Of a stretch of 64,000 nt of DNA, positions 1-64,000 are shown piece after piece. A model generated the notes under the pieces. That model was given only the letters and a program-made list of their open reading frames with translations, did not search any database and was not told where the DNA came from. This stretch comes from a virus (Duplodnaviria; Caudoviricetes). The stretch lies in IMG/VR virus record IMGVR_UViG_3300028591_000076, positions 1 to 64,000 of that record. The stretch is one strand, 5' to 3'. The position numbers and the translations under genes are program-made. How positions within the stretch are numbered: the stretch's first letter is position 1; the number at the start of each line of letters is the position of its first letter.

Positions 1-79
1 AAAATAATAAATTTTATAATGGACTTTTATAAAAATAAAAAGAACTTATTTTTATTAGAAGAAAATCCCGAAGGTTATT

Positions 80-436
80 TTGATGACTAACATTGATACA
101 CGTGACGTATTTTATAACATTTATAATGATAAAATCTTTCCACATTTAACTTTTAATCCAGACGCTTATACATTAAATGTAACTCCGCTCGCTATGCAAA
201 GTTTATTTGATATAGCTTTTGCAGCCGGTATTAATTATTATAAACCCTATGAATTTTCATATGAAGCTAGAGATGTTATAGCATCAGGTTTGATTAAAAA
301 ACAATTTATAAAACAATTTGCTACAAATGCTTATTATATACAAGATATACCCGAAATTGAGCTATTTGATATTCTAGAAAAGGGCTTTATTGAAGGGCTA
401 AATACTGGTCTACAAAGTGACTATTTTAGCGACTAA
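80..436 (+). CDS. hypothetical protein (C-terminal YF-motif group)
   Basis: 118-aa ORF, TTG/ATG start after GAAGGT; ends LQSDYFSD. Confidence 0.7.
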   Translation: MMTNIDTRDVFYNIYNDKIFPHLTFNPDAYTLNVTPLAMQSLFDIAFAAGINYYKPYEFSYEARDVIASGLIKKQFIKQFATNAYYIQDIPEIELFDILEKGFIEGLNTGLQSDYFSD

Positions 437-520
437 TATAACAAAACTTATCTAAGCTGCTCTTATTCTGCTTTAAGAATTATGTAAAAATAGGCCATAG
501 TTAATATAATTATTATAGTT

Positions 521-1345
521 ATGGATAATATTAGTATTTCAACGCCAGATAATAAAGAAAATTATTATTTTACGGTATATTGCATATTTTTATCTAAAGA
601 AAGCTACGGATTTAAAAATGACCATTATTATATAGGACAGCATTATACAAATAATATAAATGATAATTATATGGGAAGTGGTGTTATATTAAGAAAATTA
701 TATAGTAAATATGGAAAAACCCACGCTAAAAAAACCATACTTAGCATATCAAAAACATTAGCAGAATGTAATGAGTCTGAAAAATATTTTATTAAAGAAT
801 ACCGCAAAAAGTACGGAAGATGTGTCTTAAATATTCAAGATGGAGGTCGAAATAATGCATCTTTTAATATTCCCGAAGGAGCTCATTTAAAAAATATTGA
901 AGGCCTAAAAGCGTATTGGTCAAATCCTGATAATAAAGATAGAATTCTTTTAAGAAATAAACGAATAGCTGAAAGTATGAAGGGAAATAAAAATGGTACG
1001 GGGACCGTACATCATCATTCAGATGAAATTCGTAAGAAAATATGGGAACATGTAAAAGCTACGAATCGGTCAAGAATACCTAAGCTCAGTGAAATTGGTA
1101 AAAAAACACTTTTTGTTTATAAAGATAATGGCCAATTGCAAGAATATAAATCCGTAAAATATTCTTGGAAATTATTGGGTTTTACTTCAGAATCTGTTTG
1201 TCAACGCTTTATTCGTTACTGTACAAAACTATTAGAAACTAATAATCTTAATACTTTTAATTTTAAGTATGGTAAATTATTTATTGCTTACCGTAAATTC
1301 GATGTTAATATAGTACAAAATATATTTAATAATACCATGTTTTAA
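521..1345 (+). CDS. GIY-YIG homing endonuclease with NUMOD3-like DNA-binding repeats
   Basis: TVY...YYIGQH, YMGSG, conserved E..FI and LNIQDGG; HHSDEIRKKI NUMOD3-like motif. Confidence 0.9.
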   Translation: MDNISISTPDNKENYYFTVYCIFLSKESYGFKNDHYYIGQHYTNNINDNYMGSGVILRKLYSKYGKTHAKKTILSISKTLAECNESEKYFIKEYRKKYGRCVLNIQDGGRNNASFNIPEGAHLKNIEGLKAYWSNPDNKDRILLRNKRIAESMKGNKNGTGTVHHHSDEIRKKIWEHVKATNRSRIPKLSEIGKKTLFVYKDNGQLQEYKSVKYSWKLLGFTSESVCQRFIRYCTKLLETNNLNTFNFKYGKLFIAYRKFDVNIVQNIFNNTMF

Positions 1346-1368
1346 TATAATATGGGAGGAGGTGCGCT

Positions 1369-2666
1369 GTGGGATGTAAGATTACACGAGACTGGAGTCT
1401 CGACCAAGGTAAAGCAGAATACTTAATGTTAACTGCCGACTTTGGTTCCTTACAATGATTCTTATGCGTTTAACTACCCAGGATACTTTTATGAACCCAT
1501 CAACTTTGGGTCACTGTGATCCTGGTTTATATGATATTTATAGGGCCGACACTGAATGTGCTGATGCCCATTCTAATACTGGCCGAATTGTCTTTGTTGA
1601 TTCTATTGGTGGCCAATTGTATGTATATACAATGGATGATGGCTCTAAGATTAAGCTATATCAAGATACTAAAATTCCTTACTTGAATAACAAGCTATCA
1701 CAAGACGTTCAGACTGGTGATATTCTGGAAGGGAAAAAAGTAGTTAGTATAGAACATCGTTCAATGACTACAAAAGAGTTTAAGTCTTTTACGAAAGATG
1801 GTTATATTGAAAAATACCAGGATAAACGTTTTGCTGGATGGCGACGTGCTTCTAAGACTGTAAACTTTGCTACACTCTTTGGCGCGACTGCGCCTACCAT
1901 GGCTAAGCAGCTTGAGAATGCTGGTTATAAAGAAGCAGAAGCGGAAGAATATATTGAGCTTACAAATAATACTGTAAGGTATAATGAGAAGCTTATTCAG
2001 ATGCGCGGTAAAATGACACCTCAGAAAGTTAAGTTTTTAGTAGCTGCAGAATTGATGCTCGAAGCTTATTATAATGGTTTCCCGGGTGTTAAAGAGAGAG
2101 CTCTGAGAGAGAAGCTTTTTGCTTGGAAAATGGGTTATTCTAGAATGTGGCATGGTCCTGTAAAGCATCTTCCAGAGCTTAAGTATATGGCAAGAAATGC
2201 TAAAGGTGAGCTAGTTGGAGCAGATAAGAAAATGTGGTCTTCAATGTTTAGTAACTTAAACAATGAAGCTGGAAATGCGCCAATTCAGTGTATGGAAGCG
2301 AATATTGCTATTAAGACTATTATAAATGTTTGTAAGTATGCTAAAGAGTGGAACTTAAAGTCTTATCTGTGGAACATGGTCCACGATTCGGAGGACTGGT
2401 GCGTTTGGAAACCAGAGCTTAATTTGGTTTGCGCATTATTAAATGCGTGTTCAACTTGGAAAAGAAACCCACATTTTGGTATTGATATGTGTATGGATTT
2501 TTCAATTTGTGATCCTTCTAAGGGATTTCAGAATAATATGTACCACGGTGGCCTAGAAAATCCATTTAAGATTGATAAAATAGAAGATGCCGTTGAAAAA
2601 TGGAATAAAGCACATGAAAATATTCCAGATTTTAAGCCTATTTCTTGGCATGGATGTGTTTGTTAG
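1369..2666 (+). CDS. polA: family A DNA polymerase, C-terminal (palm/fingers) part of a split gene; frame break at 1456-1463 in motif A
   Basis: GGAGGAGG + GTG(1369) opens 29 codons ending YLMLTADFGSLQ-TGA; ORF 1455..2666 continues MRL, DAHSNTG, motif B RRASKTVNFATLFG, NAPIQ, motif C VHDS. Confidence 0.85.
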
Positions 2667-2701
2667 TGGTTAAAATATTATAATAATTTTATTTTTATTA
2701 T

Positions 2702-2730
2702 AAAAATGCCCTTTTTAGAGGGCATTTTTT
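2702..2730. terminator. intrinsic terminator (bidirectional)
   Basis: AAAAATGCCCT..AGGGCATTTTT inverted repeat between convergent genes. Confidence 0.8.
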
Positions 2731-2795
2731 ATTATATACATCTTTTTAATAAAAATTTATAGTGAGCCATATTCCACAAAGATAATTTAAAAATT

Positions 2796-2819
2796 AAAAA
2801 GCCCCTAATTTAGGGCTTT
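2796..2819 (-). terminator. intrinsic terminator
   Basis: AAAGCCC..GGGCTTT hairpin with T tract on the minus strand, just after the LRR gene. Confidence 0.65.
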
Positions 2820-2825
2820 AATTAT

Positions 2826-3599
2826 TTATCCCACATAACTATAATTTACTACTGCTGGACAATATAAATTCCAATCGCCACCTTTAGTAATATTATTCCA
2901 TTGGCTCTCTGTTCCCCTATAATTTATACTTGATAACTTACTACAGCTAGCAAAAGCTTTATTACCAATAGTAGTAACGCTAGCTGGTATAATTATACTT
3001 ATTAAATTACTACAGCCATAGAAAGCAAAAACGCCAATAGAAGTAACTGAGTCTGGTATTTTTATACTTGTTAAATTTCTACAGCCATCGAAAGTGCCTT
3101 CTTCAATAGAAGTAACAGAGGCTGGTATATTTATACTCGTTAGTCCACTACAGTATCGGAAAGCCATCTCACCAATAGAAGTAACTGCATTTGGTATACT
3201 TATACTTGTTAAACCATTACAATACATAAAAGCGAGTCTGCCAATAAAAGTAACGGATTCTGGTATAGTTATACTTGTTAAACTCCTACATTCGTAGAAA
3301 GCTTTATCACTAATAGAAGTAACACCTTCTGGTATTTTTAGATTTTTTATTCTTTTATCCAATTTTGAACTTAAATTACCCGAATTAAGTAACTCTACTG
3401 GTATTTCATATACTAAATCAGTTATTTCTGACTTATCAGTTTTAACTACAATGTTACTAAAATTGGTACATTCGGCTGGAATAGGAATGCCACTGGATAA
3501 TGCTATATTTTTATCATAATTTTCGAAAATACCTCTATTGTCAAAGCTAACACTTATATTATCATCAGCCGTTTTTAATTTCTTAAAGGATATTTTCAT
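2826..3599 (-). CDS. BspA-type leucine-rich repeat (LRR_5) protein
   Basis: about six repeats of LTSIxIPxSVTSIGxxAFxxC. Confidence 0.95.
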   Translation of the reverse strand: MKISFKKLKTADDNISVSFDNRGIFENYDKNIALSSGIPIPAECTNFSNIVVKTDKSEITDLVYEIPVELLNSGNLSSKLDKRIKNLKIPEGVTSISDKAFYECRSLTSITIPESVTFIGRLAFMYCNGLTSISIPNAVTSIGEMAFRYCSGLTSINIPASVTSIEEGTFDGCRNLTSIKIPDSVTSIGVFAFYGCSNLISIIIPASVTTIGNKAFASCSKLSSINYRGTESQWNNITKGGDWNLYCPAVVNYSYVG

Positions 3600-3619
3600 A
3601 TAGAAATTAGTAACCTAAA

Positions 3620-3925
3620 TTAAGCATCTTTTGGCTTAAACTTACTTAAGTCTACATCTATATCATACATTTTTAATGGAAGTGTCTTTTTTTGTGGAAT
3701 ATGATTTATTTCTGCGAGCTTATTATAAAAGTCTAAGTCTTCTTTTTGCTCATAATTTTTAGCCGCTTCTAAAAAGCAAGATACATTAGAAAGGTTACTT
3801 ATAGAAAGTAATATAGCTTCCCAAACGTCTCTAGCTTCATTAGTAACTTCGCTCTCATATTGTGACATATCTTTTATAAATTTTGTTATTTTCGTATTTA
3901 TTTCGTCAATTTTTGTTGCTTTCAT
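3620..3925 (-). CDS. hypothetical protein
   Basis: 101-aa ORF preceded by ACTAAAT motif. Confidence 0.7.
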   Translation of the reverse strand: MKATKIDEINTKITKFIKDMSQYESEVTNEARDVWEAILLSISNLSNVSCFLEAAKNYEQKEDLDFYNKLAEINHIPQKKTLPLKMYDIDVDLSKFKPKDA

Positions 3926-3978
3926 ATTATAATAATTTAGTTTTTTATTGGTGCCTATTAAAATTCTTATTAAAAATA

Positions 3979-4407
3979 TTATAATGTCCTAAAATAGTTA
4001 TCTATTGTATTATAGTCATATAATACTTTGCTATTCATAAATATATCGTATATGTCCTTTTCTACTTGCTTTTTCGGAATAGTGCCTGTTTCACAAGAAG
4101 AGACTAATGATAAATTATTATCATAGAAGCTAAAGCATATACATAAAGCACTATAGCGTGCAGCTGCTAAATCTTTAAGGACTAATCTAATATTTTTTTC
4201 TGTTATTATGGACATGTCTTTTCTAATACTAATACCTATTGGTGAAAGACTTCCATATAGAGTTGTGCCAGACTTATTTTTAAAGTATATTTTTAATATA
4301 TTACTTTTACCGATAAGAAGAGGTATAGGACTCATTAGGCCATTCGTAAAATATATTTTATAGCCTTTATTATAAATATTTTCGCAAACTAAATTAAAGT
4401 CAAACAT
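3979..4407 (-). CDS. hypothetical protein (C-terminal YF-motif group)
   Basis: 142 aa, ends TIDNYFRTL. Confidence 0.7.
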   Translation of the reverse strand: MFDFNLVCENIYNKGYKIYFTNGLMSPIPLLIGKSNILKIYFKNKSGTTLYGSLSPIGISIRKDMSIITEKNIRLVLKDLAAARYSALCICFSFYDNNLSLVSSCETGTIPKKQVEKDIYDIFMNSKVLYDYNTIDNYFRTL

Positions 4408-4408
4408 A

Positions 4409-4957
4409 TTAAAAATATCCTTTATTTTTCATTAAAAAAATAGCCACTATGAAAAGTATAATATATAAAATTATTTTAATATTATATTTTTTTCTTCTTC
4501 TTTTTGGCTTTTTTAGTAATTTAGAGGATAAATAAAATCTCTTTAGCCATTGCCATAAATTTGTTGGCCCTATAAGCTGCGAAATTCGTTTTCTTAATAA
4601 AAAAACAGTTTTATCAATCTTTTTATTTTTTACTATAAATGCTTCTCTAGACTGAACTCTGCCTTCATTAGACTCTCCGTCCCATTTAACTAAATCTTTA
4701 CAATATTGTTTTATATATTTATGAATATCGTGGTCGCTCTTGTAAACTGTTGAGTCTAATAAAATATTATTGCAAGCATGTATATATAAAAGATTTTCTG
4801 ACCCAGTTATGGGGTCTTTTTTCTTTAAGAATTTATAATGTAATGTGCCTTTTGATTTATAAGCTGAATCTCTACCACCTAAAGTAGACTCTTCACCAAT
4901 TATGAGTATATCTTTATTTTCTTCTAAGTTACCCTTTCTTATATAAAGCTGTTTCAT
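4409..4957 (-). CDS. hypothetical membrane-anchored protein
   Basis: likely start MKQLY coupled to the upstream stop; basic patch then C-terminal hydrophobic helix. Confidence 0.65.
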   Translation of the reverse strand: MKQLYIRKGNLEENKDILIIGEESTLGGRDSAYKSKGTLHYKFLKKKDPITGSENLLYIHACNNILLDSTVYKSDHDIHKYIKQYCKDLVKWDGESNEGRVQSREAFIVKNKKIDKTVFLLRKRISQLIGPTNLWQWLKRFYLSSKLLKKPKRRRKKYNIKIILYIILFIVAIFLMKNKGYF

Positions 4958-5139
4958 TAAATAACAGTATACTCCAATACGTCTTTTTCTTCCCAATAAA
5001 AAGAAAGATTATCCGAATATATTGTGAAAAATCGCATATTTTCCTTATCCAGATACCCTCTTAAAACTTGATGAGCTAACCTAGCTTCGCCACAAGGCTT
5101 AAAGTATACATCAATCCAATTATCTTTTTTTGTTAACAT
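4957..5139 (-). CDS. hypothetical protein
   Basis: 60 aa, GGGAG RBS. Confidence 0.6.
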   Translation of the reverse strand: MLTKKDNWIDVYFKPCGEARLAHQVLRGYLDKENMRFFTIYSDNLSFYWEEKDVLEYTVI

Positions 5140-5156
5140 ATTTTTTCTCCCTTAAT

Positions 5157-5498
5157 CTATTCTGAATAATCATTAAAATATTTTTTGCCAGTATCATTAT
5201 AAACTAAATAGGTTATATGTGCGTCTGATATAATACGCCATTTTGGCGGCCACTTTTTAGAAATGCCAACTTCAGTTCTTACTTCATAGTCCATATTTAG
5301 TTTTGATAAAGCTATTCTCAAATATTTTCTATATCGCTTAAGCACAGTTGAATAACTTACGCCGTCTCTTATAAGTAATCTAGGCGGGGGCATTTCCACT
5401 TTTTGGTTTTTAATTATTTCATCAGATATTTCATCTAAATTATTTATTAAAAAGTTTAAAACTTTATTAAAATCACTTTTATTAAATTTTATAGACAT
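5157..5498 (-). CDS. hypothetical protein
   Basis: 113 aa directly after TTACATATT motif. Confidence 0.7.
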   Translation of the reverse strand: MSIKFNKSDFNKVLNFLINNLDEISDEIIKNQKVEMPPPRLLIRDGVSYSTVLKRYRKYLRIALSKLNMDYEVRTEVGISKKWPPKWRIISDAHITYLVYNDTGKKYFNDYSE

Positions 5499-5520
5499 AT
5501 ATTAAAAATATGTAAATTAA

Positions 5521-5550
5521 AAAGGCCTAGCATAATTTTGCTAGACCCTT
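5521..5550 (-). terminator. intrinsic terminator after replication operon
   Basis: CTAGCA..TGCTAG hairpin with T tract on the minus strand. Confidence 0.55.
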
Positions 5551-5554
5551 AAGT

Positions 5555-6166
5555 TTATTTTTTTATAAGTTCATCAATAAACATAGAATTTTCAAAAAAG
5601 TTTTTTCCAGCTACTTCATTATCTGGAAAGTCGTTATTCCTATATTTATTAAGGAATATTACTGAACTTCCGCCTTGAAACTTATACCTATTCTGTATAT
5701 GTTCAACATTTCTATTGAAGTCTTCATTTTTAGAAGTTCTTTCACCAAGAAGTTCAAGAATAAAAATATCTTTATATACCTGAACTTTATCTATTCGCCA
5801 AAGTCTCTGTGCTGATATTTCTTTCTTAGACGTAGGCACCTTTTCTGGATCGCCACCTTTCTCAATATAAATTGCCATTTCATGTGGCGTTAAGGGCCTT
5901 TCTACAGTTATATTCTCTATAACTTCAGGATACAAACTTAAAAGACTATTTTTTATATTATGTACCCATACTTTAGGGTCTTCATCATAGTCAAATGGAA
6001 AAAACTTTTTTGTTTTTGTGCCATCATGAATGATGAAAACGCCATCTACACATTTTTCAGTTCCGGTAATATCAGTAACAAGAATTGGCGCTCTCATGAG
6101 ATAAGCATGCAACTTATCCATTGCTTGACTTATCCACTTTTTACCATTCTTAGATTCCAAAATCAT
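5555..6166 (-). CDS. hypothetical protein in replication operon
   Basis: 203-aa ORF tightly packed with neighbours. Confidence 0.75.
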   Translation of the reverse strand: MILESKNGKKWISQAMDKLHAYLMRAPILVTDITGTEKCVDGVFIIHDGTKTKKFFPFDYDEDPKVWVHNIKNSLLSLYPEVIENITVERPLTPHEMAIYIEKGGDPEKVPTSKKEISAQRLWRIDKVQVYKDIFILELLGERTSKNEDFNRNVEHIQNRYKFQGGSSVIFLNKYRNNDFPDNEVAGKNFFENSMFIDELIKK

Positions 6167-6169
6167 TGT

Positions 6170-6457
6170 TTACTGACTCTCCTCTTCTTCATCCTCAGTC
6201 GCTGCGTCAATCATAGCACAAAGTGTAAAGTAATCTTCATTTACAGCTTCGCCGTCCTTTACACGCTTTCTATAATATTTATATGCATCCTTAAGGTCTG
6301 TTACAGAAACTTCTTTTTCCTGAGAAAAAGTCTTAAGCTGTTCTGTTGTATCAGCCTTAATCATTTTAATAGTTTCTTTATGAGTATCAATTTTATCCTC
6401 ATTATCATCCAAAGCTTCAAATAAGCCCAAAATTTCTGCACCTGATACGTTCTGCAT
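6170..6457 (-). CDS. putative dsDNA-binding protein (GapR/T4 DsbA-like helical protein)
   Basis: likely start MQNVSG after GAGGAG; heptad pattern IDTHKETIKMIKAD...LKDAYKYYRKR and acidic tail. Confidence 0.45.
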   Translation of the reverse strand: MQNVSGAEILGLFEALDDNEDKIDTHKETIKMIKADTTEQLKTFSQEKEVSVTDLKDAYKYYRKRVKDGEAVNEDYFTLCAMIDAATEDEEEESQ

Positions 6458-6458
6458 T

Positions 6459-6923
6459 TTAGTTCTCCTCTTTATTTTCCTGTGGCACATTTACCACTTT
6501 TTTATTTTCTTCGGCTTCCATACGGTCGCCAGTTTCTTTTATTACATTAGCTATATGAGACATTCTCTCTTCAAAAGCTCTAACAGCTTCTAAAGGCGTC
6601 TTAAAAAATCCAACTCGTAGATTCTGAGATGGTATATTTACATTTTCTGGCACTTTATCATCTATTATAGGTAATAATTTTGCCATTCTAACATTTGGTG
6701 TAGCGATAGACTGCTTATCATACTCTTCAAACTGAAGAGTGAGTACTTTAACAGTTTCTTTACCATCTGCATCTTTTTCAAAACCAGCAGAATAAATTCT
6801 ATCACCCTTCCTTAAATTATCAATCCAATCGCCACTTTCAATTGGAATATTATTATCAGTAGTTTCCTTTCTGATAAACTCGTCTACTTCTTGGAGTTTT
6901 TTCTGTGCTTCCTTCTTTTTCAT
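6459..6923 (-). CDS. hypothetical protein
   Basis: 154-aa ORF in operon. Confidence 0.7.
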   Translation of the reverse strand: MKKKEAQKKLQEVDEFIRKETTDNNIPIESGDWIDNLRKGDRIYSAGFEKDADGKETVKVLTLQFEEYDKQSIATPNVRMAKLLPIIDDKVPENVNIPSQNLRVGFFKTPLEAVRAFEERMSHIANVIKETGDRMEAEENKKVVNVPQENKEEN

Positions 6924-6934
6924 TTATTCCTATC

Positions 6935-7945
6935 CTATTTTAAGTATTCATTTATATTTTTAGGCCAAAACTTTGGATAATCATGTTTACATTTTGAAAC
7001 ATATTCATATATTATCTCATCAGAAATTTCAGCTGTTTTTAACATGCCTAGAGCCGTTAAGTATTCACTATTCTCTCTACTAGATGTATCACCATCTAAC
7101 ACTTCAAAAACTACTTCCCACTTAGGATTAGCCTTTGCAAAATGTCTCATTTTCTTTAAGTCATTTTCTGGAGTTTTCTGAAGTTCTTGATACCTTAATT
7201 GGCGCTGATATTCTTTAATTGCGTCTTCTTTAGCTTTTTTTTCTAAAAAAGCATTATGTTCTGGTACAGAAAACTCAAATTGGGACTCCAATAAACATGC
7301 ATCCTTATTATAATAATAGCAAATTTGTTTTGTTCCATTCTCTCTATTACCATTTGGCTGTCGTGTTAGTCTAGATATAGATGCACAAGCTTTATCTAAA
7401 GAGTCCACTTTATCTTGAAAAATAAACTGAGCTACTAAATCCCAATAATACTTATAATCCTTCTTTATATCTTCTCTATACTTTTCTGGTATTTTAACTA
7501 AAATGTGAATAGATTTACTACCTGAAAAAGTTACAGATGTTATACAATTCTTTGCTGGACCACTTAAAATCTTATCTATATTTTGTAATTGCTCTTCAAG
7601 TGATAACGTATCAGACTCATATACAAAAAAATAAGGTACCATATTAGAATCAATTCGTCTAAGCAGCCCGTTTTTAAAGTTCTCCGAATTTACATTTCCA
7701 TCCAAATATTCCATCATTGCTTTTTCTGTAAAAGCAGCTGCACAAATAAACTCATCAGTATTCTTTTTAGTAAAATGAGGTATCATATCATATTTATTTT
7801 TATATGACGGAATTGGATTATCGCCTAAAATATTACAGTCTACACCACTAAGTTTTAAGTTTTTATATCCCTTAATTCTTCTAACTGTAACTTGAGGCTT
7901 AGTTTGTCTTGTTGGAACTTTTACATTTCTAGTAACCATAAGCAT
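6935..7945 (-). CDS. archaeo-eukaryotic primase (PrimPol-like)
   Basis: VYESD (motif I), FSGSKSIH (motif II), D...ISRLTRQPNG; adjacent to helicase. Confidence 0.75.
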   Translation of the reverse strand: MLMVTRNVKVPTRQTKPQVTVRRIKGYKNLKLSGVDCNILGDNPIPSYKNKYDMIPHFTKKNTDEFICAAAFTEKAMMEYLDGNVNSENFKNGLLRRIDSNMVPYFFVYESDTLSLEEQLQNIDKILSGPAKNCITSVTFSGSKSIHILVKIPEKYREDIKKDYKYYWDLVAQFIFQDKVDSLDKACASISRLTRQPNGNRENGTKQICYYYNKDACLLESQFEFSVPEHNAFLEKKAKEDAIKEYQRQLRYQELQKTPENDLKKMRHFAKANPKWEVVFEVLDGDTSSRENSEYLTALGMLKTAEISDEIIYEYVSKCKHDYPKFWPKNINEYLK

Positions 7946-7950
7946 ATATT

Positions 7951-9384
7951 TTAATCTTCATCTACTAAACTATTCTCTGAATCAACTTTTGGTGTTACAG
8001 TAAAGCATTGTCCATTAAATAGCTCGTAATATCTTTTACATTCGCCATTACTTTGTTTTAAAAGCTGAACTTCAATAGTATCTTCTTCAGCCTGCGCAAT
8101 TTCATCTTCTGGAAAATACTGGTCAATATAAAACTTTTTTCTAAAAAGAGATATTGCATATCTACAACGTTCAAGTAAAGCACCAGAGTTTTTAATCTGA
8201 TGTCTTGATGGTCTAAACTTATCTATATCTTCAATATCAGTAACAGTTGCGGACTCTCCAGTTCTATTAAGCTGTGCGGTACCAATATAGTGAATTTTAA
8301 GCTCTTTTGAAAGCGCATTCATTTTATTAATCGCCATTTCAATAGTTGTTGCTAAGCTTGCTCCACTTGAGCTTCCAATACAGAAGTCCTTTACCATTGT
8401 GATAAGGTCAATAATTACTACACAATATTGCTGACCAATATCGTTCTGGAACTTTTTAATTTCCTTCTTTAATTCGGCAATGGAAATATCTGGATTTTCT
8501 GAAAATCTAAAGTTCTTATTAAGCTCAATTTTGCGACGTTCTTCTGCAATTCTTTGATAAATTGTATAGAATGTTTCTGAATCTGGCGGATTTACAATAT
8601 CCTGATATGGAATTTTAAGTCTAGCAGATAATAATCGGTCCATTGTAGATACAGCTCCCATTTCAAGAGAGAAATACATACAAGGAATACCAGAATCAAT
8701 AAATTTATTTACAAGATTAAGCACAAAAGTCGATTTACCCATACCAGACTGAGCTGCAATAATACCACCAGTTTCTGGAATAGGCCCATCTACAACTATT
8801 TGGTCAAGAACGGGTTCATTAAAATAATATTGTTTACCGTCCTTACGCTTCTTATATTCTTTTATATAATCTTCCATCCATTCAGCTGTAGTCATCGCCT
8901 TTTTAAAATTATTATCTTGGTCTACCAAGATATTATCTTCAATTTCATAAAGGTCATTTTTAAGGCTATCACGAATTTCTGGAGTTAAAACTACATTTGA
9001 TGTTAAAACACTACGAACTGAATCCAAAGAGTCCAAAGCTTTTTCTGTTCTCTTCGCAGTTTTAAGAGTTTTAACCATATCTTTAATAACAGTAATCTTA
9101 TCTTGGCTATAGTTAACTACATAATCTATCTCATTATGTGTTATGTCCATCTTAAACTTGCCAGTTTCAGTATATAAGGCCTCTTTTGAAAGAGGTACGC
9201 CTTCTTTAACTAAAGAAGCTATAGACCTACTAATAGCTTTTAATGTAGAGTCAAGATATAAATCTTCTGAATAATCAACATTATCCAGTAATTCTGGATT
9301 ATTATAGACTGCATTTACTAGTCTAGTTTGTGTTTCTAAAATTACATCAACAACTTTTGATTCATTTATTTCGTTTGAACTCAT
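7951..9384 (-). CDS. dnaB: DnaB-like replicative helicase
   Basis: AQSGMGKS Walker A, FSLEM, VIID, AQLNR, IKNSGALLE. Confidence 0.92.
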   Translation of the reverse strand: MSSNEINESKVVDVILETQTRLVNAVYNNPELLDNVDYSEDLYLDSTLKAISRSIASLVKEGVPLSKEALYTETGKFKMDITHNEIDYVVNYSQDKITVIKDMVKTLKTAKRTEKALDSLDSVRSVLTSNVVLTPEIRDSLKNDLYEIEDNILVDQDNNFKKAMTTAEWMEDYIKEYKKRKDGKQYYFNEPVLDQIVVDGPIPETGGIIAAQSGMGKSTFVLNLVNKFIDSGIPCMYFSLEMGAVSTMDRLLSARLKIPYQDIVNPPDSETFYTIYQRIAEERRKIELNKNFRFSENPDISIAELKKEIKKFQNDIGQQYCVVIIDLITMVKDFCIGSSSGASLATTIEMAINKMNALSKELKIHYIGTAQLNRTGESATVTDIEDIDKFRPSRHQIKNSGALLERCRYAISLFRKKFYIDQYFPEDEIAQAEEDTIEVQLLKQSNGECKRYYELFNGQCFTVTPKVDSENSLVDED

Positions 9385-9417
9385 TTATATATTCTCTTCA
9401 TTTAAAAATTAACGGGC

Positions 9418-10215
9418 TTAGAATAAAGCATCTTCATCAATCATACTCATGTTATCAGTATAATTATCTTCGAAATATAAATCGCCCTTACTTAGTATTG
9501 TATTTCGTGTAACTAAATCTTTTATACCCTCACCAAAAATTGATCCATCAATTTCTGAAGTACTTATATTTGAAATAAAAATTACGCCTTTTCCTTTAGT
9601 TTGAATTCTATTTCTTAAGAAAGAGTCCAAAAAGCTTAGCTGATACTGACTCTTATAAATTAAAACACGCTCTTTCATAAAAGACTCATCAATAATTAAT
9701 AAGTCCTTATTAAGAATTTTATCAATTCTCGCTTGTATTTCTTCATCTCTATCAGCCTTTTGTAAAAGTTTCAAAAGGTCATTCATTAGCGTATAATAAA
9801 CTGTTTTTCCAGCTTTTAGAAATTCTAAACCTGCCCACTTAGCTAAGGTCGTTTTTTGTGTACCATTAGGCCCAAACATATATAAACAAACTTTAGCAAG
9901 CTTATCTTGAACTTCCTTTGTTTCATTCTTATCTGTTGAACGCTTTACAAATTTAATAAGTCTATCTACATTATCTTTTGACTTCTGGCCAACATAAGAG
10001 TTAATATCATATGTTAAAATATCCGAGCCTATATTCGCTTTTGCTAAAGCGCCTTCCAAAGATACTGCTTTCTTCCATTCCTTATGACACTGACATTCTT
10101 CAAGAACTTCAACTTCTGTTTTGCCATCTGCTGCTAGAATTTTCTTTAGGATATATCCTTTTGGAACTGTGCTATCTTGATTTATACATTTTCTACATTG
10201 TATATACTGAATCAT
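9418..10215 (-). CDS. DnaC/IstB-like helicase loader ATPase
   Basis: N-terminal CxxC..CxC zinc site, GPNGTQKT Walker A, LLIIDE Walker B, FISN. Confidence 0.85.
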   Translation of the reverse strand: MIQYIQCRKCINQDSTVPKGYILKKILAADGKTEVEVLEECQCHKEWKKAVSLEGALAKANIGSDILTYDINSYVGQKSKDNVDRLIKFVKRSTDKNETKEVQDKLAKVCLYMFGPNGTQKTTLAKWAGLEFLKAGKTVYYTLMNDLLKLLQKADRDEEIQARIDKILNKDLLIIDESFMKERVLIYKSQYQLSFLDSFLRNRIQTKGKGVIFISNISTSEIDGSIFGEGIKDLVTRNTILSKGDLYFEDNYTDNMSMIDEDALF

Positions 10216-10262
10216 AATATTTAAATATTAACTTTGTTAAAAATAATCTTTGTAGAAAAATT

Positions 10263-10291
10263 AAGCTTTCTACCAGCGATAGAAAGCTTTT
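10263..10291. terminator. intrinsic terminator
   Basis: AAGCTTTCTA..TAGAAAGCTT inverted repeat. Confidence 0.6.
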
Positions 10292-10318
10292 ATGTTTAAA
10301 AATCAAAAAATTTAATTA

Positions 10319-10735
10319 TTAGTTATTATTTTCCCAAGTAACATTAAATGTTATTTTATTCTTATCAAGCTTATCTAAGTCTATAAATGACATGAGCTGA
10401 TTAAATGTAAGATAATAGCCTGTAATATCACTATGTGGATTTATGCCATCTATTATATCATCTTTAAATGACGCAAAATTATTATATTCCACTTCCTTAA
10501 AAGATTGCCTATCATTTTCTAACGACTCATTAAATGATTTTACATCCATACAATATTTGGCGTATGCATCTTCAAAAGGTAAAATCTTAAACTCATTAAT
10601 AGCATTTTTTGGGTCATTAAACCAAATTACAAAGTCTAATGTTTTTAAGTCTTCTAACTGGCATTTATTAAGCGTTACTATTGCATTACAGCTAGAAGAG
10701 TTAGTTTCAAATGTATTTAATCTGACAAGCGTCAT
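10319..10735 (-). CDS. conserved phage hypothetical protein (RxxxFETNSSS N-terminal motif)
   Basis: starts MTLVRLNTFETNSSSC; AGGAG RBS. Confidence 0.7.
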   Translation of the reverse strand: MTLVRLNTFETNSSSCNAIVTLNKCQLEDLKTLDFVIWFNDPKNAINEFKILPFEDAYAKYCMDVKSFNESLENDRQSFKEVEYNNFASFKDDIIDGINPHSDITGYYLTFNQLMSFIDLDKLDKNKITFNVTWENNN

Positions 10736-10812
10736 AAGTAATCTCCTATACCAAATTAGTAAGTAAGAACGTATATATAATTGTTTTTGAAAAATGTATA
10801 CTAACTTATATT

Positions 10813-13593
10813 ATGGAACAATTAGAGCAATTTTATGAAGAGCTTCTTCAAGAGGCTAGTAAAGCACGTTTTATAAATTCAATTGAGGAACTAACCGACG
10901 AAGAAAAGCAAGATTTTATAGATTTCTTCGATTCACATACAAATGCACAAAATCTTATAAATTGGCAAAATAAAAGTGAACTTACAAAAGAAAATCTAGA
11001 AAGAGTAGTAAATGAAGTAAAGGCTAAAGCGGATGCTAAAAAGAAAGAGCATGATAAATATCGCTTGGGTAGAAAAGACCCACTTTTAATGTTTACTTCA
11101 AGACCAGAAATGTTTGACATCTTGGAAGTAAATGATAAATGGATTTTTGCTCAATGTAAAAGCCATGCAGCTTGTAATTTCGCAGACTCATTCGAATGTG
11201 GTGGAGCTGGCGCTAAATGGTGTATAGGATGGACTAATAATCCTGCTCACTGGAATAGCTATACTAAAGCTGGTATGGAGTTTGTTTTAGCTTATAATAA
11301 ACTTGGTGATCCTAAAAAAGAAGATGACTTAAAATATATGATTCAGATTGACCCAACAAACAAAACTCAAGCTTGGCTACAGTCTGATCGATTCGGTGAT
11401 ACTATTAAGTTACCCGATTTTCCAGAATTTTTCGGGTTGGACCTAGATATAAAATCTGACTCTAGCGGAAATAGAAATGCCGTAATTGAGGGTACAACAT
11501 ATGTTAGACCGCCTTATCAAGTAAATGGCGACGGTTCGACCATTTCTGGCCAATTAAAAATTGGAAAAAAATCATTTTTTGTAACTTATAAAGAAGGCTA
11601 TAATGATAGCTCAAATAAAATATCAAGAATAGAAGTACCAGAAGGTATAGAAACTATTGCTGAGAACTGCTTTAATATGAGCTTTAGCAACCTTAGTTCT
11701 ATTTCATTACCATCAACACTTAAACGAATTAATGCAAATGCCTTTAGTGGTCCTAGGAGATATGGTTTTACTCTATCTATTCCTGAAAGCGTAGAAATAA
11801 TTGAAGATACAGCATTTAATTCTTGTATAGCAATGTCAGTTGACTTTAAAGGAAATAAATTTAAGTTTGTTTCTGCTGACAATTCTAATACGCTAGTTAA
11901 TCCTTTTAAAAAATGTGGTTCTGATGGTCATTTTTCTTGTTCAGTTAAACAAGAAAATCATGGTGGTGACGTTACTATTAGAAGCTTAGAACGTGGCCAT
12001 ATTACTATTGGACATATTATTACTCAGAAAGAAAATGGTCATAATATATTATTATCAGCAAATATTCCATCTGAAGCTGCAAATATGGATGGTATAAAGA
12101 ACATTATAAATGAATGTGATATAATAGCTCCTAATGCTTATGATGGCAGTGACACTGTAGTAATTCCATCTCAAGTAAAACATATTACAGGCTCGTTATT
12201 AGGAGAAAGTCCTGCCGCTCCTGCCGCTATAGTTATACCAGAATCAGTTGAAACAATTACTTGTGACGCATTAAGTTCCATGTATTCATATTGGCAAGAC
12301 TTTAAAACAGATGTTATATTTGAAGGTAAAAATTTTAAATTTATACCTTCTAAGGGTAAAACAAATTTATCTGACCCATTCGCTCATTCACATATAGCAA
12401 GCATACAAATACCAGAAGACCATCCATATTATAAAGTTGAAGTAATAGATGGTATATATTATCTTATTTCAACTGAGTCGGGATCAAGAGTATTATTAGG
12501 TGCTGCTTATAGTAAATCAATACATATAGATGATTTAAGACTACCAGATAATATTACTGGTATTGCTAATGATGTTATGATGACTAACAAGCTTGAAGTA
12601 AAAAATATTATTTTCCCAGAAACATTGAGATATATTGGACGATTAGCATTTTCAGACGTAACATGTACTAATAAACTTTTAGTATTAAGTAAAAATATTA
12701 GTATTATTGGTCCTAATGCTTTACCTAGAGTAGACATAATTATTATGCCACCAAAATTAAAATATCTTGGTGAGTTACATCCAACTTTCCAAAAAAATTG
12801 GGGACGTGCTATAATACTTACAAATACAAATCCACAAGATGCTAATAAATTTATTGCAGCATATCCTAATTATGCAATATCTTATAATCCGGAAGCTAGT
12901 GGTAGCCTTATTACAACAAACAATATAACATATGTTGGTAATCAAGCTATAGCTATTCCTAAGAGCGTAAAAGGTGATGTAGTAATGCCTAGTAATATTA
13001 CTTATATAATGCCACAGGCTGCTTCTCACTCAACAAATATAAAATCTCTTACATTTACATCAAATGAAGTTACAGTTAACAATTCATCTTTTAATTCATG
13101 TAGTAAAATTGCTGTTATTAACTTCCCAGCAAAAGTAATATTTGAGGGTAGATGGTCTTTTGCTTGTTGTAAGAGACTTACAACAGTTAATTTTAAGCCG
13201 CGCTCTGTTATCGAATTTAAGGGTGAAGGTACTTTTGACCACTGTGCATTATTGGATAATGTTATTTTACCTGAAGGCTTAAAGAGTCTTGGTAATAGCA
13301 CATTTAATGCATGTAAAGCACTTACACAAATTAGATTACCTAGTACATTGGAAGATTTAGGACAATATGTATTTAATGGTACACGTCTTTGTAAAATTGT
13401 ATTTAATGGTACTAGAGCACAATGGCTAGAATTAGTTAAACCATTAAAATCAACTAGACAATCTGATAAAAAAATACTTAGCTCTTTAGTAGCATGTAAA
13501 GATGGCTTTACTTTGGCTAAAAAACGTATAACTACACAGTCAGCATTAGCATACAAACGACAAATAGAACAAGCTCTTGCTAGATTAAGATAA
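10813..13593 (+). CDS. large BspA-type LRR protein with N-terminal CGGxGAKWCIG domain
   Basis: many IPxxxxxIxxxAF repeats; N-terminal ~200 aa paralogous to 17439..19799. Confidence 0.88.
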   Translation: MEQLEQFYEELLQEASKARFINSIEELTDEEKQDFIDFFDSHTNAQNLINWQNKSELTKENLERVVNEVKAKADAKKKEHDKYRLGRKDPLLMFTSRPEMFDILEVNDKWIFAQCKSHAACNFADSFECGGAGAKWCIGWTNNPAHWNSYTKAGMEFVLAYNKLGDPKKEDDLKYMIQIDPTNKTQAWLQSDRFGDTIKLPDFPEFFGLDLDIKSDSSGNRNAVIEGTTYVRPPYQVNGDGSTISGQLKIGKKSFFVTYKEGYNDSSNKISRIEVPEGIETIAENCFNMSFSNLSSISLPSTLKRINANAFSGPRRYGFTLSIPESVEIIEDTAFNSCIAMSVDFKGNKFKFVSADNSNTLVNPFKKCGSDGHFSCSVKQENHGGDVTIRSLERGHITIGHIITQKENGHNILLSANIPSEAANMDGIKNIINECDIIAPNAYDGSDTVVIPSQVKHITGSLLGESPAAPAAIVIPESVETITCDALSSMYSYWQDFKTDVIFEGKNFKFIPSKGKTNLSDPFAHSHIASIQIPEDHPYYKVEVIDGIYYLISTESGSRVLLGAAYSKSIHIDDLRLPDNITGIANDVMMTNKLEVKNIIFPETLRYIGRLAFSDVTCTNKLLVLSKNISIIGPNALPRVDIIIMPPKLKYLGELHPTFQKNWGRAIILTNTNPQDANKFIAAYPNYAISYNPEASGSLITTNNITYVGNQAIAIPKSVKGDVVMPSNITYIMPQAASHSTNIKSLTFTSNEVTVNNSSFNSCSKIAVINFPAKVIFEGRWSFACCKRLTTVNFKPRSVIEFKGEGTFDHCALLDNVILPEGLKSLGNSTFNACKALTQIRLPSTLEDLGQYVFNGTRLCKIVFNGTRAQWLELVKPLKSTRQSDKKILSSLVACKDGFTLAKKRITTQSALAYKRQIEQALARLR

Positions 13594-13595
13594 AT

Positions 13596-13626
13596 AAAAA
13601 AGTCCGCTTATTAGGCGGACTTTTTT
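13596..13626. terminator. bidirectional intrinsic terminator
   Basis: AAAAAAGTCCGC..GCGGACTTTTTT between convergent genes. Confidence 0.9.
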
Positions 13627-13627
13627 A

Positions 13628-14062
13628 TTAAATATCTTTTTTAGGCTTTAAGCTTTCTATAAATGGCGCTATTAAATTATCATACTTAGTTTTTTCTTCA
13701 TCATATTCCTTTTTAGATACTTTCCTACCAGATACATAATAATTATGGCTTGTATCATCACATATTATGGCATATCTAGAACAATCACCATCACTAATAC
13801 AAATAAGAAGCCCTATAAAAGCTATTAGTGATATAATAATTAAAATTATTGAAGCAACAAACCAAAACTGATACTTAACTGGTAATTCGTAATAATGAGA
13901 CCATGTATTGGACCCAGCTATGCTAACTATATAAACAATACAAGTTATAGTTATAATGATACTTGAAACAAAATAAAATAAAGCAAACCATTTGTCAGTA
14001 AGCCTAAAATTTTTAACTTCTTGTATATCTAATCTATTCATACTGGCACATCCTATTAACAA
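13628..14062 (-). CDS. hypothetical membrane protein
   Basis: two long hydrophobic helices. Confidence 0.7.
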   Translation of the reverse strand: MLIGCASMNRLDIQEVKNFRLTDKWFALFYFVSSIIITITCIVYIVSIAGSNTWSHYYELPVKYQFWFVASIILIIISLIAFIGLLICISDGDCSRYAIICDDTSHNYYVSGRKVSKKEYDEEKTKYDNLIAPFIESLKPKKDI

Positions 14063-14618
14063 TTTCTAATATATCTTTATACTTTCGTATTCTAAGGCCT
14101 TTTTCACCTTTCTTAAAATCTCTGGTACAACTTATTTCAGATAATTCTAACTCTACACTATAATCAGAGTTATTTGCGGCCCTATATAATTTTACTTTTT
14201 TATCATTTTCTTCATTCCTAAATATAATTATAATATAATCTTTATCATAAATATATGAATGATATTTACCAAGCGTATCAGAAAAATTAAAGGCCCAATC
14301 ATTAGCAGAGCCTACCGATATATTTTCTTTAACATTTTCTCGTAAATAACATAGCTTTTTATAAAGTTCCTTTTCTTTATTTATCTGGTCCTTACAGTCC
14401 TCAGTTATAATGCTAATTGACCTAAGAATATTATTCTTTTTATCAATCTCTATTTTAGAAGATGTTCTTGAGCCTATCTCAATAGATGACTCTTCGGTCA
14501 TACGATTAATATTATTAAGTTCAGTAATATTGACAATTAGATTTATCAATATAACAAATACTAGTAATACAGAAAATACAGCCCAAAATAAATTGGTAAT
14601 AGTTACTTTAGTTCTCAC
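14034..14618 (-). CDS. hypothetical protein with N-terminal TM helix
   Basis: GTG start, hydrophobic N-terminus. Confidence 0.65.
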   Translation of the reverse strand: MRTKVTITNLFWAVFSVLLVFVILINLIVNITELNNINRMTEESSIEIGSRTSSKIEIDKKNNILRSISIITEDCKDQINKEKELYKKLCYLRENVKENISVGSANDWAFNFSDTLGKYHSYIYDKDYIIIIFRNEENDKKVKLYRAANNSDYSVELELSEISCTRDFKKGEKGLRIRKYKDILEIVNRMCQYE

Positions 14619-15338
14619 TTTTTTGTCCTTTATAGCTAATCGACTCTAACTCACTAATCACTTCATCTAATTTAAGAATTTTATGAGTATAATCAAGACA
14701 TACATTATAATAATCTCTTATATCCACTTTTTTATTTGGATATGCTATTTTAGCTTCTGGTGGTTCAAGACCATTTTTTCTGTATGCTCTTGCTTCCATT
14801 GCCCAATTTTCTAGATCCTTACAATGATATAACTCATCGATACAGGTATTATGTGTATGGCCATAGATTACTTTAAAAGGCGAATTTTTTCCAATATAAA
14901 CAGGCTCATGACAAAGAATATATTTATCCTCAATAATAATTGGATGATCATAAACTTTATCAAAACCAAGCTCGGTAAAAAATTGAATAAGAGACTTATT
15001 CCTTATACCTAAAGTTTTAAGAATAGTTCTATCATGATTACCTAATACGAGATTAAGTGTTCTCTTTACTCCTTTCATTCTACTTACATATGACTTTAAG
15101 CAATTTATACCAGCATCAGCTAACATTTTTGAAAAGAATACATCACCTAAATTCCAAATTATAGTATTATTATCATCAGGCAAGTTATCAAAGAGTTTAA
15201 GAATATCTTCGTTCATTCTAAAGATTTCTTCTCTCTTTGTATAATCATATGGTCTATTACAATATTTTATGATATTTGCATGAAAAAAGTGCTTACCTAA
15301 TGTAAGTCAGAAATAATATATTCATTTCTAACCGCCAT
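14608..15338 (-). CDS. calcineurin-like metallophosphoesterase, interrupted by an 11-nt gap (15289-15299); about 239 aa if the gap is skipped
   Basis: AGGAGG-ATG(15338) MAVRNEYIISDLH-TAG, then FFHANIIKYCNRPY in the frame of ORF 14608..15216 with LGD, GNHD, CHEP, GHTH motifs. Confidence 0.9.
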
Positions 15339-15365
15339 TTTTATCCTCCTTATTTATATAAATTA

Positions 15366-15611
15366 TTAGTTTTCATCATAATCATCAAAATATGAATTTG
15401 GTAATTCATCTAAATATGATGTTACGGTACGTTCACATTGCTGATAAGCAGCAAAACTTCTATCTTTGTATTTTGATAATTCTTTTAGCAATTCATTAAA
15501 CTTTTTTTCATCATGACATTTTTGACTTATAAGACTACAAATTTCTTCATATATCTCATCTACAGCCGCTGTTTCCTTTGCATATTCTTCTAATTTAGAT
15601 TGTAGTGACAT
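15366..15611 (-). CDS. hypothetical protein
   Basis: 81 aa, ends NSYFDDYDEN. Confidence 0.65.
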   Translation of the reverse strand: MSLQSKLEEYAKETAAVDEIYEEICSLISQKCHDEKKFNELLKELSKYKDRSFAAYQQCERTVTSYLDELPNSYFDDYDEN

Positions 15612-15894
15612 TGAAATATGCCTCCTCTACTGGTAATGAAAATACAATAGTAATCTTATCATCTTTCTCTTTAACTTCGCTAACTCTATACTTAATATCT
15701 AACTCTGCAAAAGTATTATTTATAATTGAATTACATGTTTCTTCAACTTCTTGCTTAATATACTTCTTATTATATCTATTTGATATTACAATATTAAATG
15801 AATATGGAAATTCATTATTAAATTTAAATGAACTCTTTACAAAATTTAACATAGATATAATATCACATATAAAGGTATAATCTATACTATTCAT
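15595..15894 (-). CDS. hypothetical protein
   Basis: 99 aa after TAACATATT motif variant. Confidence 0.65.
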   Translation of the reverse strand: MNSIDYTFICDIISMLNFVKSSFKFNNEFPYSFNIVISNRYNKKYIKQEVEETCNSIINNTFAELDIKYRVSEVKEKDDKITIVFSLPVEEAYFNVTTI

Positions 15895-15940
15895 TATATT
15901 ATCTCATTTTATAATATGTTAGGCAAGCGATATAAAATAT

Positions 15941-15966
15941 AAAAGCTGGACATTTTGTCCAGCTTT
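15941..15966 (-). terminator. intrinsic terminator
   Basis: AAAGCTGGACA..TGTCCAGCTTT. Confidence 0.8.
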
Positions 15967-15969
15967 ATT

Positions 15970-16125
15970 TTAATTTTCGCCTATTCTATGGTCAGCTGCA
16001 TATTTACATGCGTCAGACTCAACCTTAAATTTAAGAGTTTCATCTGTTTCAGGGTTTCTAAGAAGCCATTGAGTTCCTTCTAGATACCACTCTAAGTTCC
16101 AACCATAAATAATTCTCACTGTCAT
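15970..16125 (-). CDS. small hypothetical protein (51 aa) missing from the ORF track
   Basis: MTVRIIYGWNLEWYLEGTQWLLRNPETDETLKFKVESDACKYAADHRIGEN fills the gap up to the terminator. Confidence 0.7.
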   Translation of the reverse strand: MTVRIIYGWNLEWYLEGTQWLLRNPETDETLKFKVESDACKYAADHRIGEN

Positions 16126-16136
16126 ATTAAAAATTC

Positions 16137-16385
16137 CTATGAGAAGTATTTATTTGCTTCTTTCTCAAATTTCTCTTCTTCTTTTTGCTCCAATTTTTTA
16201 TTTTGTGTCTCATGTATCTCATGTAATGTATTTACTAGAAGCTTAAAATAATTACTAGTAATATTTGTAGCAGATGCAAACTTACTTAATGTGCCATCTA
16301 TAAGCTCATCTATACTATTATAACTTGAATTATAATTATCCATAATAAATACCTCAAATATAATTAGTGAATTCCTTAAATCCAA
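16137..16385 (-). CDS. hypothetical protein (YF-motif group)
   Basis: ends KFEKEANKYFS; real start probably MDNYN after GAGG. Confidence 0.65.
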   Translation of the reverse strand: MDLRNSLIIFEVFIMDNYNSSYNSIDELIDGTLSKFASATNITSNYFKLLVNTLHEIHETQNKKLEQKEEEKFEKEANKYFS

Positions 16386-16615
16386 TAATCTTGAATCTGC
16401 TCATCCGTAAAATACATAGTATTAGGTTCCTTATTGCTTATAGCTATTTTACCTAAATATTCATAATTTAAGTTTTTCGTGTTACTAGAATAAGACTGTA
16501 GTCCAACCGATTTATAAAATGACTTATTAGATATGCTTATTATAGGATTAGTAATAGGTGCAAATGAGCCAAAAATTATATCATTACATAAAGTATTTCC
16601 CATTTTTTTCCTCAA
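16376..16615 (-). CDS. hypothetical protein
   Basis: ends QIQDYWI. Confidence 0.55.
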   Translation of the reverse strand: MRKKMGNTLCNDIIFGSFAPITNPIISISNKSFYKSVGLQSYSSNTKNLNYEYLGKIAISNKEPNTMYFTDEQIQDYWI

Positions 16616-16790
16616 ATTCTTTATTTAACTTATTCTCAATAGCTTTTTTATCTACTCTACCAAGAACTTCTTCTAATGCGCTTAAAGTATTTTTGATAAT
16701 TGCTTCTTGCGCTGTTAAACCAGACTCGTCAGTATTTATTGCCTGTTCTACTATATGAGACCAGTTTACTTTTAATTTATCATCAATCAT
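16584..16790 (-). CDS. small hypothetical protein, paralog of 16783..16998
   Basis: LKVNWSHIVE / EFEEKNGKYFM. Confidence 0.65.
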   Translation of the reverse strand: MIDDKLKVNWSHIVEQAINTDESGLTAQEAIIKNTLSALEEVLGRVDKKAIENKLNKEFEEKNGKYFM

Positions 16791-16998
16791 AAAAATACCT
16801 TTTGTTTATTTCTTCAAATTCTCTATCTGCCATGAGAGGTTCTACTTCTGGCGATAAATTTCCTGAAAAAGCCGTCTGAGAAAAAAAGCTTGGGTTTAAT
16901 GTAGGACTAAGTACAGCTTCTACGTTCTGTGACCAATCAACATGTACTCTTATTGGCTTTGGTGTAAAAGGTTTTGGATTAAAACTTATGGGTTTCAT
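16783..16998 (-). CDS. small hypothetical protein, paralog of 16584..16790
   Basis: VHVDWSQNVE / EFEEINKRYFYD. Confidence 0.65.
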   Translation of the reverse strand: MKPISFNPKPFTPKPIRVHVDWSQNVEAVLSPTLNPSFFSQTAFSGNLSPEVEPLMADREFEEINKRYFYD

Positions 16999-17336
16999 AT
17001 AACTATATTAAATATTTTTCCTATTTTTTGCCAGTCTATATCATTAAAGCATTGTGGAAATGCTCTATCATCTATATAGATATCTGCTACAATTTTATTT
17101 GAACATGATTTAATAGTTTGTTCATTAAATCTTGTAATCCTTATATCATTTTCTACTAAAAAATTTTTAGCCATATCTAGTGCTTCGCCATCTCTACAAG
17201 TCCATAAAATAATATTATGGCCCTGTTCAATAAGTCCATTTATAACATCTTTAGCATAGGGCCTTAAGTTTCCAGGCTGTGGAAAATTTTTTGGATGTTC
17301 AGTAATCGTTCCATCAAAATCTATTGCAATAGTCAT
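16995..17336 (-). CDS. HAD-superfamily phosphatase (capless, BT0820-like)
   Basis: IAIDFDGTI, LWTCR, K..ADIYIDDR. Confidence 0.9.
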   Translation of the reverse strand: MTIAIDFDGTITEHPKNFPQPGNLRPYAKDVINGLIEQGHNIILWTCRDGEALDMAKNFLVENDIRITRFNEQTIKSCSNKIVADIYIDDRAFPQCFNDIDWQKIGKIFNIVI

Positions 17337-17438
17337 AATCTAATTAAAATCCCTTATGTTCTCTAAAAATGTCCTAGTATCTATAATAATATAATCCATA
17401 GACTAATTAATAAATTAGCTTTAAAAGGAATATTATAA

Positions 17439-19799
17439 ATGAATAATATATTTAATCAAATACTAACAGAAGCTAGCAAAGCACGCTTTATAAATAAAGC
17501 AGACCTAACTGCTGAAGAAAAAGATAAGTATATAAAATTTTTTAATACACACCCAAATTTAGATAATTTAGTTAAATGGCAAGACCCTAATGATGTTACT
17601 AGAGAAAAATTAGAGTCCATCTATAATATGGCTATAGCTAATTCAAAAGAAAAAAAGTTATCCAGACAAAAATATAGACAGGCCTTAGATAATGGTCCAG
17701 CACAGCTTTTCTTAAGCAGACCCGATGATTTTAAGATTATTGATGAAAATGATAAATTTCTTTTTGTACAAGTTCTAACATATGAAGGCGCTAAGTTCTG
17801 CGATAGTCCAGAATGTGGCGGACAAGGCGCAAAATGGTGTATTGGATATGAAAAGACTGACGAATACTGGAAATCTTATACGCGTGTTATAGATATACCC
17901 GAAGAAGATGATGAAGAAGGCTTATATGATGACTATGAAAATGGCATGTATAATAATACATTTATTTTAGCTTTTAATAAAGATATTCATGTACCACAAA
18001 ATAAATTAAAGTATATGCTTCGTCTTAGACTAGATGACTCTTCCGGTGAAGCATGGCCACAAGATGATGACGCTAATAATACAGTTGATATAAAAGACTG
18101 GCCAGAAGTATTTGGTATACTAAGTACTGAAACTGATATACATCCTAAAATTAAGAGGTCTGAATTCTTAGGATATGTTACTACTAGTCATATAAGTATA
18201 GGTGAAATCTCTACTACACCAGCTGAGCGTAAAATTACAAAGTTCAAAGAAAAAGTTATAATACCAGAAGATATTAAAATAATAGGAACAGATGCTTTTA
18301 GAGATGCAATATTTGAAGATGATGTGATATTACCTTCAAATTTAGAGTCAATAAAAGATTATGCATTCTATAAAGCTAGCTTTAAAAATAATCCACAATT
18401 GCCTGAGGGACTTACTAATATAGGCTATAGAGCTTTTGCTTTTTCAAATATATCTGAGATAAATATTCCTTCTACCATAACTCATATAGGCAGTTCAGCT
18501 TTTGGAAACACACCTATTAAAAAAGTAATCTTACCACCTAATGATATTGCTATAGGAAATGTTTTTTATGACTGTAAAAAGCTAGAAGAACTAACAATAA
18601 CTGGTGATACTTCCCTATTCCATGACTCACGTAGCCTTAAAACATTATATTATAATGTGGGCCATAAACTAAAATTAAATTTTACTGGTACATCAAGATA
18701 TACTATAAGAGATAATATTATCATTGATAAATCTACTATGGCTTATATAGCGCCAGTAGAATATTTAGATGATATAAATACTAAAATAACTGAATTAAAT
18801 ATATTACCATATATGAAAGCTATATGTCCTATATGTAGACTTAGTGACGATATTAAAAGTCTGTATATACCAGATGGTATTGAAACTATTGGCGCTAATG
18901 CTTTTGAGTATAGCAGAATTGAAAGTATTAGATTACCTAATACATTAAAAACTATAGGATCACATGCATTTGCTAATTGTACACTTAAGGGTACATTAGA
19001 AATTCCAGAGTCAGTTACTAATATTGAGTCTGGCGCATTTTATGGATGCTATGATTTACTTATCTTTATACCTAGTAATATCAAAACACCTTTAATTGGT
19101 GAAGAATCACAAATTTTCAATGAGCCACTTTCAAATTATTCATATGTAGATGGCATATTATATAATAAAAATGATATGCTAGTTTATTTTATAAATACGG
19201 ACTCAGATACAGTTATTATTCCGGAAGGTATAAAAGGCTTTAAATTTAAGGTAAAAGATGACTATGAGGGCCGTATAATTTATTCTGTAAAATATATAAA
19301 TAATATTAAAAGTATTATATTACCAGATAGCTTTATATTAAAAGATGCAGATTTCTATGGCTTTAAGTCATTACAATTCGTATCATTTCCCAATTCTGCT
19401 ACAAATATTCCAGCTGCATGCTTTTGCAAATGTAAGGAAATAAAACAAATATCATTACCAGATAATATACAATATATTAATCGTAGCGCATTTAGTGGTT
19501 GTAGTTATCTTAAACAAATTACATTATCGCCAAATCTACGTGGAATATCTAATTTTGCATTTAATCATACTGCATTGGAAAAAATAGATTTACCTAAATC
19601 TCTAACTTATCTAGAGCCTGCCGCTTTTACTTCTACTAATATAGGCGTTAGTCCTGACTCTATATCTTATAATGGCACAGTTGACGACTTTAATAATAAT
19701 GTACTTATTTATAGTGAAGAAAGCCTTAAATGTTATTCTAAACGGGAAGCAATTGTTAACTGCGTAGATGGTAAAGCAAAAATAACTATATATATTTAA
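17439..19799 (+). CDS. large BspA-type LRR protein, paralog of 10813..13593
   Basis: EASKARFIN, ECGGQGAKWCIG, multiple LPxxLxxIGxxAF repeats. Confidence 0.88.
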   Translation: MNNIFNQILTEASKARFINKADLTAEEKDKYIKFFNTHPNLDNLVKWQDPNDVTREKLESIYNMAIANSKEKKLSRQKYRQALDNGPAQLFLSRPDDFKIIDENDKFLFVQVLTYEGAKFCDSPECGGQGAKWCIGYEKTDEYWKSYTRVIDIPEEDDEEGLYDDYENGMYNNTFILAFNKDIHVPQNKLKYMLRLRLDDSSGEAWPQDDDANNTVDIKDWPEVFGILSTETDIHPKIKRSEFLGYVTTSHISIGEISTTPAERKITKFKEKVIIPEDIKIIGTDAFRDAIFEDDVILPSNLESIKDYAFYKASFKNNPQLPEGLTNIGYRAFAFSNISEINIPSTITHIGSSAFGNTPIKKVILPPNDIAIGNVFYDCKKLEELTITGDTSLFHDSRSLKTLYYNVGHKLKLNFTGTSRYTIRDNIIIDKSTMAYIAPVEYLDDINTKITELNILPYMKAICPICRLSDDIKSLYIPDGIETIGANAFEYSRIESIRLPNTLKTIGSHAFANCTLKGTLEIPESVTNIESGAFYGCYDLLIFIPSNIKTPLIGEESQIFNEPLSNYSYVDGILYNKNDMLVYFINTDSDTVIIPEGIKGFKFKVKDDYEGRIIYSVKYINNIKSIILPDSFILKDADFYGFKSLQFVSFPNSATNIPAACFCKCKEIKQISLPDNIQYINRSAFSGCSYLKQITLSPNLRGISNFAFNHTALEKIDLPKSLTYLEPAAFTSTNIGVSPDSISYNGTVDDFNNNVLIYSEESLKCYSKREAIVNCVDGKAKITIYI

Positions 19800-20548
19800 T
19801 AAATACTAAAATATGACGTTATAGTAGAGTCTGATAATCCCTGTACTAATAAATTATATAGAGCAGCTATATTATAATATTCTTTATTTTGATTGATATA
19901 GTTATGTATTAGAAATGTAATACAATAATCATTTGTCTTTAATAATTCAATATTTCTATGCTTATGAGTAGTACAATTATAAGGCTCCCACATAAGAAGT
20001 CCATTACGTTTTCTCTTAGAACATATAATATTCATATCTTCAAAAATATTATGAATTAGTCTGGTATTTATTAGTAAAGATGAAGTATCTATCCAATTTG
20101 AAGACTTATGTATTTTCTGTAATAAATCAACTTCATTATTAGACTTAACTAAGTCAGCAATAGATATTGAGTCGACAATATTACTCATATATATATTATA
20201 TTTATCTTTTATTACTTTTGTTAAAAAAGGCTTAGCATAATCTTTTAAGTCTATTTTTCTACCACTCACCTTTAAGCCAAAAACATTACTTAATACATTT
20301 GATACTGCTACTGGGAGAGGTAAAAAATATTTAGCATCTTTTCTTTTAAGCTCCCACATCTCTGCAGCTTCCGTATAATGAAAACTACAACCTTCCTCAA
20401 ACTTACTAAGTTCATGTCCAAAAGTAGAAGTTATAGATATATAACCTGGATTTACTCGAACTACTTGATGTAAAATAATAATTGATGTATCCCCGTTAGC
20501 CAAGGTTTCTAGAGCATTTTCTAATGTTTTATAGGAAATATTATTCAT
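19796..20548 (-). CDS. hypothetical protein
   Basis: 250 aa downstream of TTACATATT; ends TITSYFSIY. Confidence 0.7.
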   Translation of the reverse strand: MNNISYKTLENALETLANGDTSIIILHQVVRVNPGYISITSTFGHELSKFEEGCSFHYTEAAEMWELKRKDAKYFLPLPVAVSNVLSNVFGLKVSGRKIDLKDYAKPFLTKVIKDKYNIYMSNIVDSISIADLVKSNNEVDLLQKIHKSSNWIDTSSLLINTRLIHNIFEDMNIICSKRKRNGLLMWEPYNCTTHKHRNIELLKTNDYCITFLIHNYINQNKEYYNIAALYNLLVQGLSDSTITSYFSIY

Positions 20549-20602
20549 AATAACTTGATATTTCTTTCAATATCTTATATTTAATAATATGTAAGCCTAT
20601 AA

Positions 20603-22567
20603 TTATAATGTATAGTCGTATTTATCAAATATTATTTTTAAGAATTTACGATTTGCTCTAGTATCACCTTTTCTTAATATAGCTGTTAATACAGTATCTT
20701 TACCAAATATGCTAATAATTTTATTTAATGCGTATTCAAATAGTTCATCTGTAGATTTAGCTACAATATCTAAATAAAACATTGCACTACCTATATTTCC
20801 GTTATCTAATAAGAGCTTATGGTCTTTTCCATAATTATCATACAGATATTTTAATACAATATCTGCTCCCTTAAATAATATATCTATCTGCTCTTTTTTT
20901 GATAAAATATTCTTATTTAATGTAATACTAGTGTCTGATAATCTATGATTATAAATTCCATCTAAATTATTAAGTATTCTCATATTTTCTGCAAATTCTA
21001 TTATGCCATAATATACAATAGTATCTTCAGAATATATGATATCTATATGAGGTATTTTCTTATAAGCTTTTTCAAGTATTTCACGCTTTATCCATTTATG
21101 CCAAAGTAGCACAGTAACTCTACAGCCTATATCATCAGTCCAGAAGTCTTCTTTTTTAACTACGGGTGGAAGATACTTAAATGTTTTACTTGCTAATGCA
21201 TCATCTATTAATATAGGGAATACTAAAATATCTTCATCGCCATAATTATTATTTTCAACTACTAATATTTCATCATCTATATCTACAAACCATATATAAT
21301 CACCCGTAGCAGCTTCAAAGCCGGATCGTCTACCTTCTAATATACCCAAGTTTGCTTTATTTACAACTATAGTAGGATTACCAATATATTCTAGTGGCTT
21401 ATCCTTATTATCTCTATTATCAACTATTATAGCCTCATATTTCACCTGTACTCTATTAAGGTATTCTGTAAATGTTTTTAGATACTGCTGATTACCATCG
21501 TAAACTAACATTATAATAGATAGTGTATATGGCCAAAGTTCCTTTGGTAAAAAGTGTTGTTCTACTATACGAGTTACTGGTCTCTCTACTAAAGTTTGAG
21601 TTTCTTCATCATAGTAAGTTTCCGTACAGCTAATTTCCTTATCAATACTATATTCAGGCCCATATACTTTCTGTAAACGCCTTAATAAAATTTCATAATA
21701 AGATGGTTTTTTTAGAGATGGAATAACTAAGCTATTAAGACCTTGTGTAAATTGTTGCTTAGTCATAACTTCGGTTAAAATATCAGTTAAATCTGTGATT
21801 TGTTGGCTTGCATCTATTGAGCGTCTTTGTATATATGTATAATTTGATAATAAATAAGGTGCATTATTATTATATAATGATCCATATAAATCAGGATAAT
21901 CTTTTAATACTTTCTTAAGTATTTCAAATTGAGCTTTACTGCCTATACAAATATGTTTTATAGTATCTGTACTACAAGTTTTATAAGATATAGATGGTCC
22001 TGGATTATGTTTATAAATTACTTCTTCTGAGCATTCAAGATTCTTTGCATTCACTAATGCAATAAGTAAGTATATTACATCTTCTCCATTTACAATTTTT
22101 AAGCTATCATCTATATATTCATCTACATTATTATATAAGGACTTTCTTATAATCTTATTCCATAATGCAAATCCTAAGCTGCCAAAGGTATCAGGCTTAA
22201 GTATACCAACATGGGATAATACGGCTGGCTTTATATTAGACTCTTGGTCCGAACCTATATAATTGTATATATTTACATCTACATTTTCATTAAAAGACTC
22301 TAATCCCAATACTTCATCATCGCCATCTACAAACCAAATAAAGTCACCACTAGATAAGTCTATAATTTTTTTTCTAGCAGAAAACTGATAAGCATTATAA
22401 CCAAAAGAAAATGCTATAGGCGCATTTATTGGAATATCTTTATATTTTTCTCGATTATCTATGATTATAATTTCATAAGGTACTTTTACTCTTGTGCTTA
22501 TTTGATTTAATAATCTATCTATATAGATGTAGTCCTTATCACAAATTATTATTCCTATTGTTAGCAT
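20603..22567 (-). CDS. tandem two-domain GT2-family glycosyltransferase
   Basis: two copies of IIxDN...R...GD(F/Y)IWFVDxDD...LWxK.I...ED. Confidence 0.88.
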   Translation of the reverse strand: MLTIGIIICDKDYIYIDRLLNQISTRVKVPYEIIIIDNREKYKDIPINAPIAFSFGYNAYQFSARKKIIDLSSGDFIWFVDGDDEVLGLESFNENVDVNIYNYIGSDQESNIKPAVLSHVGILKPDTFGSLGFALWNKIIRKSLYNNVDEYIDDSLKIVNGEDVIYLLIALVNAKNLECSEEVIYKHNPGPSISYKTCSTDTIKHICIGSKAQFEILKKVLKDYPDLYGSLYNNNAPYLLSNYTYIQRRSIDASQQITDLTDILTEVMTKQQFTQGLNSLVIPSLKKPSYYEILLRRLQKVYGPEYSIDKEISCTETYYDEETQTLVERPVTRIVEQHFLPKELWPYTLSIIMLVYDGNQQYLKTFTEYLNRVQVKYEAIIVDNRDNKDKPLEYIGNPTIVVNKANLGILEGRRSGFEAATGDYIWFVDIDDEILVVENNNYGDEDILVFPILIDDALASKTFKYLPPVVKKEDFWTDDIGCRVTVLLWHKWIKREILEKAYKKIPHIDIIYSEDTIVYYGIIEFAENMRILNNLDGIYNHRLSDTSITLNKNILSKKEQIDILFKGADIVLKYLYDNYGKDHKLLLDNGNIGSAMFYLDIVAKSTDELFEYALNKIISIFGKDTVLTAILRKGDTRANRKFLKIIFDKYDYTL

Positions 22568-22581
22568 AATTAAGCCTATTA

Positions 22582-24579
22582 TTAAAGATTAAAGCTGAAA
22601 GACTTACTACTATCAGCACTAATACTTGTAGTAGTAAGAGCAGTAGACCCTTTATATATTGTTATATCAAAAGAATTATGTATTGAAGCTACAATATTAC
22701 TCGTTGTTGATGATAATGCGCCAGCAGAAAGAATAACTACAGAGCTAGATGCTGAATTCCACAAAACTTTATATGATATAGTAAGACTAATATTACTAGG
22801 TAATGCTGATGTAGATTTTACCTCAACTTTACTTATTGAATAAACCGTATAAGTATATGTTTCCTCATATGGATAATAATCAAGTTCTTTAGTACCCGTT
22901 TCAGTCTTTGATGTAGCAGAGATAGTAACATATAAGGTTGGGAATATACAAACATTACCACACCCTTTATAAGTAGTTCTCTTTGAACAGCTATTAGCCG
23001 CTGTTCTACAAGCACAAGTTGTTGAGCCATTAGTAGTAGGACAAGAATCTAAATATTTGCCAGAATAACAAGCATTATTTAATATCATCTTTTCCCAAGT
23101 GGGACTCTTAAAATAGTCACATATATTTCTAGTTGATGCAGCCATTGTGTGTAATAAGCATTTTGACTTATATGCATTATTACGATTTAGTATTGCAGTT
23201 TTTTGATTTTCAAAGTCCGTTGACTTTTTACTTGCATATTTTGTTTTTTCTGCTGCTTCTTCATTTTCTATAAGTGTTGCACATTCAGCTTTTTTAGTAG
23301 ATGCTGTATCTTCTATAGCTTTTTTTGATGCTGCTCTAAAAGAAACACTACTTGTGTCTGTTTTTAAGCTATCTAAGATAGTTTCGCTAAAAATACCTAA
23401 AAATCCGTATTGAGTTACGCCAGTTCCTAAATTGCTGTTTACAAATTCATTTGTACCAGCAGTCCTAGCTTTATACAAGCCAGCAGATTTTGCTCCAGCT
23501 TCTGATGACGCTGTTCCTGAATACCAGTTATAATAATTTCCAGGCGACCTATAACAATATCTAGCAGTTATTACTGTGCCAGGCTTACAATAACCAAGGT
23601 CAAACCAACCACCATTATCTAAGTCAAAATTATCAGAATTAACTAATTTTCCATTTACATATAAATATATCTGGCCATCTCTACCTAAGTTATAAGACCA
23701 ATTTTTATATACTGGAGACATACTAAAGTTATTATTATCTATAGTACCAGTATAAGAAGGCTGACTATATAGATATTCAACATTAGCTGATTTATTAATA
23801 TAAAAGTCTCTTAGGTATATACTTAAAACACATGGCTCAATTATAGTTTTTTGATAAATTTCTCCTGCCTTAATTACTTTTGTTTCAAAGTCTTCTATAG
23901 AACCAGTTAGCTTATTTGTATACTCAACATAAGATAAGTCATAATCAGTTAAATATGACTTACCTAATGTTATAGGCATATTTGTCTTACCTTCTAATGA
24001 TAATGATAAATAAATATTATTACCTTTAGTAAACTCATATATATGATTATGAATTCCAGCACTTGCTAAAATAACATTTGAAGGACTTAGAATTTCATAA
24101 TAGTAAATATCTAATGTTTGTCCATCACTACTAGTTGGCGCTTCTTTAATAATGCTCTCTATCTTAAAACTTGATAATTTTATATTGCTTCCTGATGGAA
24201 TAGTTATTTTATATGAACTTAATAATATATGTCCATTACACAAATCATATACTTCTGATGAAGATTTATTTCCGCTAAGAGTTACAGATGTGCCATTTAT
24301 ATTCCAAATAGATGAATAGCCTATAGCAGAACATTTATTTCTACTAGATGAACCATTTCCACGACTTCTATATATTACTTTTAATGTATATACACCATTA
24401 CTAGTAAAGTTTACATTAGCTAAATTACTTGTAATATCAAAGCTGCTAGGAGCAGTTAACTTAGCTATCTTATAGAGAAATTTATCTTCTACACCAGTTT
24501 CTAATTTATATGTATTTGGATAATATGTATTTTTTTTAGTTAAAACTTGTAATTTAGCCATTATTATATTTAGTGGCAA
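22582..24579 (-). CDS. putative virion/tail protein with Cys-rich segment
   Basis: Ser/Thr/Tyr-rich beta-type composition; in tail operon. Confidence 0.55.
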   Translation of the reverse strand: MPLNIIMAKLQVLTKKNTYYPNTYKLETGVEDKFLYKIAKLTAPSSFDITSNLANVNFTSNGVYTLKVIYRSRGNGSSSRNKCSAIGYSSIWNINGTSVTLSGNKSSSEVYDLCNGHILLSSYKITIPSGSNIKLSSFKIESIIKEAPTSSDGQTLDIYYYEILSPSNVILASAGIHNHIYEFTKGNNIYLSLSLEGKTNMPITLGKSYLTDYDLSYVEYTNKLTGSIEDFETKVIKAGEIYQKTIIEPCVLSIYLRDFYINKSANVEYLYSQPSYTGTIDNNNFSMSPVYKNWSYNLGRDGQIYLYVNGKLVNSDNFDLDNGGWFDLGYCKPGTVITARYCYRSPGNYYNWYSGTASSEAGAKSAGLYKARTAGTNEFVNSNLGTGVTQYGFLGIFSETILDSLKTDTSSVSFRAASKKAIEDTASTKKAECATLIENEEAAEKTKYASKKSTDFENQKTAILNRNNAYKSKCLLHTMAASTRNICDYFKSPTWEKMILNNACYSGKYLDSCPTTNGSTTCACRTAANSCSKRTTYKGCGNVCIFPTLYVTISATSKTETGTKELDYYPYEETYTYTVYSISKVEVKSTSALPSNISLTISYKVLWNSASSSVVILSAGALSSTTSNIVASIHNSFDITIYKGSTALTTTSISADSSKSFSFNL

Positions 24580-24596
24580 TAATAATGTGGCAAATA

Positions 24597-26123
24597 TTAT
24601 TCTATAATTCGGATTTCTATACCGTTTATTGAAGTAACATTTATGTTTCCTGGCACAGTCAAAGAGCCATCTTTACCAAAAACAAACTCTTTCTTACCAT
24701 TATAGCCGCCTTGTAAATTTGTAAGAATATTTACACTTTCGTCGCCAGTTACTAGCATATTTTCACTATTTGCAGCTAGGCCATAATTATTTTTAACTTC
24801 TTTTACTGACTCACCAGATCCTATAACAACTGAGCCTTCGCCACCAATTAACATACCATGTCCATAATTGTCATTAGTATTATCTATAAAATCAATTACA
24901 GTTTTTGTATATCCAGCGCCCTGATAAGCAATTGGCTTCGTAATTGTAGTATTAGACTTCATCTCACGAATAGACGTTATAAGTTCTTGATAATTATTAT
25001 TTATAGTAGTACTTAAATTTGATAAAGTAGATTTTATTGTTGGTATTTCTCCATTCACATAATCTCTAACTTGCGCTGAAATATCTGTATCAAATTCGTC
25101 TACTCTATTAGCAATGCTTGTAATTTGGCTATTTAATGAGGCTAATTGTTCTGAGGTAATATTAGAAATATTAGAAATTTTGTCTGATATAATTTCATAG
25201 TCTATTGCTGGAACATTATCATCATAGAAGTTCTGTTTATCAGCTACAAGAGATACACTTACAGTAGGCACCATATTATCAAGATCTCTTACTATAGTTA
25301 CATTCAAATTCTCATCATGAGAAACGCTATATATACGAGTATCATTCTCTAAATATTTTTCACAAGCGGCCTGTAAATGATTATCTATTTTTTCTCTAAT
25401 TTCTTCTGGAGATGAATATATATTAGATGGTATAAAGTCATCTTCCGTTTTAGCTTTTAATTCAAATATATTTCTATCAAAACTTCTAGTTACAATGTCA
25501 TTGATACTTGATGATAAAGTTGGACCGCAAATTGTAGCTAATGTATTATTGAGCTCTTGCAACATAGCCATTACTATCTCATCTACTTGTGGCTTATATA
25601 CAGCATCATAGTAAGCATCATTTGTGCCATATGTATCTAATAATGATGGGTTATTATCAATATCCCTTCTCGCTTTATCAAAATATTCATCATATAAAGA
25701 TGTATATATTCTTTGATAAGCATCTGTTTTCTTAAAAGTTTCTAAATCAAAAGCTAAAAGAGCACTAGTGTTTTCCTGTATAAAATTATTAACATTTTCT
25801 AATGTTTCAGCTTTAGTATCAGTTAGAATACCACTTGAATAAGTAACTATATTTGGTAAATTTTTTCCTCTTTCAAAAGCATGTATGCTATTATACATAC
25901 GATTACAATCTACAGTTTCTTTTACTTTCTTAAGTAATTCTTCCTTGTCAGATTCAACTTTATAGTCTGCTACGGACCAGTTAAACTCGGGCTCTTCTAT
26001 TCGAGACCATGGAGCATTACCATCAGCCATTTCTGTTTGCTGATGTGGCCTAATGAGAATATTTGCGCCTTCTTTTTTAGCGCGCATTATATTTATTTTA
26101 TCTTCTAATGTTAAATCTGGCAT
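24597..26123 (-). CDS. putative tail fibre protein
   Basis: coiled-coil centre, C-terminal FVFGKDGSLTVPG fibre-like motif; N-terminus paralogous to next gene. Confidence 0.6.
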   Translation of the reverse strand: MPDLTLEDKINIMRAKKEGANILIRPHQQTEMADGNAPWSRIEEPEFNWSVADYKVESDKEELLKKVKETVDCNRMYNSIHAFERGKNLPNIVTYSSGILTDTKAETLENVNNFIQENTSALLAFDLETFKKTDAYQRIYTSLYDEYFDKARRDIDNNPSLLDTYGTNDAYYDAVYKPQVDEIVMAMLQELNNTLATICGPTLSSSINDIVTRSFDRNIFELKAKTEDDFIPSNIYSSPEEIREKIDNHLQAACEKYLENDTRIYSVSHDENLNVTIVRDLDNMVPTVSVSLVADKQNFYDDNVPAIDYEIISDKISNISNITSEQLASLNSQITSIANRVDEFDTDISAQVRDYVNGEIPTIKSTLSNLSTTINNNYQELITSIREMKSNTTITKPIAYQGAGYTKTVIDFIDNTNDNYGHGMLIGGEGSVVIGSGESVKEVKNNYGLAANSENMLVTGDESVNILTNLQGGYNGKKEFVFGKDGSLTVPGNINVTSINGIEIRIIE

Positions 26124-26139
26124 TACTTATTCTCCAAAA

Positions 26140-27708
26140 TTATGCTATTCTTTCCCAAACAAATTTAACTATATATGGAGGCATATTATTATGTGCTTGT
26201 CCACTACCGCTATTTGCAATTGTAATTCCTGTAGTTGATGCATTTACAGTTACACTCTGATTTAAGTCATCACCCGTACCGTTAGTATCGCCAGAGCCAA
26301 AGTTTGTACCAGTATGATTATTATCATCAGCTCCTCTATCTATATATGCATAAGCTGAGTGACCATGGCCTGGATCATTAACGTCATGACTATGTACTGG
26401 CATTTCTTCTATAGTTAATACATGCGTAGCCTCACCACCTGTAGCATTAGCCGTTTTATAAATATCACCAGCTGCTAGGATAAATTGGTCTTTAATTTGA
26501 GTCCATGTTCCAATACCTAATGTATCTGCTGGATTAGCATTAGTGCTAGATACATAAATTGACCCTATCGGATAAACTTTATCAATAATAGTATTAGCTA
26601 TAGCTTCTGCTTGAATTTCTGCAAAATTGTCAGATAAATTATTAAATAAGTTTCTAGTTGTAGTCTCAGCTTTACTTACAATTTCAGATTCATTTTTACT
26701 ATTATATTCTTCTATAGCAGCATCTATTAAATTATTTGTTTCAACTGTTATTGCTTCATGCTCTTCTATAATTCTATCATTAATAATACTTTCTGTTTCA
26801 CTTAAAGCGTTTGCATTTAATTCTTCTACTTTTTTTAAAATTTCATTTGCTTTATTTTCAAGTTCATCAATAGTAACAACAGTATATTTTTTCTCTACAT
26901 CATCTATCTTATCTGTTATTTGATATATATTCTTATCTTCAGATAATGTTGTTCTCTCTAAATCATAAGAAATAGTAATCGCATTTCCATTATCTACATC
27001 TTTTAAGAATACCGCTGTTATATTATTTTCATTATATTCTATAATACTCTTATCTGGTGCGTTAGGATAATCAAAAGCAATCTTATCAGCCAATGTTTGA
27101 ACAGTATTCTTTATATCTTGCTCAGTTGGCGCTGTATTAGTATAAAGAGACTCTTCATTAGGAAGATTACTACTTTTAGTTTGTATTGACTCATCTAAAA
27201 GGCTCTTTACATTTGTTAAAAGTTTATCTTTAATTATAGGCTTAATAGCCTCAGTAAAATCATGTAAATACTGATTTACTAAATTCGTATCATTATTAGA
27301 AGCCATTAAAAGCCTATTATAAAAAGCAGTATTACCAATAGTAGATACGTCTACGCCAGACATATCAACAGCTAGATTTTCATCTAAATTATTATTTATA
27401 ATAGTTTTTGCACTGTTTAAGACTTTAGTTGCGTATGTATTAATATTTTCTAGTTTCTTTCCTCGCTCAAGCCAATTAAGTTTTTGAACTAAGCTAGGAT
27501 AATTAAGAGACGCATTAGCAGCATTACTAGTAATAGTAGAAATATCATTTACTGGCTGGTAGTCAGATACACCCCAGTTCCATGCTGGGTCATCAACTTT
27601 AACATATTTATCTGACTGTTCTGCTTTTACATAAATCTGACCGCCCGCTTGAGCAACTTGCATTACAGCTATTTTTTCTGCTAAGCTACGTTTTGGTTCT
27701 AAAGCCAT
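26140..27708 (-). CDS. tail fibre/baseplate protein with gp10-C/collar-like C-terminal domain
   Basis: VYPIGSIYVS, GTW, GGEATHVLTIEEMPVHSH, HNNMPPYIVKFVWER. Confidence 0.85.
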   Translation of the reverse strand: MALEPKRSLAEKIAVMQVAQAGGQIYVKAEQSDKYVKVDDPAWNWGVSDYQPVNDISTITSNAANASLNYPSLVQKLNWLERGKKLENINTYATKVLNSAKTIINNNLDENLAVDMSGVDVSTIGNTAFYNRLLMASNNDTNLVNQYLHDFTEAIKPIIKDKLLTNVKSLLDESIQTKSSNLPNEESLYTNTAPTEQDIKNTVQTLADKIAFDYPNAPDKSIIEYNENNITAVFLKDVDNGNAITISYDLERTTLSEDKNIYQITDKIDDVEKKYTVVTIDELENKANEILKKVEELNANALSETESIINDRIIEEHEAITVETNNLIDAAIEEYNSKNESEIVSKAETTTRNLFNNLSDNFAEIQAEAIANTIIDKVYPIGSIYVSSTNANPADTLGIGTWTQIKDQFILAAGDIYKTANATGGEATHVLTIEEMPVHSHDVNDPGHGHSAYAYIDRGADDNNHTGTNFGSGDTNGTGDDLNQSVTVNASTTGITIANSGSGQAHNNMPPYIVKFVWERIA

Positions 27709-28508
27709 TATCTTGCTACCCCTATTACGTCATTTTGAGAATACCACTTTCCACCAGATATTTTCGTATCCTGTTCCCATAAGGTATCCTCTAGTGTTTC
27801 CTGTAATAAAATTACTCCGCCGTCTTCATCTTGTTTATTATACCATTTATCAGTTGTTGGCGGTAAAATATAATTAGAATTCTTTATTTCGCCTCTTACT
27901 TTTAAGGTAGCTGTTCTATCATCATTTGTAGCGTCCTTAAAATGTTTAATATCATCTCTAAATGGTAAATCAGCATTTGTATAGCCTTCACCAACTGATG
28001 AACCCATGCGTCCTATATACTTATAAAAAGAAATAGTAACCTGGTCATTACTATGCTCTATAGCAAAATTATTATCGCTAAAATAAAGCGTTCCTGCAGC
28101 TACATCAAATACTGGCTTTCCTAACTCATATGCAAGCTTATTGCCATTTATAAAAATCTTAGGAACATATGTATTTCCGCTATCTTCCAAAATTATATTT
28201 TTTAATTCTGGATGAGAATAACAGTTTATTGTACCTTCTACCCTCTTTAATGGTAAACCATCATAATATGATATCAAATTCCTTACTGTTGCGCCATCGT
28301 TAAAAGTAGTAAGTTTACCATATTTATATGACGCACCAGAAGTATCATAAGTTTCATACAATTTACCAATATATGAAGGCGCAACCTCTGGTATAAGGTT
28401 TGCGTCTCTCCAAATTTGAGTAGATTTTATTATTTGTCCTGAAATTTTCTCGGGCTCTTCAAAATGCTCACGAGTAGTTTCTACTTTAGATGTATAACTC
28501 TTATCCAT
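27708..28508 (-). CDS. putative virion structural protein
   Basis: FDVAAGTLYF...ISFYKYIG motif shared with next gene. Confidence 0.6.
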   Translation of the reverse strand: MDKSYTSKVETTREHFEEPEKISGQIIKSTQIWRDANLIPEVAPSYIGKLYETYDTSGASYKYGKLTTFNDGATVRNLISYYDGLPLKRVEGTINCYSHPELKNIILEDSGNTYVPKIFINGNKLAYELGKPVFDVAAGTLYFSDNNFAIEHSNDQVTISFYKYIGRMGSSVGEGYTNADLPFRDDIKHFKDATNDDRTATLKVRGEIKNSNYILPPTTDKWYNKQDEDGGVILLQETLEDTLWEQDTKISGGKWYSQNDVIGVAR

Positions 28509-28512
28509 TTAC

Positions 28513-31500
28513 TTAAATCAAATCCTTTATAGTAATACCCTTAAAGGCCATATTTGAGTCTTTTTTAATGCCTATACGTATAATTAGTCGGCCAGAATAA
28601 ACGTTACGGCCAAATGTAATTCTCTTTTCAGTAGCAGAAGAACTACCAGCGTACATTGCTTCATCACCATCACTTGAGCCAACCATTAAGAATCCATCAA
28701 ACGGCGCGTTACAATCAATCCACTTAGTAATTGATGGGTCTGTATCAGTAATATTTGGATCAATAATTTTAGCTTGAATAATAATATTATCTGTTACCAT
28801 AGAATATTTATTTGTGGTCCAATATTTCAAATTATCATCTTCAATATCAAACTTTAATGTAAATCCAGAGTTTGCGTCTAAATTAACAGCTTCTAGATTA
28901 TCACCAAACTGAGTTATTGTAGCAAATCTATAAATGTCCTCACCAATTTCTACACCATTAGTAATAGCATCATAATCTGTTATACTACCGTCTGTATATT
29001 CGTTATATTTACCACTTGGCCATTTATATTCTGATATACGAACTGCTTTATCATCTTTAATTACATTTCTACCAACTTTCTGTAATTCATTTATATAAAC
29101 GCCATTATCAAGTGTTTTTGATGAGTCCCAATTAGCATTACCACATTGGCCTACTCTAGAAGGTGTATATGTTGGATATAAGTCTGAACCAGAAAAAACT
29201 CTTTCAGACTCCGTTGTTGGATCAAATCTAATATTAAACTTAAATATATCTGAAATTACTTTTTCATTTCCATAAACATCATATACTATAGCATTAAATA
29301 TAAAGTTATCCCAAACTAAGTCGCTCTGTACCGCATAAGGGCTATTTATGAAGTTATAGTCTTTATATCCTTCATTATTATCTATATTCTTTACAATACT
29401 TAGTCCTTGTGGCTTTTCTAAGTTTTCATTTATATTAGAATATACCATGATACGCTTTGTATCATCTATATTTAACATATTTGTTAAAGCACATTTAATA
29501 CGATAAGTTAAGTTAAATGTAAATGGCGTATCCTTTATCTTTATAGATTTAATACCAGAACAATAACCAGCTTTTTCAGCATTAATAATTGGCGTTACAA
29601 CTGCAAAACGTCTATCTTCTTCACCATCAATTTCTGTCTTATCAAGTAAGTAAGGCTTAATAATATTTATCTTAAAGTCTTCTGTTACGCCAACAACGCC
29701 AGCCATGAAATTAGGGTTATTTGGTTTAATATCAGAAACGCCTATACTAAAAGTATGAGTTCCTACAGAAAGGTCTTCTTTTGGTAAAATCTTTATTTTT
29801 ACTCCATAGAAGTATCCCTCGCCAATAAACTCATCTTTATAAGGGTCAATTGGCTTAGAAATTATCATAAATGAGCTTTGTTTACTTCCAACAAACTTTA
29901 GATTAGTCTCATCAGAATTTTTTGTTAGAAGATGATTTTCTTTATAATTCGTTTCATCAATATCTGGATTTTCTAATTCTTTAGGATCAATATAGCCAGT
30001 TATTACACCTTCATCACCAAAGTAAATTAAGTTTTTCCAGTCATCTATTTGTGGTGTTTGAACACTAAATCTTAAAACGCTCTTATCAATATTACAGTCA
30101 TATCCTTCACTCTCAGTATTTGCTATAACATTATTATCACTTACTGATATATATTTTGTTTTAACATAGTCTTTTACTGGTGATAATTTGATAGAGGAAA
30201 TATTCGCTGGATGTTTTACTTGTAATCTCTTAAGTTCTTGGTTAACTTGGTCAAATGCTTCGCCAATAGTTTTTTTACCTAAGTCTAAAGCACCTAAACC
30301 CCAGCCATTATTAAATGACTCTTTAGAAGTTCTCCAATACCACGATATTCTACCAGATGCGGAGTCTGAATTATCTCCTGTAGTATAAACTGGAAGAATA
30401 GAGAAAACTGGGTCTTGATAAGCTCTATCTAATTTTTCAAAGTATGAGCCATTCCAAATTACCCAGTCTCCAGCCGTGAATACTAAGCCACCAGATTTTA
30501 AGTATCCAGCAATTATAGCATCTTCCTCTGTTAGAGTATTTTCAGTGCTAGCAGCTATAAGAGCTTCTACTTCATCTTTTGTGAGTCTTTCTAGCTTACT
30601 AACCTTAGATGCATCTAGGGTAGTAGCTAAAACTTTTAAATGTTCATTTTCGAATGTATATTGAACTACAGATGCTTGGTCGCTAACAGGATTATCTATA
30701 TTACGTTCTTTAGACTCAGATACTACCCAGAACCATCCAGGCTGTAATTTATTTTCGTCAACTTTTAAGTCTAATGATAAATATGGGTGGTCTTGAATCG
30801 TTTCTTCAAATGTTGGATAAGCACCATTATTTTCATCAAAAGACCAAGAACCAATATATAAAAGTCCACCATATGCTACTGAATCTGGTAATTCTGTAAG
30901 AGGAACTTTTCCAGAAACTAAATCAGCCTTTGTTAAATATATATCTTTAAGAACGCCCTGAAGTGTTCCACCAGTATATGTTAACTCGCCCTCATAGTTT
31001 GAATCGCGCTGATAATAGTCATCTACACCAATCTGGTCAGCAGCTATGTGAACAGAAAGCTCATATTTACCATCTTCACCTTCTACGGCCTGATAATGTA
31101 AATATTCCGCATCTATATTTAACTCTATTTTATTTGTGTCTTCATTATATGTAAAATAATTTTCAAAAGCTGCATATTGTAAATACTGGTCACTTGATTT
31201 AGAATAAATAGGGAACATACCTGGATTTGGTATATCTTGCCTACTAATAGTTGCCGCAAATTTATTTACTCTACAGCTTCTAAACTGTACACTTTTTGGT
31301 TTTTCTAATACATTAAAGAATATACAGCCAATAGCAGAAACTTGATTATGGTCCTTAAAAGTTGCTTCATGTGCAAAACATGTATTTATAAATGTTTTTG
31401 ATGAGTCTACATTAATAATTTTTGCATTAGAGTGGCTAAGCTCAATAAGTATTTTATCATCTTCTTCAGGTGTTTCATCTGTATTCTTTAAGTCAATTTC

Positions 31501-33273
31501 CATTAAAGATACTTCTGAAATCTGAACATTATTATGTAATGCTTCAACATTTAATATCTTATTAGAGGTTATATATTTTATAAATACTGTTTCTTGTGCA
31601 GCTTTAATATTGATGTTAACATTATAAAATACTAGGTCTCTAAATAATAGTACTCCAGCTGTTTCCTGATTATCATAAATTATAGCTTTTTCGTTATTTA
31701 AGGACCTAATGGTAACAGTCTGTCCTGGCTCACCAATTAAAGCAACATTTTCAAAAGCGCTAAGATTTATATCATCATTTATTACATAATTACCAGCTCT
31801 TAAAAAGATAGTTCCCTTAAACTCTAGCTTATTATTAATAGTAAAATCGGCTTTAATACGACTAATTATGTCATTTAAGTAAAATGATGTAGTATTCTTT
31901 ACAATGTAATCTGCTGATTTTGTGCTATATTCACCTTCTACTGCTACAGTTACTGAATAATTCCTTGGACCATAGTAATCTGGCGTAATAGAATCTGAAT
32001 ATGCAGAAATAGCTGCTGAGTCCATTGTTACAGATGGTGGAATTTTACCATTTATAGCAACAATTGCAAAACCAAAGTTACAGTTATTTTCATCCTTAGT
32101 TACAAATGGTAAATACTCCTGAGTTGTCTTATTCCAATAAAGTAATAAAGCTCTTACTTTTTCTGGATTTTCTTCTATAGTAAATGTATATTCGCCATCT
32201 TCTGGAGTATCAGTAGCATCTATAATTATAAATGCATCTCTTTCACCACTAGGTAATTTATAAATTCCCTTAGTTATGGATTTAGCTTTACCACCCTCAA
32301 AAGAAGCTTGACCCTGAGATACTACTACTGTATATGTATTATCTTTTAAAAGTCCCTGAGATGCAAATGTTATTTTGAAATTATCATTTTGTTCTGATAA
32401 AGATGGTATCTTGTCAGATAACAATGTACCAATTTCAGCGTCTAGAGAGTCATCATATCCTTTTACTTTATCTTTAGTAAATGTATACTCTAATGCGATA
32501 ATCTTTTCAAGTGAAAGCGCAATACCTTCATTCTTATCTGCACCGTCCCATCCATATGTCGCTGCAAAGCCATCTTCTACTTTCGAAGCAACTTTACATA
32601 TATGACTATAAAGAGACTCTTCTGCGTTGGAATTATAATCTATTAAATATACGCCCTTTGGAATATGCCAGTTTTCGAGTGGTAATGCTGCACCATCATA
32701 GCCGTATGTGTCCTGTCTAAATCCAGTTCCACCAGTATATTGATAAAATGTAATTTTAGGTGGATGATTATGGTCTACGCCCTCTGGTAAATCACCATAG
32801 AACGTAAGTACGCCCGAAAAAATATCAAGATGCCAATCACCTACACCAAAATAAATTCTATCACCAGCATCTGTTGTTAAATAATAATTATAGAGGTCTA
32901 ATGCATAATTAAATGGGATAATATTTTGTAAAGGCTTTCCATTTTCATCTACAAGCTTAAATGAGTTATCCGTACCATCATCTATTTTTGTAAGGGGATA
33001 ATTCACATGTTTCGTAAATACAGGTATATATGTGGACTCATCTTTTTGCCAGGTCCATACATCACCATCATTAAAATTTTTGATTTTTATATATGTTTCA
33101 TCCTGTCTAGATGTTGGCTTTGGGATCTGGTCAGCATACATAAGAAGCTGATTTGGATTTACTGAAAATGCAGAGGTTATAGCCTCTTCAAAGAAATCTC
33201 TATTAGTTCGTGTATCTGCTACGCCCGAATAGTGCTTATATAGCTTAGTAGTTATTTGTTTTATGCTTGGCAT
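28513..33273 (-). CDS. large virion structural (tail/baseplate) protein, 1586 aa
   Basis: first gene of tail operon after ACTAATT motif; beta-helix-like GTIFLRAGNY..ALIGE region; GDWVIWNG module. Confidence 0.7.
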   Translation of the reverse strand: MPSIKQITTKLYKHYSGVADTRTNRDFFEEAITSAFSVNPNQLLMYADQIPKPTSRQDETYIKIKNFNDGDVWTWQKDESTYIPVFTKHVNYPLTKIDDGTDNSFKLVDENGKPLQNIIPFNYALDLYNYYLTTDAGDRIYFGVGDWHLDIFSGVLTFYGDLPEGVDHNHPPKITFYQYTGGTGFRQDTYGYDGAALPLENWHIPKGVYLIDYNSNAEESLYSHICKVASKVEDGFAATYGWDGADKNEGIALSLEKIIALEYTFTKDKVKGYDDSLDAEIGTLLSDKIPSLSEQNDNFKITFASQGLLKDNTYTVVVSQGQASFEGGKAKSITKGIYKLPSGERDAFIIIDATDTPEDGEYTFTIEENPEKVRALLLYWNKTTQEYLPFVTKDENNCNFGFAIVAINGKIPPSVTMDSAAISAYSDSITPDYYGPRNYSVTVAVEGEYSTKSADYIVKNTTSFYLNDIISRIKADFTINNKLEFKGTIFLRAGNYVINDDINLSAFENVALIGEPGQTVTIRSLNNEKAIIYDNQETAGVLLFRDLVFYNVNINIKAAQETVFIKYITSNKILNVEALHNNVQISEVSLMEIDLKNTDETPEEDDKILIELSHSNAKIINVDSSKTFINTCFAHEATFKDHNQVSAIGCIFFNVLEKPKSVQFRSCRVNKFAATISRQDIPNPGMFPIYSKSSDQYLQYAAFENYFTYNEDTNKIELNIDAEYLHYQAVEGEDGKYELSVHIAADQIGVDDYYQRDSNYEGELTYTGGTLQGVLKDIYLTKADLVSGKVPLTELPDSVAYGGLLYIGSWSFDENNGAYPTFEETIQDHPYLSLDLKVDENKLQPGWFWVVSESKERNIDNPVSDQASVVQYTFENEHLKVLATTLDASKVSKLERLTKDEVEALIAASTENTLTEEDAIIAGYLKSGGLVFTAGDWVIWNGSYFEKLDRAYQDPVFSILPVYTTGDNSDSASGRISWYWRTSKESFNNGWGLGALDLGKKTIGEAFDQVNQELKRLQVKHPANISSIKLSPVKDYVKTKYISVSDNNVIANTESEGYDCNIDKSVLRFSVQTPQIDDWKNLIYFGDEGVITGYIDPKELENPDIDETNYKENHLLTKNSDETNLKFVGSKQSSFMIISKPIDPYKDEFIGEGYFYGVKIKILPKEDLSVGTHTFSIGVSDIKPNNPNFMAGVVGVTEDFKINIIKPYLLDKTEIDGEEDRRFAVVTPIINAEKAGYCSGIKSIKIKDTPFTFNLTYRIKCALTNMLNIDDTKRIMVYSNINENLEKPQGLSIVKNIDNNEGYKDYNFINSPYAVQSDLVWDNFIFNAIVYDVYGNEKVISDIFKFNIRFDPTTESERVFSGSDLYPTYTPSRVGQCGNANWDSSKTLDNGVYINELQKVGRNVIKDDKAVRISEYKWPSGKYNEYTDGSITDYDAITNGVEIGEDIYRFATITQFGDNLEAVNLDANSGFTLKFDIEDDNLKYWTTNKYSMVTDNIIIQAKIIDPNITDTDPSITKWIDCNAPFDGFLMVGSSDGDEAMYAGSSSATEKRITFGRNVYSGRLIIRIGIKKDSNMAFKGITIKDLI

Positions 33274-33330
33274 TTAAAAAATTCCTTAAAAGTACTTTAT
33301 AAGGCCAATTTGGCTTATTTAATCTTATAA

Positions 33331-33379
33331 AATTAGTAGTAATATTCCGAATGAAGTGAAAAAGCACATAATACTAATT
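33331..33379. promoter_or_regulatory. divergent pair of ACTAATT motifs (putative late promoters)
   Basis: 33331-33337 (-) heads the tail operon, 33373-33379 (+) heads the divergent operon; same motif precedes other virion-type genes. Confidence 0.55.
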
Positions 33380-33420
33380 TATTATAATTTATTATATCTT
33401 AAATTAGAGGAAATTAAAAT

Positions 33421-34107
33421 ATGGATTTAGTAGCAGAGTTCTTTGAGTCAATTGATAATAGTGAGCCTAATGAAAATAAAGTATTATCTAAAAAAGATGG
33501 CCTACTTATTTATGGTGGTAGACTACTTATGTATGGCGATGATGCTGTAAGTGATGATATATGTACTTTACATTATGCTTTTATAGGCAAATACACACAT
33601 AAGTACCATGAAGAAAATACAGAAAAATCAAAAGACTTCTTTGTAGTATTTATTGGTGACTCTAATCATAAATATGAAGGTGGCTGGGGTCATGAGGGTT
33701 ATGGAACAGAGCCACCAGATGGGGAATCTTGGTGGAGTGAGAGTGAAATAAAGCTAACGGAATACTATTGGGGTCCTGAATTTTTTGATAACTTTGAAAA
33801 TGCTAAAAAATACTATGAACAAGACAATTTACAACATACACCAGATAACTTAGTAAGTAGTCTACATGATGACGAAGATGCATATATTGACTTAATTGAT
33901 GAGTTCAACAAAAAATATGCAGACACTGTATTTGGTGTAGCTTCAGGCGGATGCTGGGAAAATGGTGATCTTGGTGAAATTGATCTTAAGAGCGATGAAG
34001 CTGATAAAAGTAAGTTTACACTACAAGAGCCAGATGAAGATGCTGGTAGAGGTGCTTGGGCAAAATATTCCGCTTATAAATCTGGTACTGCTAAGAGGCC
34101 CTGGTAA
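33421..34107 (+). CDS. acidic hypothetical protein
   Basis: 228 aa, GAGG RBS, ACTAATT upstream. Confidence 0.75.
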   Translation: MDLVAEFFESIDNSEPNENKVLSKKDGLLIYGGRLLMYGDDAVSDDICTLHYAFIGKYTHKYHEENTEKSKDFFVVFIGDSNHKYEGGWGHEGYGTEPPDGESWWSESEIKLTEYYWGPEFFDNFENAKKYYEQDNLQHTPDNLVSSLHDDEDAYIDLIDEFNKKYADTVFGVASGGCWENGDLGEIDLKSDEADKSKFTLQEPDEDAGRGAWAKYSAYKSGTAKRPW

Positions 34108-34110
34108 AAT

Positions 34111-35151
34111 ATGATTAAATTTAATGATGACGAATTAAAAAATAAAGAAAAAAATGAACTTTTTGCTAAATTTATAAAAGCTCTTAGAAAAGCAGATTTT
34201 ATAGATGATAATGGGTCAGTAAATATATCTAAAATAGCAAAAGATAGAAACTGGCCTAAAACATTAGATATAGAAAATTTTGAGATTGACTCTATAATGG
34301 CAGATGCGCTTGTTGGTAATGCTGGTGGTGACTGGCAAATGGCAACATGGTTTACAGTTTACTATAACAAGAAAAAAGATAGTGTAGACCTTATTATGTT
34401 TGAAGATGGCTCTAATGGTACTGGTAAAAAGCAATCTTTTTCAAAAGTAAAAAAAGAAATACAAAAAATCCTTTCTGGTGAAATATCAGAAAATGATGAT
34501 GATAAAAGTGAAAAATCAGAAGACAAAGATGACGCATCTTCTCATTACTTTTCTGAAGAAGAACTTAGAAAGCTAGGTAAAGAATACCTTGAAAAACTAG
34601 AAAAAGAAGAGTTAGATGAGTCCAAGTCTGGCGATACTAGAACCCTCAAAAAATATTTTAAGGAATTTAATAAAAAATTCTTTAATAATGAAATTCCAGA
34701 TATGGAAATTAAGCTAACAGGTAAGGATACGGAGCATTCTAAAGGAGTTGCAGGCTCATTTAATTACTTTAAGGATATGAAAAGTATTCATAGTAATAAA
34801 AGTGGAAAACATTTCAGCTTAGATGACTTAAGAAATAAAGGTCATAGAGATGATGAGGAAGAAAGAGCTTTTAATTACTTTGTTGAACATTCATATATTG
34901 AACTTCCTAAAGACGTAGTAGAAAAGGGTAAATATTATTTCTGTTCTGTATTACTTCATGAGATGACTCATGCTTGGGTAAATCTTTGCTCTAAGTCACA
35001 TGATAAAGACCCACATGGTCCAACTTTCAGAAAAAAGGTGGATGAAATCAATAGAAAATCTAATAATGAATATCGTGTTGCATATGAACAAGTCCCACAA
35101 GAGCTTGTTTCTGATAAGCCAATAAATGAAAGACCAGAAGATATAAATTAA
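34111..35151 (+). CDS. SprT-like zinc metalloprotease domain protein
   Basis: FNKKFFNNEIP, VLLHEMTH (HExxH), HGPTF. Confidence 0.85.
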   Translation: MIKFNDDELKNKEKNELFAKFIKALRKADFIDDNGSVNISKIAKDRNWPKTLDIENFEIDSIMADALVGNAGGDWQMATWFTVYYNKKKDSVDLIMFEDGSNGTGKKQSFSKVKKEIQKILSGEISENDDDKSEKSEDKDDASSHYFSEEELRKLGKEYLEKLEKEELDESKSGDTRTLKKYFKEFNKKFFNNEIPDMEIKLTGKDTEHSKGVAGSFNYFKDMKSIHSNKSGKHFSLDDLRNKGHRDDEEERAFNYFVEHSYIELPKDVVEKGKYYFCSVLLHEMTHAWVNLCSKSHDKDPHGPTFRKKVDEINRKSNNEYRVAYEQVPQELVSDKPINERPEDIN

Positions 35152-35155
35152 ATAT

Positions 35156-35740
35156 ATGAATATTTTTGAATGCGTATATAATTCTGCTAATAATTTAAGG
35201 CTATTTGAAATGGCTGCTGAAACGGCTTATAGAAATAGAATCGCGCCAGAACTTAAAAATGCAAAGCTTGGTAAACCTTTAAACATCTCTAACGCTGGCG
35301 CGGTATTAAATAACTATAATGAAATACCAATTTTTACAGATATAAATGGTAATGAAATTACTCAATCTCAATTTGTTATCAATTTATATAATCTTGGTAT
35401 AAAGGACGGCTATGAGCCACAAAAAGTAAAAGACGCTATATTTTATTATTTATATCCAGCTAATAAAAAATTTATTATTCCAGAAAATTGGTCATATATT
35501 GAAAAGAAAAAACGTACATATGATGGTAAAGAAATAACTGTAAAAATAAACCTAACTAGATATACTAGCTTAGATATGGTCATAACTGAAATTATTAGCG
35601 CATATTTAGATAATTATAAAATTGTAGAAATAACTGATAAAAATAATCAGCTTATTTTTGAAATAAAGAAAAATAATAAGGTACTAGATGAAGTTAAAGA
35701 TAAAGAGATATTAGGTCAACTTAAATCTCAAGAGAAATAA
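35156..35740 (+). CDS. hypothetical protein (putative head-associated)
   Basis: N-terminal IFECVY...LFE-MA pattern shared with 42299..43237. Confidence 0.6.
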   Translation: MNIFECVYNSANNLRLFEMAAETAYRNRIAPELKNAKLGKPLNISNAGAVLNNYNEIPIFTDINGNEITQSQFVINLYNLGIKDGYEPQKVKDAIFYYLYPANKKFIIPENWSYIEKKKRTYDGKEITVKINLTRYTSLDMVITEIISAYLDNYKIVEITDKNNQLIFEIKKNNKVLDEVKDKEILGQLKSQEK

Positions 35741-36011
35741 TATCTTTATTTCCGCCATTTTTAATATAAAAATCCATAATTACATTAGCCTCTTTATTAT
35801 TTAAGCTAACACAAGTATTGATCATCTTGTATTCACTAATAGCTTTAATAATTCCATCATTTAATGGAAATACTTTAAGTTTCATTGGCGTTTCTACTTC
35901 ATGTTCTTTTTTATTGGTAATAAGGTCTATACCAAAAAGTGAATCAAATTTGCCAGTTCCCAAAATATAAGCGAATACAGCGTATTTTTTATTTAAATCT
36001 TTAATATTCAT
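35721..36011 (-). CDS. hypothetical protein
   Basis: 96 aa, AGGAG RBS, TTACATATT upstream. Confidence 0.7.
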   Translation of the reverse strand: MNIKDLNKKYAVFAYILGTGKFDSLFGIDLITNKKEHEVETPMKLKVFPLNDGIIKAISEYKMINTCVSLNNKEANVIMDFYIKNGGNKDIISLEI

Positions 36012-36063
36012 ATTAGTCTCCTTACATTACATAATATGTAAAAAGTATATAGAAAATATGAAA

Positions 36064-36360
36064 TTATAAAAAATACTCGCTAGCTATATCAGGCGCATCT
36101 TCAAACCAGAATGGTATTATTTGTTGGTTAGTATCTACTAGGTCTATATAAAAAATTTTATTTTCTTTAGCAGCTCTATTCTCAATCTCTTTTCTTAATT
36201 CTAACGAATATTCGCCGACAGTATAATATCCATCAATTTTTGTAGGATATTTATGTTCATCTATAAGCTTTAATACCTGGTCCGGACTGCCAACATAATA
36301 TAGACTAGCAAGTAATTGCTGTGACATTATGCTATTTTTTAAAGTTATACTATTATTCAT
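36064..36360 (-). CDS. hypothetical protein (YF-motif group)
   Basis: ends IASEYFL. Confidence 0.65.
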   Translation of the reverse strand: MNNSITLKNSIMSQQLLASLYYVGSPDQVLKLIDEHKYPTKIDGYYTVGEYSLELRKEIENRAAKENKIFYIDLVDTNQQIIPFWFEDAPDIASEYFL

Positions 36361-36397
36361 CTTCTAAATTCCTTTATATATGAACTCATACATTTCC

Positions 36398-36730
36398 TTA
36401 TAAAAAATAATTGTTAATTTGATCCATACTATCTTTATAAGAAAGTATTTTATGCAAAATATCTTCTACATATTCTTCTTCTTTAGGATTAAAAGAGTAA
36501 TTATGCAGGTTATTTTTACTAATAACGCTTATAATAATATGGTCCGCTTGAATAAGTTTTGTTTTACCTATCAAAGACCACTGTTCATATATAGAATGTA
36601 CGATATGTTTATAAACTAAGTATTGTTCTACACCGATGTAAACAGTTTCGTCTAGATTGTCCTTAAAAAAGCTATAAATAAGACTATCATTTTTATTTAT
36701 TAACTCTTCTATATTATTGTTTTTATTCAT
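36398..36730 (-). CDS. hypothetical protein (YF-motif group), paralog of 36740..37042
   Basis: IYSFFKDNLDETVYI; ends QINNYFL. Confidence 0.65.
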   Translation of the reverse strand: MNKNNNIEELINKNDSLIYSFFKDNLDETVYIGVEQYLVYKHIVHSIYEQWSLIGKTKLIQADHIIISVISKNNLHNYSFNPKEEEYVEDILHKILSYKDSMDQINNYFL

Positions 36731-36739
36731 ATATAAACC

Positions 36740-37042
36740 TTAAGAATAATAATTATTAATATACCTTTCTTCATATATACTTCTAACCATTTTAGCTAGG
36801 TCAGCTTTTAAAAACTTATCCCATACTTCTACATCATCATCAATAAGAGCAAATTTATTTAATTTTATGTAATATACTAATAATATTCCATATTTAACAT
36901 TTGCAAGCTCATAAGTATCAGCTAACGTAAATTTTGCGTCTGAAATAAAATAAAATCTACCATCTACATTAACTTGTTCCCCAGCATGCGCTTTAAGAAA
37001 ATCATATAAACATCTATTAGTTTTCATCATTTCAGGAGTCAT
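36740..37042 (-). CDS. hypothetical protein (YY-motif group)
   Basis: LYDFLKAHAGEQVNV; ends YINNYYS. Confidence 0.65.
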   Translation of the reverse strand: MTPEMMKTNRCLYDFLKAHAGEQVNVDGRFYFISDAKFTLADTYELANVKYGILLVYYIKLNKFALIDDDVEVWDKFLKADLAKMVRSIYEERYINNYYS

Positions 37043-37195
37043 TTTATAATTTTCTAGTTATGAGTCTACTTTTGTATTTTCTCTCTTAAAAAAACTCATA
37101 AGTTTATCCTTAAAAATGTGAATTTTTTGAAATTGAAGTTATATTAATTAATGTATAGTAAGAAGGAATATAGCTTTTGGCTTGCGTAGCGCCAA

Positions 37196-37459
37196 TTAAT
37201 AATTATAATATTTTTCTATATTTGTATCATTTGTTTCGTTTATTATAAATTCGTATACAACAACACCAGAAATTGTTGTATTTAAATAATTTATTTTATA
37301 TTTTATATTATGGTCATCTAAAAAGCTTCTTATTAAAATTGCTGGAATACCATTATATCCATAATTTGCTATTAAAGATGTAAATTTATTATTAAATGCG
37401 TCTTTTAATTGAGGAAATTGCTCTAGTAAAGTTTTTTCATTAGCAGTAATATCAGCCAT
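37196..37459 (-). CDS. hypothetical protein, paralog of 37452..37763
   Basis: FPQLKDAFNNKFTS; ends NIEKYYNY. Confidence 0.65.
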   Translation of the reverse strand: MADITANEKTLLEQFPQLKDAFNNKFTSLIANYGYNGIPAILIRSFLDDHNIKYKINYLNTTISGVVVYEFIINETNDTNIEKYYNY

Positions 37460-37763
37460 AATAATAATTCTCTAACTTATCCATATTTATAAAAATTCTG
37501 TAGGACTGTATAATACCGCATGTTACTTTTTCAGCAGATAATTTATAATTTAATTTTTTCTTATCCAGTAATTCTAATATTTTTTCTTTTTGATTTGGTG
37601 CAGGTGAACCAATCATATATTCATTAAACTCAATAGGAATTACAAAAGATACATATTCACCATTTAGCGCTTTTTGTAAATCTGGATATAAGCTAATAAT
37701 ACCATTATCAGTATATCGAATATATCCATTAGAGTATTGAACGGTTAAGGGACTTTCTTCCAT
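37452..37763 (-). CDS. hypothetical protein, paralog of 37196..37459
   Basis: YPDLQKALNGEYVS; ends KLENYYYG. Confidence 0.65.
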   Translation of the reverse strand: MEESPLTVQYSNGYIRYTDNGIISLYPDLQKALNGEYVSFVIPIEFNEYMIGSPAPNQKEKILELLDKKKLNYKLSAEKVTCGIIQSYRIFINMDKLENYYYG

Positions 37764-37850
37764 ATGTATATAATATGTAAATACTATTTATTTTAGTATA
37801 TAAAAGGCAATTAAGAGTTTTTACTAAATAGTATAGGAGAATTTATATTT

Positions 37851-39122
37851 ATGTTTAATGAGTCAATAATATCAGATAAAGAATATAATAAAAACTTAAA
37901 AGCTAACTTAGCACAGTCCTTAAAGGATGAGTTATATATTTTCGAAGATGAATTTAAAGATTATAAGTTAGAAGTAGAAAATCCGAAAAAGCTTGATAAA
38001 GGATTTGATGCAAAATTAAATATTTATAATAAGAAAAATGAGTTAGTAGGTTATATTGCATATTATGAAACTCACTACTTAAATATTTGCGCTTATACGG
38101 CAGATAATGATATGGTAGCACATGAAATTGGCAACTGGGGTGACCAAAGAAATATTGCAAAACTTATTAGAATTTTAATAAATCCGGATGTTACAAAAGC
38201 TATTGTTACATATGAAGCAAATATAAATTCATTAAAAGAAAATATTGATTTAGAAAAAAAGCCAGAAGCTGCATTAGAACAAGTATTTATTGGTACCGAA
38301 AAAGTTTCATCACATGATGAAGAAGATACAAAGTTAAAGGACTATTGTGATAAACTTTTACTAACAGCTGACGAAAGAGAAAAGGTTATTGATTACTTAA
38401 ATAATCGTTTTCCAAATGAATCAAAAAATGGAAATGAGTTTGCAAATGGATGTATAACTCGTAAAAAAAATATAGATGACGCTATTAAGTCTTTAAGCCT
38501 ATCCGCATTTGCTCTACAAAGAATTGAGTCTTATAAAGATGCAGAAAAAGGTAAGCAATATATTGTTCTTTTTATAAAAAATGCTCTCTTAAAAGATGAC
38601 TATCATGATCAACATCCCGCTTATAAATTAAATACCAAAGCTGAAGACCGAACTAATCCAGAATTAGATAATGCAGCTACTATTGATAGACTTCATGCTC
38701 TTATTTTTAAGAATAGGGAAAATGCGCAAAATTATTTGGATAATCATGAAGAATTTAAGAATGAAGGTTTTAAGGTAGCTAAAGTTGATATTGGCGGCTA
38801 TGAATTATGGAGCTGTCAAGATTTAGTAGATTATGAGAGCTTAAAAGAAAATATATATCTTGGTAGACAAGATAGCCTGGTATTAAAAGAAATACCTAAT
38901 AGCGTAAGACCTAAGTTCTTAAAGAAAAACGGTAAATGTTCAAATATTATATATGCTGATAAAAAAGATTATCAAAATACCTCAGATAAAAACAATATTG
39001 ATTACGAAAAAGGGTGGATATTAAAAAGAAATCCAGAACCAGAAAAACTACACAATAAATTTGCAAAGGATGAAAAGAAAGGCGTTTGGTACGGTATAGC
39101 GCCAGGTGATATTGGAGAATAA
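37851..39122 (+). CDS. hypothetical protein (putative late/head-associated)
   Basis: 423 aa, ACTAAAT + AGGAG upstream. Confidence 0.75.
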   Translation: MFNESIISDKEYNKNLKANLAQSLKDELYIFEDEFKDYKLEVENPKKLDKGFDAKLNIYNKKNELVGYIAYYETHYLNICAYTADNDMVAHEIGNWGDQRNIAKLIRILINPDVTKAIVTYEANINSLKENIDLEKKPEAALEQVFIGTEKVSSHDEEDTKLKDYCDKLLLTADEREKVIDYLNNRFPNESKNGNEFANGCITRKKNIDDAIKSLSLSAFALQRIESYKDAEKGKQYIVLFIKNALLKDDYHDQHPAYKLNTKAEDRTNPELDNAATIDRLHALIFKNRENAQNYLDNHEEFKNEGFKVAKVDIGGYELWSCQDLVDYESLKENIYLGRQDSLVLKEIPNSVRPKFLKKNGKCSNIIYADKKDYQNTSDKNNIDYEKGWILKRNPEPEKLHNKFAKDEKKGVWYGIAPGDIGE

Positions 39123-39126
39123 TATT

Positions 39127-39151
39127 AAAAAGGCTAGTATTAACTAGCCTT
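39127..39151. terminator. bidirectional intrinsic terminator
   Basis: AAGGCTAGT..ACTAGCCTT between convergent genes. Confidence 0.8.
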
Positions 39152-39154
39152 ATT

Positions 39155-39895
39155 TTATTTATAGTAAACTGCTACTTGGCACTTTCTATAAAGAGTTGCA
39201 CCATTTTCTTTCCAAAGTTTATTATTAATAGCACTTCCCCAAGTATCTTCTTTATTCATAGGATATAATTTCTTATAATCACAATATGTGCTATCTGGAA
39301 TAATATTTAATAACGAAAGTCCTTCATGACATGCTAAAACATCATGTAAACGTTTGTCACTATTAAATTTATACTCTTCTTGTAATTCTTTAAAAAATTT
39401 AGAAGACCATAATCCTTTAATAGTATTTTTTTCATCATGACATAAATGTTTACCAACTAAAATAATTTCACTTAATTTATTTTCTGGCATAGATAAAACT
39501 TTTTTAGTTGACTCTATGTCCATATTAAAGTTGTAAGTTCTAACAAACTCTTTATATTTAAACTTTGGAAGTTGCTCTTCAGCTACTATGATATTATTTC
39601 CTACAAAACCGCCATTCATAACTAAAGTATCTAATGTATTTCCAGCTTCTAAGAACTCAGCAACTTTTGTAAGCGCACCACCACAAAATACTATTTCAGT
39701 GCCTAATTGAATTTCTGGAAACTTAGCTACGCCTTTAAGAATAAATTTATTTAATCTCTGTTTTCCTTCTTCTGATATAGGTTCAGGATCACAAACAATA
39801 TAAGATAATGCGTCATATTTGAGAAGGTATTCTATTGCAATTATATCATCAATATCTTGGTCTAGGTCTGCTATATAAGCTACTTTAGTTTTCAT
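39155..39895 (-). CDS. nucleoside hydrolase-like protein (IU-NH fold)
   Basis: DLDQDIDDIIA (DxDxxxDD), GALT, VMNGG, YNFNMD, LHD. Confidence 0.8.
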   Translation of the reverse strand: MKTKVAYIADLDQDIDDIIAIEYLLKYDALSYIVCDPEPISEEGKQRLNKFILKGVAKFPEIQLGTEIVFCGGALTKVAEFLEAGNTLDTLVMNGGFVGNNIIVAEEQLPKFKYKEFVRTYNFNMDIESTKKVLSMPENKLSEIILVGKHLCHDEKNTIKGLWSSKFFKELQEEYKFNSDKRLHDVLACHEGLSLLNIIPDSTYCDYKKLYPMNKEDTWGSAINNKLWKENGATLYRKCQVAVYYK

Positions 39896-39959
39896 ATTTA
39901 TAATATGTAAATTAATATATTATGGGCGCTATTATTATATATGGGAGTCATATTATTTT

Positions 39960-40652
39960 ATGTCATATTTAACACATAAAGCGGATTTTTTAGATTTTTA
40001 TGAAATGTCTAATAATAAAAAAGAGTTTATAAAAAATTTGGATTTATATGTAGATAATATTAAAGTTGTAGTTAATAATGAAGTTGACTTAATACCATAT
40101 TATCCATTTCTTATATCTTCTTCTAGTACTACCCCATCAAAAGTTGTAGTAAACTTAACAAAATGTTCATATATCGATACGCTAGAACTAGATATAATAT
40201 CATTAATGATATATCTTTGTGTAAAACAAGCTAAAAAACATAAAAATGATAAATCAAAAATTTTAGTAGATGAAGATTTTGTTAGTCAGCTTCATACTTA
40301 CCCAGAATCTATATTTATTTTAGATATTATATTAGAAAATAAACTTACAAATAAAATTCCGCTCTTTAATAGAGATGCAGCTAAATTTCATAGATATTGT
40401 AATAATTGGCTAATACCAGAATATTTTAGTAATATAAGGTCTTATGCAGCAAATAATTTAAGAATAAAATGGCTAGAATTAGCAAAGGATAATAATTATA
40501 TAGTTTCATTATATGATGCTGATAAGAACGAATTCATAAGGTATAATGAAGATGGAATATATTCAAAAATAATAAATGATGCAGTTTTAAAAATTTATTT
40601 TTATATTAATTTTCTTAAAAAGAAAAATTCATTAAAAACATTTTCAATTTAA
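39960..40652 (+). CDS. hypothetical protein
   Basis: 230 aa, GGGAG RBS. Confidence 0.7.
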   Translation: MSYLTHKADFLDFYEMSNNKKEFIKNLDLYVDNIKVVVNNEVDLIPYYPFLISSSSTTPSKVVVNLTKCSYIDTLELDIISLMIYLCVKQAKKHKNDKSKILVDEDFVSQLHTYPESIFILDIILENKLTNKIPLFNRDAAKFHRYCNNWLIPEYFSNIRSYAANNLRIKWLELAKDNNYIVSLYDADKNEFIRYNEDGIYSKIINDAVLKIYFYINFLKKKNSLKTFSI

Positions 40653-40655
40653 AAT

Positions 40656-40681
40656 AAAAGCTGCCTATTTGGCAGCTTTTT
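40656..40681. terminator. bidirectional intrinsic terminator
   Basis: AAAAGCTGCC..GGCAGCTTTT; same stem as 52028..52055. Confidence 0.85.
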
Positions 40682-40688
40682 ATATTTA

Positions 40689-40916
40689 CTAAGCGAACAA
40701 TTCCTCATATATATCAAATTCAGTTTCAACTAAATTTGAAGAGTCTATTTCTGATAATTGTTCAGTATCATTATTAAACTCATTATAAGACATATCATCA
40801 AAAATATCATCAAAATAATAATTTGATGAGTTATCATCCGACTCTTCTACTTCCGTAGGACCTACAATATCTAAACTTTCCAAGTCTAATTCGTCGTATA
40901 TCTGGTCGTCGCTCAA
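40689..40916 (-). CDS. small extremely acidic protein
   Basis: 26 D/E and no K/R/H in 75 aa; GAGG + TTG start. Confidence 0.7.
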   Translation of the reverse strand: MSDDQIYDELDLESLDIVGPTEVEESDDNSSNYYFDDIFDDMSYNEFNNDTEQLSEIDSSNLVETEFDIYEELFA

Positions 40917-40978
40917 AATAAACCTCTTTATTTTATATTAGCCTTTACTTAATTAGGCTATATTCTTAAAAGGCATTA

Positions 40979-41842
40979 TTAGCAAATAGCAACTGGCTTA
41001 TTTAAGAAATGCGCATATTTTCTATTAGGGTTATCTACAGATTTCCAGTATTTTAGCATATAATTAAATGATACTTCAATATCGTTACCAGATTGATTAC
41101 CATCATATTTATTTGTAGACTCTATTATTTTTCCCCATGGATCATCTACTATAAGATTAGTAATAACTTTAGATAGTCCAGCAGAAGTATTATCCTCACT
41201 ATTTATCCATTTTATTAAATCATCTTCAGATGTAGCTTCAAAACCAACAATAGTAATAATATGCCCTTTTAATCCGCCCCATTGTACAGAAGTTGGAATG
41301 GCAATTCTATTTTCATATAGCTGTTTAACAATATCTTTCATTGTAGCACTAGTAGTAAATGTATCAGCTTTAGAACAGCCCATATATTCATTAAAATAAT
41401 GCGCTAGTACCTCATGTAACTCTAAAGGAGTATATGCATTTGGATCACCTTCATACCAGTTTTTCCATAATTGTGGCATTTTTTGCTTAAACCAGTTATT
41501 TTCTTTATTACATTCTGTAATAGTATAATCTGCTAAGGCATCTGGCTCTCTTTCATATGCAGACTTAGGGAAAATCCAGCCAGAATATAGCGCAGCCATT
41601 CCTAAGCTATGAACATTACAAACACAAGTCCAGTTAATTGTATTAGTACCGTATTGTCCTTTCTGTTCATGCACATATTTTGACTTTCTTTGACTATAAT
41701 TATCCTTGCCTTCTGATACGTTTAATCTAAACATTATTTTCTTCTCCTCTATACTAGTACTGCTTATAGTACTTTCTGTATTGGTAATATACTTTTTTCT
41801 TAAAATCTTAAAAATTTTTAGAATTATATCTAGTAGCTTCAT
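40979..41842 (-). CDS. C39-like (papain-fold) peptidase, possible lysin
   Basis: YSQR, CNVHS (Cys), GHIITIVG (His), IVDDPWG (Asp). Confidence 0.8.
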   Translation of the reverse strand: MKLLDIILKIFKILRKKYITNTESTISSTSIEEKKIMFRLNVSEGKDNYSQRKSKYVHEQKGQYGTNTINWTCVCNVHSLGMAALYSGWIFPKSAYEREPDALADYTITECNKENNWFKQKMPQLWKNWYEGDPNAYTPLELHEVLAHYFNEYMGCSKADTFTTSATMKDIVKQLYENRIAIPTSVQWGGLKGHIITIVGFEATSEDDLIKWINSEDNTSAGLSKVITNLIVDDPWGKIIESTNKYDGNQSGNDIEVSFNYMLKYWKSVDNPNRKYAHFLNKPVAIC

Positions 41843-41895
41843 CTATTTAATTTAGTAATACTGACATTTTATCAAATTAAATTACATATTTTAAT

Positions 41896-42252
41896 ATGAC
41901 TAAATTGGAAGAATATGATTTATATGGCTTATGTACAAGCTTAAATGAAACATTTCTAAAAAAAGACGGAGTAGGATTAGGTTTTTATTTTTTAATGAAT
42001 AGTCCATATTTTATAGATAATAGATGCTTAAGAAGTTATCCACAAACAAGTATACCTAAAGACAATAAATATCATCGTACTAGCCAAGCACTTATCCAAA
42101 CGTGCATTGGGCATATTAAAAATAGTAAATGTATTTTTAAAAAAATGCTTAAAAAAAATTTTAATATAGACGATAAACTTTTTGAAAGCTTAAAATGCCA
42201 TATAGATAATTATATTACTAACTTAAGCACTTATGAAAAATATTTTCTATAA
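41896..42252 (+). CDS. hypothetical protein (YF-motif group)
   Basis: TTACATATT 5 nt before ATG; ends TYEKYFL. Confidence 0.7.
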   Translation: MTKLEEYDLYGLCTSLNETFLKKDGVGLGFYFLMNSPYFIDNRCLRSYPQTSIPKDNKYHRTSQALIQTCIGHIKNSKCIFKKMLKKNFNIDDKLFESLKCHIDNYITNLSTYEKYFL

Positions 42253-42281
42253 AAAAAGGACCTATTACAAGGTCCTTTTTT
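42251..42281. terminator. bidirectional intrinsic terminator
   Basis: AAAAAAGGACCT..AGGTCCTTTTTT. Confidence 0.9.
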
Positions 42282-42298
42282 ATAAGTCAGATTAAAGA

Positions 42299-43237
42299 TT
42301 AGTCGCCAAACATCTTAGCGATATCTTCATCAGACATATTTTCATACTTATCCATATCTAATGCAATTTCATCGTCTGACTTATTAAAAATATCAAATGG
42401 GTCATCATTACCAGTATCAGCTGGCTCTTCTACTTCATTAGAAGCTGGTTCAGCTGGTTTTTCAGCTTTAGGCTCTTCTACTGGTGGCTCATTAGATACT
42501 GGTTCTTCAGTTTCTGGCTCTTCTGCAGCTGGTTCGCTAGCTGCTGGAGTATCATCATTACCTAAGAAATCATTATCTGTAATATCAGCGAATGGGTCAT
42601 CTCCCGCTGCACCTTCTGGTTCTGCATTTGCAGATTCTGCAGGTGTATTATCATTTGATGCTGGAACTACTAGAAGATCATCAGCAACTGCATCTTGTGC
42701 ATTCATTAAGATATTTGCAAGATTAGTATCACCCTTACCCATTTCGTCGACAAGAAGCTGTGCCTGTCTAAGAAGTTCAGCTACTTTGTTAGCTTTAGCT
42801 TCATCTGAAACATTTTCTGAAGCTGCTGTATCAGTTCCTGATGTAAATTCAGCTTCAAGACCAGTAGGTGTTGCTTTTCCTGGATTCTTAGCTTTCCAGT
42901 CTGCTATCATGCTATCAGCAATAGGCTGAATTGCATTAGAAATTGCAGTACGTTTACCCTGGTGCTTTACATTACCATTTCTATCAAGTCTATCTGTGTT
43001 AGCCATGTCTGGGAACATTTCATAGAACTCGTTAACTAATGCATTATATGCTTCATAAGCAGGTGTACCTTCTGCATTGTGTGAAGGATTTTTATAAAGG
43101 AATAAGAACTCAGGGTGAATTTCGCAGAATTGACGAATTTGTCTTGCATATGCCTGAGCCATTTCATTCAAATTACCTTCTTGAAGGTTACTCTTTAATG
43201 CCTCTTTATAGATATTTTCGAAAAATGTCTTATTCAT
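42299..43237 (-). CDS. acidic Pro/Ala/Glu-rich protein, putative prohead core/internal head protein
   Basis: downstream of terminase; LQE/LNE-MA N-terminal sites; disordered acidic C-terminal half with DDPF repeats. Confidence 0.55.
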   Translation of the reverse strand: MNKTFFENIYKEALKSNLQEGNLNEMAQAYARQIRQFCEIHPEFLFLYKNPSHNAEGTPAYEAYNALVNEFYEMFPDMANTDRLDRNGNVKHQGKRTAISNAIQPIADSMIADWKAKNPGKATPTGLEAEFTSGTDTAASENVSDEAKANKVAELLRQAQLLVDEMGKGDTNLANILMNAQDAVADDLLVVPASNDNTPAESANAEPEGAAGDDPFADITDNDFLGNDDTPAASEPAAEEPETEEPVSNEPPVEEPKAEKPAEPASNEVEEPADTGNDDPFDIFNKSDDEIALDMDKYENMSDEDIAKMFGD

Positions 43238-43323
43238 TTTTTTCTCCTATAGGACTCGCCCATATTATATATGAGCTTTTTATATAAAATTAGTTATTTA
43301 TAATTTAAATTAGTTTATGAATG

Positions 43324-45594
43324 CTATAAATATAGACCTAAGCTATTCATAAATGTATTAGTTTTACCCTTAATTATCTCATATGATCTTTCTAGCGCAG
43401 CTCCTGGATCCCAAACTTTTCTAGGTATAAACTCATCAGGATATGTATCTAGTAATGATATAGACGCTACAACAGAGTCAAGATTATCCTTTGCAAAATA
43501 GCCAATTTGAGATTTAGACCATGCGGAGTCTGTATAAGTAGCGCCAGACTGACAGAAAGAGTCTGTATAAACGTTTTTTCCTTTCTTATGGTCTACTTTA
43601 GTAGAGCCCGACTGTCGCTTAGCATACTCAAGTGATAACATATTATTTTTTGCCATAATATTTTTACCACAAGCCCATCTTCTATGGAAAGCATAATCTA
43701 TAAATGCATTATAAGGAACATTTACTTTATCAACTGATAATAACTCAACTTCAAAACCAAATCTTTCCAAAGCCTGCATGATAGAACGAGACTGGAATCC
43801 ATCGAAAGATACATGAGATATATTCATATGTCCTAAAGTTACTAAATCCATCAAGAAAAACTTAAATGCATCAAGGTTAATCATACCACCCTTAGGAATT
43901 ACCGGAATAGTAAAATCAGTAACATACATCTTTAACTGATTACCTTCGTCATCTAATACGGGACTCCACTCAACGTGACTTATAGCAATAGACGCAGTAT
44001 CGCCAGAAATAGCTAAGTCGACAGAAGCTGATCTTGGTGTGGATGGCTCATAATAGAAATAATAATTTTCCATTACTTTATTAAAGAATATATCTTTAAC
44101 TTGATTCCAAATTAAATGTTCTGGCTCTTCTTCTTTCAAAGCAATAATATTACTGAATACATTTCTTAAATTATTATTAAATGCATCTTCTACTACTTGT
44201 TGTTCATAGAAAATGCGGTCTGCAGCGCCAGATGGCTGTCCACATAAGTCACGCATGAACTGTATAGGGTTTTCTTGCGCCTGTATTTTATAGTTAACTT
44301 CACCATTTGGGCCCATATATAATTTTGGACACCAAATAATATCTTTCTCATTATAAGTTGCTAACTGTTCAGCATTTTCAATAACAGTTGTTGGCTTACC
44401 AGAGCCGCCTTTAAATAATGGGAATGCCACTTTTAAGTCATGCTTAACTTGACCATTCTCATCTAAAGCATGCTCAAACCCTTTAGGGAAATATTTCCAT
44501 CTTGAGCCGGTTAAAATATAATTTTTAGGGTCTTTTGGAGCAGTTTCATGAATCCATTTATCAATACTAGATTCTAAATTATTTGGGGAAGAATCAAGTA
44601 TAAATCTACCATAGTAATTACCAAACATACGAGAATCAATTCTGGAACGAAGTTTAGTAAAGAATTTCATAACATCATCAGAAGACCAGCCGTTTTCTTC
44701 AAAGAATGCTAACTCAGTTAAAATTCCAGAAATGATTGTAGAACCAATGATATCTTTATCACCTGCTACGGTTTTATAATTGACGCCACCCTGCATCGTA
44801 AGAGCGCTGGTCTTTGAAGCGGTTGTCCAAAGTAATTGATTAGCTACTTCATCTGGTGGCGCGTCTTCATCAGTAATATCCTTACTTCCACGTACTTGTT
44901 TAAAATAAGGACTAGAGTTAATTATATTAAGAATTGGTTCAAGTAAGATTTCAGAGCCTTTTTTCTGAGACCAAGCGCCCAATGCCTGAATATAAACAGT
45001 AGCTGAGCTCTGCCCAAAATACTTGTATGGATGCCACATCATTGCGAAGTGTGTAGAAATATAAAGCTGAATAATAGCAGAAAGCGCGGATTTTCCCCAT
45101 CCAATATGCAAACTTAATATTGCGTTTCTATATGGACTAAGTGGATTCATAAATTCTATAAACGCTTTTCTAACAGGTTCATATAGTGTTTCAGCTGTTG
45201 GACCTAGATATTTTTCTGTTAAGAATTCTTCTGGCGTAGGCGGCTTACATTTGAAATTAAGTCGCCAGCCTTCTGATAAAAGCTCATTTTTAAATACATC
45301 ATTTATACTATTAGTCTTTGCTAACCATTCTATAGCAGCTTTAATATTATTAAAATTTAATGCCTTAAATTCTGGCCTATTAAGAGCTTCTTCATTACCA
45401 TCGAGAATGTCTTGAAATATATATTTTAAGTTACCTAGTGTATCTGGTAATAAAACTGTATTTTCTTGGTCAAGTCCGTTATATGGTAAAATTAAGCCTT
45501 TATCTTCGCCGGATTTTACCATATCATATTTTACTTTTTCAGGGTCATCAGATATTTGAGCTGCGTCAAATAAATCTTGTCCTATATCTTTCAT
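43324..45594 (-). CDS. terminase large subunit (T4 gp17-like)
   Basis: HIGWGKS Walker A, ILTELAF Walker B, LDSSP, RNase H nuclease SVDLAISGD, SFDGFQS, KD..D. Confidence 0.9.
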   Translation of the reverse strand: MKDIGQDLFDAAQISDDPEKVKYDMVKSGEDKGLILPYNGLDQENTVLLPDTLGNLKYIFQDILDGNEEALNRPEFKALNFNNIKAAIEWLAKTNSINDVFKNELLSEGWRLNFKCKPPTPEEFLTEKYLGPTAETLYEPVRKAFIEFMNPLSPYRNAILSLHIGWGKSALSAIIQLYISTHFAMMWHPYKYFGQSSATVYIQALGAWSQKKGSEILLEPILNIINSSPYFKQVRGSKDITDEDAPPDEVANQLLWTTASKTSALTMQGGVNYKTVAGDKDIIGSTIISGILTELAFFEENGWSSDDVMKFFTKLRSRIDSRMFGNYYGRFILDSSPNNLESSIDKWIHETAPKDPKNYILTGSRWKYFPKGFEHALDENGQVKHDLKVAFPLFKGGSGKPTTVIENAEQLATYNEKDIIWCPKLYMGPNGEVNYKIQAQENPIQFMRDLCGQPSGAADRIFYEQQVVEDAFNNNLRNVFSNIIALKEEEPEHLIWNQVKDIFFNKVMENYYFYYEPSTPRSASVDLAISGDTASIAISHVEWSPVLDDEGNQLKMYVTDFTIPVIPKGGMINLDAFKFFLMDLVTLGHMNISHVSFDGFQSRSIMQALERFGFEVELLSVDKVNVPYNAFIDYAFHRRWACGKNIMAKNNMLSLEYAKRQSGSTKVDHKKGKNVYTDSFCQSGATYTDSAWSKSQIGYFAKDNLDSVVASISLLDTYPDEFIPRKVWDPGAALERSYEIIKGKTNTFMNSLGLYL

Positions 45595-45599
45595 ATCTA

Positions 45600-47807
45600 T
45601 TAAGTATTGGCAGTTTCTGGTATTTCATCCGTATTAACATCTCCACCAAGGAGGTTTGTTTTGTTTTTCGGATCGCCAGCGCCATTTTCTCCTTTTTTAT
45701 CATTTTGGTCGCCATTAGTATCACTTTGAGACTGTTCCGCTTGTTCCTTATTAGTCTCACTTGCTGGCGTATCTTGGTTATTAGATTCTTGTTTATTTTT
45801 ATTTTCCTCATTAAGTGCTTCTTGTCTAATTTTTGGAGATTTAGCTTCATCCAGTGCAACTAAGAATTCATTTATTTTATCCCAACCAATATTTTCTATA
45901 TTTCTACCCGTAAAATTTATTAAAGCCTGATCTAGACTTAATGGACTTGTCTGTCCACTATTAGGTGTTAATGAATATAATCTTACTATTAATGTTTTAT
46001 CTTCTTCTGCTAGCGGTCCATTATTAGTAGATAAAGTAGGACTTACATTTGTTGGTTGTTCATTAGCGTTATTTGTACCATTATTATTAGGCGCTACTTG
46101 TTCAGACTCATAAAATTTTTTCATAAATACATCCACTAAATCAAAGTTTGTAGACTCATTCTTTACTTGATTATCAGCTTGACTATTTGTAGAGCTTATA
46201 GTGGTATCAGTATTTTGTATATCCGAATCATCAACTTCAGCCAAAATTTTTTCTAATTCTGCTCTTTCTTCAGGAGTTAGTTCTTGGTTAGACTTAAATT
46301 TATTAGAAATCTTTTCCCAATTAATTTTACGTCTAGAGTCCCAAGCATTTTTACCAGACTGTGCTAGCTCTTTAGCTTTTTTAAATTTCTTATAAGGCAT
46401 AAGTAAGCTAGAAAAGCTAAAGTTTGAAAGGCCTATGGCATCTCTAAATGCTTTTAAGTCTTCTAAGTGGCCAACTTCAAAGAATTTATCTAAATCTTTA
46501 AAGAACTTTTCTGTTGAACTCTCATTTTCCGATTCAGTAGCTTTTAAGTTAAAGTTTGGATTACCATAAACGTCTATATTTCTATATTTTAAGTACCATT
46601 TATAATAATCAAAAAATGCAACTAAAAATTTCTTATCTATAGCTCTATATTTACTGATAACGTTAGCATTATTAAAATCAAAACGTGTAAGATATTTGCT
46701 AGATATATTATCTGGATTTTCATCTATGGATTTTATTGTAGCTTTTTCGTAAGACTCAATTCTATCAAATGTGCCTTTTAACGCTTTATTTAAATTTATA
46801 CTAGGCTCAGTAGCGCCGCTTATACATACTACCTTTGGACACCAGTTAAAATATTTTTTATAAGGTTCAGTACAGAAAATTACAATATTATTCTTATTTG
46901 CTGAGCCTCTAAGCTTTCTAATTTTTTGTAAGAAAGACATTTCATCTAGAAATCCGCCAGTTACTTTAGACTGGTTCTTATTGAAGACTTCTTTTTCAAT
47001 ACCCAGCATAGCATTGCCTTTTATAAGGCCTTGACTCTTAGGGAATATTTCAAAATTATTATAAATATTGGCTAATTCTTCTATCATTGCGCCAGCATTT
47101 GAAAATTCTTGTCCCATTTCTTTAATTGATGCTGGTACATAAATTAATGTTGACCAATCACCTTTTTTATTAGAGTATACAGTACTAGTTGACCTATCAT
47201 TTGTAGGTGACCTACCATTATTATCTTTCTTAAATTCATGATTTAACTGAATAAGTGCATTTTTCATATTTACTGCACTTGTATAAGCGTTAATAGGCCA
47301 TACAAAAATAGATGCGGCATGGTCTGCAGAATAGGATACATTCATTGATCCAATTTCATTATATGTTGAACTCTGATTTGGCGTATTAGCATTATAATTT
47401 AATCCTATATTGCTATTGTCCTGACCTATATTATTATTCTGTACAGTATTCTGAGAATTAATTATACCAGCGGGGCTAGCCTGTGTATATTGATTAGCTA
47501 GATTAGCGCTATTCATATCGCCTTCTACCAATTTCTTATTATACTTATATGGTAGCGCGCCAGTTTTATTAAATTCTTTGAACTCAGATTTCATATCTTT
47601 GGTCATAGAACTAATATCATTCTTTTCCCAAAAAATATAAAAATTGTCATATCCATTAGCTTTAGCTTTTTTAGACTCTTCCTTTAGAATAGCATAATTT
47701 GGGATGCTATCTATAGTAGAAATAAATGCATTAGAATATGCACTTTTTTGTTTTTCTATGTTATATTTATCAAAACCTTCAGTAAAAAATACAATATAAT
47801 CTTTCAT
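45600..47807 (-). CDS. large Asn-rich hypothetical protein between portal and terminase
   Basis: 735 aa; low-complexity N/Q tracts; several LxE sites. Confidence 0.7.
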   Translation of the reverse strand: MKDYIVFFTEGFDKYNIEKQKSAYSNAFISTIDSIPNYAILKEESKKAKANGYDNFYIFWEKNDISSMTKDMKSEFKEFNKTGALPYKYNKKLVEGDMNSANLANQYTQASPAGIINSQNTVQNNNIGQDNSNIGLNYNANTPNQSSTYNEIGSMNVSYSADHAASIFVWPINAYTSAVNMKNALIQLNHEFKKDNNGRSPTNDRSTSTVYSNKKGDWSTLIYVPASIKEMGQEFSNAGAMIEELANIYNNFEIFPKSQGLIKGNAMLGIEKEVFNKNQSKVTGGFLDEMSFLQKIRKLRGSANKNNIVIFCTEPYKKYFNWCPKVVCISGATEPSINLNKALKGTFDRIESYEKATIKSIDENPDNISSKYLTRFDFNNANVISKYRAIDKKFLVAFFDYYKWYLKYRNIDVYGNPNFNLKATESENESSTEKFFKDLDKFFEVGHLEDLKAFRDAIGLSNFSFSSLLMPYKKFKKAKELAQSGKNAWDSRRKINWEKISNKFKSNQELTPEERAELEKILAEVDDSDIQNTDTTISSTNSQADNQVKNESTNFDLVDVFMKKFYESEQVAPNNNGTNNANEQPTNVSPTLSTNNGPLAEEDKTLIVRLYSLTPNSGQTSPLSLDQALINFTGRNIENIGWDKINEFLVALDEAKSPKIRQEALNEENKNKQESNNQDTPASETNKEQAEQSQSDTNGDQNDKKGENGAGDPKNKTNLLGGDVNTDEIPETANT

Positions 47808-47833
47808 ACTATAATTAGCTTCCTATATTCCAA

Positions 47834-50119
47834 TTAAATATGCTTTTCTTCGCCATAATTTTTAATATTTTCTCTAGCAATTTTTAATTGCTGATTTATA
47901 TTTACACCTGACTCTCTAAGAGCTGTTGCAGCAGCTGAAGCTGATAATGCAGTTTCTATAGTAGATAATTTATTATCTTTTGCAGAGGCCAATTTAGTAA
48001 TCTTTTTAGGTTTGTTAGCTCGTATACCCTGCATAAGCTCATTTACTTGCGCTTCATTTAATTTTGTTTTTCCGCCTTTTTTATTATTAGAAATAACCTT
48101 AAAAGACTCATAAACTTCTGAGCCCTCTGTTATTTTTGGTACATATAGGCAGTGTTTTTTAGTATTCGCATTATTCCAGTCGGAAAGACTATTTGACTCA
48201 ACAAAATGCATATAAATATCATCAGCAGCATTTTTATAGCGTTCTCTTATTTCTCTAAGATGTTCTAATTCACGTTCTTTCTTTTCTCTTAAATACTTTT
48301 TCTTTTTAAGATTTATTCTTTTAGACTCTGGTAATTCATCTGCTCCGCCTGCATCATCACCACCGCCCATATCATCGCCACCAAAATCATCACTACCACC
48401 GCCAAGGTCGTCACCGCCAAACTCGTCGTCGCCACCATCAGAATTTTTAGCTGGCTTTAAGAATGCTGATAATCTCATCCATTTTTGTACTTCAGTTGGG
48501 TCTAAGAATGAGTATTTAGAAAGAATATCTGTTACAACGTCTTCCGGTAAGGTATCTTCATCACTTATACCTAATACATCTTTAAGTAAGTCAACAATAG
48601 CCTGAGATAAGTCAATTGAAGACTGTCTAGCCTGACGTTTTTCATCTGACATCTCTATAGCTGGGAAGCGCATACTTAAAATAAAAGGAGTATTATAATC
48701 AAATTCACCAGTTATTGCATAGTGCATACGAATAAGCATACCTATAGTATCAAGGACTATCGACTGAATTGAGTATACATGTCTAGCAAATGGCTTATAT
48801 TGTTCCATAAGTGATATACCAGAAACATAGGTACTGCCTTCTCCACCATTTGGGTCAAGATATCCGAGTGGTATATTCGCAGCATAAGCTACACGTTTTT
48901 GGTAATTTTCCAAGTCTTCAATAAAGTCCATATCACATTTAGACTCTTTTACATCTATATCAAGAAGTTCACTTGGAACCCAAATTTTAGTATTTACGGT
49001 ATATACTTCTGAACCAGCACCCGCTGGTGAAACACCTAGATTATCATATTGTTGTCTAACATTATTTACAGTATCAAAAGCTTGAGTTGGCGTAAGTCCT
49101 TTAGGCGTTGTTACCTTATACATTGTGACCGGAAAGCTCATAGAACGAGCTAAGCCTTGTAAGGCCATAGTTGAATGTGCTTGCTTAAATGGCGCTAAAC
49201 ACTGAATTAGAGGAGGCCTTCCATATGGATAGAATTCAGAATGGTCCATATTAAATCTAAAATGAGAAATAAGCCAAGGAGGAGCGATAATACCGTCATG
49301 TAATTCATAGCCTAAAAGCTTATCATCAAACATATCAGCTAAGTTTTCAGCTTCATCCATTGACTCTTTAGATTTTAAGAGATTTACTAAATCTTTTATT
49401 TTCGAGCCTCTATCACGATTTGCTGTCATCCAACCGTCTCTTTCAGCTAGGAACTTAGCAACATGTATTGGAGAAAACTCTAGTCTTTCCATTACTGCAT
49501 TTACAGGAATAGGTTTAATTCTTTCAATACCATTAGTTCCAACTTTATGGGCCCAGAATGACTCTCCATATAGCTCAAGATCAAAACAAACTGCATTTAA
49601 GCGGGCTTGTGTAATACCCCAAGAATTCAAGAGATTATATGTATGCTCTACAAAGTTTATATTTGGAGACTCAATAGAGATTATACGGTCTTGAACATCT
49701 TGCTGAGTTGCTTCATCTGCAACTAAGTGGCAGGCTCTAGAAATAAATGGGTCATTATAATACATGAAAGAAAGCTCATTTAATCTAGCTTGTCTATCTT
49801 GAATATCATCGTAAGATACAGTTGTGTCATTTAAGTAAGCGTCTAAATAATGCTCTACTGTTGAATTTAACTTTTGACTTCTATAAACTGCGCCTTTAGC
49901 AGCATTTTTTACTCTATAAGCGTCATTATTTAGGTCTACACGAACAAATTTGATACCTGTTCTTTTTTCTATTTCAGTTTCTGGCTTTTCATTTTTATTT
50001 AATGTTCTAAAACCAAAAATGCTATTAAGCCTATTTATAAAAGATGAATTTATAATACTTGATTTCGGCTTTTGGCCTGAAATATAGATATTATCTTCAT
50101 TTAACTTTTGTTTTGCCAT
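47834..50119 (-). CDS. portal protein (T4 gp20-like)
   Basis: I..A..LVADEAT, LELYGESF, ISHFR, PYGRPPL, IEDLENY...NIPLGYL; Gly/Asp tail. Confidence 0.88.
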   Translation of the reverse strand: MAKQKLNEDNIYISGQKPKSSIINSSFINRLNSIFGFRTLNKNEKPETEIEKRTGIKFVRVDLNNDAYRVKNAAKGAVYRSQKLNSTVEHYLDAYLNDTTVSYDDIQDRQARLNELSFMYYNDPFISRACHLVADEATQQDVQDRIISIESPNINFVEHTYNLLNSWGITQARLNAVCFDLELYGESFWAHKVGTNGIERIKPIPVNAVMERLEFSPIHVAKFLAERDGWMTANRDRGSKIKDLVNLLKSKESMDEAENLADMFDDKLLGYELHDGIIAPPWLISHFRFNMDHSEFYPYGRPPLIQCLAPFKQAHSTMALQGLARSMSFPVTMYKVTTPKGLTPTQAFDTVNNVRQQYDNLGVSPAGAGSEVYTVNTKIWVPSELLDIDVKESKCDMDFIEDLENYQKRVAYAANIPLGYLDPNGGEGSTYVSGISLMEQYKPFARHVYSIQSIVLDTIGMLIRMHYAITGEFDYNTPFILSMRFPAIEMSDEKRQARQSSIDLSQAIVDLLKDVLGISDEDTLPEDVVTDILSKYSFLDPTEVQKWMRLSAFLKPAKNSDGGDDEFGGDDLGGGSDDFGGDDMGGGDDAGGADELPESKRINLKKKKYLREKKERELEHLREIRERYKNAADDIYMHFVESNSLSDWNNANTKKHCLYVPKITEGSEVYESFKVISNNKKGGKTKLNEAQVNELMQGIRANKPKKITKLASAKDNKLSTIETALSASAAATALRESGVNINQQLKIARENIKNYGEEKHI

Positions 50120-50130
50120 ATTTTAATGTC

Positions 50131-50385
50131 CTAGTATTTTATATCATCTACAAGGGGTACTTCAATTGTACTAAAACTTATTGGAATGCCCTTACGTCCA
50201 TACTCATAGATTCTTTCAATAAAATATTGAATTTCACGTACAGTTTTTTGTAAATCAGGCTTAGCTCTTGTCTCATCTGCACTATTATATAACATATAGG
50301 TATCAAGAACTTTACCACAATCAATTAGTGAAATTTTAGTCATTATTTCGTCATCTTGAGTAAAATTTATAGTTTTTAATTCCAT
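50131..50385 (-). CDS. hypothetical protein
   Basis: 84 aa in head operon. Confidence 0.65.
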   Translation of the reverse strand: MELKTINFTQDDEIMTKISLIDCGKVLDTYMLYNSADETRAKPDLQKTVREIQYFIERIYEYGRKGIPISFSTIEVPLVDDIKY

Positions 50386-50387
50386 AA

Positions 50388-50894
50388 TTATTCTTTAGTT
50401 TTTTTGGTTTTCTTATCTTTCTTAGCTTCTGCGCCATGCATTATAAATCTTTGTTTATTTGCTAAATATAAATTTCTATAATTTTGGTCATCCGCTATTT
50501 CAAAACCAGAAGTTACTCCAATTGCATATATAATTCTAATATAATTTTCTATTTCAGTTCTTAATATACTTTCATATCCAATATTTAATACACCATCTTC
50601 TTGATTAGAGACTACCGCTTGTAATAAGCCATTAATAGCTTGTAATCCCATTTCGTCTTTAATAAAATTATCTGGCAACATCTGTGTAAGTTCTTTACTT
50701 TTTTCTATATCACCTACACTTTTAGAGATATTCTTAAATTTTATTATGGACATAATACCTTCATTAAAGGCTTCAGATGCAATAATTCCAATATCTGACT
50801 CTATCTTTTTTGGTGTATTAAATTTAGCATTTGTTGAAACTCTTTTAACTTCTTCTTTAAAAGCCATCGAATTTAAATATTCTGTTATACTCAA
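50388..50894 (-). CDS. hypothetical protein
   Basis: 168 aa, GAGG + TTG, ACTAATT upstream. Confidence 0.7.
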   Translation of the reverse strand: MSITEYLNSMAFKEEVKRVSTNAKFNTPKKIESDIGIIASEAFNEGIMSIIKFKNISKSVGDIEKSKELTQMLPDNFIKDEMGLQAINGLLQAVVSNQEDGVLNIGYESILRTEIENYIRIIYAIGVTSGFEIADDQNYRNLYLANKQRFIMHGAEAKKDKKTKKTKE

Positions 50895-50982
50895 AATTAA
50901 ACCTCTTTCTAAATTAGTTTAAAATTTGTTTTTTCACTAATATATAATATATATTATCTAAAATAAGGAAATACTATAGAAA

Positions 50983-52023
50983 ATGAATATTATTATACCT
51001 ACTGATGACCAAGGTAATATGACTTCGTTAGATAATCTGCATAATGCTGTTTTTCTTGCTGGACCATGTCCTAGAGAAGATTATGAGAAAAACGACGTTT
51101 GGAGAAAAGAAGCATATTCAATTTTTGAAGATATTGGCTTTGACGGTGATATTTTAAATCCAACAAATAAAAATTATGGCTTAATGAAAGACCTAACAAA
51201 GCAAACAGATTGGGAAAATGAAGCAATGCATAAAGCATCCGCTATTATTTTCTATCTTGAAAGAACTGAGAAGAATCCGGGATTTACATCAAATGTAGAA
51301 ATAGGCATGTGGCTTAAATCAAATAATATTTTTGTGTGTATTCCAGACGACTCAAGAAAAAAGAATGCAAATGCTTATATTCGTATTAAGTGTGACCAAG
51401 CTGGCATACCCGTTTTTAATACATTAGAAGAAACAATTATTGCTGTAGATGAAAGGCTTAATAGGGAAGAATCAAAAAAATGGTTTATTTCTGATACTCA
51501 TTTTAGCCAGCAAAGAACATTAGACTTTAGTAAAAGGCCATTTAGAAATGTAAGAGAAATGGATTTAGATATAATTTCTAATTGGAATAAAACTGTTAGT
51601 GTAAATGATGATGTTTATGTACTTGGCGACTTTGGGGAAAATGATAAATATCTAGACTGCCTTAATTTCAAAACATTACATTTTGTTAAAGGCAACTATG
51701 AACGTGATAAAGTTCCAGACTTAGTAGAGTCTCTAAAAAAACGAAAAAATGTAAAAGTCTATAATAATGATGAATGTAAAATAAAAGTTGGCGATTTTAA
51801 TTGTGTATTACGTCATGAGCCAATAACAGATTATAAATTAAAAGATGATGAATTTGTACTTTATGGACATATTCATGGACGTCAGTTTATAAAAAATAAA
51901 GGATTAGATGTTGGTGTTGATTGTCATAACTTTACGCCAGTATCGGAAGAAGACGTAGCGTTTTATTTAAATGCTATAGATAAAGGCTATTATGATAATC
52001 AAGTTATGAATAAAATAAACTAA
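50983..52023 (+). CDS. nucleoside 2-deoxyribosyltransferase-like domain fused to metallophosphoesterase
   Basis: VFLAGP..WR..NP..QTDWE..TSNVEIG, then ISDTHF, LGDF, GNYE, RHEP, GHIH, DVGVD. Confidence 0.88.
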   Translation: MNIIIPTDDQGNMTSLDNLHNAVFLAGPCPREDYEKNDVWRKEAYSIFEDIGFDGDILNPTNKNYGLMKDLTKQTDWENEAMHKASAIIFYLERTEKNPGFTSNVEIGMWLKSNNIFVCIPDDSRKKNANAYIRIKCDQAGIPVFNTLEETIIAVDERLNREESKKWFISDTHFSQQRTLDFSKRPFRNVREMDLDIISNWNKTVSVNDDVYVLGDFGENDKYLDCLNFKTLHFVKGNYERDKVPDLVESLKKRKNVKVYNNDECKIKVGDFNCVLRHEPITDYKLKDDEFVLYGHIHGRQFIKNKGLDVGVDCHNFTPVSEEDVAFYLNAIDKGYYDNQVMNKIN

Positions 52024-52027
52024 AATT

Positions 52028-52055
52028 AAAAAAGCTGCCTAAATGGCAGCTTTTT
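52028..52055. terminator. bidirectional intrinsic terminator
   Basis: AAAAAGCTGCC..GGCAGCTTTTT. Confidence 0.88.
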
Positions 52056-52057
52056 AT

Positions 52058-52600
52058 TTATAAATCATATTTTAATGCATCAATAAGCTCTTGAATATCT
52101 ATATTTTTTAAGTTTGCTTGCTGAATAATCATTTTAGCAAAATTACTAACTTCAGACCCATATACTATATCGTCGCCTATATTTTTTAATGTTATCTCTT
52201 TTCTATTAACTTCTATATAATTACTAATATAGTCTAAGGTTTCTTGTGGAATTTCAATTTTTTTGGCGGACACAACCTCATCTTTCATAATATGTCTATT
52301 ATTAGATATAGTTCTAAAAACGCCATTTGATAAAAAACATAAAATTGGCTCTGGCGAACGTAATGTAAGAACTACATAATAATTTACATTAAATTCGTCT
52401 TCTTCAAAATTATCCTTTTGCCAATCAACATATTTTTTAACTTCTTCTTCAAAAGACTTTTTTAAGCCCGACTCATAGAAACTTTTTGCGAATTTTTCAA
52501 GCGGTATTTTTTCATTATCAATTGTTACAAACTGGTCCTTTAATTGTTCAGCATATTTACCATCAAACTTAAAATTATCTAATATATCTTTTTTTGTCAT
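52058..52600 (-). CDS. hypothetical protein
   Basis: 180 aa coupled to Nudix gene. Confidence 0.7.
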   Translation of the reverse strand: MTKKDILDNFKFDGKYAEQLKDQFVTIDNEKIPLEKFAKSFYESGLKKSFEEEVKKYVDWQKDNFEEDEFNVNYYVVLTLRSPEPILCFLSNGVFRTISNNRHIMKDEVVSAKKIEIPQETLDYISNYIEVNRKEITLKNIGDDIVYGSEVSNFAKMIIQQANLKNIDIQELIDALKYDL

Positions 52601-53043
52601 TAGTAAACCTCTAATTTAGAAAAAGCCTGTTTAAGAACTACTTTTAGTGTTTTATATACATATGATTTTTCTAGGTCATCATTCTCAAAGTCAAAATATA
52701 AAAAGCTATCCATTTCAGGTTTTTGTTTACCTGTATATATGTCAGTAAAATATGAGTCACAGTAGAGCTGGTCAATAAGAATATCTTTTTCTAGATAATA
52801 AAGCTTAAGTGTATCTCCTTTTACATAAGGGTAATCGCCAATAAAAGTAAAATTATCATTAGAAATATTTAAGCCACACTCTTCTTTTACTTCTCTAATT
52901 AGAGCTTCTTTTGGGTCTTCATTTGGTTCTACATGGCCTTTTATAATATCCCAACAAAATGGTGGCTTTCTACCTGTAGCATGTGCTAATAAAATATTAT
53001 TTGTACCCTTATTTCTTAATAAAATACCTACTCTAAGTGCCAT
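52600..53043 (-). CDS. Nudix hydrolase
   Basis: KGHVEPNEDPKEALIREVKEECGL Nudix box. Confidence 0.95.
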   Translation of the reverse strand: MALRVGILLRNKGTNNILLAHATGRKPPFCWDIIKGHVEPNEDPKEALIREVKEECGLNISNDNFTFIGDYPYVKGDTLKLYYLEKDILIDQLYCDSYFTDIYTGKQKPEMDSFLYFDFENDDLEKSYVYKTLKVVLKQAFSKLEVY

Positions 53044-53054
53044 TTTTTAATTCC

Positions 53055-53495
53055 TTAAATATCTCTAAAAACTACAATTGGTAATGATTTTTTTAATAAA
53101 CTTAAAATATCAGTATCACAAAATCCATACCAAATTTTATTAATTTTCGCTAAGTCTTTTTTAGACTCACAAACATAAATTGTTTCAACTTCACAACATC
53201 CACAACAAATGCACTTCTTAAATTCAGTTTGTTCTAACTTGTTAATAACATCTGAAACGGTCAATATTGAGAGACGTTCATAGATAGAGTCATCTCCCGT
53301 ATAGTCATCCATATAGTTATTATCAAAAGTTAGATGGTCTTTCTCTTCTTGGATAGACTGTGCTATATCAAATCCGTTGCAAGAGGGACAGCCATCACCA
53401 TCTTGAAACGCGATATATGCATTCGGTAAATTTAAATTTTTTAAGATTGCATAAATATTCTTATTAGAAATATCTTTAATATCAATTTCTTTCAT
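53055..53495 (-). CDS. hypothetical Cys-containing protein
   Basis: CPSC and CICCGCC. Confidence 0.65.
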   Translation of the reverse strand: MKEIDIKDISNKNIYAILKNLNLPNAYIAFQDGDGCPSCNGFDIAQSIQEEKDHLTFDNNYMDDYTGDDSIYERLSILTVSDVINKLEQTEFKKCICCGCCEVETIYVCESKKDLAKINKIWYGFCDTDILSLLKKSLPIVVFRDI

Positions 53496-53551
53496 AAAAA
53501 TCTCCTTTTTAAAATATGTAATAATCTATAATAATATGTAAGCATAAATAG

Positions 53552-53584
53552 AAAAGTCCTATAAACTTATAATTTATAGGACTT
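53552..53584 (-). terminator. intrinsic terminator after RNA ligase
   Basis: AAGTCCTATAAA..TTTATAGGACTT. Confidence 0.75.
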
Positions 53585-53603
53585 ATAATCTGATAATCTT
53601 AAA

Positions 53604-54875
53604 TTACCATTCTACTTTAGCTTTTACGCCTAAATCATTCATAATAGGAAGGTAAATATCAGTATATCCTTTTTTAAGATTTATCATTTTTTCTTTAATC
53701 ATTTTAGCAATTGGTTTTCCATCAGCAGCTGAAAAATAAATATTTCTTAAATTTGGCTTAACCTGACCATTTACAAATTCCGCAAAATGTTTTCTATTAT
53801 GTTTTGAGTCATTATCCCAAACATCAATAGCATAAGCAACTTCAGCATCTAATTTTTTATTGAACTCAACTAACTGCTTTACTTGCGCATCTATTTTATC
53901 TTTAAGCTCTGGCGCATTTGGAAGAATATCATCATACTGCTCAGATATAACTAAACGCCAAATACCTTCAGGATTATCATTGTCTCTAACGAATTTCATA
54001 TTAAGATATGATGGCGACTTCATTTTTACACGAGTCCAATTTTCCTCATCAACAACAACAAATCCTTCATTTTCAATGCCATTCATTTTCGAAAGCGCTT
54101 CAAGAATATCTTCGCGCTTATTAAGGTCCCAGCGTTTTGGAATATCAAATGGTATACCAAACATTGTGGCTACTTCTTCTGGGCTATGCTCAATACCTTC
54201 AGCGTCTCTAGCCCCATGGAACCAAAGCTTAGTATCTGAATATTTTACAATAATACGATTTTGTGGAGAGGTAAGCTCAAACATTAGAGTCCAACCATCT
54301 GGCACTTTATCAAGCCAACTAGCAACTACATGGAAGTCTATTCTCTTATTATCTTTATCAGTAAGAATATTACAAACAGCATTTGGATCAGCATTAGCTA
54401 TTGCGGAAGACATTAAATCAAAGTAGTCTTTAACTGTTTCAGTTTCATAGTCAAGTGGAGTAAAAAGGCCCGTTCCGCCATTAGTTACCCAATAGTCTCG
54501 TCCTTTATACTTAAAACACTTATTTAATTGACCATCCACTTTAAGCTCTGTTTTAAGTTTTTTAGAGTCCCAGTTAATTTTGTCTGCGTGTGGGTCGTTA
54601 ATATCAAAGAACTTAAGATAAGGAGCACAAATTACATTTACAGTCCCATCAGGAAGAACTTCAACTACAGTACCACGGCACTGTTTAACAATTTTATTAC
54701 TTAAGTCAGAAGAAAACAAATTATAAACTAGCATCCACCAAGTAGGATGATTTTCAAATTGCTTTATTGCTTGTAAATTATATGGCGCTTTTTTAAGTTT
54801 ATCAACCCAAGCATTATTTTTAAAATTTTTCTTAATAAATTCTTCCAACTCTTCAAAATTTTTCATAAAAACCAC
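53604..54875 (-). CDS. RNA ligase 1 (T4 Rnl1/RnlA family)
   Basis: CRG, KFF, KVDGQL (motif I), FELTSPQNRIIV, EGFVV, RVKMKSPSY. Confidence 0.92.
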   Translation of the reverse strand: MVFMKNFEELEEFIKKNFKNNAWVDKLKKAPYNLQAIKQFENHPTWWMLVYNLFSSDLSNKIVKQCRGTVVEVLPDGTVNVICAPYLKFFDINDPHADKINWDSKKLKTELKVDGQLNKCFKYKGRDYWVTNGGTGLFTPLDYETETVKDYFDLMSSAIANADPNAVCNILTDKDNKRIDFHVVASWLDKVPDGWTLMFELTSPQNRIIVKYSDTKLWFHGARDAEGIEHSPEEVATMFGIPFDIPKRWDLNKREDILEALSKMNGIENEGFVVVDEENWTRVKMKSPSYLNMKFVRDNDNPEGIWRLVISEQYDDILPNAPELKDKIDAQVKQLVEFNKKLDAEVAYAIDVWDNDSKHNRKHFAEFVNGQVKPNLRNIYFSAADGKPIAKMIKEKMINLKKGYTDIYLPIMNDLGVKAKVEW

Positions 54876-54887
54876 TCCTTTGCTATA

Positions 54888-55151
54888 TTATATAATCTTT
54901 TTCATATATAACTTATAGCCGCTATAATTTCTATTCACTAAGTCTAACGCTTCTTCATATGAATAATGAATAGCACCATCAATGCCATTCGCGTCTTCTT
55001 CTACATTATAAACTTTGGTAGGACACCAATCTGGATGTACAGAATTATGCGTAAAAATAAATCTATTATATCCTAGTTCATCTGGCTTATCTGTTTCTGC
55101 AATAATAATATATTTAGAATTATCCATAATAAATTTCCTCAATATTGGCAT
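54888..55151 (-). CDS. hypothetical protein
   Basis: likely start MDNSK. Confidence 0.6.
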   Translation of the reverse strand: MPILRKFIMDNSKYIIIAETDKPDELGYNRFIFTHNSVHPDWCPTKVYNVEEDANGIDGAIHYSYEEALDLVNRNYSGYKLYMKKII

Positions 55152-55527
55152 TATTATATAAATGTTCTAAAAATTTAATAGTATGTTCTTCATCTACTAA
55201 TGTATAATATTTATTTGTTTCAAAGTTTATATTACTATTATTGTTACTTAATTCACAAACTAAAAACTGTCCCATAGGATCAGAGTCTAGCATTTCCTTA
55301 TCGGCATATTTTCTAAAAATAAAAAATATAGAGGTATTTGACATATTTAACTTAGCATTATATATAATTTGATAGGGCCCAATGTTAAAATAGTTATCAA
55401 TACCGTCCTTTGATATGCTAATTAAATATTCTAAGTAATTTCTATAAATTTCTTTATTAGATAATATATTATTTTTAATTTTTTGAAATAAATATTCATT
55501 AGCGGCAGACTCTACTTGCGAAAACAT
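55120..55527 (-). CDS. hypothetical protein, paralog family with 55639, 56422, 57595
   Basis: GQFLVCEL..FETNKY..IKFLEHLY; ends IEEIYYG. Confidence 0.7.
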   Translation of the reverse strand: MFSQVESAANEYLFQKIKNNILSNKEIYRNYLEYLISISKDGIDNYFNIGPYQIIYNAKLNMSNTSIFFIFRKYADKEMLDSDPMGQFLVCELSNNNSNINFETNKYYTLVDEEHTIKFLEHLYNNANIEEIYYG

Positions 55528-55638
55528 TTATTCTCCATAAAAAATCTTATTTCAATATTATTTATAATATGTAGGATATACTGTGCTAGTGTGAATGGAT
55601 ATTTTGCTAAAGACTAAATATTCTTTTAAATTATATAA

Positions 55639-56037
55639 TTAAAAATATTCTTGTAATATTGAGTTTTTATATTGCTTTAAGTTATATAAATCATCCAAAA
55701 ATTTTAGTATTAGTCTTTCTTCACTCTCTGAAATATAGCGGTTACCCTCAAAATCTACTTTGATATTATTTAACTCAAACCATAAAAACTGTCCAAATAC
55801 TTCTTCATTATCTCTATTAAGAGGACCAAAAGCAAAAAAAGTAAAGGTTTTGGTAATAGAATTATAATTCCACTTTATTTCAAATTCATTAAAAAATAAA
55901 GATTTACAATCATCACCTATACAGTCTATTCCAATTGCTCTATATAATATTGCTGAATAAGCTTTTTCTCTAGAAGTTATTTTTTTATAGATTTCTTTCG
56001 CTAACTGCTCATTTTCCATTATAGTATGCGTAAACAT
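55639..56037 (-). CDS. hypothetical protein, paralog of 55120..55527
   Basis: GQFLWFEL..FEGNRY..LKFLDDLY; ends ILQEYF. Confidence 0.7.
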   Translation of the reverse strand: MFTHTIMENEQLAKEIYKKITSREKAYSAILYRAIGIDCIGDDCKSLFFNEFEIKWNYNSITKTFTFFAFGPLNRDNEEVFGQFLWFELNNIKVDFEGNRYISESEERLILKFLDDLYNLKQYKNSILQEYF

Positions 56038-56038
56038 T

Positions 56039-56419
56039 CTAATCTGCCTTTTCTAACTTTACTTTAAGAGGTTTAGCTGGAATATTTTCAAATTCAGTAT
56101 TTACCATACAAACTATATCTTCTAGAATATTCCTGCTCATCGGATAATTCTGTATATATAAATAAGAAGCTAATCCAATCTTTTTCTCATCATTCTTAAA
56201 AATTGCTCTAAAATATGGTAACATATAAGAATAATATGATATATATGCACGTGCTAAATTTGTTGATGAGTCTAATTCTGCATCAAGTTCAGAAGTTTTT
56301 ATTTTTGTAACACAGCCTGATGATTTTGACCTTATAATTTGCTCTATTATAGTTTTTAGATTAACTATAAAAAGAATTACTGTAATTGCTATAATTACTA
56401 ATGATAATAATTGGTCCAT
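56039..56419 (-). CDS. hypothetical protein with N-terminal TM helix
   Basis: hydrophobic N-terminus. Confidence 0.65.
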   Translation of the reverse strand: MDQLLSLVIIAITVILFIVNLKTIIEQIIRSKSSGCVTKIKTSELDAELDSSTNLARAYISYYSYMLPYFRAIFKNDEKKIGLASYLYIQNYPMSRNILEDIVCMVNTEFENIPAKPLKVKLEKAD

Positions 56420-56421
56420 TT

Positions 56422-56769
56422 TTATTCTCCATAATAATCGTCTACTTTATTTTCAAACTTAATATAACTTAAGAATTTAGACAAGAGTCTATCTTCTCTT
56501 TCTGTTTCTATATCAGAAAAAAAGCCAGATGCTAAATTATAACTTAAAAAAGTTTGCATTCCAAAGTTTACTAAAACTTTATCAGCCTGTCTATAATCAG
56601 GATGTACATACATAAGAATACTAAAAGGACCAAGCTTTTTCTCATAAAATGCTTGAAAAGAACCCTCATATAAAAGATTTATAATTTTAGCATTCTTAAA
56701 ATCTAGCTTAGAAATATAAACTTCTATTAAGTCTCGATCTTCGAATGGCATAAAAAAACCTGTACCCAT
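56422..56769 (-). CDS. hypothetical protein (YY-motif group)
   Basis: LLSKFLSY; ends VDDYYGE. Confidence 0.65.
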   Translation of the reverse strand: MGTGFFMPFEDRDLIEVYISKLDFKNAKIINLLYEGSFQAFYEKKLGPFSILMYVHPDYRQADKVLVNFGMQTFLSYNLASGFFSDIETEREDRLLSKFLSYIKFENKVDDYYGE

Positions 56770-56773
56770 AATA

Positions 56774-57181
56774 TTAAAAATAATTACTAGCGATACTTAT
56801 AGAATGCATTATCGCATTTTTATCTCTATAAAATATAACTGTAAATTTTTTCTTAAATACCTTTATAAAAGTACATTCCATATTATTAGACTTCTTAAAA
56901 ATACTAACTTGAGAAAGATAGCCCTCATTTAATAATCTTCCAATACTACAATCTTTATAATATTTTGCATAGCGCTCATAATTTAAAAATGTAGTAACTT
57001 TATATTTATCATCTAAGGGTACAGAGTATTTTGTTAGGCCATATCCATCATCAAATATTTTTTCTGTACTCATTTCATTATCATTAAAAGTATTATCAAT
57101 CTTAAAATCTGATAAAGTTAAAGACTCTAAAAACTCTGCAATTTGATTTATTTCATTTATGTCTTCTATGCTATTAAACAT
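56774..57181 (-). CDS. hypothetical protein (YF-motif group)
   Basis: ends IASNYF. Confidence 0.65.
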   Translation of the reverse strand: MFNSIEDINEINQIAEFLESLTLSDFKIDNTFNDNEMSTEKIFDDGYGLTKYSVPLDDKYKVTTFLNYERYAKYYKDCSIGRLLNEGYLSQVSIFKKSNNMECTFIKVFKKKFTVIFYRDKNAIMHSISIASNYF

Positions 57182-57187
57182 ATTATT

Positions 57188-57589
57188 TTATTCGTTAAGA
57201 CAAATATAATATTTACTATCTTCGCCTTGTATTATTTGTAAATTATGACCATTTTTACAAGTAAAGCCCCATATAGCTTCTACTTTGGAATTATTAGTAT
57301 CTTCCCAAGCGCATTTTGTTTCTACATCAATATCAGTCACTACATTTTCATATGTATCTACTTTTTGCGCTGTAACTTTAATGCATTGTGGCACATCATC
57401 TACGGTAAATCGCCATTTTATACCAGTTGATCTTTCCAAAGAAAATTTTAAATAGTATGTATAAAGGTCATCTATATCAAAAAGTGAAGCCTTATCAATA
57501 GTAGTAAAATTAAATTGACCACATAAATTTGATAAGTAACAATCATTATTATTACTATTTCCTTGTGCTAATAGCGTGTCCATACCCAT
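57188..57589 (-). CDS. hypothetical protein
   Basis: 133-aa ORF in operon. Confidence 0.65.
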   Translation of the reverse strand: MGMDTLLAQGNSNNNDCYLSNLCGQFNFTTIDKASLFDIDDLYTYYLKFSLERSTGIKWRFTVDDVPQCIKVTAQKVDTYENVVTDIDVETKCAWEDTNNSKVEAIWGFTCKNGHNLQIIQGEDSKYYICLNE

Positions 57590-57594
57590 TACCT

Positions 57595-57954
57595 CTATTC
57601 ATAATATTCCATTTCTGAAAGATGCATATAAAATTGACTTAAGAACTTTAATACAAGCGTTTTATTAGGCCCAGAAATAAATGTGCATTCTTCTTTATCT
57701 GAGAATCTAGAAATTCCATAATAAATAACTTGTTCTTCATTATGGAATACTCTAAATTCATAAGTAAAGTTTTTGCTATAGCTATCTATAATACCTTTAA
57801 CCTTAAAACTACCAATATCAAATTCTAAATCTGAATTTTTTACTTTCTCTATGAAAAAATCAAAAACTTTATCTTCGCTTTTATTAAAAAATTCTTTTAT
57901 TTCTTCATAAGCACTCTTATCTATTAAGCAATTAATTTTTAATGGATATGCCAT
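57595..57954 (-). CDS. hypothetical protein (YY-motif group)
   Basis: LVLKFLSQFY; ends LSEMEYYE. Confidence 0.65.
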   Translation of the reverse strand: MAYPLKINCLIDKSAYEEIKEFFNKSEDKVFDFFIEKVKNSDLEFDIGSFKVKGIIDSYSKNFTYEFRVFHNEEQVIYYGISRFSDKEECTFISGPNKTLVLKFLSQFYMHLSEMEYYE

Positions 57955-57957
57955 AAA

Positions 57958-58778
57958 CTAGTCATCCGTAGGAATTACTTTTTCAATATATTCCTTATCT
58001 TGAGTAAAAATTGGAATTTCCTCATCGATTTCCCACCGTGAGCGATTTATTTTTTCATCAAATACATGAATTACACAAGAACCCCGTTTTTCTACAGTCT
58101 TACGGTCATTCCAGTTAATATTCTTTTCTTCATGAAGTTTATCTTGAAGCTGTGAATTATTTAAGCCCTGTATTTGCTTCTGTGAAAAATTCGCTTGAGC
58201 AAGTCCCTGAATTGAATTACGAGTTGCATCATTCTGACGCCAAATGAAATAATTAACAATTTCATTTTCTGGAATATTAAATGCTCTAGCATCAAAATAT
58301 CCACCTAATTCAGTTTTCTTTAAAAGGACATTTTTGTAAAAACGTTCATCTTCATCTTCACGAAAATTATCCTCAACTCTTTCTTTATAGAACTTCTCTA
58401 CCAAGTCTGCCCAATTCTTATTAAAGTACATTGTGGCCATTGACGCAGCGACAGAACAAATTTTCTGAACAGAATAATCAAACCATGCATCGGTCTGTAA
58501 ACTATCATAGTCAGTCAAAAGTAATGAAATTTCGTCAGACTCTACATATCCTATCTTACATCCTTGAATATGCTCACAAAGGTCCTTAGTAGTTAATTGC
58601 ATTACTTCAATAAAAAGTGGGTCATAAGGTTTTCTTAAACCCTTACAAAAACTATGAAAATGACCTAATGACACCCGTCAATACGAATAATGACGGGTGT
58701 CCTACGAGTTAAATATGTCTTAGAGCGGTTTTCGTAGAAATCCTTCATACGATCCCCGAGTGAGTCTCTTACAGCCAT
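57958..58778 (-). CDS. thg1: tRNA(His) guanylyltransferase Thg1/TLP, interrupted by an 8-nt gap (58660-58667); about 270 aa if the gap is skipped
   Basis: AGGAGG-ATG(58778) MAVRDSLGDRMKDFYE...TPVIIRIDGCH-TAG, then FHSFCKGLRKPYD, YVESDEISL, FDARAF, YFIWRQNDATRNS in another frame. Confidence 0.93.
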
Positions 58779-58813
58779 AAGAACTCTCCTCCTTATATAA
58801 TCTTATTTATAAT

Positions 58814-58822
58814 AATATGTAA
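58814..58822 (-). promoter_or_regulatory. TTACATATT motif (putative early/middle promoter), representative copy
   Basis: about 12 intergenic copies, oriented toward and close to non-structural gene starts. Confidence 0.7.
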
Positions 58823-58845
58823 ATTGTCTTAAAAATATATATTTA

Positions 58846-59649
58846 TTATATATTTTTTCCATTATTCATATAAATAGATTCTCCAGCGTTTACTTCATTA
58901 GCATTTAATGCGCCGGATATCCTAATATCATTATCAGCAGATATTGTCTCAGCTTTTACCGTTCCTTTTACTGTAAGGTCTTGACCAATATTTAAGTCGT
59001 TTCCTTCAACATTACCACCAATGGTTACTTCGTCGTTAGTTTCTATATCTTTTGCTTTAAGATTACCGCCAACATTAAGAGTACTAGTATCTAAATCTCC
59101 AAGTGTAGCATTTCCTGAAACTTCAAATTTGTCATCTACTTGAATATCACCATCTGTTTTTAAATCTCCAGTAACATTTATATTTCCAGATGAACTTATA
59201 TTACCAGTAATACTATCTGCTGTTATAGTTAAATCACCATCACAATCAATATCGCCACAAATATTTTTTGCGGTCAAATTAAATGACTCATCACAGCTAA
59301 TAGAGCCCACACTTCCTTCAACCTGAATATTAAGCTCAGAAATAAATAAGTTCATATCATTATCTTTTTCTTTTTCTATTATAATAGGCTGTGGCTGTTC
59401 TGGTAGAGTAGACTTTTTTGAGTCTTTTTCAAGATTTATTTTATCCGACTCAATCGACACATTATAGTCTTTTAAATGTTTTAAATAAGCAGTAACATTT
59501 TCATTATTCGCATAAATCTTTTCACCATCATAGCTTAATGAGCTAATATTGTCATCAATAGGCACAAGCTCATCTAAGTACTGACCATTTATTTTAATCC
59601 TACCATGAATATCCGATAATGTAAAGTTCTTATTTTTCCAAAATCCCAT
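58846..59649 (-). CDS. beta-helix repeat protein (bactofilin/DUF4097-like)
   Basis: repeating VxGNxxxxDIxxxxxLxV pattern. Confidence 0.65.
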   Translation of the reverse strand: MGFWKNKNFTLSDIHGRIKINGQYLDELVPIDDNISSLSYDGEKIYANNENVTAYLKHLKDYNVSIESDKINLEKDSKKSTLPEQPQPIIIEKEKDNDMNLFISELNIQVEGSVGSISCDESFNLTAKNICGDIDCDGDLTITADSITGNISSSGNINVTGDLKTDGDIQVDDKFEVSGNATLGDLDTSTLNVGGNLKAKDIETNDEVTIGGNVEGNDLNIGQDLTVKGTVKAETISADNDIRISGALNANEVNAGESIYMNNGKNI

Positions 59650-59652
59650 TTT

Positions 59653-59859
59653 TTACTCCAGCGATGATAAAGTAATTATATCTATAATTGGATATGTTTT
59701 TCCATTATAGCTATATTTATATGAATTATTTAAAATAAATTTTTTCTTTTTTTCTGCTCTATGTGAGGTAGGACAATAGCCTATTAGTGTACTAACCTCC
59801 TGAACACCAGAACTAGATGCTATCCTATCTGTTCTTTTAAGTATATAAATTGATTTCAT
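59653..59859 (-). CDS. hypothetical protein
   Basis: 68 aa, coupled to upstream gene. Confidence 0.55.
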   Translation of the reverse strand: MKSIYILKRTDRIASSSGVQEVSTLIGYCPTSHRAEKKKKFILNNSYKYSYNGKTYPIIDIITLSSLE

Positions 59860-60815
59860 TAATTTATCCAGCTCTCCTCATGTTTTATAAGATATTCCAT
59901 TGCAGCCATACCTGCATTATATTTATCTTTCTTATAATCCTCATATACTTTTAAAAGTGCTTTATGTTTAGCCTCATCATCTTCCATTTTATATATATCA
60001 TTTTGACGAGTTAAATAACATTCATCATCATCTGATAAATCAATATATTTCTTTAAGAGTTTTCTATATGTCCAAATCTCATGAAGAGTTTTAATTCTAC
60101 CATCTACCAAAGATTTTAAGTTATCAGATAACTTAATATAATCTTCTGGTGTAATTTCAAAGGTCTCATATTGTAAAAAAGCTTTTGCTACTTCTTTTTG
60201 TGATATACCACAAAAGCTTACAATTTTATTAATTATAGCGTCTATATTTAATGAATTATAAAATGCTTCTGAACTATTTAATAGCTTTTCTTTATAATCT
60301 TGTACATCTTCAGTTTCTAGTGTTTCCCAATTTGCAATTACTTTCTTAGTTTTACCCTCTACTGGGACATCTACAAAATATCCAATTTTAAGTTGGTCTT
60401 TATCTTTTAATAAATAAAAAGATGATCCCGTATAATCTCCACTTGCTGGCTTACTACAAATATAATATCGGTCTTTTGAGGATTTTAAAAATTCCTTAAT
60501 AGATTTTTCTATAAATGGTAATTTTTTTTCATATGAGACATTATCATCTATTAGCTTATATCCATCAATAGCTCTTTTATAATGATAATCATATTTTCTT
60601 ATGCTATTATACATTTGTCTACATTTAATCTCCATAAAACCAAACATAGACATACCACCAGACCAGGTATCATTTAAAACCCAAAGATTACCTTGATACA
60701 TATCTTTTTCTTTTCTAAAGCGAAAATAATATTCTGTTTCAAAAAACTGTTCAACTATTCTCTTTAATTCTTGAAATGGCTTTTTAATAGCTGTGATTAT
60801 CCCATAAAATTTCAT
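59859..60815 (-). CDS. hypothetical protein
   Basis: 318-aa ORF. Confidence 0.7.
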   Translation of the reverse strand: MKFYGIITAIKKPFQELKRIVEQFFETEYYFRFRKEKDMYQGNLWVLNDTWSGGMSMFGFMEIKCRQMYNSIRKYDYHYKRAIDGYKLIDDNVSYEKKLPFIEKSIKEFLKSSKDRYYICSKPASGDYTGSSFYLLKDKDQLKIGYFVDVPVEGKTKKVIANWETLETEDVQDYKEKLLNSSEAFYNSLNIDAIINKIVSFCGISQKEVAKAFLQYETFEITPEDYIKLSDNLKSLVDGRIKTLHEIWTYRKLLKKYIDLSDDDECYLTRQNDIYKMEDDEAKHKALLKVYEDYKKDKYNAGMAAMEYLIKHEESWIN

Positions 60816-60819
60816 ACTA

Positions 60820-61566
60820 TTACCTTACAATAATTTTTTCAAAAACTTCTTTCATATCTCTATGAATAACTAAATCAGCCATAGAATCAACTTCTGTTTC
60901 TTGCAGGTTAAGAATAACAAATTTCTCACCCCTAAAATACCTAAGTAAGCTATTTGCAGGATGTACTACTAATGAAGTACCAGCAACAATAAGCATATCT
61001 GCGTTTTTTAGAGCTTTAACAGACTTATCCCAAGCATCACTCGGTAAATTTTCTTCATACAATGTTACGTCAGGTTTTATAACAGACCCACAATCACAGA
61101 TAGGAATACCATCTTCATTTCTTCTTTCAAATAAATCGCTAATAGAATATTCCTTATTACAGCCCTGTCTAACACAATGGTTTGTAAAAGTAGTTCCATG
61201 AACTTGATAAACTTCTTTTGATCCTGCATCCTGATGTAATGTATCAATATTCTGGGTTATAATTGCTTTTAATTTTCCAATAGCCTCTAACTCAGCTAAC
61301 TTTTTATGAATAATATTTGGCTCAATTTTTTGGCCATTCATAAGTATCTTATCAAAATAAAATTTATAAAAAAGCTCAGTTTCTTTTTTCCAACAAGTAT
61401 GAGATAAAATATATTCTGGCGCTTTATTTCCATAATTTTGAGCATATAGTCCATTTGGACTTCTAAAATCAGGAATACCAGAAGCCGTAGAAACACCAGC
61501 TCCGCCAAAAAATACTATATTCTTACTATCGTCTATATATTTCTGTAATTGTTCAATATCTGTCAT
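60820..61566 (-). CDS. cobB: Sir2/CobB-family NAD-dependent protein deacylase
   Basis: GAGVSTASGIPDFRS, TQNIDTLH, VHGT, Zn cysteines, KPDVTLYEE, GTSLVVHPA. Confidence 0.95.
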   Translation of the reverse strand: MTDIEQLQKYIDDSKNIVFFGGAGVSTASGIPDFRSPNGLYAQNYGNKAPEYILSHTCWKKETELFYKFYFDKILMNGQKIEPNIIHKKLAELEAIGKLKAIITQNIDTLHQDAGSKEVYQVHGTTFTNHCVRQGCNKEYSISDLFERRNEDGIPICDCGSVIKPDVTLYEENLPSDAWDKSVKALKNADMLIVAGTSLVVHPANSLLRYFRGEKFVILNLQETEVDSMADLVIHRDMKEVFEKIIVR

Positions 61567-61602
61567 AAATTACCTTTATTAAATATGTAATAATTATTTA
61601 AT

Positions 61603-61884
61603 TTACGCTTGTTTACTTAAAGCTTGTGCCATTAAATCATTGCCATCTCTAAATGGAGAATTAGAGCCTAAAACGTCCTCAGAATTTGTCATTATAACTT
61701 CATTTGGATTATTTGTTTTATTTGTTTGTAATGTTCTTAATGCCATAAAACTATTCTGGAAATTTACAAAATCTGTATTTCTTTTTATATCAACTTGTTG
61801 CTGAATAAGTTTTATTTTTGTAATATCATCCATATCAGAATGTAATATAGCAAGTTCAGTTTTATATATTTCTTTTTCTTCCAT
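61603..61884 (-). CDS. hypothetical protein
   Basis: likely start MEEKE after GAGG. Confidence 0.55.
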   Translation of the reverse strand: MEEKEIYKTELAILHSDMDDITKIKLIQQQVDIKRNTDFVNFQNSFMALRTLQTNKTNNPNEVIMTNSEDVLGSNSPFRDGNDLMAQALSKQA

Positions 61885-61885
61885 C

Positions 61886-62482
61886 TTAGTCCTCATCAAA
61901 TTCAGGCTCTCTAGTATCTTCACAACATTTTATTTCTTTAACTTTTACTGTTTTATAATAAGAATCACTAATATCAAAACCAAATTCTCTTCGTGATCTT
62001 ATTTTTTCTAATTCCTTCATACGACTCTTAATTTCTTCTAAATTAAAATTATCTAGTAGATATCTAACCACAGAGTTTACTACATTATTTACTATAGACG
62101 TATCAGAATAGCTATTTACCCAAATAGGCTTAATTGTCCATTCTCTTTTACCATTTACATTTTTTATTTTATAATAATTCGATAAAATATGGTCTCCCTC
62201 ACGATGAGTATTCCTTAACGCGCCATAGATATTACGTCCAAAACAATTTTTCCAATTTTCATTTCTAAAGCGTATACCATCAAAAGATGGCCTAATATCT
62301 ACTATCATACCAGACATACCTACATGTACATGGTCTTCTGGCGCCCATGTTGGACTAACGGCACTACCAAAAATAAAATTTATATCTGCTTCTTTATCAG
62401 CTGTTGCTTTATTTATTAAAAAATATGCACCCTGTACTGTACTAATAATATCCTTTAATCTCTTAACTTCCTTTTTAGTCAT
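61886..62482 (-). CDS. hypothetical protein
   Basis: 198-aa ORF. Confidence 0.7.
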   Translation of the reverse strand: MTKKEVKRLKDIISTVQGAYFLINKATADKEADINFIFGSAVSPTWAPEDHVHVGMSGMIVDIRPSFDGIRFRNENWKNCFGRNIYGALRNTHREGDHILSNYYKIKNVNGKREWTIKPIWVNSYSDTSIVNNVVNSVVRYLLDNFNLEEIKSRMKELEKIRSRREFGFDISDSYYKTVKVKEIKCCEDTREPEFDED

Positions 62483-62493
62483 ATCTATATATC

Positions 62494-62844
62494 CTACCTA
62501 ATATAATAATTATATTTATAATCTAGATGATAATTATCACCAGATAAAGCAACATGTTTATCATAAATTTTTACTAAAAAACTTTTATCCCAGCCTAATA
62601 CCCTATCAAAAAATTCATTTTCGCCCTGTAAATCTTCCATTTGTATTAGAAAAAAATTTTCAATGCTATAGAGAAAAAAACCTAATAAGTCACTTTCCTT
62701 ATTATTAAAATCATTAAATAAAAATTCTGAAAATAGCTCTTTATACTTTTTATTATTTCGCTTACTAAAAATATAAATAAAAAAGCCATTAGTATCATCA
62801 TCTTTTTCTAAATTTACAATATAGCTAGACAGCTCAACAGTCAT
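62494..62844 (-). CDS. hypothetical protein
   Basis: 116 aa, ends YNYYIR. Confidence 0.65.
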   Translation of the reverse strand: MTVELSSYIVNLEKDDDTNGFFIYIFSKRNNKKYKELFSEFLFNDFNNKESDLLGFFLYSIENFFLIQMEDLQGENEFFDRVLGWDKSFLVKIYDKHVALSGDNYHLDYKYNYYIR

Positions 62845-63113
62845 TAGTTGCTCCCATAATACATATTATATAAATTTATATCACTAGTTTCAGTTATTGT
62901 AATATCGGATATAACTATATCCTCTTCTGAAAGATGTAATTTATATACTAATAAAGTAAAGTCATAAACACCGATCGCTGTTTTAGCTGCGCCATGAGAT
63001 GCAAAAACTCTAGCATTTTGTAAATTTTCTACTAGGCATATTTCTGAGCCAGAGCCAGCTATATATTTATTACCTATTCTAACAACGCATTTTCTATCGT
63101 TTCTCTTTTTCAT
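62844..63113 (-). CDS. hypothetical protein
   Basis: 89 aa, ends NMYYGSN. Confidence 0.65.
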   Translation of the reverse strand: MKKRNDRKCVVRIGNKYIAGSGSEICLVENLQNARVFASHGAAKTAIGVYDFTLLVYKLHLSEEDIVISDITITETSDINLYNMYYGSN

Positions 63114-63532
63114 TATATAAGTTTTCCTTTGATATCATTCGATAGTTTTTTCGCCATTTCTAAATCAAACCAAATTTCTGACTTAAAGATTTTTTTATTA
63201 TATCTAGTAAAATAATTATCCCAAATATTAAGATATATTAAATTATCTAATTCTGATAATTCCAATAATTCAGAAAAACATGTACATTTTAAGTAAACAC
63301 TATCGTTATATACGAAAGGATTATTTAAGTAATCACAAAGTTTTAAAATAGACTCTTTTCTAAGAAGAATACAATCCCATGTAGTATATTTTTTCCTATT
63401 TTTAAACTTCTTATTAATAATTGAAATACCATATAATTCGGGTGTATCATTATTATTAAAAATTGTTAAAACGCGGTCTTCAATTTCTACTTGAGTAAGT
63501 ATATTAGCTGAATTATCTACTTTCTTGAACAT
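63113..63532 (-). CDS. hypothetical protein
   Basis: 139-aa ORF. Confidence 0.65.
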   Translation of the reverse strand: MFKKVDNSANILTQVEIEDRVLTIFNNNDTPELYGISIINKKFKNRKKYTTWDCILLRKESILKLCDYLNNPFVYNDSVYLKCTCFSELLELSELDNLIYLNIWDNYFTRYNKKIFKSEIWFDLEMAKKLSNDIKGKLI

Positions 63533-63541
63533 ATAATCCTA

Positions 63542-63964
63542 TTAATAAGCCGTTGTGGACTCTACAAAAGAATAATATAAAGTATAAATAGGCTTATCTT
63601 CATCTTCATACCATACTTTATATCCATGTAAATCGCCAATGCCGTAATCTACAAAAGTTTCTTTTTTATTATCTGCTCCTCCCAAATTATCCATTATCTT
63701 AATAGCATCTATAAGTACATTTTTCTTAGTAGGTAAAATACTATCATTATTAAACTTATCAAAATTAAATTCAATAAGAACGTCTTGCCTACCATCTGGA
63801 TATTTTGGTAAAGACTTTATTAACTCTTCTTCATCATAATTTAAGTCTCTATTTTCAGCTTCAGCAGTTGCATATATATCTAAAATTGAGCTAATAGTAT
63901 AAACTCTATAATCAAAGTCTAAATTAAAAAGGTTCTGCCTAGCATTATAAATTGTACTATCCAT
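63542..63964 (-). CDS. hypothetical protein
   Basis: 140-aa ORF. Confidence 0.65.
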   Translation of the reverse strand: MDSTIYNARQNLFNLDFDYRVYTISSILDIYATAEAENRDLNYDEEELIKSLPKYPDGRQDVLIEFNFDKFNNDSILPTKKNVLIDAIKIMDNLGGADNKKETFVDYGIGDLHGYKVWYEDEDKPIYTLYYSFVESTTAY

Positions 63965-64000
63965 ACTTTTTATATTTGCAAATTTTAAAGATAACCCAAA

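Follow-up and report, generated by a model that had tools for sequence, protein, structure and literature searches.

The window considered here, i.e., the whole stretch of DNA analysed (64,000 nt), comprises the first 64 kb of an IMG/VR virus record of 239.8 kb, which has a G+C content of 30%. The record belongs to a large uncultured gut phage, and the gene of interest, located on the minus strand, encodes a Thg1-like product of the tRNA-repair type. A Shine-Dalgarno sequence AGGAGG (58788-58793), which is part of the leader ..UAUAAGGAGGAGAGU.., is followed by an ATG at 58778, from which ORF1 (58668-58778, M...RIDGCH) runs for 37 codons, through the strand with the RIDG catalytic Asp, to a CAT codon for His37 (58668-58670). 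Next come a TAG stop (58665-58667), a GT spacer (58664-58663), and a second CAT (58660-58662). Directly downstream of the latter lies ORF2 (57958-58659, FHSFCKGL..., 233 codons plus a stop at 57960-57958), which is in the -1 frame relative to ORF1 and contains the remaining Thg1 catalytic domain, including SDE, and a Thg1C-like part. The end of ORF1 coincides with a hairpin (58670-58701) consisting of an 11-bp stem, in which 58701-58691 pair with 58680-58670, and a 10-nt loop. The arrangement CAT-TAG-GT-CAT, of which the first CAT is codon 37, had been described in a sequence-only reading of this DNA, and we found it exactly so at 58670-58660. If the 8 nt TAG GT CAT (58660-58667) remained undecoded, a hop over the gap would yield a predicted single protein of 270 amino acids, colinear with uninterrupted Thg1-like proteins. 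No tRNA genes were found in the window or in the whole genome, and thus no phage tRNA-His; no intrinsic terminator was found at the hairpin, and an Rfam search gave sub-threshold noise only.

The assignment of both reading frames to one protein rests on the following observations. In the Pfam Thg1 profile, ORF1 covers positions 2-27, while the downstream frame, counted from its His, covers positions 27-130, so the two pieces abut on a single column; the matches to the Thg1/TLP superfamily (PF04446) have E-values of 2.2e-21 for ORF2 and 0.016 for ORF1. The catalytic residues are split between the two, RIDG being in ORF1 and YVESDE in ORF2. The nearest uninterrupted homologues, 89% and 88% identical, read RIDGCHFHSF (...VIIRIDGCHFHSFCKGLRKPYDP) with zero extra residues at the junction, and in an alignment of 20 homologues the motif R.DG.HFH shows neither variation nor indels. 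Among proteins of solved structure, the best relative of the phage product is BtTLP, the Thg1-like protein of Bacillus thuringiensis (PDB 4KGK/4KGM), a bacterial-type 3'-5' polymerase of tRNA 5'-end repair, whose gene, unlike the phage thg1, is uninterrupted; its structure 4KGK (E = 1e-69 with the 89%-identical uninterrupted homologue as the query) is colinear, with no indel across RIDGAHFH. Removal of the gap restores exact colinearity with the uninterrupted homologues, as had been anticipated from the reading frames alone. The function of the phage enzyme, it should be said, is assigned by homology only and is untested. The relatives of thg1 in IMG/VR show only 33-42% identity and are all uninterrupted.

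The interruption is not confined to this genome. With ORF1 read through its TAG (47 amino acids) as the query, at least 10 clusters of 33-37-aa proteins ending in ...RIDGCH were retrieved from pig and other gut metagenomes, one of them comprising 24 or more contigs from such sources. From the DNA of these ORF1 clusters, together with that of three clusters of truncated ORF2, we read 20 interrupted loci, which represent 9 distinct junction alleles and 7 lineages. Gaps of 8 nt are seen in the window (CAT TAG GT CAT), in L013 and L007/8 (CAT TAG TT CAT), L010 (CAT TAG TT CAC), L012 and L014-22 (CAT TAG AG CAC), and L023 (CAT TAG GT CAC); the gap is 7 nt long in L024-26 (CAT TAA G CAT) and 9 nt long, hence in frame, in L112 (CAT TAG GTT CAT). 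Common to all 9 alleles are the stop and the His codons for take-off and landing, and only 1-3 spacer bases vary. The stop is TAG in 8 alleles and TAA in one, that with the 7-nt gap. The take-off codon is CAT in every allele and the landing codon CAT or, in several of them, CAC, i.e., the two are a same-tRNA pair in 9/9 alleles (CAT to CAT in the window); of the His codons of the genome, only 11.5% are CAC, and this codon often serves for landing but never for take-off. With gap lengths of 7, 8, and 9 nt, ORF2 stands in all three possible frame relations to ORF1, yet the His/stop/His arrangement is kept in all of them; one mechanism, a hop, fits every allele. Pattern scans for the gap motif gave zero matches in IMG/VR and zero matches in the GTDB genomes.

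In every complete interrupted locus ORF2 is open over 216-236 codons, and none is decayed. Among the interrupted alleles, the dN/dS ratio is 0.04-0.17 in ORF1 and ORF2, with dS near or above 1, and for the close pair formed by the window and L013 it is 0.06 and 0.14. As estimated from these substitution rates, both ORFs are under purifying selection, with the reservation that part of the signal in ORF2 may predate the junction, since ORF2 is frequently supplied by recombination from uninterrupted alleles. With regard to a possible nascent-peptide signal, the sequence LTRR[TS][PA]VIIRIDGCH is invariant among the interrupted alleles; this peptide is, however, also constrained by the enzyme function and by the stem encoded in the same nucleotides.

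The stem GACACCCGUCA/UGACGGGUGUC is a perfect 11-bp helix (-20.7 kcal/mol over 36 nt), GC-rich and ending on the take-off codon, as the sequence-only reading had it. As regards the suggestion that such a stem could hardly arise by chance, the fold of 91 nt around it has a z-score of -4.1, and 0/200 shuffled sequences fold equally well. Its G+C content is the highest among the perfect inverted repeats of at least 11 bp in the 240-kb genome, and it is written in rare codons, CCC, GUC, and GGG, which account for 3.3%, 2.0%, and 2.9% of their codon families, respectively; given the protein sequence, the chance of this combination of codons is about 2.5e-5. In a scan of the 240-kb genome for take-off/stop/landing sites preceded by at least 30 codons, thg1 was the only site with a strong 5' hairpin, the next best value being -11.9 kcal/mol. 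Two candidate His/Ala hops, at about 122.85 kb and 162.22 kb, were rejected as alternative-frame artefacts inside long ORFs.

Not all parts of the hairpin are equally conserved. The inner 9-bp core pairs in 9/9 interrupted alleles, while the outer 2 bp, by which the stem reaches the take-off codon, are present in only 3-4 of the 9, so that the contact with the first take-off base, pointed out earlier for the window, is true of the window and is not a conserved trait. One core pair is C-G in 3 alleles and G-C in 6. The swap proceeds through a Pro-to-Ala replacement (CCN to GCN) coupled with a silent GGG-to-GGC change, and it distinguishes the window even from the 95%-identical L013; a second pair of the stem alternates between C-G and U-G. 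This covariation has to be taken with caution: there is one truly double-changed pair only, the shuffle control gave 10/500, and the alleles are related. The loop is UUAUUCGUAU in the window and UUAUUAGAAU or UUAUCCGCAU in other alleles. The proposed extension of the stem by a U-U mismatch and 2 bp to a UUCG loop can be found in the letters of the window, but RNAfold leaves the 10-nt loop open, and the loop is not conserved, UUCG being replaced by UUAGAA or UCCGCA. The likeness to the UUCG of the gene 60 hairpin is therefore coincidental; the tetranucleotide is incidental because the loop follows Ile-Ile-Arg-Ile codons.

Uninterrupted genes provide a natural control for the association of the stem with the gap. 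Among 84 distinct uninterrupted segments, at most 7 of the 9 core pairs can form, and this holds even for 16 segments that encode the identical T[PA]VIIRIDG peptide; the exception is a single clade (L011 and L027-29), which has 9/9 pairs and keeps the stem without the gap, so the stem is not strictly tied to the gap. In all, 83 of the 84 distinct segments lack the stem. When L012, which is interrupted, is compared with the L027 clade, identity is about 100% on both flanks, the 8 nt (CATTAGAG) are cleanly deleted in L027, and a GAC-to-GAT change weakens the stem. To judge from these flanks, the clade looks like a recent reversion. According to the sequence-only reading, its interpretation would fall if the stem were equally present in uninterrupted homologues and the 8 nt were a private duplication; neither is the case, the stem being found in only one uninterrupted clade and the gap recurring in many independent metagenomes. 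The comparison of related thg1 genes, which it had named as a check, shows one covarying stem pair and a gap that is present in 7 lineages and absent from the uninterrupted homologues.

It might be argued that the interrupted gene is simply dead, the 8 nt being a scar of a homing endonuclease or a slippage insertion that inactivated thg1, with the hairpin and the matched codons as leftovers and ORF2 re-supplied by recombination. We consider this unlikely, although some points speak for it: interrupted and uninterrupted alleles recombine extensively, L012 and L027 do differ by the clean 8-nt indel mentioned above, and interrupted alleles make up a minority of the clusters. A dead gene, however, would not be expected to have ORF1, the Shine-Dalgarno sequence and the ATG intact, nor a dN/dS of about 0.1 at a dS of at least 1 among interrupted alleles. 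Neither does decay agree with a stem maintained by rare codons and a compensatory change, with stop, take-off, and landing codons that are kept while the spacer bases vary, or with the absence of any decayed ORF2 among the complete loci and the abundance of interrupted alleles in many samples.

We suppose that the gene is expressed by programmed short translational bypass ("stop-hop") carried out by peptidyl-tRNA-His. This is in our opinion the probable explanation, although no protein, ribosome-profiling, or RNA data are available and the hop itself is inferred. The sequence of events would be as follows. The ribosome would translate the 37 codons of the Thg1-like gene and pause with peptidyl-tRNA-His on CAU (58670-58668) and UAG in the A site. 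UAG is recognised by RF1 only, and slow termination at this codon would give peptidyl-tRNA-His the time to unpair. Codon-anticodon pairing would then be released, the mRNA would slide by 8 nt, and the same tRNA-His would re-pair with the CAU at 58662-58660 (in other alleles, with a CAY located 7-9 nt further on), after which decoding would restart at the UUU (UUY across the alleles) entering the A site. The GC-rich hairpin of 9-11 bp on the 5' side of the take-off codon would be melted as long as the ribosome sits there, its 3' arm (-10 to +1) being inside the ribosome and its 5' arm and loop already outside; re-zipping of the stem at the mRNA exit might draw the mRNA onward over a distance close to the length of the stem. 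Pairing of the exiting mRNA has been proposed as the forward driver for T4 gene 60 (10.1101/2024.12.09.627546). The hairpin, a putative stimulator, is conserved and selected in the compared alleles, whereas its pulling role is inferred, and its part in the hop rests on analogy, because at the moment of take-off the ribosome still covers the 3' arm. The earlier proposal of a CAT-to-CAT bypass over the stop, aided by a 5' hairpin, gains support from the recurrence of 7-, 8-, and 9-nt gaps, the covariation in the stem, and the absence of the stem outside one uninterrupted clade. The genome contains two clear gaps, in thg1 and in a metallophosphoesterase gene, both with a CAU-UAG take-off and a His-codon landing; no relatives of the metallophosphoesterase were found in IMG/VR.

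Recoding of a more familiar kind would have to differ from allele to allele, i.e., a -1 (or +2) frameshift in the 8-nt alleles, a +1 frameshift in the 7-nt allele, and stop readthrough in the 9-nt allele, and it would add 2-3 residues after His37. One could cite in its favour that ORF2 is in the -1 frame of ORF1 in the window, that the 9-nt allele is in frame, and that frameshifting can be modulated by RNA structures. We nevertheless hold it to be very improbable. In the window the frames overlap over only 4 codons (GAC GGG TGT CAT), with a TGA of the target frame as the limit; these 12 nt contain no X XXY YYZ slippery site, and the structure is located 5' of the site, not 3'. Three separate mechanisms would be required in sister alleles, as a -1 shift cannot serve the 7- and 9-nt ones, and in each case the inserted residues would land in the invariant, indel-free R.DG.HFH. 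As for readthrough, reading TAG as a sense codon in the window opens only 9 codons, in the wrong frame, before a TAA is met, and reassignment of this stop is contradicted by the long ORFs of the genome that terminate on TAG, even though these are only 28 of 202.

An enzyme made of two pieces, in which the 37-aa ORF1 peptide associates non-covalently with a separately initiated ORF2 product, or in which ORF2 alone or a product starting from Met56 is functional, seems to us scarcely tenable. A GTG is present four codons before the landing codon in the window, and gene callers do start ORF2 of the relatives from an internal ATG (MQLT...); but ORF2 has neither a conserved start codon nor a Shine-Dalgarno sequence, other alleles having only CTG at the position of the GTG, and the cut would be made inside the invariant R.DG.HFH, parting the RIDG Asp from the remaining catalytic domain. 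The matched His codons and the hairpin would, moreover, remain unexplained.

The programmed hop that we favour has to be compared with the few systems described so far. The bypass in T4 gene 60 and the MobA cassette reportedly go back to work by Huang in 1988 and Bonocora in 2011. In common with gene 60, the thg1 site has matched take-off and landing codons and a UAG directly after the take-off codon. The differences are considerable: the gap is 7-9 nt long instead of 50, which is too short for a take-off stem-loop or an internal Shine-Dalgarno sequence, and the only conserved RNA element is the strong hairpin abutting the take-off codon, whereas the 5' stem-loop lacks such conservation among the homologues of gene 60. 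The hop would start from a His CAU and end on CAU or CAC, where gene 60 uses Gly GGA; a Thg1-like gene is interrupted here instead of a topoisomerase gene, and it is not split in two by a homing endonuclease gene; the carriers are AT-rich gut phages, and, unlike in T4, the bypass is without experimental proof. A second known case, the terminase of the Streptomyces phage phiHau3, is said to have been found by Smith in 2013. Here, and in related prophage terminases, 7-10-nt non-coding blocks lie inside a conserved phage-gene motif, the same argument of an indel-free junction applies, different gap lengths (7 and 10 nt) give different frames, and RNA structure is predicted nearby. The A-site trigger in phiHau3, in contrast to the stop codon of thg1, is a rare "hungry" UUA codon, proposed to be a sensor of the host tRNA; and the block occurs in only 3/100 genes, whereas the interrupted alleles of thg1 have diversified into a family that shows covariation in its hairpin and a link to homing endonucleases. 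That a short bypass of 7-10 nt does take place was demonstrated for the phiHau3 terminase by mass spectrometry, in E. coli and with a UAA variant (Antonov, 2023, PMC10732093).

The elementary step, too, has a precedent. In E. coli, stop-hopping occurs unprogrammed and at a low level (Weiss, 1987; O'Connor, 1989, both cited after 10.1101/2024.12.09.627546) and resembles the event proposed here in that a peptidyl-tRNA leaves a stop-flanked codon and re-pairs with a cognate one a few nucleotides downstream; nine nucleotides there specify one amino acid, exactly as in the 9-nt allele L112. The E. coli hops happen rarely and by error, on synthetic sequences that contain no stimulators, unlike the thg1 site, which is natural and conserved and has a selected hairpin. 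Our literature search retrieved no paper linking Thg1 with bypassing, the sole co-occurrence concerning pyrrolysine in archaeal Thg1. What sets thg1 apart from gene 60 and phiHau3 is the very short and variable gap, the restriction of the RNA signals to one selected hairpin that adjoins the take-off codon, a stop in place of a hungry codon, and the host gene.

A further parallel with T4, which the sequence-only reading had not noticed, lies upstream of the gene. In L008, L018, and L024-26, a gene of 248-271 aa is located immediately 5' of ORF1, and the same gene also adjoins one uninterrupted locus without the gap, L005. It matches phrog_655, annotated as "homing endonuclease" (E = 1e-31 to 1e-35), as well as an HNH PHROG, and is about 31% identical to T4 MobE by tblastn, with several matches per T4 genome; Pfam names no endonuclease for it, giving a weak NUMOD3 match only. 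Several thg1 relatives therefore share with T4 mobA/gene 60 a Mob-family HNH endonuclease gene immediately upstream and, with it, a common layout of a Mob-type nuclease gene, a gene start, about 36 codons, and a gap. In the window the gap is present and no homing endonuclease gene was found nearby; none was found next to thg1 in four other interrupted lineages either, and the rest of the genome has only weak HNH-motif matches far from thg1. The endonuclease accompanies 3/7 interrupted lineages and 1 of about 66 uninterrupted loci, an association supported by few lineages; counted over the loci with enough flank, Fisher p = 0.07. L018 differs from its clade-mate L014 by this gene, cleanly inserted over about 940 nt and bordered by a 24-nt leader repeat, which offers a simple route to loss of the endonuclease gene.

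The gap itself also shows signs of mobility. In the ORF2 tree, interrupted and uninterrupted genes alternate, and the well-supported branches require at least 4-5 changes of state. In the pairs window/L005 and L024/L009, identity is about 50-75% upstream and rises to 92-100% precisely where the landing codon begins, and in L007/L006 the jump occurs 24 nt before the gap, i.e., the mosaic breakpoints lie at the gap or within 24 nt of it. The leader is common to most interrupted alleles and missing from uninterrupted ones; together with the mosaic boundaries, this means that the leader, ORF1, the hairpin, and the gap behave as one cassette, for which common descent would be the best explanation. 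Such a cassette would travel with a free-standing homing endonuclease of the T4 Mob family encoded just upstream and could outlive it, and the window would have kept the gap after losing the nuclease gene. In T4 mobA/gene 60, too, the cassette outlasts the nuclease ("hit and run") and mosaic boundaries fall at the gap. For MobA, the bypass insert protects against nicking and persists in phages without the nuclease (Manning and Atkins, 10.1101/2022.08.31.505936). By analogy with MobA/gene 60 we infer that the thg1 gap probably protects its carrier from the nuclease, which is untested; the sole indirect pointer to protection is the position of the mosaic breakpoints at the gap.

A DNA-level on/off switch, in which the 8 nt are gained and lost fast by slippage of CAYT repeats or by endonuclease-driven conversion and the enzyme is expressed from an uninterrupted subpopulation, could draw on the nearly identical flanks of L012 and L027, with their clean 8-nt indel and one stem base, and on the GTCATT repeated 8 nt apart in the window, but is hardly credible, as the repeats are only 2-6 nt long and not conserved, most gap/no-gap pairs differ by exchange of the whole module rather than by an indel, and the 7- and 9-nt versions are not repeat units. 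The footprint of an 8-bp target-site duplication was rejected, the two 8-mers being alike in the window only.

Returning to the stop-hop, we may venture a more general supposition, which we regard as possible yet rather doubtful: that a minimal bypass module needs no more than a single strong hairpin directly adjoining the take-off codon, a stop, and a matched codon at a distance of 7-9 nt for ribosomes to hop efficiently, and that this module spreads with Mob-type endonucleases as an immunity device. Since both gaps of the genome use a CAU-UAG take-off and a His landing, the efficiency of the hop might, on the same tentative footing, depend on the state of tRNA-His; tRNA-His being the substrate class of Thg1 enzymes, such a dependence would close a feedback loop.

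For a long time, T4 gene 60 with its homologues was the single natural model of efficient programmed bypass, and a survey of 2022 still called the gene 60 cassette unique (10.1101/2022.08.31.505936); the terminase of Streptomyces has added a second case, though a sparse one. For annotation, the consequence is that interrupted thg1 genes are currently split or truncated by gene callers. As to the biology of bypassing, thg1 offers a natural allele series within one gene: the gap measures 7, 8, or 9 nt, the landing codon is CAU or CAC and the stop UAG or UAA, the stem extends over 9-11 bp and has a compensatory variant, and there are gap-less revertants as well as loci with and without a homing endonuclease. 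Such a series makes it possible to test, with simple reporters, whether pairing of the exiting mRNA drives forward sliding, and likewise makes testable whether bypass gaps originate as shields against homing endonucleases.

Besides the Thg1-like gene (thg1), a second gene of the window, encoding a metallophosphoesterase on the minus strand, contains an 11-nt gap after a short leader (window 15289-15338). The leader comprises 13 codons, ends with the residues ISDLH and has CAT as its final codon; next come TAG GTAAG and, after these, CAC TTT TTT CAT. The take-off site reads CAT-TAG-G, as in thg1, and a His codon is found at the landing site. The stop is flanked by CUUAC and GUAAG, which are able to pair. 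In the frame 3' of the gap, the match to the Pfam Metallophos profile starts only at position 16 of the latter. The search for relatives of this gene in IMG/VR retrieved none. As to the break at motif A of PolA (window 1369-1475, plus strand), noticed in the sequence-only reading, its sequence (GAC TTT GGT TCC TTA CAA TGA, then TTCTT ATG CGT TTA) contains no obvious matched landing codon, and the gene could be split, the second part having an ATG of its own.

Upstream of thg1 in the window lies a gene of a 267-aa bactofilin-like/FapA-like beta-solenoid protein (window 58846-59649, minus strand; Pfam Bactofilin, 4e-8), and several relatives keep this gene at the same place. In the metagenome locus L005, a gene of a Mob-like homing endonuclease (L005:1159-1941) is located between the bactofilin-like gene and thg1, the latter being uninterrupted and having an N-terminus of the 'RRSNV' type. 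Since this allele bears the nuclease, yet lacks the gap proposed as protection, its protection, if any, must come from substitutions.

The uninterrupted thg1 of L011 (L011:1830-1930; the stem-retaining, gap-less L027 clade), found on a low-coverage contig, has no start codon and carries non-conservative changes (ANLSK replacing ENRSK), which reflect either an assembly error or decay. The interrupted allele of L025 (L025:590-730), elsewhere identical to the 7-nt-gap alleles L024 and L026, diverges from them completely beginning about 27 codons past the landing codon, which suggests that ORF2, the frame following the gap, contains an additional insertion, whether an intron or a mobile element, or else that the contig is chimeric. 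Further short ORFs homologous to the Thg1 N-terminus (proteins P0140, P0142, P0143 (...VIIRL), P0144 and P0145 (...VIIRC)), some on contigs of 26-203 kb, stop 3-5 codons before the end of the RIDGCH class, i.e., the short ORFs ending at the gap; therefore, in other phages thg1 may be broken at other positions.
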